Notes: generated from the letters alone by a model not told the origin. Positions 1 through 32,000 are shown, numbered from the stretch's first letter. The stretch: 32,000 nt of DNA from Trichodesmium erythraeum IMS101 (GCF_000014265.1 NC_008312.1:6870001-6902000), one strand, 5' to 3'. Made by a program: numbers and translations.

Positions 1-812
1 GCACCAAATTTATAGGAGTTATTGGGGTTATATTTATGAGTCGTGTTTTTCAAGAAATTGGTCAACTTTTACTAGCACAAATACTCCTCAGTCAAACTGA
101 TGCAGATGACTCATCTCAACAGAGAAGAAAAACATTTTTTCCTTTATTTAAAAGTTGTATTAAATACCTGATTTACTTTTGTACAGGCATAGTAATTCTT
201 TATACTATTGGCATTGACCCGACTCCTATTTTAGCAGGTGTAGGAATCATAGGTTTTGCAGTTGGAATAGGAGCTCAAAGTCTCGTCGAAGATATAGTTG
301 CAGGTTTCTTTATTTTGTTTGAAAATTATTACTTAGTAGGAGATTTTGTAGAGATAAATGGTATATATGGTGTTGTAACGGGCATAGAATTAAGAACAAC
401 TCGTATTAATTATGAAGACAAAAATCATATTATCCATAACCGTGATGTTAAAGATATAGTTAATTATCCCAGTTTTGGTAATGCAGTAGTCATGCTCAAA
501 ATTCCTTATCAAGTCAAGATAAGTCAAGTGCATAAAATTATAGAAAAAGTAGGAAATAAAATCCTAGAAGATTATTCAACAGATATAATTGAACCAACAA
601 TAATAGAAGGAATAGAAGAGTTTTCTGAACATCAAATATTAGCTGAAATAGTGACAAAAGTTAAGCCAGGAAAACATTTAATGATTCAAAAAATTGTAGG
701 TTTGATGATTAAAGAAGCTTTTGAGGAAGAAAATATTGATCTTAGAGTGGTTAACCATATCAAACTGAATAATAGTAAACCTATTCCCATATTTTTAAAA
801 GGTATAGAATAA
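1..812 (+). CDS. Mechanosensitive ion channel, MscS family (probably 5'-truncated by the window edge)
   Basis: The ORF stays open to base 3, with no in-frame stop before the ATG at 36. The upstream codons TKFIGVIGVIF look like part of a TM helix. The translation carries the MscS pore-helix/beta-domain signature GVGIIGFAVGIGAQSLVEDIVAGFFILFENYYLVGDFVEINGIYGVVTGIELRTTRI. Confidence 0.8.
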   Translation, partial: TKFIGVIGVIFMSRVFQEIGQLLLAQILLSQTDADDSSQQRRKTFFPLFKSCIKYLIYFCTGIVILYTIGIDPTPILAGVGIIGFAVGIGAQSLVEDIVAGFFILFENYYLVGDFVEINGIYGVVTGIELRTTRINYEDKNHIIHNRDVKDIVNYPSFGNAVVMLKIPYQVKISQVHKIIEKVGNKILEDYSTDIIEPTIIEGIEEFSEHQILAEIVTKVKPGKHLMIQKIVGLMIKEAFEEENIDLRVVNHIKLNNSKPIPIFLKGIE

Positions 813-1126
813 AACTATATTTTCTTACTAGAATGTATAAACAGTTAATTAAAGTTACATTAATTTAAACAAGGCAACAATATGTAAAAGTTATCTGCAA
901 AAATTTTTAGGTATTATGTAAGTATTCAGCTATTAACTGAGTCCCTAGTAAAAAAACCTGATTCTTAAGTATATTTTTATTTAAAAAATATCCTTTAAGG
1001 TCAAAGGATGCGGCTTTTGTTGTAACATTTAAATTTAGCTAAATTAATAAGGCTTTGAGCAAGCTTCAAAAGCAATAGCTGATAGCTGATGGTTGAACCT
1101 TTAGAATACTACTAACCAAAAATAAT

Positions 1127-1543
1127 ATGACTCACTATCAACAATTACTGCAAGTTAATACTTCTGGTAAATCTTTATCTAAAATTACTTCTAAAGTAAA
1201 GGAAGCTGTACTTAAGTCAGGGGTAAAAACTGGTTTATGCAATCTATTTTTACGCCATACTTCCGCCAGTTTAATAATTCAAGAAAATGCAGACCCAGAT
1301 GTATTACTTGACTTAGAAAAATTTATTTCTAAATTAGTGCCAGAAGGCAATTATTATATTCATAGTGCAGAAGGACCTGATGATATGCCGGCTCATATTC
1401 GTAGTGTTTTAACTCATACTTCTGAACAAATTCCTATTAATAATGGCAAATTAGTATTAGGTACTTGGCAAGGAATTTATGTTTGGGAACATCGCCAACG
1501 TGGTCATCAGCGAGATTTAGTAATTCATATTAGTGGGGAGTGA
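1127..1543 (+). CDS. yjbQ: YjbQ/UPF0047 family protein (secondary thiamine-phosphate synthase enzyme)
   Basis: The 138-aa product is colinear with E. coli YjbQ as I remember it. Shared motifs are LRHTSASLIIQENADPDV, EGPDDMPAHIRS and GTWQGIYVWEHR. Confidence 0.85.
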   Translation: MTHYQQLLQVNTSGKSLSKITSKVKEAVLKSGVKTGLCNLFLRHTSASLIIQENADPDVLLDLEKFISKLVPEGNYYIHSAEGPDDMPAHIRSVLTHTSEQIPINNGKLVLGTWQGIYVWEHRQRGHQRDLVIHISGE

Positions 1544-2162
1544 TTTTTGATTAATTAACCGATTTTATTCAATATATAGGATTTTTTCTCAAGTAATACT
1601 AACCAGGGAAGGCGATAACAATAACCAGATAAATAATACTATTTCTCAAAAATTTTATTCCTAGGTCGGAAATTGAAAATAAGTTTGGTTTCTTTGGTAT
1701 TACACAAAAAAAAAGGTAAAAAATCAGTTAAAAATATTAGAAGCCAGAGGTTTTTCCCTCTAAATAAAGCGTCTATTTTTAGATTTTATTATATTAATAT
1801 TCTTTGTAATAAAAGCTAGAGAAACTGTTTTTAATATTATCAAAAAAACACTTTCTCTAAACCTTAATAATATCAGGAGAGCAACTTATTAATCTCTATT
1901 CTATTGTGGATAAAAATTAGGGAACAAGTCGGGGAAAACCTATCTAATTTTCTGATTCCTATATATAGTTTTTTTCAAATTAAATCAACACCATAAATGG
2001 AAAATATACATTCCCAAGAAACTCCATATAAACCACGGTTTATTAACAAGATTCTTTTCCCCAGGGAAAGAGGTTAAATTTTTACTACTTCTCAATTTTA
2101 GTAGCACTTCTTAAATAGCTTTTCAATATAACTAAACTAGATGAAATTGACTATAATAAACC

Positions 2163-3455
2163 ATGTTTCAATACAATTTTTTTTCTCAACCAGAACAAAA
2201 AATACTTGATATTTTCTATGGCTTGATCATAAAAAAAAGTACAATATTATTTCGCACTGCAATAGCGATCGCTCTCTTAGGCATTGTAAGTTGTAGGACC
2301 GAAATTAAACTTGAGTCATCTACTGCTACTCAGACTCAAAACAAGTCTAGGATAAACTCATCGGTCTCTGATGCTGAAAACATGACCTCTATTTCAGACT
2401 ACCAAAAAATAACTTTAGTAAAAAACCTAGAACATCCCTGGAGTATTGCCTGGTTACCAGATGGAAAAATACTAATTACTGAAAGACCAGGGCGGTTGCG
2501 AATTTTTCGTGATGGAATTTTAGAGCCAACTCCTATTTCAGGTGTTCCCCAAGTCTTTGCTTTTGGTCAAGGTGGTTTACTCGATGTCTCTGCTCACCCG
2601 CGTTTTGCCGAAAACCGCTTTATTTATTTAACCTATTCCCACGGCGATCGCTCAAACAACCGCACTCGCATCGCCCGCGCTCGACTAGAGAATAATACCT
2701 TGGGGGATCTAAAAGTCATCTTTGAGGTTTCCCAGACGAAACCAGGGGCACAACATTTTGGTTCACGCATTATTTGGTTGCCTGATGGAACTCTAGTAGC
2801 AAGTATTGGTGATGGCGGCAACCCACCTATTGAGTTCAATGGTGAATTTATTCGGCAACAGGCTCAAAACCGCAATAGTCATTTTGGCAAAGTGATCAGG
2901 TTGAATGACGATGGATCTATACCTTCAAATAACCCTTTTGCTACCTCTACAGATGCTAAACCTGCTCTCTGGAGTTATGGGCATCGGAATATTCAGGGTA
3001 TCACCTTAGACCCCACAAAAAATAGAGTCTGGGCTACTGAACATGGTTCCAGGGGTGGTGATGAACTGAATTTAATTGAGAGGGGAGAAAACTATGGTTG
3101 GCCTGTAGTTACTCACAGTCGTGAATATTCTGGAGGGCTCATCTCTCCAGAAACATCTCGCCCTGGTCTGGTAGACCCGAAAGTGATCTGGACTCCTTCT
3201 ATAGCTCCCTCTGGTTTGGCTTTTTATAACGGCGATCGCTTTCCCCAGTGGCGAGGCAATTTGTTTGCAGGTGGGTTAGTCTCCCAAGATATTCGTCGCA
3301 TTCAGCTTGACCCTGGGGGTAATGTTATCGCTCAAAATTCTATTCCCATAGGTCAGAGAGTGCGGGATGTCCGACAGGGACCTGATGGACTGTTGTATGT
3401 TCTCACCGATGACCGAAACGGGCAATTAATTCGACTAGAACCTATGGGGAAATAA
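2163..3455 (+). CDS. PQQ-dependent sugar (aldose/sorbosone) dehydrogenase, YliI-like beta-propeller, probable lipoprotein
   Basis: The 430-aa product has an N-terminal hydrophobic segment ending in the lipobox-like LLGIVSC. Motifs typical of soluble glucose/sorbosone dehydrogenases are present: LEHPWSIAWLPDG, GQGGLLDV, HFGSRI, GHRNIQG, DELNLIERGENYGWP and DGLLYVLTD. Confidence 0.85.
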   Translation: MFQYNFFSQPEQKILDIFYGLIIKKSTILFRTAIAIALLGIVSCRTEIKLESSTATQTQNKSRINSSVSDAENMTSISDYQKITLVKNLEHPWSIAWLPDGKILITERPGRLRIFRDGILEPTPISGVPQVFAFGQGGLLDVSAHPRFAENRFIYLTYSHGDRSNNRTRIARARLENNTLGDLKVIFEVSQTKPGAQHFGSRIIWLPDGTLVASIGDGGNPPIEFNGEFIRQQAQNRNSHFGKVIRLNDDGSIPSNNPFATSTDAKPALWSYGHRNIQGITLDPTKNRVWATEHGSRGGDELNLIERGENYGWPVVTHSREYSGGLISPETSRPGLVDPKVIWTPSIAPSGLAFYNGDRFPQWRGNLFAGGLVSQDIRRIQLDPGGNVIAQNSIPIGQRVRDVRQGPDGLLYVLTDDRNGQLIRLEPMGK

Positions 3456-3869
3456 CATGGCGCTACACACTATTCAACAGGGAAGCTCCTGACTTTCCAG
3501 ATGAGGGAATTCAATAATTTGAATGCAGAATACTTTTAATTATTTCGGGAACATTAGTGATCAAAAGTGTCTGGTTTGTAGTGGAGCTTTAGCCCTGGAA
3601 ATATCTATCAAGGCAGGAAGTTACTCATAACTCCACCATATCTAGTAGGGGTGTTTTCCTCGGAAATGCTACGCAAATATATTGCCGAGTACTCGCGGAT
3701 CTTCCCCCCTACAGATAGTCATATTTTGGTAAGTCTTGTTAGGACTTTTGCCTGACTACAAATTTTAATTATAAATATTAAGTCGGATCTGACGTTATCT
3801 GTACCTAATATACTTAATAATTTGCAGTGTTTAGAATATACCCTACTTGACCTAAAAGAGGATATTAAA

Positions 3870-4376
3870 TTATGACTTTAAGCTGATGGCAATTTGCACT
3901 TCACTCCGTTTCAAGTCTTCCGGTGTCATTGGCGAGTTATACAACAAACGTCTCGGGGCGCTCACAACTTCATATTCTGGGTGCTGTGTCAACCAATGTT
4001 TTAACTTTTGCAAATTTTGTTCGTAGCTCTCCCAACTGTAAGCACCTTGCACCCCAATACTCACAACTGTCATTGGTGAAGTATCTCTCACCGCCACCTG
4101 AGAATCAATTTTTTGGGGGGTTAGCTCTGGGGTGGAATAAAGAAAGGATACTTCTGTTTTTTGATTTTCTTTAATATAACGAGCTTCTACAGGTGTTGTC
4201 ATCGCAATTTGATTAGTGCTGATATGTTGATATAGCGGGTCAAAAGCGACTCTAGTTGCCATCCGGGAATCACCTGTATGGGTATAGGTAATGCCGCGGT
4301 ATTGGGGATATTCTTTAACTTCGATGATGTTTACCTCGGTGGGTTGAGGAAAACCTTGGGGTAAGGACACAGACAT
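3870..4376 (-). CDS. SOUL heme-binding family protein
   Basis: The 168-aa product shows SOUL/HBP hallmarks. These are EVKEYPQYRG, FDPLYQHISTNQIAMTTPV (family pattern F..L..YI.G.N...IAMT.PV) and the C-terminal LYNSPMTPEDLKRSEV (family pattern YN.P.TP..LRRNEV). Confidence 0.75.
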   Translation of the reverse strand: MSVSLPQGFPQPTEVNIIEVKEYPQYRGITYTHTGDSRMATRVAFDPLYQHISTNQIAMTTPVEARYIKENQKTEVSFLYSTPELTPQKIDSQVAVRDTSPMTVVSIGVQGAYSWESYEQNLQKLKHWLTQHPEYEVVSAPRRLLYNSPMTPEDLKRSEVQIAISLKS

Positions 4377-4883
4377 AATTTTTTGTATGATTTATTTAAG
4401 GGGATATTTTGAGTTTTGGTCTCTAAATGGCCATGAATGCTCTTAAACATGTTTCCATGGCATTCCGAAAGCAAATACTCTGAGTCATTATATGATAATA
4501 AATATGTGGATAAAAGGGTAAGCCTAAGCAGAATAAAGGATAAAGGATAATGATAAGTTTACTGAAAATTTGGCAAGGATAATTGTGGTTTTCAATTGGC
4601 ATATTTTGAGGTTTTTGATGAGCCAAAATAAATAATTTATTTAGCTATTAATTGCATACTTAGATTAATGTCTTAAGAAGATATTGAGAGTAGGAAAGTT
4701 GTATGCGGCGTTCCTACATTATTTCTAATGCTCAGGTTATCGGAAGAGGCTATTAATTTTTGCTGTCAGTTTTTTATCTAGCCAGAAAAAAAGATACGGC
4801 TGGTTTGGGTAAAATGATGTTTGGCTGTTATGGTATTATGTAGTGTGATTATCCAAAAAATTAGACCATGTAGACTATGTATA

Positions 4884-4946
4884 ACCTAAAACCTGCTACC
4901 TAAAATCTAACATCTAAAACCTGCTACCTAAAACCTAATACCTAAC
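4884..4946. repeat. Nine tandem heptamers (ACCTAAA/ACCTGCT/ATCTAAC...), STRR-like, ending 30 bp upstream of the CHAT gene start
   Basis: Read directly: ACCTAAA ACCTGCT ACCTAAA ATCTAAC ATCTAAA ACCTGCT ACCTAAA ACCTAAT ACCTAAC. The tract contains a perfect 20-bp direct repeat CTAAAACCTGCTACCTAAAA at 4886-4905 and 4914-4933. Confidence 0.85.
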
Positions 4947-4975
4947 AAAAGATATCAACCAACTAATAACTAAAA

Positions 4976-7900
4976 GTGGACAACAAACGCATAGAAGCAT
5001 ACACCAACCTCGTTAACCAACTGCTAACTTCCCCCAGCGGTGAGAAAGCAAAAATCCTCGAAACAAACCTAGACTTGGTAGATGAAGGGTTACTGGAAAT
5101 AATGGAACTTTACGCACAACAACTGGCAGAAAACGATGACGAAAATGCTCAAAACGCTGCTAATTTTTTACGTCATCTCAGGAGTCAGCTTGTAGAGTTA
5201 CTAGAAACTTCAGAATTTTCTCCCTCAACTCATTACTCATCGGCAGAATATTTGAATTTCTGGAGGGAGGTGTTGCTGGCAACTGCAGAAAGCAAAGGTG
5301 ACCCGAAAGTTGTCTACCCACTCCTACAAGAAAACTTAGATAAACTTGATGATAACTTTGCTGATATATTGCGAAACTGGGCAACTGCTAAATTTTCTGA
5401 AGTGGAGGCGGGTGTAGCAAAAAGCATTGCTATAGATATTATTTATTTCAGTGTCTACATTAAGCAATTTCCTCTGGGCAGCAAAGCAAACAACATGGAA
5501 ATTAGCATTGCAGGTTATGAAGTAGTGCTAAAAGTTTTTACATATAAGAGTCACCGGGAAATTTGGGCAATGACTCAAAATAATCTCGGCGCTGCCTACA
5601 GTGACAGAATAAGGGGAGACAAAGCCGAAAATATTGAAGCTGCCATTGCTGCATACCAACAAGCTTTGCTGGTGTACACCCAAACTGACTTCCCCATGGA
5701 CTGGGCAATGACTCAAAATAATCTCGGCAATGCCTACAGTGACAGAATAAGGGGAAACAAAGCCGAAAATATTGAAGCTGCCATTGCTGCATACGAACAA
5801 GCTTTGCTGGTGTACACCCAAACTGACTTCCCCATGGACTGGGCAAGAACTCAAAATAATCTCGGCATTGCCTACAGTAACAGAATAAGGGGAGACAAAG
5901 CCGAAAATATTGAAGCTGCCATTGCTGCATTCCAACAAGCTTTGCTGGTGTACACCCAAACTGACTTCCCCATGGAATGGGCAAGAACTCAAAATAATCT
6001 CGGCATTGCCTACAGTAACAGAATAAGGGGAGACAAAGCCGAAAATATTGAAGCTGCCATTGCTGCATGCCAACAAGCTTTGCTGGTGCGCACCCAAACT
6101 GACTTCCCCATCAACTGGGCAGCAACTCAAAATAATCTCGGCGCTGCCTACAGAGACAGAATAAGGGGAGACAAAGCCGAAAATATTGAAGCCGCCATTG
6201 CTGCATGCCAACAAGCTTTGCTGGTGTACACCCAAACAGACTTCCCCATCAACTGGGCAAGAACTCAAAATAATCTCGGCATTGCCTACAGTGACAGAAT
6301 AAGGGGAGACAAAGCCGAAAATATTGAAGCTGCCATTGCTGCATACCAACAAGCTTTGCTGGTGCGCACCCAAACAGACTTCCCCATCAACTGGGCAACA
6401 ATTCAAAATAATCTCGGCGCTGCCTACAGAGACAGAATAAGGGGAGACAAAGCCGAAAATATTGAAGCTGCCATTGCTGCATACGAACAAGCTTTGCTGG
6501 TGCGCACCCAAACTGACTTCCCCATGGACTGGGCAAGAACTCAAAATAATCTCGGCAATGCCTACAGTGACAGAATAAGGGGAGACAAAGCCGAAAATAT
6601 TGAAGCCGCCATTGCTGCATACCAACAAGCTTTGCTGGTGCGCACCCAAACTGACTTCCCCATGGACTGGGCAATGACTCAAAATAATCTCGGCAATGCC
6701 TACAGTGACAGAATAAGGGGAGACAAAGCGGAAAATATTGAAGCTGCCATTGCTGCATACCAACAAGCTTTGCTGGTGCGCACCCAAACTGACTTCCCCA
6801 TGGACTGGGCAGGAACTCAAAATAATCTCGGCAATGCCTACAGTGACAGAATAAGGGGAGACAAAGCCGAAAATATTGAAGCCGCCATTGCTGCATACGA
6901 ACAAGCTTTGCTGGTGTACACCCTAGAAGCAGACCCCATCAAACATCTCGGAACCACCCGCAACCTAGGCAACCTATATTTCGACAACCAAAACTGGCAA
7001 CTCGCCGCCGACAACTATAAAAAAGCCATAACCGCAGTGGAACTCAGCCGCAGTTGGGCAACCACCGACGATCGCCGCCAGGAAATACTCAAAGAAAACA
7101 TCAATATCTATAACAAAGCCATCCAAGCATACATACACCTAAAAAAGTTAGAACAAGCACTAGAAATAGCCGAGCGCAGTCAAGCCCGAAACCTAGTCCA
7201 ACTCCTCACCAACCGCGACTTAGTTCCTCAAGATAATGTACCCCCAGAAATAACCCAACAACTTCAACAACAACAAAAAGAAATTCGCGTCAACAAAGGA
7301 GAACTAGAGAAAGTCAGAAAACAACTATCACAGCAAAACACAGAGGAAAAAACATCATTAGAAAAATCTGAGAAACAGCTAAACGAAGAATTACAGAAAC
7401 TCAGACAGCAGTTAGAAAAAACATTCAATCAAATTCAGGAATACGACCCCACCTTCCGCCTGACCCAGGAAGTGCAACCAATAGCTTTTAGAGAAATTCA
7501 GCAACTTGCCACAGAACAGCAGACAGCAATTATTGAGTGGTATATTATGGGAGAAAAATTCCTAGCATTTATCCTAGTTCCCCCAACCTCAACAGCAACA
7601 TCAGAATTATTTATGTGGCAGTCTACCGAAGACGACAGTAAAAATTTAGAGGAGTGGGTAAAAGAATATCTAGAAAAATATTATGAACTTCAGGAAGCAG
7701 AGCTAGAAAATCAGGAAAAAGCCAAAAAATTACAACAAGAATGGGAGACAAAAATAACAACTCGCCTAGAAAAACTAGGAGAAATTTTACATATAAAAGA
7801 AATACTCCAACCCATCCTCGAAAGTGAATGTCAAAGACTCACCTTAATTCCCCATTCCTTCCTACATTTTCTCCCCCTTCATATCTTACCCATTAATAAC

Positions 7901-8719
7901 CCAGAAAATAGTCAAGAAAACCCAGAAAAAAAATATCTCCAGGATTATTTTAACCAGGGAGTAAGCTATGCTCCAAGCTGCCAAATATTGCAAAAAGTTA
8001 GAGAACGAAAAAACCAAGAATTTCAGAGTTTATTTGCCATTCAAAACCTCAACGACACCGAAAATTCACCCCACTTAGGCATTATTTCAATAATCAAAAA
8101 ACAATTTAATAATGTGGAAATAATCCAAGAAAATCAAGCCACAAAATCAGCATTAATTAACCATCCCAAATTATCCCTTGCTAACTCCATATTATTCTTC
8201 TGTCATGGAGTATTTAACCCTACTTATCCCCTAGATTCAGGATTAATATTAGCCGATGAAAAACTCACATTAGGAGATATTATTCAAAACCTAAATTTAA
8301 GCAAATGTCGCCTAGTAACCCTAGCCGCTTGCGAAACAGGATTAACAGATATCTTCAATCAAGAATATGTAGGTTTACCCAGCGGTTTTCTCCTAGCAGG
8401 AAGTACAAATATTATTGCCAGTCTTTGGAGTGTGAGAGTTGATGCAACAGCGTTATTAATGTTAAGATTATATCAAGAATTAAAAAAATATGATAATATA
8501 ATAATAGCCTTAAAAACAGCCCAAAACTGGTTAAGAGATATAAAGGTGCAAGAATTAAAAGAGTGGGTCAGAAAGTCCCCTCTAAAAATAAAAATTCATT
8601 GGCAAGAAGAATTAGAAAAAACATTTACTAAAATGGAAAATCTAGAAGGAGCCAATTGTAAACCATATAACTCACCTTATTTTTGGGCTGGTTTTTGTGT
8701 TGTCGGAAAAGGAGAATAA
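4976..8719 (+). CDS. TPR-repeat protein with C-terminal CHAT (caspase-like) protease domain
   Basis: The 1247-aa ORF starts with GTG. It has an N-terminal helical region followed by ten near-identical 46-aa TPR-like repeats (WAxTQNNLGxAYSDRIRGDKAENIEAAIAAYQQALLVxTQTDFPxx). A K/E/Q-rich coiled-coil linker leads to a C-terminal CHAT-like domain with a candidate catalytic His (ILFFCHGVF) and Cys (LVTLAACETG). Confidence 0.9.
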   Translation: MDNKRIEAYTNLVNQLLTSPSGEKAKILETNLDLVDEGLLEIMELYAQQLAENDDENAQNAANFLRHLRSQLVELLETSEFSPSTHYSSAEYLNFWREVLLATAESKGDPKVVYPLLQENLDKLDDNFADILRNWATAKFSEVEAGVAKSIAIDIIYFSVYIKQFPLGSKANNMEISIAGYEVVLKVFTYKSHREIWAMTQNNLGAAYSDRIRGDKAENIEAAIAAYQQALLVYTQTDFPMDWAMTQNNLGNAYSDRIRGNKAENIEAAIAAYEQALLVYTQTDFPMDWARTQNNLGIAYSNRIRGDKAENIEAAIAAFQQALLVYTQTDFPMEWARTQNNLGIAYSNRIRGDKAENIEAAIAACQQALLVRTQTDFPINWAATQNNLGAAYRDRIRGDKAENIEAAIAACQQALLVYTQTDFPINWARTQNNLGIAYSDRIRGDKAENIEAAIAAYQQALLVRTQTDFPINWATIQNNLGAAYRDRIRGDKAENIEAAIAAYEQALLVRTQTDFPMDWARTQNNLGNAYSDRIRGDKAENIEAAIAAYQQALLVRTQTDFPMDWAMTQNNLGNAYSDRIRGDKAENIEAAIAAYQQALLVRTQTDFPMDWAGTQNNLGNAYSDRIRGDKAENIEAAIAAYEQALLVYTLEADPIKHLGTTRNLGNLYFDNQNWQLAADNYKKAITAVELSRSWATTDDRRQEILKENINIYNKAIQAYIHLKKLEQALEIAERSQARNLVQLLTNRDLVPQDNVPPEITQQLQQQQKEIRVNKGELEKVRKQLSQQNTEEKTSLEKSEKQLNEELQKLRQQLEKTFNQIQEYDPTFRLTQEVQPIAFREIQQLATEQQTAIIEWYIMGEKFLAFILVPPTSTATSELFMWQSTEDDSKNLEEWVKEYLEKYYELQEAELENQEKAKKLQQEWETKITTRLEKLGEILHIKEILQPILESECQRLTLIPHSFLHFLPLHILPINNPENSQENPEKKYLQDYFNQGVSYAPSCQILQKVRERKNQEFQSLFAIQNLNDTENSPHLGIISIIKKQFNNVEIIQENQATKSALINHPKLSLANSILFFCHGVFNPTYPLDSGLILADEKLTLGDIIQNLNLSKCRLVTLAACETGLTDIFNQEYVGLPSGFLLAGSTNIIASLWSVRVDATALLMLRLYQELKKYDNIIIALKTAQNWLRDIKVQELKEWVRKSPLKIKIHWQEELEKTFTKMENLEGANCKPYNSPYFWAGFCVVGKGE
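5564..6943 (+). repeat. Intragenic tandem repeat, 10 x 138 bp (46 codons), inside the CHAT gene
   Basis: The TGG of each WAxTQNNLG unit falls at 5564+138n (checked at 5564, 5702 and 6806). Units 8 and 9 differ at only 4 of 138 nt by hand comparison. Confidence 0.95.
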
Positions 8720-8722
8720 ATT

Positions 8723-8750
8723 AAGTAAAAAGTAAAAAGTAAAAACTAAA
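8723..8750. repeat. Tandem heptamers (AAGTAAA x3, AACTAAA) immediately after the CHAT gene stop
   Basis: Read directly: AAGTAAA AAGTAAA AAGTAAA AACTAAA, starting 4 nt after the TAA stop at 8717-8719. Confidence 0.8.
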
Positions 8751-9043
8751 AAATTAGACTTGAAAAATTAAAAACTTTGAGAGAAAAGTCACTTCAGGAA
8801 ATTATTTGACATAGCTACAAAAGACCGTAACTATCTCTACACCCCTAGTATAATTACAGCCTTTTCAAATTGATCAACAACATCGCCATAACCAAAACCT
8901 TAAACTGACCCTCCATGGAACCTCCCTAAAGAATAAAAAATCAAAAAAGGTAAAAACCTGTTGATAAATTAGTTGTAGATTTTTTCCAATTATTTTGACT
9001 TTAACCCTTACTTATACTTAGCTACTCATTAAATCAATTATTT

Positions 9044-9727
9044 TTAGTTCTGATAACCATCATAATAAATAATCGACTCCTTGAGTTTACGCTTTTCCCA
9101 GTTAGTAATTTCCAGTAAAGGACGCTCTGTAAACTCTGTAACATAGCCTATACATAAATAAGCTATTAACTCATTTTCCAGAGGAGCATTCAGAATCATT
9201 TTCACCTCTTTTTCATCTAAAATACTCACCCAACCCAAACCTAAATTCTCCGCCCTAGCCATCAACCACAAATTTTGAATTGCCAGACAAACACTGTAGG
9301 GTCCAAACTTCTCTTGACTAGTTTGACCAACAACAGAATTAGGTGAAGGTTTATAGAAAACAGCAATATTAACAGGAGCCGCAGTAATTCCTTCCAACTG
9401 AAGCTGATTATAGAAAGGTCTATCTTTAAATATTTTTTTAGCCTTTTCATTCTCCTTAATAAAAGAATCTTTAACCTTAGCCTTAATTAATGGATCACGA
9501 ATAATTATAAATTCCCAGGGTTGAGAAAAACCTACAGAAGGAGCGTGTAAAGCAGCAGATAACAACCGTTCAACTATTGAATCAGGAATTTCTTTACTAA
9601 TAAAATTTTTCCCAAACTCTGTGCGGCGATTTATAATAATATCTGCAAGTACTTGACTTTCTTGTTCAGTAAAAGCTCGACCTTTCATATCATTTTTCTC
9701 CGTTTTATTTGACAAATTTTTTAACAT
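9044..9727 (-). CDS. bluB: 5,6-dimethylbenzimidazole synthase BluB (nitroreductase fold)
   Basis: The 227-aa product has BluB-type motifs as I recall them from Sinorhizobium BluB. These are HAPSVGFSQPWEF, LQLEGITAAP and YSVCLAIQNLWLMARAENLGLGWVSI. Length and colinearity also match. Confidence 0.8.
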   Translation of the reverse strand: MLKNLSNKTEKNDMKGRAFTEQESQVLADIIINRRTEFGKNFISKEIPDSIVERLLSAALHAPSVGFSQPWEFIIIRDPLIKAKVKDSFIKENEKAKKIFKDRPFYNQLQLEGITAAPVNIAVFYKPSPNSVVGQTSQEKFGPYSVCLAIQNLWLMARAENLGLGWVSILDEKEVKMILNAPLENELIAYLCIGYVTEFTERPLLEITNWEKRKLKESIIYYDGYQN

Positions 9728-10578
9728 AAAACTGAATCAACTAATATAAATTAAAGTTTTTGTAAATCAGATCTTTAATTGTTTATATTATACTCTAACT
9801 TAGTCATTATTATTGTACAAATCTAGCTTAAATATGTCACAAATAATGTTAAAATGTTAAGATATAAAAATAATTCATTAAATCACCATAATCTCAACAC
9901 TTTGAACCAATAAAATCTTAATCAATAACTTTTAATTTTAACTTTCCCCTAGTGGCGCTAAGGGGGGTAACAATGCCGTCTATGCAAAAAAAATACAAAT
10001 AATTTCAACCTGTTAAACCTGAAATAACTTTTTTCAATTACCGTAAATTCAAAGACTTGAAACCTTCAAAACTTACTTTAAACCTAAATCTAATATAGAC
10101 ATCATCCCAAAACAATCATTACTCAAAAAACTAACGACCCCAAGAGCCAACTCTATCCTCCTAGTTCCTGCTGAAAACCAAAATCCTCCCAAGTGTAAAT
10201 ATTTAACCAGACATGATATAATCTCAAAAATAAAAAAAGATACTTAACCTAAGTGAAACTTCAATTATTCAGAAATAAATACTGGCCGAAAAACTTTTGT
10301 ACTAATTTGCTCATTAGCACAAAAAAGCATTAACTTTATAAATCTTCTACAGAGCTTCCATACAACCTTCCGACCCACTCGTCCACTTCCCCTCCACCAT
10401 CATAACTAGAAGTAGACTTCCAACTCAAGAAACTTTAACAAACATTTATTAAACTAGTATAAAGATAATACTTTACCTTCACCCTTGGGGGTTAACTCCC
10501 ATCAAAGGTTATAATCTTTGTATATTCTTAAGCATTAAGCATATTTTAACAAAAATCACAAAATCTAGGAATCTACCT

Positions 10579-12291
10579 GTGAACAAACAACAAAACCAAA
10601 AATTTAAATTTGACCCCATTGATACTGCCCTAGCAGACATTAAAGCAGGTAAGTGCGTCGTAGTAGTTGATGACGAACATCGAGAAAACGAAGGAGATGT
10701 TATTTGTGCAGCTCAATTTGCTACTCCAAACATGATTAACTTTATGGCAGTAAAAGCCAGAGGTCTAATTTGTCTCGCATTGACAGGCGATCGCCTCGAC
10801 CAACTAGAAGTTCCACTGATGGTTACCAACAATACTGACAGTAACCAAACCGCTTTCACCGTTAGTATTGATGCCTCCCCAGAATTGGGAGTCTCCACAG
10901 GTATCTCAGCAGAAGACCGAGCCCGAACTATCCAAGCTGTTATTAATTCTAACACCAAACCAGAAGATTTACGTCGCCCCGGTCATGTATTCCCCATTCG
11001 AGCCAAAGAAGGAGGAGTCTTAAAAAGAGCAGGTCATACAGAAGCTTCCATTGACTTAGCTAGACTATCAGGTTTATATCCAGCCGGAGTTATTTGTGAA
11101 ATTCAAAACCCAGATGGTTCCATGGCAAGATTACCTCAACTAGTAGAATATGCCCAAACTCATAACCTCAAACTCATTAGTATTGCCGACATCATCAGTT
11201 ATCGCATCAAACACGATCGCTTTGTCTTCCGAGAAGCTGTTGCTAAATTACCCTCTCAATTCGGTAACTTCCAAATTTATGCTTACCGCGATACTCAAAA
11301 TAATTTAGAACATATAGCTATTGTTAAAGGCAACCCAGCAGAATTTTCCCAAAGAGATATAATGGTGCGGGTCCACTCTGAGTGCTTAACTGGAGATGCT
11401 TTTGGTTCTCTGCGTTGTGACTGTAGAATGCAATTACAAGCAGCAATGAAAATGATTGAACATGCAGGTGCAGGAGTCGTTGTTTATTTACGACAGGAGG
11501 GCAGAGGGATAGGGTTAGTTAATAAACTTAAAGCCTATTCATTGCAAGACATAGGATTAGATACTGTGGAAGCTAATGAAAGACTAGGCTTTCCAGCAGA
11601 TTTACGCAACTATGGTGTAGGAGCCCAAATATTACATGATCTAGGGGTCAATAAAATGCGTTTAATTACAAATAACCCCCGTAAAATAGCAGGTTTACAT
11701 GGTTATGGTATTGAAATAGTAGATCGAGTACCTTTGTTAATTGAAACGACAGATTATAATTCTGCTTATCTAGCCACTAAGGCTCAAAAATTAGGTCATA
11801 TTTTGTTACGGAGTTATTTAGTAACAATTGCTATTAATTGGAATAATCAAAAAATCGAAGAAGAAACTTTCGATAATTCTGATCATATAAATATGAAGTC
11901 TTTAGCTCAACAGCGGTATCAATATTTAGAAAAACTACGCAGTTTGATCAAAGAATATGATTTTCTGTTGCAGGAAGAAACAAGGCCAGTAGCAACTGCA
12001 GTCTTTGCCCAAGCTCCTTTAATCGTTAATTTTGGTTTAGAACAAGCAACATTAACTACATCTAAATGGTATCAAGAATCAAATAATCCTTATTTGGTAG
12101 CGATCGCTAAAGTCTTAACAGAAATAGCCCAATGGCAGAATATGTTAAAATTAGAATTTATCATTGCTTCTGGTTTAGATCCTATGATCGCCTTACAGAT
12201 AAAACTAGAACGTCAGACCTTAGAAATTACTGAATTATCCACAGCTATGGAACATTTAGAAACACAAAAAATTTACAGTTTAAAAATTTAG
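10579..12291 (+). CDS. ribBA: Bifunctional 3,4-dihydroxy-2-butanone-4-phosphate synthase / GTP cyclohydrolase II (RibBA) with about 160-aa C-terminal extension
   Basis: GTG start. DHBP synthase motifs are DDEHRENEGD, TAFTVSID and GHTEAS. GCH-II motifs are VRVHSECLTGDAFGSLRCDC, YLRQEGRGIGL and TNNPRK. About 160 further residues have no motif I recognise. Confidence 0.9.
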   Translation: MNKQQNQKFKFDPIDTALADIKAGKCVVVVDDEHRENEGDVICAAQFATPNMINFMAVKARGLICLALTGDRLDQLEVPLMVTNNTDSNQTAFTVSIDASPELGVSTGISAEDRARTIQAVINSNTKPEDLRRPGHVFPIRAKEGGVLKRAGHTEASIDLARLSGLYPAGVICEIQNPDGSMARLPQLVEYAQTHNLKLISIADIISYRIKHDRFVFREAVAKLPSQFGNFQIYAYRDTQNNLEHIAIVKGNPAEFSQRDIMVRVHSECLTGDAFGSLRCDCRMQLQAAMKMIEHAGAGVVVYLRQEGRGIGLVNKLKAYSLQDIGLDTVEANERLGFPADLRNYGVGAQILHDLGVNKMRLITNNPRKIAGLHGYGIEIVDRVPLLIETTDYNSAYLATKAQKLGHILLRSYLVTIAINWNNQKIEEETFDNSDHINMKSLAQQRYQYLEKLRSLIKEYDFLLQEETRPVATAVFAQAPLIVNFGLEQATLTTSKWYQESNNPYLVAIAKVLTEIAQWQNMLKLEFIIASGLDPMIALQIKLERQTLEITELSTAMEHLETQKIYSLKI

Positions 12292-12327
12292 CATTTTGGG
12301 CAAATAATCTTCCCGACACTGAGCAGG

Positions 12328-12454
12328 TAATATCATGTCCGGTTGAACGTTTACACTTTAGAGTCTTTTAGCAGGAGGCGCTCACCATGAGGTAACAGGA
12401 TAGAATTGGTCATTACGGTCCTTAGTTTTTTGTCATTACCCGGACATGATATTA
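12328..12454. mobile_element. MITE-like 127-bp element with perfect 15-bp terminal inverted repeats
   Basis: TAATATCATGTCCGG at 12328-12342 is the exact reverse complement of CCGGACATGATATTA at 12440-12454. There is no ORF inside. A related left end recurs at 13091. Confidence 0.45.
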
Positions 12455-12817
12455 AGAAAACCGGAATTAGGAGAAAAGAGAATTTAGGAATATTTGCATC
12501 CTTGCTGAAGATGAAACTTTTTTCGGCCATTTCACCAAATTAAGCAGATTTGATCTGATATCAGAAATTACTTTTAACTTTTAAACCGATCAAATCTGAC
12601 CTTTTAATTTTGACTCTTGACTTTTATTTCCATAATTCCTCAAGCTTTACCACAACCTTTCATTAGAACTACTCAACCGAAAATAATATGAGCCAAACAA
12701 AGTAGAGCCTAAAAAACTAATGAATAGTTTTAAAACTACCATAGTAAATATTTACAAAAATCAATATTTTGTCATATTATGAGATAAATGATGAAAGCAA
12801 GTCCTCTTTAAACCCAA

Positions 12818-13072
12818 ATGAAAATCCCTGACTTAGACAACCAAAATATTGATCGTATCGTTGAAATGGCTTGGGAAGATCGAACACCCTTCGAGGCCAT
12901 CAAAACTCAGTTTGGTCTCGAGGAGAAACAAGTCATTGTATTAATGCGACGCTCTATGAGTATCTCAAGCTTTAAGATGTGGCGCAAGCGAGTCACTGGG
13001 CGCAAAACGAAGCACACCCACAAAAGAGCCTTTGAGCTAGGACGTTTCAAGTCAAAGAACCAAAAAAGTTAA
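12818..13072 (+). CDS. TIGR03643/DUF2805 family small protein
   Basis: The 84-aa product contains VEMAWEDRTPFEAIKTQFGLEEKQVIVLMRRSMSISSFKMWRKRVTGRKTKH. This matches the family signature as I remember it (AWEDRTPFEAI ... WRKRV.GRKTKH). Confidence 0.8.
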   Translation: MKIPDLDNQNIDRIVEMAWEDRTPFEAIKTQFGLEEKQVIVLMRRSMSISSFKMWRKRVTGRKTKHTHKRAFELGRFKSKNQKS

Positions 13073-13090
13073 CTATACTCTTATCCTCTT

Positions 13091-13172
13091 ATATCATGTC
13101 CAGTTAAATACTTACACTTTGGAGAAAGTAAGGTCCTCAGAAGGCTCCTCGACCTTAATTGAATTATGATAC
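13091..13172. mobile_element. Partial or degenerate second copy of the MITE-like element
   Basis: ATATCATGTCCAGTTAAATACTTACACTTTGGAG at 13091-13124 matches ATATCATGTCCGGTTGAACGTTTACACTTTAGAG at 12330-12363 at about 29 of 34 positions. GGTCCTCAG matches GGTCCTTAG further in. The right end (GAATTATGATAC) resembles the terminal repeat only weakly. Confidence 0.3.
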
Positions 13173-13491
13173 TTTCTCTAATATCATTTAAGAAATTTAT
13201 ATATTATATCTAAGCTGTCAATAATAGAATTGTGCGACGTTGGAAAATTGAAAATTCTCAAAAGTATACTAATATAAGCCTTTAATTATTTTAATACTCA
13301 AAAGCACACTTAAACCTGAACTTGTTTTGGGTTTTAGCCATTTTTGGGGCTATATCCCCATCTCCAACAACTCCAATATCACACAAGAAATTAATTTAAA
13401 GAATAATTTTTGCAGGAAAAAAGCACAAATACTTTAAAATTACTATACTTTCAATTCTACATGAAAAATAGTCAAACTTATTTCTTTGTCT

Positions 13492-15699
13492 ATGAACATT
13501 AAACGTAGAGAATTTCTTATCTTCCTTGGAGCAGGTGCCGGAAAAATTGTCCTGAGTTCTTCTCAGCAAGAACCTTCAGCCAAGCTAGCTAAAAAATATC
13601 CAATTAACAACAGTTCAACTAACAATATTAACTTCCAACCACCTCAAAGCCCAATACCTCTAGTAACCAGTAATCAAGAATTCAAAATAGATGACTATAC
13701 TACATACGAAGTAGTAGATGATTTAGTCATTCCAAAAGGCTTTACCTACGACATTATAGCTTCTTGGGGAGACAAAATCGGTGATTCTCGTTTTGGCTAC
13801 AATAATGATTATCTCTCCTATATTGAAACAGGAGAAAACGAAGGGTTATTAACCATAAATTTTGAATATATTAGCCCCTTACCTTGGGTAACAAGTTATC
13901 AAAAAATTATTGGTAAATCTTTGCCATTTTTAGAGATAGCATCAGAATTTCAGGAAGCAGTAAAATCCAATATTAACTCTCAAGAATTACTAAATAAAAG
14001 CCCTCTAAAAAAACAAATAACTACAATTGCTAAGGAAGCAATGATCGATATGGGAATAGGCGTTATTTCCATTCGTCGCCAACCTGATGGCCAATGGGTA
14101 AGAACAAACTCAAAATTTGACCGCCGAATAACAGGTATTTCAGGATTAGAAGATGGACACTATTTAAAATCAACAGGCCCAGCAGTAGCAGTATTTAAGA
14201 AAAAAGGCAAAGGTTATGATGATAAATTAGGCGATCGCATCATTGGTAGTTTTGCCAACTGTGCAGGTGGTACTACACCTTGGGGAACAGTCTTTAGTGC
14301 CGAAGAAAATTTTCAAAAGTATGTAATTGAAGCAGTTTATTCTGATGGTACTTCTATTGACCCTACCCAAGACAAGTCTCTCTTTATTGGTGAACAAGGA
14401 GTAGTTGGTCTGGGCAGTGCCTTTGGTTTAGCTGGTAATAAATATGGTTGGATGGTAGAAGTAGATCCAGCCTTACCCGATGATTATGGGACAAAACATA
14501 CTTGGTTGGGCCGTTATCGTCATGAAGCAGTCGGTATTAGGGCACAAGCAAACCAACCTTTAGCTTTTTATTCAGGATGCGATCGCCGTAGCGGTCATCT
14601 CTATAAATTTGTCAGTAAAGACATTGTCAAAGACCCCACAGACAAATCCAACTCCCAACTATTGACAAATGGAATGTTATATGGTGCAAAATTTAATTCT
14701 AACGGTACAGGTAGTTGGATTCCCTTAAAAGAGGATACCCCCGTTAATCCAGATTTACCAAGTGTCCATGTGAACAATATGATTAATCTACCCCAAAGAC
14801 CTGATGGTGGTAGCTTCAAAGTAACAAAAGATAGAGATATAGAAGCTTTTAAACAAAAATATCAAACTTTGGGGGACTTATACCAAGGAGACCCCGAAGC
14901 AAAACAAGGAGCAATTCTGATAGATGCCCATTTAGCTGGGAATGCTGCTGGGGTTACTTGTACTGCCCGTCCCGAAGATACTATAGTGGCCAAAGACGGC
15001 AGTCTATTTATTGCTTTTACTTCTGGATATCCTAGTAGTTCTGATGGTAGTCCAGATCAACGTATCTTTAAAGGTCCAGATGGTGAAGCTTATGAATATG
15101 GCTGGATTATGCGTTTAGTTGAAGATAGCGATCGCCCAGATGCTATGACATTTCGTTGGCAAATGTTTGCCACAGGAGGAGAACCAACATTTGGTGGACT
15201 AGGATTTTCTAATCCTGACAACCTAGAGTTTGACGATCAGGGTAATCTCTGGATGGTCACAGATATTAGTACCAATAAGCATAATCAAATAGTGCCTGAG
15301 AATCGAATAGACAAAGATGGCAAACCAATTAACCAGGCAAGTCTTTGTGGTTTATTCGGTAATAATTCAATCTGGTATATTCCCACCTCTGGCTCTAATG
15401 CTGGTCAAGCATACTTATTTGGCATTGGACCAACAGAATCAGAAACTTCTGGGCCTTTCTTTACCAAAGATGGAGAAACTTTATTTTTGGCCATTCAACA
15501 TCCAGGAGAATATAACGGCATCCGTCAAAACATGGCCTCAGAAACTCGTCGGTTGGCCATGAAAACCATAGATGGTTCAGATTTTATGCAAAATCGTATA
15601 GTCCCCATGGGTTCTAACTGGCCTGAAAAAAAAATTAACCACCCTCCGAAACCTTCAGTAGTTGCTATTCGTCGCTTAGATTCAACAAGGATTACATGA
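13492..15699 (+). CDS. phoX: PhoX-family alkaline phosphatase (DUF839), Tat-exported
   Basis: The twin-arginine leader is MNIKRREFLIFLGAGAG. The PhoX core motif FANCAGGTTPWGTVFSAEEN is present, and the C-terminal half is beta-propeller-like. The ORF track starts at a TTG at 13486; the ATG at 13492 is the more likely start. Confidence 0.85.
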   Translation: MNIKRREFLIFLGAGAGKIVLSSSQQEPSAKLAKKYPINNSSTNNINFQPPQSPIPLVTSNQEFKIDDYTTYEVVDDLVIPKGFTYDIIASWGDKIGDSRFGYNNDYLSYIETGENEGLLTINFEYISPLPWVTSYQKIIGKSLPFLEIASEFQEAVKSNINSQELLNKSPLKKQITTIAKEAMIDMGIGVISIRRQPDGQWVRTNSKFDRRITGISGLEDGHYLKSTGPAVAVFKKKGKGYDDKLGDRIIGSFANCAGGTTPWGTVFSAEENFQKYVIEAVYSDGTSIDPTQDKSLFIGEQGVVGLGSAFGLAGNKYGWMVEVDPALPDDYGTKHTWLGRYRHEAVGIRAQANQPLAFYSGCDRRSGHLYKFVSKDIVKDPTDKSNSQLLTNGMLYGAKFNSNGTGSWIPLKEDTPVNPDLPSVHVNNMINLPQRPDGGSFKVTKDRDIEAFKQKYQTLGDLYQGDPEAKQGAILIDAHLAGNAAGVTCTARPEDTIVAKDGSLFIAFTSGYPSSSDGSPDQRIFKGPDGEAYEYGWIMRLVEDSDRPDAMTFRWQMFATGGEPTFGGLGFSNPDNLEFDDQGNLWMVTDISTNKHNQIVPENRIDKDGKPINQASLCGLFGNNSIWYIPTSGSNAGQAYLFGIGPTESETSGPFFTKDGETLFLAIQHPGEYNGIRQNMASETRRLAMKTIDGSDFMQNRIVPMGSNWPEKKINHPPKPSVVAIRRLDSTRIT

Positions 15700-16425
15700 A
15701 AAAATAAAAAACTGAAAAACAATTAAGTAGTAAAAATTTGGTGGTTAGATAAAGTTATTTTCTAATTTGCTAATTTATTTGAATTTCATATTCAACTACC
15801 ATTTTTTTCTAATATCCTTATCCTATATTCGTTTTTGGATTTTTTTTCCGAAAAAATTATGAAAATTTAGGTTGCAAATTATCAGATTAGGTGTAAAATT
15901 TTGCACGAGAGTACAACTTTTTCTAATCAGGTAAAATCTAATTTCTAAGATGAAATCCTAAACTCATCATTAAGAAATATAGTATATAGACAAATTAACA
16001 AAACTATGATAGAGAGAAGGGAACAATGATAGATATGTTGGCATCTGAAATTCTAACTTTTGACTTTCATTTGGGGGAAATTCAAATTACAGCATAGCTT
16101 AACCATTGAACCATTCTCTAAGACTTTTAAACTACTTTGGCAATAAGTAACTTAAAACTTAGAAGCTCAAAAAAAATATTTCAAATAAATCCCAGATCTG
16201 TTTGTATTTTTTTGTAGAGCAAAGAAGTAAATGTAGTCTTAATTATTCCTCAAAAGTAGACTAATTTAAGTCTAGATTTATTCAGGCACCTATATTGCAT
16301 CATAAGGTTAAACGATCAATCTAAAGTCGTAACCCAAATGAATGAATAAGGTGACAAGAAAGAAAGTGTTACTAAGATTATGTTAACCAAATTCTAGTTA
16401 GTTACTACCTGAGTGATGCTAAATC

Positions 16426-16435
16426 GGTGTGAGGA
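16426..16435 (+). promoter_or_regulatory. Conserved leader/Shine-Dalgarno block GGTGTGAGGA upstream of porin 1
   Basis: An identical 10-mer lies 9 nt upstream of the porin-2 ATG. Here it lies 11 nt upstream of the ATG at 16447, which argues for 16447 rather than the GTG at 16429 as the start. Confidence 0.5.
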
Positions 16436-16446
16436 TTGGTAAAAAT

Positions 16447-18165
16447 ATGATAAAACTTATATGGAATACTTTTAAGCACAGTCCTAGTGTTTTTAGTATA
16501 GCATTATTGATGGCAGGCTCAGCAATCGCTGCTGAGACTCCTCTACAAAATTTAGGAACTGATGAAAGTCCTGTAAATCAGAACTTAACCCAAGGCAGCA
16601 TTGAAATTGCTCAAAATTTTGATACTCGGTTAATGCCAATGGATGACCCTTCACTTACACCAGTAGGGGTTTCAGACTTAGAAAATGGCGAGTACATGGA
16701 CCAGGTAACATCTGTAACTCAGTTATCAGATGTACGACCTACTGACTGGGCTTTCCAAGCTCTACAATCCTTGGTAGAGCGTTATGGTTGTATAGCAGGT
16801 TATCCTGACGGTACTTATAAAGGAAATCGAGCGATGACTCGCTTTGAGTTTGCAGCCGGTTTAAATGCCTGCTTGGATAGAGTCACAGAATTAATTGCTG
16901 CTGCAACTTCAGACCTAGTAACTAGAGAAGACTTGGCAGTTTTACAAAGACTACAAGAAGAGTTCAGCGCAGAACTAGCTGCTTTGCGGGGACGAGTTGA
17001 TTCTTTGGAGGCCAGAACATCAGAATTAGAGGCCAATCAATTCTCTACTACAACAAAATTAAACGGTGAGGTATTGTTCTGGTTAAGTGATACCTGGGGA
17101 GAAAGAGCCGCCGGTCGTGGGACAAAAAAGAGTGAGGAGGACAAAACTGAGACAACCTTTGCTTATCGAGTTCGTTTAATCTTTGATAGTAGTTTTACTG
17201 GGAAAGACCGCTTGAGAACTCGTTTACAAGCTCGTAACGTTCCAAAATACGACAGTCGAGATTTGACGAACACTATGATGACTCGTCTAGGTACTGACGA
17301 TGATTTTGATGACGATTTTGTTCTCAATAAATTGGCCTATCGTTTTCCTTTACTAAATGGTAGAGGTCAAATAGAACTAGCAGCTAATGGTTATGGTCTG
17401 GACGACTTCATGGGACCCATTACACCTTTAGATAGTAGTGGTTCTGGTTCTATTTCAAGATTTGGGCGATTTAACCCTACTTTTTATCGTGCTCCAGCTG
17501 ATGCTGGTGTTAAATTTGCTTATGCCTTCAACGACGCAATTAAGTTGACAGTTGGTTATGCTGCACCAGATCCAGAAGACCCTCAAGAAGGTAAAGGTAT
17601 TTTTAATGGTGGCTTCAGTGGATTTGGCCAAGTTACCTTTGAGCCAAATGATAGGATAGTTTTTCAAGCAGGTTATGTGCGTGGCTTCCATCCTAAAGGA
17701 GATGTGAACTTAACTGGAAGTACAGGTAGCTTTAAAGCCAAAGATCCTTTTAAGGGTATACGGACTAGTGCAGATAATATCAACTTTGAAGCCCAGTGGT
17801 TAATTACTGAAGGTTTCCAAATAGGTGGTTGGTTTGGTGCCTCTTTTGCCCGTCCTGAAGATAACAATGATACAGATGATATCACTATTGTTAATGGTGC
17901 TTTGACTTTAGCTTTCCCAGACCTACTCAAAGAAGGTAGCTTAGGAGGTATTATCATTGGTGTACCACCAATTATTACTGATGGTGGTGATGATGATTCT
18001 CTGAAAGACGATGATACTTCTATTCACGTTGAGGTACTTTATCGCTTCCAAATGAATGACAATATTGCCATTACTCCTGGTGTATTTGTGATTACTAACC
18101 CTAATCACATTGAGGATAATGAAACTCTCTGGGTTGGTACAATAAGAACTCAATTCAGATTCTAG
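16447..18165 (+). CDS. Cyanobacterial outer-membrane porin (N-terminal SLH domain + coiled coil + OprB-like beta-barrel)
   Basis: The signal peptide is MIKLIWNTFKHSPSVFSIALLMAGSAIA. The SLH motif is DVRPTDWAFQALQSLVERYGCIAGYPDGTYKGNRAMTRFEFAAGLNACL. A coiled coil (LQEEFSAELAALRGRVDSLEARTSELE) precedes a barrel ending in a C-terminal aromatic residue (RTQFRF). Confidence 0.85.
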   Translation: MIKLIWNTFKHSPSVFSIALLMAGSAIAAETPLQNLGTDESPVNQNLTQGSIEIAQNFDTRLMPMDDPSLTPVGVSDLENGEYMDQVTSVTQLSDVRPTDWAFQALQSLVERYGCIAGYPDGTYKGNRAMTRFEFAAGLNACLDRVTELIAAATSDLVTREDLAVLQRLQEEFSAELAALRGRVDSLEARTSELEANQFSTTTKLNGEVLFWLSDTWGERAAGRGTKKSEEDKTETTFAYRVRLIFDSSFTGKDRLRTRLQARNVPKYDSRDLTNTMMTRLGTDDDFDDDFVLNKLAYRFPLLNGRGQIELAANGYGLDDFMGPITPLDSSGSGSISRFGRFNPTFYRAPADAGVKFAYAFNDAIKLTVGYAAPDPEDPQEGKGIFNGGFSGFGQVTFEPNDRIVFQAGYVRGFHPKGDVNLTGSTGSFKAKDPFKGIRTSADNINFEAQWLITEGFQIGGWFGASFARPEDNNDTDDITIVNGALTLAFPDLLKEGSLGGIIIGVPPIITDGGDDDSLKDDDTSIHVEVLYRFQMNDNIAITPGVFVITNPNHIEDNETLWVGTIRTQFRF

Positions 18166-19064
18166 ATTTTTGGCAAAAAGGAATCGAAAATTAAATAGCA
18201 GTCAACCATCAACAATTCCTTCATTATCAAAACATTGGTATTTATACCCCCATTCTCCTGAAAAGGAGTGTCGGTTAAATGCCAATGGATATTGCCTTTA
18301 GTACGAAAGAGAATTGGAAGGTTGATAGTTGAAAATTTTATTGCTGCTAGCTACATGCTAGAATCTTACAAACACAATAGTTAGGGTTGCTGGGATCAGA
18401 CCAAACTTGTGGCCGACTTCCTGATAACTAACTCAACCGCCTGGGTATTGCCAATTAAGATATTTTATTTCCGCCTACATACAAGGAGATATAAGTTAAA
18501 GAGTTTTAAAAATTTTTTGGTAAATATTAGGAGATAGTCTCCAGTATACAAACTTTAATTTAACCACACATTTTTAACAAATGTTAGCACTTAGAATATC
18601 GAAATTGGTATAGTCAATAAATTCCTAATGAACGCTTCTATAAATAACCCTTAGCTAGGCTCTAGCAGTGTTGATTAGCTAATATAAAAGCTAAGGAGTA
18701 TTATTCTGGTGAATTTTTTATTGTTCTCTCAAGTTGTATTAAAAATTAAAATCCTCAAGATACTTGCACTATGGTAGAAGAGGTGCTAACGTGTCATATA
18801 AAAATTGTATTCTAATATATCTAAATTATCTAACCAAAACTTTGGAGGATAGTTGCACTATTATTCACTTGCTCTAACTGTTGTCTGAGTGCAAACCCTA
18901 GCTTGAATCTAGTAATGGCAGTCAGGCAGCCTATAAGATTTCTGCTGCCATGCAGTTCCGGTTAAAGCAAGAACAGAGATAGACAATCAATCAGATAATT
19001 TAAAATTTTATTGATTTTTGTAGATTTCTGGGAACGGAACAATAGTTTCCTAGTTTAACTAAAA

Positions 19065-19074
19065 GGTGTGAGGA
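19065..19074 (+). promoter_or_regulatory. Conserved leader/Shine-Dalgarno block GGTGTGAGGA upstream of porin 2
   Basis: This is the same 10-mer as at 16426-16435, and it lies 9 nt before the ATG at 19084. Confidence 0.5.
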
Positions 19075-19083
19075 AAAATCAAT

Positions 19084-20832
19084 ATGACTAAAATAATCCT
19101 GAACGTTCTTAAGCAAACTCCAGGTGCGTTCAGTGCAGCTGCATTATTAATAGCTAATTCGGCTTTAGCTAATCAGGTTTCTGTAGAACAACTGGCTAAT
19201 GCTCAAAATATCAATACCAATACAACTACTCAGTTACCTGCAGAGCCACAAAATAATACTACTTCAGAAGACGTAGTATCAGGAGATAGTCGGTTGCAAA
19301 AACTTCAAGACCCTTCCCTCAAAACTCCAGGAGCTGAATTAGAGCAAGCAGACCCAATGGGACAAGTAACATCTGTATCTCAGTTATCAGATGTACGACC
19401 TACTGATTGGGCTTTCCAAGCTTTGCAATCTCTAGTAGAACGTTACGGTTGTATTGCTGGTTATCCAGACGGTACTTATAAAGGTAATCGGGCAATGACT
19501 CGTTATGAGTTTGCAGCAGGTTTAAATGCCTGTTTAGAGAGAGTTACAGAGTTAATTGCTCTTGCAACTGCAGATTTAGTAACTCGTGATGATTTGGCTG
19601 TTTTACAACGACTTCAAGAAGAGTTTGCTGTAGAATTAGCAGAGTTGCGTGGTCGTGTTGATGCCCTTGAAGCTAGAACAGCAGAACTTGAAGCGAATCA
19701 ATTCTCTACAACTACTAAGCTCAATGGTGAAGTTCTATTTTGGGTGACTGATACTTGGGGAGAACGAGCAGAAGCTCGTGGTGAACCACAAAGTGAAAAC
19801 GATAGAACTGAAGCTGCATTAGGTTATCGGGTTCGTTTGAACTTTGACACTAGCTTTATGGGTAAAGACCGCCTCAGAGCTCGTTTACAGGCCAGAGATA
19901 TTCCTAACTGGAGTGCCCGGGATTTAACTAATACTCTTATGACCAGATTGGGTACAGATGAAAGTGACCCTGACGATACAGTGGTTCTTGATAAATTGTT
20001 TTATCAGTTTCCTGTTGGTGATCAATTACAGGTAATTATTGGCCCTCAAGGGGTTGAAGTCGATGACTTTCAGACTGTCTTATCTCCCTTTGAAAGTAGT
20101 GGTTCTGGCGCTACTTCAAGATTTGGACGATATAACCCTACTGCCTATCGTGGACCTGATGATGGAGGACTAATTGTTCAATACAAACCTGCTAAACAAT
20201 GGCAAATTAATGCTGGTTATTTAGCTGGAGAGCCAGAAAATCCTCGAGAAGGAAATGGTTTATTTAATGGTGAACATAGTGCGTTTGGTCAAGTTGCATT
20301 TGAACCTAATTCCAAGCTAGCTTTTACAGTTAACTATGTTCGTAAGTATTTTATTAAGGATGAGGTTAATGTTACCTCTAGTACAGGAAGTTTCCGAGCA
20401 CGAGACCCTTTTGATGGCAGACGAACTACGGCTGATAATATTGGACTTGAAGCTCAGTGGAAGCTTAACGATCATGTCCAAATTGGGGGTTGGTTTGGTA
20501 CTACCTGGGCGCGTCCTGAAGATGGTAATAATGATGATGATGATGACATCACTATTATTAATGGCGCACTTACAATTGCTTTTCCTGACTTATTTAAAGA
20601 CGGTAGCTTAGGAGGAATTATTGTTGGTGTACCACCAATTATTACAGATGGTGGTAATGATGATAATTTGAAAGACCCTGATACTTCTGTCCATGTTGAA
20701 ATTTTCTATCGTTATGCGATTAATGACTTTATAGCAATTACACCTGGTTTGTTTGTGATTACTAATCCCAATCACGATGAGGATAATGAAACTCTTTGGG
20801 TAGGTAGTTTGAGAACCACCTTTAAGTTCTAG
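19084..20832 (+). CDS. Cyanobacterial outer-membrane porin (SLH + OprB-like), tandem paralog of 16447..18165
   Basis: The domain order is the same as in porin 1. The SLH and coiled-coil segment is nearly identical (DVRPTDWAFQALQSLVERYGCIAGYPDGTYKGNRAMTRYEFAAGLNACLERV). The barrel is diverged and ends in RTTFKF. Confidence 0.9.
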   Translation: MTKIILNVLKQTPGAFSAAALLIANSALANQVSVEQLANAQNINTNTTTQLPAEPQNNTTSEDVVSGDSRLQKLQDPSLKTPGAELEQADPMGQVTSVSQLSDVRPTDWAFQALQSLVERYGCIAGYPDGTYKGNRAMTRYEFAAGLNACLERVTELIALATADLVTRDDLAVLQRLQEEFAVELAELRGRVDALEARTAELEANQFSTTTKLNGEVLFWVTDTWGERAEARGEPQSENDRTEAALGYRVRLNFDTSFMGKDRLRARLQARDIPNWSARDLTNTLMTRLGTDESDPDDTVVLDKLFYQFPVGDQLQVIIGPQGVEVDDFQTVLSPFESSGSGATSRFGRYNPTAYRGPDDGGLIVQYKPAKQWQINAGYLAGEPENPREGNGLFNGEHSAFGQVAFEPNSKLAFTVNYVRKYFIKDEVNVTSSTGSFRARDPFDGRRTTADNIGLEAQWKLNDHVQIGGWFGTTWARPEDGNNDDDDDITIINGALTIAFPDLFKDGSLGGIIVGVPPIITDGGNDDNLKDPDTSVHVEIFYRYAINDFIAITPGLFVITNPNHDEDNETLWVGSLRTTFKF

Positions 20833-20860
20833 TAATGTTGATTAATTAACTAAAAATAAA

Positions 20861-20900
20861 AGTAGGGTAAGGATATAATTTAGTCTATACCTACTTTTTT
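20861..20900 (+). terminator. Candidate intrinsic terminator between the convergent porin-2 and kinase genes
   Basis: AGTAGG (20861-20866) pairs with CCTACT (20890-20895), with TA/TA extending the stem. A T6 run follows. The upstream side is A-rich, so it could act on both strands. The loop is long (about 20 nt), which weakens the call. Confidence 0.4.
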
Positions 20901-21113
20901 CTTATATATTAATTTCAGCATAAAATCAGGTATTAGATTATGTCTGGTAACATCATTTGTTTATAAAACTTAAGTATGGTTTCCTCTTTTTTGTCTTTTT
21001 AAAATGATAACTGAAATGATATTTATGATTTGATCCCACAAAGGATAATTTTGGGGATTTCACGATTTTTGATCTTACCTGAATATATTGGTTTCAGGAA
21101 TAGTGAAATAGGT

Positions 21114-23210
21114 TTATGGTATTCGCCAAACTTTGAGAGTTTGATCTAGACTACCACTTATTAAGGTTTTGCCATCGGGAGTAATAGCAAGAGAACTTAT
21201 TTGTTGTGAATGACCAAAAAATGTCTGTATTTTTTCTTTGGTAATTAGATTCCAAATAGTAATTTTGTCACCACTACAAGCTATCGTTTGGCTATCAGGA
21301 CTGAAAACAAGAGCTTTAACTTTACCTACATTTGCTTTAATTACAGTTTTCTCTTTTCTTGTATTAAAATCCCATAGTTTAATGGTACCATCATTACTCC
21401 CGCTAGCTAAGATTTGATTATCTGGACTAATAGCGATCGCATTAACTGCCTGTGTATGACCTTGTAAAGTTTGTCTGCGAGTAAGTGTACTTGGATCCCA
21501 CAATCTAATGGTACCGTCACTACTACCAGTAAATAAAGTTTCCCCATCTCGGCTAAAAGCTAGAGCATTTACTTCAGATTCCTTATCTGGTAAGCGAGTA
21601 AGTATTCGACTACCTGTTTGAATGTTCCACAGCTTCATTAATTTATCACTGCCAACACTTACTAATGTCTGTCCATCTGGGCTAATGGCAACTGTATTCA
21701 GTTGACCATTATGACCTAGGATATCCTTTAAGAGTTTACTATTTTTGAGATCCCATATTTTGATAGTTTTGTCTGTACTGCCACTTACTAATATTTCATC
21801 ATTAGGACTTATTGCCAGGGTAGTTATTTTATCTGCATGAGCATCTTTAATATTGTTTTTTAGTTGCCGAGTCTTGAGGTTCCAAATTTTGATGGTATTT
21901 AAGCCACTACTGACTAAAGTTTGACCATCTTGTGTCAGAGCGATCGCATTTACTTCTCCAATATAACTATCTAAGGTTTTGTCTAAAAATCGACTACTTT
22001 TCAAACCTCGCAATAAAAAAACCGGATTAGTCGGAAATATGTTGTAGCGCCAAAAGCCATAAAACTGAAAAGTGGCCCCTCCCAATAGCAACATTGTTAA
22101 CCCTATGACTAGGTTATTTATTAATCTAATTATTGACTTATTACTAAATGTTTTTGTAGTTGTTTTTGTTTTTGTTTTTGTTTTTGTTTTGAATTTTGTC
22201 TTGACTTTTTGCTTAGTTTTAGTTCTTTCTGTTAATACTTTTGGATCTTCCCTAGTTGCATAACTTTGTTGACCAGCAGTATAACTCCGAGAATTATCAG
22301 TTATGCTATTTTTTGTTTTGATCTCTGCCAGACACTTCAAAATCACTTTTGGTTTTTGAGGTCTATTACCCGGAAAAGGTGCCATTAAATAATCTATGAC
22401 ATCTTTCAATTCTGTTGATATTTCAGGGGCATATTTTTGCCATTGTAGCTTTCCGGAGCGTGGATTTTCGGGAAAACTTGTTGGGGATTTACCTGTTAAT
22501 AAATATACAAAAGTACGTCCTAAAGCAAAAAAATCTGATTGAGGTACTGCTTTGCCATTCGTTTGCTCTGGAGCTGTATAACCTGGAGAAACAATTCCTG
22601 TAACATTTTGCCCAAGATCAACTTTTACCAAGTAAGTCTCAGATACCTCTCTCACTGTGCCAAAATCTATCAACACCAATTGACCATCTGGCTTGCGCAT
22701 GATGTTTTGAGGCTTAATATCTCGATGGAAATACTTTTTATTATGAACTTTGTCCAATATTTCCGATAATTGTGTGAGCCAATCTATTGCTTGAGTTTGA
22801 TTGATGGACTTATGGCGTCGACTCTTCATCCAATCCATCAAATTCGAGCCGTGGATAAATTCCATTACCAGGCAGTGTAAAGGCTCTTTACTATCTGCTG
22901 TTTTGAATGTAAAATAACCATCTTTCTCTATTTTAGGAATACCTGGATTTCGTAAACTGATAAGTACCTGTGCTTCCTGTTGAAACAGAGATATAGCTTT
23001 TGGATGATTTTTCAGTAATACCTTAAGAACTTTTTGTACCCCTCGATCTTCTATAAGATAAGTTTTACCAAAACCTCCACCCCCAAGGGGCTTGATAATA
23101 CGATACCGATTTTGCAGCACCAGTTGTGAGCCACATTGGCAACAGATGCGTTGACCACTATTAAGTGGATCGGAGGGGTCGGGGCAATTGGGATTAAGGC
23201 AGTAACTCAC
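21114..23210 (-). CDS. Ser/Thr protein kinase with N-terminal 4-Cys zinc-ribbon prefix, KT-rich linker, TM helix and C-terminal WD40 repeats
   Basis: GTG start. The 4-Cys prefix is CLNPNCPDP...CCQCGS. Kinase motifs are GGGGFGKTY, HRDIKPQN, DFG and TAPE. The linker reads KTKQKVKTKFKTKTKTKTKTTTKT and the TM helix is LINNLVIGLTMLLLGGATF. About seven WD40 units follow (repeated IKIWDL, LWDP and IKLWDF patterns). Confidence 0.9.
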   Translation of the reverse strand: MSYCLNPNCPDPSDPLNSGQRICCQCGSQLVLQNRYRIIKPLGGGGFGKTYLIEDRGVQKVLKVLLKNHPKAISLFQQEAQVLISLRNPGIPKIEKDGYFTFKTADSKEPLHCLVMEFIHGSNLMDWMKSRRHKSINQTQAIDWLTQLSEILDKVHNKKYFHRDIKPQNIMRKPDGQLVLIDFGTVREVSETYLVKVDLGQNVTGIVSPGYTAPEQTNGKAVPQSDFFALGRTFVYLLTGKSPTSFPENPRSGKLQWQKYAPEISTELKDVIDYLMAPFPGNRPQKPKVILKCLAEIKTKNSITDNSRSYTAGQQSYATREDPKVLTERTKTKQKVKTKFKTKTKTKTKTTTKTFSNKSIIRLINNLVIGLTMLLLGGATFQFYGFWRYNIFPTNPVFLLRGLKSSRFLDKTLDSYIGEVNAIALTQDGQTLVSSGLNTIKIWNLKTRQLKNNIKDAHADKITTLAISPNDEILVSGSTDKTIKIWDLKNSKLLKDILGHNGQLNTVAISPDGQTLVSVGSDKLMKLWNIQTGSRILTRLPDKESEVNALAFSRDGETLFTGSSDGTIRLWDPSTLTRRQTLQGHTQAVNAIAISPDNQILASGSNDGTIKLWDFNTRKEKTVIKANVGKVKALVFSPDSQTIACSGDKITIWNLITKEKIQTFFGHSQQISSLAITPDGKTLISGSLDQTLKVWRIP
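22162..22190. repeat. In-frame hexanucleotide microsatellite (GTTTTT)4.8 encoding the (KT)n linker of the kinase
   Basis: Read directly: GTTTTT units begin at 22162, 22168, 22174, 22180 and 22186. Confidence 0.9.
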
Positions 23211-23344
23211 AGAAGCCGGATACCCAGATTTATATAGCTTTGCTTTATTATAGTATACCTTGAATATAGTCTGATTTTACATTTCTGCTATTTTTTTGAC
23301 ATAAATCTACATATTTTTCAGAACTAGTTAAAATTATCAATTTT

Positions 23345-23734
23345 TTATAATTTTAAGTTCCAACCACTGATCGCTATACAACTCCATCCCACTATCAATG
23401 CTATTCCACCTATAGGTGTAATGGCTCCTAACCATTTTATTCCAGTTATACTCAGAACATATAAACTACCAGAAAAAATTGCTATTCCAGCAATAAAGGC
23501 ATATCCAGACACCACCATTGAAGATGATGGTGGATCTTCCATTGTTAATAAAAAAGATACCATTAATAATGCTAAGGAATGATACATTTGTATATTAGCC
23601 CCTGTTTGAAAAATATCAAGAGAGTATTGACTTAGCTTGTCTTTCAAAGCATGGGCAGCGAAAGAATCAGCTACTACAGATAGACCTCCCAATATAGATG
23701 CAATTACTAAAAAAATCTTTGAAATTTTTGTCAT
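23345..23734 (-). CDS. DUF423 (YgdD-like) small membrane protein
   Basis: The 129-aa product has four hydrophobic helices and an N-terminal pattern typical of DUF423 (GGLSVVADSFAAHALK ... ANIQMYHSLALL). Confidence 0.75.
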   Translation of the reverse strand: MTKISKIFLVIASILGGLSVVADSFAAHALKDKLSQYSLDIFQTGANIQMYHSLALLMVSFLLTMEDPPSSSMVVSGYAFIAGIAIFSGSLYVLSITGIKWLGAITPIGGIALIVGWSCIAISGWNLKL

Positions 23735-23880
23735 TAATTGTGTACTGCTTCATGCAGCAAATAAGGAGCAAATGATGTATAAAGTAGATAGTGAGTTATG
23801 TATTATGGGCATATTATTCCCCTAGCTGTACCTTAATAACATAACAAAGCAAAGGGCTGTAAGCGCAATTAGTTAAGTAC

Positions 23881-23901
23881 TCAGTTGTCAGCTATCAGTT
23901 A
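23881..23901. repeat. Three tandem heptamers TCAGTTG/TCAGCTA/TCAGTTA
   Basis: Read directly. The units are related to the AGTTATC heptamers upstream of hsdR and to the TAGCTGA x2 at 1076-1089. Confidence 0.5.
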
Positions 23902-24704
23902 TTGACTCTCCTTCTTTTGGTTTTAGATAAAAGCAGAGTTGAATATACGACAAAAACATTGCCTTATTACTGATAGCTGAATTCTTACTCAATTAGTTTC
24001 TGAACTCTTCTCAACTTTTTAATTCTTCTCTCAGTTTCTGTGATTGAAAAAAATCCAGTCTCAAAGTTATCCTTTAAAAGTTGGGGAAAAAAATACTCAA
24101 TTAAATATCAATTAAATATTTGAATCTGAATACTTTAATTAGATGTACTATTTTCGTAGGTACATAAAAAACCCTGTTTCGTACCCAGGAGAATAATATC
24201 AAGGATGCAAAAAAAATGTGTTCAAATAGTAAGAGCGACAAAAAGAATTTATAGGCTCTCTCCATTTGACAAAAAAAATAATTTATCACCTGAGAATGGT
24301 ATTGAAGCCATTCATTCTGACTCATAACTCATGAGGCCTAACTCCTAAAAAGTTCTCTATTCATAAAGCAAATATTGATAAACCTTGGTATAACGAATAA
24401 TTTTTTTCCTACGCGATATAAAAAGCGAAGCTTTGACCAAAGATACTAACTGATAACTTAAATTACTTTTGTATCTAATTTTATAAATATTAAAACCTTT
24501 AGATAACTACGATTATTTTGATTTTTATTCATGCTTTACCCATGATTTTTTCCTGAATTCATAACCTCCTAATTATCATTAATAATATTGATATTTTATT
24601 GACTATTTTTCACTAGAGTTTTACTTACGACTTCTCAGAAAATTTTTATTGATATTAAATACAGTTAAAACTTAATTAAACTATAATTTTATTAAACATT
24701 TTTT

Positions 24705-25391
24705 TTACTTGCGAACAGTTTCTAGTAAACGAGAATAATAGAAACTTGTGCTGGTCATTGATTGTCTTTGGATAGAAAAACCATTACTTTCAATAATTTT
24801 GATAATATCAGTTTCCCGATGCTGATAAGCACGAGTAGTTTTACTTGGCCCAGGAAATAACTCTCCAACTTTTTTCAATATACTTAAAGCGAGAGTTTTT
24901 GGTGCAAAGCTAATAATTAACCGTGACTCTGCTAGAGAGATCAAATGATTAATCATAGTTGCAACTTGGTCTTGAGAATAATGAATCAACACATCTAAAC
25001 AAACAACTGTATGATACTTACCGCTTAAAGTTTCTAAGTCTTGAGCTACAAAATTAATATTATCTATATTGATTAAACTAGATTTGGCACGCTGATATGC
25101 CTCCAATACCATTTTTTCTGATATATCACTACCATAAATAACTGCTCCAGATTTAGCTAAAGGAATACTCAAACTACCAACCCCACAGCCAGCATCGCAT
25201 ATTGATAACCCTTGTAGATTATCATCTGCTTGCAACCAATTGAGGACAGTATCAATGGTTTGCTGATGCCCTTTCCTAATATCTAATTGTACCTTATTTA
25301 CTTGGCCATCTCCATAAATTCTTTGCCATCGGTCAAAACCAGTGGAATTAAAATAATCTCTAACAATTCTTTTGTCGTCTGTTTTTGTCAT
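24705..25391 (-). CDS. chlM: Magnesium-protoporphyrin IX O-methyltransferase
   Basis: The 228-aa product has the ChlM-specific N-terminus VRDYFNSTGFDRWQRIYG and the SAM-binding motif ICDAGCGVGSLSIPLA. The length matches cyanobacterial ChlM. Confidence 0.9.
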   Translation of the reverse strand: MTKTDDKRIVRDYFNSTGFDRWQRIYGDGQVNKVQLDIRKGHQQTIDTVLNWLQADDNLQGLSICDAGCGVGSLSIPLAKSGAVIYGSDISEKMVLEAYQRAKSSLINIDNINFVAQDLETLSGKYHTVVCLDVLIHYSQDQVATMINHLISLAESRLIISFAPKTLALSILKKVGELFPGPSKTTRAYQHRETDIIKIIESNGFSIQRQSMTSTSFYYSRLLETVRK

Positions 25392-25589
25392 TTTTCTATT
25401 TAATTTTACAGTGATTCTTAAGTCAACCTACAAAGTGTTATATCATATCAAAGTCAGCTTTGATATTACAAGTTTCTAAGTGGGAGCCCATCAATGGTAT
25501 ACAAAAAAATTAACTTGATTATTATGCCTGATTTTGGGAAAAAAAATTATCACTATTAAAATTGAATTAGCTAACTTTAGTTCTGAGAA

Positions 25590-26672
25590 ATGCTTAACAA
25601 ACTAAATTTATTTACTTTTATTGCTATAAGCTGTGTCATTAATATCTTTTTACCAGCGCAAGCCGAAAAATTACGAGTTGGTGTAGCTGGAGCCGCTCCT
25701 TTTGTAATCAAGGATAATGTTTTTAAAGGTATTAGTGTTGAGATATGGAAAGAATTAGCTTTATCCGAAGGACTGGAATATGAGTTTGTGCCGCAAAATA
25801 GTGTAGCTAATAGTATTGACAGTATAAATAAAGGTGAACTGGATATTATTATTGGGCCAATAAGTATAACTTCTGAGCGCTTAGAAAAAGTTGCTTTTAC
25901 TCAACCCTACTTTTATGCCAAAATTGGTTTATTAGCTAGCCCTGAGAGTCCTACTGTCTGGAGTATAATTAGACCTTTTTTTGGCCTGGCCTTTATTTCT
26001 TCAGTTTGTTTGTTAACAGTTTTATTATTTATAATGGGTAACCTTCTGTGGTTAGCCGAAAGAAGGCGTAATAAAGAACAATTTCCTCCAAATTATTTCC
26101 ATGGAGTAGGCAATGCTATGTGGTTTGCTTTGGTAACTTTAACCACGGTAGGATATGGCGATATGACTCCAGTTACTAAATCTGGGCGTATTATTACTGG
26201 AGTATGGATGGTTCTTACTACAGTGACAATTTCTTCTTTGACTGCTGGTATAGCTACGGCTTTAACTGTTTCTTTAACTAATCAAAGAGTTACAGAGTTT
26301 AGTTATCCTCAAGATATTAAGGATGCAAGAGTTTCTGTTATTAAAGGTTCTACTGGAGAGAAGTGGGCTAAGCAATATGAGGCGCGTATTAATCAGACTG
26401 AGACTTTAGTAGATGCAATTAATTTACTCAAGTTAAATGAAGTGGATGGTGTGATTTTTGATGTTCCTGCTCTTCAATATTATTTACGTAATGATCGTGA
26501 ACAGCGCTTAAAGTTGTCCCCAGTTAATTTTGCTGATGAACCTTATGGTTTTATTGTATCTCTTGATAACTCTTTTATCAAAAATCTTGATATTAAACTT
26601 TTAGAAATGCGAGAAAATGGCAAGATTAGAGAGATAGAATCTAAGTGGTTGTCTAGTTCTAAAGATAATTAG
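25590..26672 (+). CDS. GluR0-type ligand-gated potassium channel (periplasmic binding-protein fold split by an M1-P-M2 pore)
   Basis: After a signal peptide comes SBP lobe 1 (LRVGVAGAAPFVIKD ... FTQPYFYAKIGLL). This is followed by M1, a pore helix with the K+ selectivity filter TLTTVGYGD (nt 26142-26162), and M2. SBP lobe 2 follows (VIKGSTGEKWA ... DGVIFDVPALQYY). There is no third TM helix, as in Synechocystis GluR0. Confidence 0.85.
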   Translation: MLNKLNLFTFIAISCVINIFLPAQAEKLRVGVAGAAPFVIKDNVFKGISVEIWKELALSEGLEYEFVPQNSVANSIDSINKGELDIIIGPISITSERLEKVAFTQPYFYAKIGLLASPESPTVWSIIRPFFGLAFISSVCLLTVLLFIMGNLLWLAERRRNKEQFPPNYFHGVGNAMWFALVTLTTVGYGDMTPVTKSGRIITGVWMVLTTVTISSLTAGIATALTVSLTNQRVTEFSYPQDIKDARVSVIKGSTGEKWAKQYEARINQTETLVDAINLLKLNEVDGVIFDVPALQYYLRNDREQRLKLSPVNFADEPYGFIVSLDNSFIKNLDIKLLEMRENGKIREIESKWLSSSKDN

Positions 26673-26710
26673 TAAGAGGTGCTAAATCTTTATTTAGCTA
26701 TGGATAAATG

Positions 26711-27391
26711 GGTGAGTATACTATTCTTTGTTTAAGCCTTTTTTCCTAATAGTTATTTATGTAAAATAGTTCAGATAAAATAAAGTATTAGTTAACTATT
26801 CTAATTTTTTTATTCCCTGTAAGTTGACTATGTTATTCTATATACTCAATGTTCGCGAATAGAACTGTTTTATATATAGATTTTTTACGTTTTTTTCAAG
26901 CATTTTTTCCTGATAATATTTAAGATTAAATTAGGTATTAATTAACTATTATCAATCTTTTTTCCTAATGAATTAACAATTTTATTCTATATTTTCAGGA
27001 ATAAAACATAGCTTTACAGGGATTTTTATACGGAAAACTGATTAGTATATAGTATTTTTTAAAGTAGTTTAATATTAATAATAGTCAATATTTAATCAAG
27101 TCTTAATTAATATAAATAGAAAAATTGAAAAGGATTTTAAGAGGAAGAAACGGATTAATATATAGTATTTTTTTAAAGGATTTTGCTATTAATAAACGGG
27201 TTAGTATTTAGTATATAGTGATTTTTTGAAGTAGTTTAATATTGCTCATAGCCAAGATTAAATAAAGTATTAATTAAATAGAAAATTTTGATTGCATATA
27301 AATTGAATATATTATTCTATATTTTCATAAGTTAAATATTACTAAATCAAGATTTTTCCACGGATAAACGGATTAGTATATAGTTATTTTT
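26711..27391. repeat. Four to five decayed tandem copies (about 48-165 bp each) of the hsdR 3' end plus its 3' flank
   Basis: The genuine gene end contains GATTAGTATATAGTTATTTTTCTAAGCATTTTTATCTTGCTCGTAGTCAAGATTAAATAAAGTATTAATTAACCATTC (27371 onward). Recognisably related strings recur starting near 27199, 27152, 27041, 26870 and 26715. One example is TGCTCATAGCCAAGATTAAATAAAGTATTAATTAAATAG at 27243-27281. Confidence 0.7.
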
Positions 27392-30367
27392 CTAAGCATT
27401 TTTATCTTGCTCGTAGTCAAGATTAAATAAAGTATTAATTAACCATTCTCGAAAACTTTTATTACCTGTAAATTGACGATATTCTTCTATATGTTCACGG
27501 GTAGAACGCCGTAATTCTTGATTGAATTTATTTTCAAAGGTAAGTTTGGCATTTTGCGGATCGCTATAATTTATAGCATTTTTATACTCCCCATTTCCTC
27601 TGACTTTTTCTGGCAACTCCTCTAATAAAAATTTCCATGCCCTACCCTCATTTTGCCAAACAATATTACCACCGAAGCGGTTATTAAATTCTTCGATTAT
27701 TTGACTAACTTTATCTGACCTACTTTGAGAATTTCCACTAACAATATTCTTGGCAATGGGAGATAGGGTATTTTCTCCACTTAAATTAATACTTTGACTA
27801 GCTAGAAGCTCTACTCGATAACTCTCAATATCCACACTATTAATAATTCCTGCCGATAAATCAGAATTATCTAATTGTGGCAGTTTATTAACTAACAATT
27901 TCAGAAAACTATTTAAACTCTCCCAATTGGAATTTTTAAAACTTTTTACTTGCACCAAAAATTGATAATTTTTCACAAAACTCCTGGCTTTACTTTTAAA
28001 CTCTATTTTTTCCTCCTCTAGCAAATCACAATTATATTTTTCCACACAAATATCTAAAATTGACTCCCAATTTTCCCGTGACTCACAATTCAAAAAAAGC
28101 TTCATAAATTTCTCTACATTTTCTTGAGAATAAATCTGAAAACTTGCTAAACTATCCTCTAAATCATAGAGGCGATCGCTATCTGTTTCTTCACTCAAAA
28201 TAGTTGTTTTATAATAAGGTTCAAAAGCTCTCTGAATTTCATCAGCAGAATTAACAAAATCTAAAACAAAAGTATCTGTTTTTCCCTCACAAGAACGGTT
28301 TAACCTAGACAAAGTTTGTACTGCTTTCACATCAGATAAAACTTTATCCACATACATAGTATGTAACAACGGTTCATCAAAACCAGTTTGATACTTATTA
28401 GCCACAATTAAAAACCTATATTTACTATCATTAAATTTTTCTGTAATCTTACTACTAGAAAATCCATTCATAGAAGACTCATTTTCCTTTTTGCCGTCTA
28501 TTTCTTTACTTCCAGAAAAAGCAACAATAGTCTGATAATCAGATTTTTTTTCTCTCAAATATTTATCAAAAGCTTTTTTATAATAAATCGCACTTTTAAT
28601 ACTATTACTAACGACCATAGCCTTAGCTTTTCCATTAATTTTTCCCTGAGCAATTACCTTTGATAAAAAATGCTCAATCATCACTTCTGACTTTTTGCGG
28701 ATACTCTCTTGATCCTCTTCTACATATTGTTTTAACTTCTTTTTTGCTTGTTTACTATCAAATTCAGGGTCGTCTATAACTTTCTTCTCTAATCGACAAT
28801 AGGTTTTGTAGGTCGTATAATGCTGCAAAACATTCAGAATAAATCCTTCTTCAATTGCCTGCTTCATGGAATAACTATGGAACGGATAAAATTTTCCATC
28901 TTCTGGATTTTTGACACCAAATAACTCTAAAGTTTTATTCTTTGGCGTGGCAGTAAATGCATAATAATTAGCATTTGGGCAAAGTTTTTGTGACTCAATA
29001 ATTCGGATTATTTTATCCTCTGTGGTTTCTTCTACTTCCGAATCTTTTTTGCTCAAAGATTCACTCATGCTGGCTGCACTTTTGCCAGTTTGACTCGAAT
29101 GTGCTTCGTCGATAATAATGGCAAACTTGTGATCGGATAAAGATTGAATTTCTTTGACAACATATGGAAATTTTTGCACTGTTGTAATAATAATTTTCCG
29201 TTTGTTTTCCAAGGCTGATTTTAATTTTTTGCTGTTTTTGGTTGCTTCTACGACTTTGTCTTCTTGAGCGAATTGTTGAATATTTTCCCTAATTTGTTTA
29301 TCTAAAATTTTGCGGTCTGTCACGACTAAAACTGAATCAAAAATATTTTCTTTCTCGGTAATATTTTTCAGTTCTACGAGTTGATGACTCAGCCAGGTTA
29401 TAGAATTACTTTTGCCGGAACCTGCAGAATGTTGGATTAAGTAGCGGTTGCCGACTCCATGTTTTTTTGCACTTGTTAAAAGTTGCTTGACTAGGTCGAG
29501 TTGATGGTAGCGGGGGAAGATTAGTTTTAGCTTTTTGACTGTTTTTTTGTCTTTGTCTTTATCTTCTTCTTTTTCTATCAGTTGGGCGTAATGTTCGATG
29601 ATGTTTCCGAGACTTTCTATGGTTAAAATTTCTTTCCACAAATAATCTGTTTTGATGTGGTTGGGGTTGGGAGGGTTCCCTGCTGTATCCGGAAAAGGTA
29701 GATCAGGATTTGATTTTTTGCCTTTGTTGAATGGTATGAATTCTGTATTTTTGCCGTTGAGTTTTGTTGTCATCCAAACTTCATCGGCGTCGAGGGCAAA
29801 ATGTACTAGGCAACGTTTGAATTGAAATAATAATTCTCTGGGGCGTCGGTCATTTTTATATTGGTTTATGGCGTCTCGAAAGTTTTGTTTGGTTAGTTGG
29901 TTTTTTAGCTCGAAGGTAATAACTGGTAAACCGTTTATAAAAATTACTAAGTCGAGGGAGAAGTTACGGTTTTCTTTGTATTTTAGTTGGCGAGTGACTG
30001 AAAAAACGTTTTCTTGGAAATTTTCGATAGTGTCGGGGTTGAGTTGGGAAGTGGGAAGTTTATAGTAAAGTTCGAGGTGGGTTTCTCCAGTTTTGATACC
30101 TTGACGTAATATATTGACTATACTTTTCTCTTCTATTTGGTGGTGGAGGCGTTCATAAAGTTTTTTCTCCCAGTTGGCGCCGTGGTAGTTAGAAATTTCT
30201 GTTAATTTTTCAGGTTGGGTGTTTTGGAGAAACTGGAAAAGTTTCTCAGTGTCGATACAGTAGGTTTGGTCGTAGTCTTTGGGGTTACCTTCTAAATATT
30301 GGCAGTCGTCGATGAGACTTTGATAGATAATATTTTCGAGACCTTTTTCAGTAATATCGGAAGCCAT
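27392..30367 (-). CDS. hsdR: Type I restriction endonuclease R subunit (HsdR), apparently intact
   Basis: The 991-aa product has an N-terminal PD-(D/E)xK nuclease region (LDLVIFINGLPVITFELK). SF2 motor motifs are HSAGSGKSNS (Walker A), IIIDEAHSSQ (DEAH), FTATP and YQTGFDEP. Confidence 0.85.
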   Translation of the reverse strand: MASDITEKGLENIIYQSLIDDCQYLEGNPKDYDQTYCIDTEKLFQFLQNTQPEKLTEISNYHGANWEKKLYERLHHQIEEKSIVNILRQGIKTGETHLELYYKLPTSQLNPDTIENFQENVFSVTRQLKYKENRNFSLDLVIFINGLPVITFELKNQLTKQNFRDAINQYKNDRRPRELLFQFKRCLVHFALDADEVWMTTKLNGKNTEFIPFNKGKKSNPDLPFPDTAGNPPNPNHIKTDYLWKEILTIESLGNIIEHYAQLIEKEEDKDKDKKTVKKLKLIFPRYHQLDLVKQLLTSAKKHGVGNRYLIQHSAGSGKSNSITWLSHQLVELKNITEKENIFDSVLVVTDRKILDKQIRENIQQFAQEDKVVEATKNSKKLKSALENKRKIIITTVQKFPYVVKEIQSLSDHKFAIIIDEAHSSQTGKSAASMSESLSKKDSEVEETTEDKIIRIIESQKLCPNANYYAFTATPKNKTLELFGVKNPEDGKFYPFHSYSMKQAIEEGFILNVLQHYTTYKTYCRLEKKVIDDPEFDSKQAKKKLKQYVEEDQESIRKKSEVMIEHFLSKVIAQGKINGKAKAMVVSNSIKSAIYYKKAFDKYLREKKSDYQTIVAFSGSKEIDGKKENESSMNGFSSSKITEKFNDSKYRFLIVANKYQTGFDEPLLHTMYVDKVLSDVKAVQTLSRLNRSCEGKTDTFVLDFVNSADEIQRAFEPYYKTTILSEETDSDRLYDLEDSLASFQIYSQENVEKFMKLFLNCESRENWESILDICVEKYNCDLLEEEKIEFKSKARSFVKNYQFLVQVKSFKNSNWESLNSFLKLLVNKLPQLDNSDLSAGIINSVDIESYRVELLASQSINLSGENTLSPIAKNIVSGNSQSRSDKVSQIIEEFNNRFGGNIVWQNEGRAWKFLLEELPEKVRGNGEYKNAINYSDPQNAKLTFENKFNQELRRSTREHIEEYRQFTGNKSFREWLINTLFNLDYEQDKNA

Positions 30368-30370
30368 TTG

Positions 30371-30410
30371 GGTTATTAGTTATCAGTTATAAGTTATAAG
30401 TTATCAGTTT
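30371..30410. repeat. About 5.5 tandem heptamers (GGTTATT AGTTATC AGTTATA AGTTATA AGTTATC AGTTTT) between the hsdR start codon and the 104-bp array
   Basis: Read directly. The run begins 4 nt upstream of the hsdR ATG (complement of 30365-30367). Confidence 0.8.
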
Positions 30411-30412
30411 TG

Positions 30413-32000
30413 GCAAAGTCGGAAAATTCAGCACATATATATATAGATATGACTGGGAAAATTTTGGGAAAAATATCGGTTAGCTTCAGCCATGAAACCC
30501 AAAGGATAGGAATTTTGCAAAGTCGGAAAATTTAGCACATATATATATAGATATGACTGGGAAAAATTTGGGAAAAATATCGGTTAGCTTCAGCCATGAA
30601 ACCTAAACGATAGGAATTTGGCAAAGTCGGAAAATTTAGCACACATATATATAGGTATGACTAGGAAAATTTTGGGAAAAATATCGGTTAGCTTCAGCCA
30701 TGAAACCCAAAGGATAGGAATTTTGCAAAGTGGGAAAATTTAGCACACATATATATAGATATGACTGGGAAAAATTTGGGAAAAATATCGGTTAGCTTCA
30801 GCCATGAAACCTAAAGGATAGGAATTTTGCAAAGTGGGAAAATTCAGCACATATATATATAGATATGACTGGGAAAAATTTGGGAAAAATATCGGTTAGC
30901 TTCAGCCACGAAACCCAAAGGATAGGAATTTTGCAAAGTGGGAAAATTCAGCACACATATATATAGATATGACTGGGAAAATTTTGGGAAAAATATCGGT
31001 TAGCTTCAGCCATGAAACCCAAAGGATAGGAATTTGGCAAAGTGGGAAAATTCAGCACATATATATATAGATATGACTGGGAAAATTTTGGGAAAAATAT
31101 CGGTTAGCTTCAGTCATGAAACCTAAATGATAGGAATTTTGCAAAGTCGGAAAATTCAGCACATATATATATAGATATGACTGGGAAAAATTTGGGAAAA
31201 ATATCGGTTAGCTTCAGCCATGAAACCCAAAGGATAGGAATTTGGCAAAGTCGGAAAATTTAGCACACATATATATAGATATGACTGGGAAAAATTTGGG
31301 AAAAATATCGGTTAGCTTCAGCCATGAAACCTAAACGATAGGAATTTGGCAAAGTCGGAAAATTTAGCACATATATATATAGATATGACTGGGAAAATTT
31401 TGGGAAAAATATCGGTTAGCTTCAGCCATGAAACCTAAATGATAGGAATTTTGCAAAGTGGGAAAATTCAGCACATATATATATAGATATGACTGAGAAA
31501 ATTTTGGGAAAAATATCGGTTAGCTTCAGCCATGAAACCCAAACGATAGGAATTTTGCAAAGTCGGAAAATTTAGCACACATATATATAGATATGACTGG
31601 GAAAATTTTGGGAAAAATATCGGTTAGCTTCAGCCATGAAACCTAAATGATAGGAATTTTGCAAAGTGGGAAAATTCAGCACATATATATATAGATATGA
31701 CTGAGAAAATTTTGGGAAAAATATCGGTTAGCTTCAGCCATGAAACCCAAAGGATAGGAATTTTGCAAAGTGGGAAAATTCAGCACATATATATATAGAT
31801 ATGACTGGGAAAATTTTGGGAAAAATATCGGTTAGCTTCAGCCATGAAACCTAAATGATAGGAATTTTGCAAAGTGGGAAAATTCAGCACATATATATAT
31901 AGATATGACTGGGAAAAATTTGGGAAAAATATCGGTTAGCTTCAGCCATGAAACCCAAACGATAGGAATTTTTCAAAAGTGGAAAATTCAGCACATATAT
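30413..32000. repeat. Tandem array of a 104-bp unit, 15 full copies plus a 16th cut by the window end
   Basis: Unit starts (GCAAAGT) fall at 30413, 30517, 30621, 30725, 30829, 30933, 31037, 31141, 31245, 31349, 31453, 31557, 31661, 31765 and 31869. A variant start lies at 31973. The period is exactly 104 bp throughout. Confidence 0.95.

Follow-up and report, generated by a model that had tools for sequence, protein, structure and literature searches.

A 104-bp tandem repeat array in the hsdS-hsdR spacer of a marine cyanobacterium is probably a locus-specific minisatellite with a conserved core

Mycobacterial MIRU-type repeats are intercistronic tandem repeats whose units of 40-100 bp lie between the genes of operons, and they are dispersed at dozens of loci, usually in few copies. 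Tandem units also build centromere-like arrays, for instance the 12 x 43 bp of sopC in plasmid F. Among cyanobacteria, a tandem array of NsiR1 small RNA genes is found upstream of hetF in heterocystous cyanobacteria of the Nostocales (Ionescu et al. 2010, summarised in PMC6596454). Trichodesmium erythraeum IMS101 carries an array of >6 kb made of seven tandem repeats (7 x ~970 bp; units of 736-973 bp), which has a mapped transcription start site, yields a transcript of ~260 nt and gives the most abundant ncRNA (PMC4143802). Another class, known from Beggiatoaceae and cyanobacteria, consists of TAACTGA direct repeats just upstream of start codons (PMC4679880). We explain the array described here, with moderate confidence, as a locus-specific, non-coding, VNTR-like minisatellite that lies between hsdS and hsdR in a Type I restriction-modification locus on the chromosome.

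The window, the whole stretch of 32,000 nucleotides that was analysed, is chromosomal by its gene content (ribBA, phoX, a glucose/sorbosone dehydrogenase, a chlM-like methyltransferase, OprB porins and a WD40 kinase), and its host is a Trichodesmium-like marine filamentous cyanobacterium. The minus strand encodes hsdR, the R subunit of a Type I restriction endonuclease, at 27392-30367 (991 aa; Pfam HSDR_N, ResIII, SWI2_SNF2 and T1R_D3-like domains, with homologues). On the 5' side of this gene, Tandem Repeats Finder recovers a single array at 30409-32000 with a period of 104, 15.3 copies, 95% matches, 0% indels and a score of 2811; with 15 or more copies at 95% identity, it is far larger than the other repeats nearby. 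An earlier note on this DNA had described such an array from the sequence, with unit starts at 30413+104n, copies free of indels, a short list of variable positions and no ORF of 60 aa or more, and this anatomy is borne out throughout. Slicing at these starts gives 15 full units (30413-31972, hsdR-sense consensus AAAATTCCTATCCTTTGGGTTTCATGGCTGAAGCTAACCGATATTTTTCCCAAAATTTTCCCAGTCATATCTATATATATATGTGCTGAATTTTCCCACTTTGC on the minus strand) with zero length change, the variable positions are exactly those listed, and the longest ORF in any frame has 41 aa. As had been stated, the repeats have not ended at base 32000; the partial 16th unit of 28 nt (31973-32000), truncated by the window end, is a divergent, edge-type copy with the core form TTTTCCACTTTTG.

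The 15 full units have a mean pairwise identity of 95.7% (range 92.3-99.0%) and vary at 12 of 104 sites, seven with common alternatives and five with rare ones. The common alternatives are C/G at unit position 8 (7/8 copies), C/T at position 17 (9/6), T/C at position 24 (10/5), T/A at position 50 (9/6), C/T at position 88 (8/7), G/C/T at position 92 (7/4/4) and T/G at position 104 (11/4), and the rare variants occupy positions 35, 43, 44, 78 and 81, the one at position 44 being common to two non-adjacent copies, units 10 and 12. All four allele combinations of positions 8 and 17 are present, as previously noticed, and the same four-gamete state is found in 15/15 pairs of the six common biallelic sites. 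Adjacent units differ on average at 4.8 sites, compared with 4.45 in random order, so that there is no neighbour effect.

In most respects the array resembles MIRUs and other VNTRs. Its units of ~100 bp and high identity are head-to-tail direct repeats between operon-like genes, with hsdR on one side and, in the related Trichodesmium sp. MAG_R02 (locus L008 of our comparison), hsdS on the other. It is non-coding, with short ORFs only (up to 41 aa), its variation is limited to few sites, and it would grow by unequal exchange or slippage; the marks of unequal exchange and concerted evolution expected of a VNTR are found here as well. Unlike MIRUs, the 104-bp unit occurs only at the hsdS-hsdR spacer in the 132 kb examined and in at least 15 copies. 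A search of the window and 16 loci (132 kb) for dispersed copies of the unit or of its core found none beyond the region upstream of hsdR. Exact-pattern scans of genome and metagenome collections also gave no match, the first pattern being so strict that it was one base off even L008. By the properties that sequence can test, the array behaves as a bacterial VNTR or minisatellite that differs from MIRUs in being bound to one locus, an ordinary one in kind, though unusually large and tidy. With sopC and iteron arrays it shares indel-free, medium-sized tandem units that each carry a short conserved motif, but it lies in a chromosomal housekeeping context (ribBA, phoX, chlM-like) without par or rep genes nearby. 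An iteron or centromere array of a plasmid or phage was rejected in view of this syntenic context and of the lack of a strong inverted repeat or of plasmid or phage matches, and a plasmid, phage or mobile origin in view of the absence of matches in collections of plasmid, phage and viral contigs.

The closest named relatives of the HsdR protein are found in Trichodesmium MAGs (80-89% amino acid identity) and in Okeania, Dapis and Hydrocoleum (80-82%), and all relatives compared share the order of the genes that follow hsdR. In L008, where the 5' part of hsdR is 95.4% identical to the window at the DNA level, the order is an hsdS-type gene, the 104-bp array, heptamers and hsdR, with an N6-methylase gene further upstream; 2.8 and 2.4 copies of the 104-bp unit, with 1-2% indels, flank a scaffold gap. 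Dapis sp. BLCC M126 has at least two copies of a 101-bp unit upstream of hsdR, on a contig that starts inside the repeat, and Hydrocoleum sp. CS-953 has at least two copies of a 91-bp unit upstream of hsdR, at a contig end. In Okeania, the order is hsdM-hsdS-TnpB-element-hsdR, and Okeania sp. KiyG1 has two diverged copies, A (distal) and B (proximal), which lie 95 bp apart and have in common only a 21-nt core, 90% identical. More distant relatives in Nostoc and Leptolyngbya (~59% identity) have contiguous hsdM-hsdS-hsdR genes with an hsdS-hsdR gap of 2-120 bp, and repeats were looked for in these spacers without any being found. Because the locus is compact in these distant relatives, the array appears to fill the hsdS-hsdR spacer of an ancestrally compact operon. 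Okeania segment A aligns co-linearly, at 73-74% identity, with the units of Hydrocoleum and Dapis, and the counterpart of the Trichodesmium unit is segment B, with 67% identity over 94 columns. Different lineages therefore seem to have separately amplified adjacent segments, each of which begins with the core. Amplification of the same locus in at least two registers could, against a plain minisatellite, reflect selection for many copies and not a mutational hot spot, and the size of the array relative to the repeats nearby also speaks against it.

Between the last unit and the hsdR ATG there are only heptamers of the TAACTGA type. These 5.4 copies of TAACTGA/TAACTTA (30372-30409, minus strand, hsdR sense) form a run of 38 bp that ends 5 nt before the ATG. 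Standing in forward orientation a few nucleotides before a start codon, they belong to the class known from Beggiatoaceae and cyanobacteria (PMC4679880), an assignment that applies to the flank of hsdR only and not to the 104-bp units. The heptamers are kept upstream of hsdR in Okeania, in the Trichodesmium relatives L008, L009 and L013, and in a further lineage, L014. The 5' end of hsdR beside the array is unusually divergent between conspecific strains (dN/dS of at least 1). On the 3' side of the gene, the decayed repeats mentioned in the earlier note are present at 26726-27500 (no strand) as five tandem copies of ~150-167 bp (period ~165 bp) with 61-87% identity. The last of these copies takes in ~110 nt of the hsdR coding end, and the repeats have no sequence relation to the 104-bp unit. 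Hydrocoleum has a comparable array of ~130-158 bp downstream of hsdR, and other intergenic tandem repeats of 130-200 bp occur in the few kb sampled from the clade.

The core has the consensus CTGCnrAAtTTTTCC(n2-3)TTT(T)GsCAAAT across genera and is ~21-27 nt long. In the window, its hsdR-proximal copy, GCTGAATTTTCCGACTTTGCCAAAA, lies at 30408-30432 on the minus strand and recurs every 104 bp to 31864-31888; distal to that copy, an edge-type copy lies at about 31967-32000, also on the minus strand. The core is kept in five lineages (Trichodesmium, Dapis, Hydrocoleum, Okeania and L014), and its profile matches only upstream of hsdR and always in hsdR sense in the window and the 16 loci (132 kb). 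The core of the edge unit, TTTTCCACTTTTG, has the form found in the distal-most unit of L008, in Dapis and in L014, and the internal units carry a derived form, TTTTCCCACTTTG. As the last partial unit is thus an edge or ancestral-type copy, the window probably ends near the distal edge of the array. The blocks TTTTCC, TTTG and AAA of the core are invariant, as against barely alignable unit tails at a between-genera dS of ~0.38, and in these alignments relative conservation across genera is confined to the core. Three of the common polymorphisms of the window fall inside the core, on positions that are also variable between genera. Together with the retention of the core upstream of hsdR in five lineages, this placement hints at a selected cis-element and so counts against a plain minisatellite, though it is suggestive and not compelling.

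Unit identity is 94-100% within an array or lineage and 65-77% between genera, the synonymous divergence of hsdR between these genera being ~0.38. The two-state sites of the window are variable in L008 too, as they are in both L001 units and in the proximal L009 unit. Because these sites are common to other lineages, the polymorphisms predate the split of those lineages and the array is no very recent burst. The earlier note had offered very recent amplification as one explanation for the preservation of the units, and this option is contradicted by the segregation of the same two-state sites in the array of another species and in other strains. Judging from the loci compared, the tandem state is older than the split of several genera. 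The other suggestion, that conversion or unequal exchange is at work and not passive decay, is strengthened by the four gametes at all common pairs without a neighbour effect, by the ancestral core of the edge unit next to the derived core of the internal units, and by lineages that are internally homogeneous and mutually different. Uniform lineages, ancestral-looking edges, shared polymorphisms and differing periods together indicate concerted evolution through unequal exchange and conversion. The locus is a clean natural example of this process in a prokaryote, with ancestral edges, polymorphisms that cross species and sister genera that amplify different registers.

Two short direct repeats ~100 bp apart are a classic substrate for unequal exchange. 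Comparison of the relatives suggests that an ancestor of Trichodesmium, Okeania, Dapis and Hydrocoleum gained the hsdS-hsdR spacer, and that this spacer would have held two core copies of ~21-27 nt, ~95 bp apart. The intervening ~100 bp would then have been duplicated, either by unequal homologous exchange between the core copies or by slippage during replication, and more unequal exchange afterwards may have enlarged the array, with the hsdR-proximal 'B' segment amplified in Trichodesmium (104 bp) and the 'A' segment in Hydrocoleum (91 bp) and Dapis (101 bp). As for maintenance, the variant pattern suggests that frequent exchange and short-tract conversion equalise the length of the units and reshuffle old two-state variants, and that edge copies would escape this homogenisation.

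A scan confined to sigma-70-type consensus sites predicted no promoter on either strand of the region with the array, against 8.2 expected, and intrinsic terminators likewise numbered 0 against 1.2 expected; the arrays of the relatives gave no promoters or terminators either. Given the ancestral operon and the lack of a promoter-like site within the array or between it and hsdR, transcription probably runs through the repeats into hsdR, for which they would most likely form a long untranslated leader or an intercistronic spacer. If the array matters, it may uncouple hsdR expression from that of hsdMS and probably lower it, and it would reiterate a cis-element upstream of hsdR. The reiteration is most likely neutral or nearly so, and intergenic regions of the clade are rich in tandem repeats of 90-200 bp; a putative cis-regulatory effect of the array on hsdR is possible.

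Constraint, on an RNA or a protein-binding platform, was the other explanation that the earlier note had offered for the preservation of the units. Only 12 sites vary among the 15 copies (~13 mutational events), which makes zero indels statistically unremarkable, and the relatives do show indels and other periods (101 and 91 bp; 1-2% indels in L008). The unit consensus of the window and that of L008 show 7 differences in 104 positions, and 4 of these positions are polymorphic in the window, so that fixed or near-fixed unit differences amount to about 3-7%. Fourfold-degenerate sites differ by 5% in the adjacent hsdR and by 17-23% in flanking genes. The units are therefore no better conserved than the neutral sites of the segment, and with no excess conservation and with RNA family, fold, promoter and terminator signals all absent, the claim of constraint is not supported.

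Because a conserved core motif exists, a protein-binding platform retains some plausibility. The core would then be a candidate hsdR operator or promoter-proximal site of which 15 or more copies have been selected; the copies would titrate or cooperatively bind a regulator, and array length would tune or switch restriction, as in a copy-number contingency locus. We hold this, the main rival of the minisatellite, to be unlikely. A -35-like hexamer, TTGCCA/TTGGCA, and a short palindrome, TTTGCAAA, lie within the core segment AAtTTTTCC..TTTTGsCAAAT, and the last core in Trichodesmium is only ~48 nt from the hsdR ATG. The occurrence of the core in Trichodesmium, Dapis, Hydrocoleum, Okeania and L014, in hsdR sense and upstream of hsdR only, would suit such a platform, as would its invariant TTTTCC, TTTG and AAA amid tails that are barely alignable at dS ~0.38 and the recurrent amplification in different registers. 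However, a sigma-70-type promoter is predicted in no lineage's array, and 17 nt past the -35-like hexamer stands TTTCAT/TTTCCC, which does not resemble a -10 element. Furthermore, no regulator gene is evident nearby, the vicinity of hsdM in Okeania is without a second core copy, the helical phase varies with the period (104, 101 and 91 bp), and curvature is predicted in Trichodesmium only. Conservation of ~15/24 core columns is only modestly above the expectation from drift.

On a broader and rather improbable version of the same idea, the spacer between hsdS and hsdR would be, in this clade of marine Oscillatoriales, a selected, copy-number-variable control module for restriction. Separate genera would each have amplified the conserved core anew, in different registers, and array length would set the level of HsdR against that of the methylase, by way of leader length or decay or by titrating a protein that binds the core. 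Such a module could provide polyploid filaments with a heritable, reversible restriction dial, and the fast-evolving 5' end of hsdR (dN/dS of at least 1) would belong to it as well. Type I systems are otherwise known to vary by hsdS shuffling and simple-sequence repeats; array length, if it does control the dosage of the restriction subunit, would add a new form of contingency control to these.

The minisatellite that we prefer presupposes an array that exists in nature, and the assemblies speak to this. The HsdR protein of the window was found identical on 11 other contigs; the five of these listed (an NCBI assembly and four Logan runs) stop inside a unit, 75-254 nt upstream of hsdR. Contigs from two TARA metagenomes, whose HsdR is 95% and 93% identical, likewise stop inside a unit, which brings the range of these ends to 52-254 nt upstream of the gene. 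Contigs that break inside the array, as a repeat longer than the reads would cause, show that the array is real, and the array in turn explains why every short-read assembly breaks at the hsdR locus. The copy number and the exact variant order of the window come from one assembly, the other assemblies of the locus being broken or gapped inside the array. There is a small chance that this copy number and mosaic order are partly products of assembly, either because heterogeneous genome copies of a polyploid population were merged into one consensus or because the repeat was mis-resolved. Every other assembly collapses or breaks in the array, the second unit of L001, whose HsdR protein is identical, differs from the second unit of the window at 4 variant sites, and the absence of similarity between neighbours is unusual for growth via local duplication. 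On the other hand, the same fixed two-state positions appear in independent assemblies and in another species, the random errors and indels typical of uncorrected long reads are absent, and the rare position-44 variant in the non-adjacent units 10 and 12 looks biological. The array could also serve as a VNTR marker for typing strains in Trichodesmium populations.

Tandem small RNA genes, or a highly expressed repeat-derived ncRNA like those of NsiR1 or of the T. erythraeum array, have precedents in cyanobacteria (PMC6596454) and in Trichodesmium itself (PMC4143802), and the units are well preserved and in one orientation. We nevertheless give this explanation little credence, since the array has no Rfam family at gathering score or at E<=10, the folding energies of two units are no better than those of shuffles (z = +0.44 on the plus and -1.38 on the minus strand), which rejects a structured RNA, the units are without a terminator-like hairpin or promoter-like site, and the unit outside the core is unconserved between genera. 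The T. erythraeum array resembles this one in being a large intergenic tandem array beside a gene, in the same genus-level lineage and without outside similarity, and the decayed repeats 3' of hsdR likewise contain a duplicated gene 3' end; compared by description, it differs in that the unit here has 104 bp and no promoter-like site or fold signal (PMC4143802). The NsiR1 array is likewise made of short direct repeats in tandem upstream of a cyanobacterial gene, but it belongs to another host group and another neighbour gene, and there is no Rfam match and no terminator or promoter consensus per unit here. NsiR1-type membership was rejected on three grounds, namely an RNA family model, an own promoter and terminator in every unit as far as the sigma-70-type scan reaches, and a stable, conserved structure.

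A small peptide per unit on the hsdR strand (MAEANRYFSQNFPSHIYIYMC; 21 aa if it starts at ATG, 36 aa if it starts at GTG) is barely credible: a short ORF stands in every unit, its stop codon is retained despite a TGA/TAA polymorphism and the Dapis unit has a 23-aa ORF at a similar place, but the polymorphisms are mostly non-synonymous (N/I, P/L, I/T, M/V and A/T), Hydrocoleum, Okeania and L014 have no equivalent ORF, 0/10 ORF variants occur in a collection of 15 billion proteins, and a Shine-Dalgarno-like sequence is absent.

Several further candidates were tried and set aside. An origin of the unit as a duplicated hsdR 5' end was rejected because the local alignment is no better than that of shuffles. 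The variant types (C/G, C/T, T/A and G/C/T) do not fit adenine mutagenesis of the DGR type, and a CRISPR array does not agree with a full 104-bp period that repeats without unique spacers. A cluster of DnaA boxes as at oriC is not indicated, the cyanobacterial box TTTTCCACA having 18 matches in the window against 15.6 expected; within the array only the edge unit matches, with 1 mismatch. DNA hairpins or cruciforms and leader folds are unremarkable against shuffles, and the unit contains no strong inverted repeat. A leader hairpin, GTTGGGTT...AACCCAAC, is predicted in Okeania, Hydrocoleum and L014; it is non-significant, and mismatched in Dapis. Finally, curvature from a period of 10 helical turns was rejected: the shape predicted for the Trichodesmium array is compact (0.43 vs 0.76 +/- 0.16 for shuffled units), other segments of the window are similar to it, and the Dapis and Hydrocoleum arrays, whose periods correspond to 9.6 and 8.7 turns, are predicted to be straight.

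Immediately 5' of the start codon of hsdR, the minus-strand gene for the Type I restriction R subunit, direct repeats of the heptamers TAACTGA/TAACTTA (window 30372-30409, minus strand) belong to the heptamer class described by MacGregor (PMC4679880). These heptamers are kept upstream of hsdR in Trichodesmium (counterpart at 3446-3483 in L008, Trichodesmium sp. MAG_R02), in Okeania sp. KiyG1 (L006, 9974-9999) and in a further relative (L014, 73-92), while Hydrocoleum has the heptamer in single copy only and Dapis has CTGACTC x4 at this position. The hsdR leader of L014 (44-68), Hydrocoleum (L012, 290-314) and Okeania (L006, 9914-9961) also contains an 8-bp inverted repeat, GTTGGGTT...AACCCAAC; Dapis has a version of it in which a single position is mismatched. 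In Trichodesmium, TTTGGGTT is present in each 104-bp unit of the array, and AACCCAAA directly adjoins the ATG. The leader hairpin predicted from the inverted repeat showed no significance when compared with shuffled sequences.

Upstream of hsdR in Dapis, the brief (TA)n/TAGATA run within the repeat unit has grown into a microsatellite of perfect ATATAG hexamers (x 9.7; L010, 308-365). Repeat periods of 2, 6, 7 and about 100 bp are thus all present in this one spacer.

Repeats also occur on the 3' side of hsdR, where five decayed tandem copies of ~150-167 bp occupy window 26726-27500, the last of which extends over the closing ~110 nt of the hsdR reading frame, and Hydrocoleum has a ~130-158-bp array at the matching place (L012, 3692-4301). 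In containing the 3' end of a gene, these repeats are like the intergenic tandem array of T. erythraeum (>6 kb; PMC4143802), in which a gene 3' end is likewise duplicated.

Between conspecific strains (the window and the TARA contig L009), hsdR (window 27392-30367) shows 48 non-synonymous and 6 synonymous differences, a dN/dS of about 1.9 that compares with about 0.25 between genera. Mismatches cluster at the 5' end adjoining the array (29441-30367), with 26 and 13 per 500 bp compared with 0-6 elsewhere. This divergence could come from positive selection or from relaxed constraint, or it could mark a recombination boundary. In Trichodesmium MAG_R02, hsdR is rearranged (L008, 3488-7535): its 5' 1.2 kb is fused directly to the 3' end, with no counterpart of window 29137-27796, and is followed by repeat copies and then by another hsdR end of lower similarity. 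Either the gene is degraded or the MAG is chimeric at this point. The restriction-modification locus of Okeania KiyG1 (L006, 6178-9462) looks degraded: hsdM is split and has become fused with hsdS, the upstream element of hsdR is separated from hsdS by an inserted TnpB gene (OrfB_IS605 + Cas12f-like TNB), and HsdR is truncated to 786 aa.

Elsewhere in the window, a tandem repeat with a 138-bp unit (9.9 copies, 94% matches; 5564-6923) lies inside the plus-strand ORF 4976-8719, whose 1247-aa product is a TPR_10/TPR_12 and CHAT-domain protein. The repeat is an ordinary one, coding for TPR-type repeats of 46 aa. Short intergenic heptamer and hexamer microsatellites are found at 4883-4945 (AACCTAA x 9), 8723-8752 (AAGTAAA x 4.3) and 22149-22199 (TGTTTT x 7).
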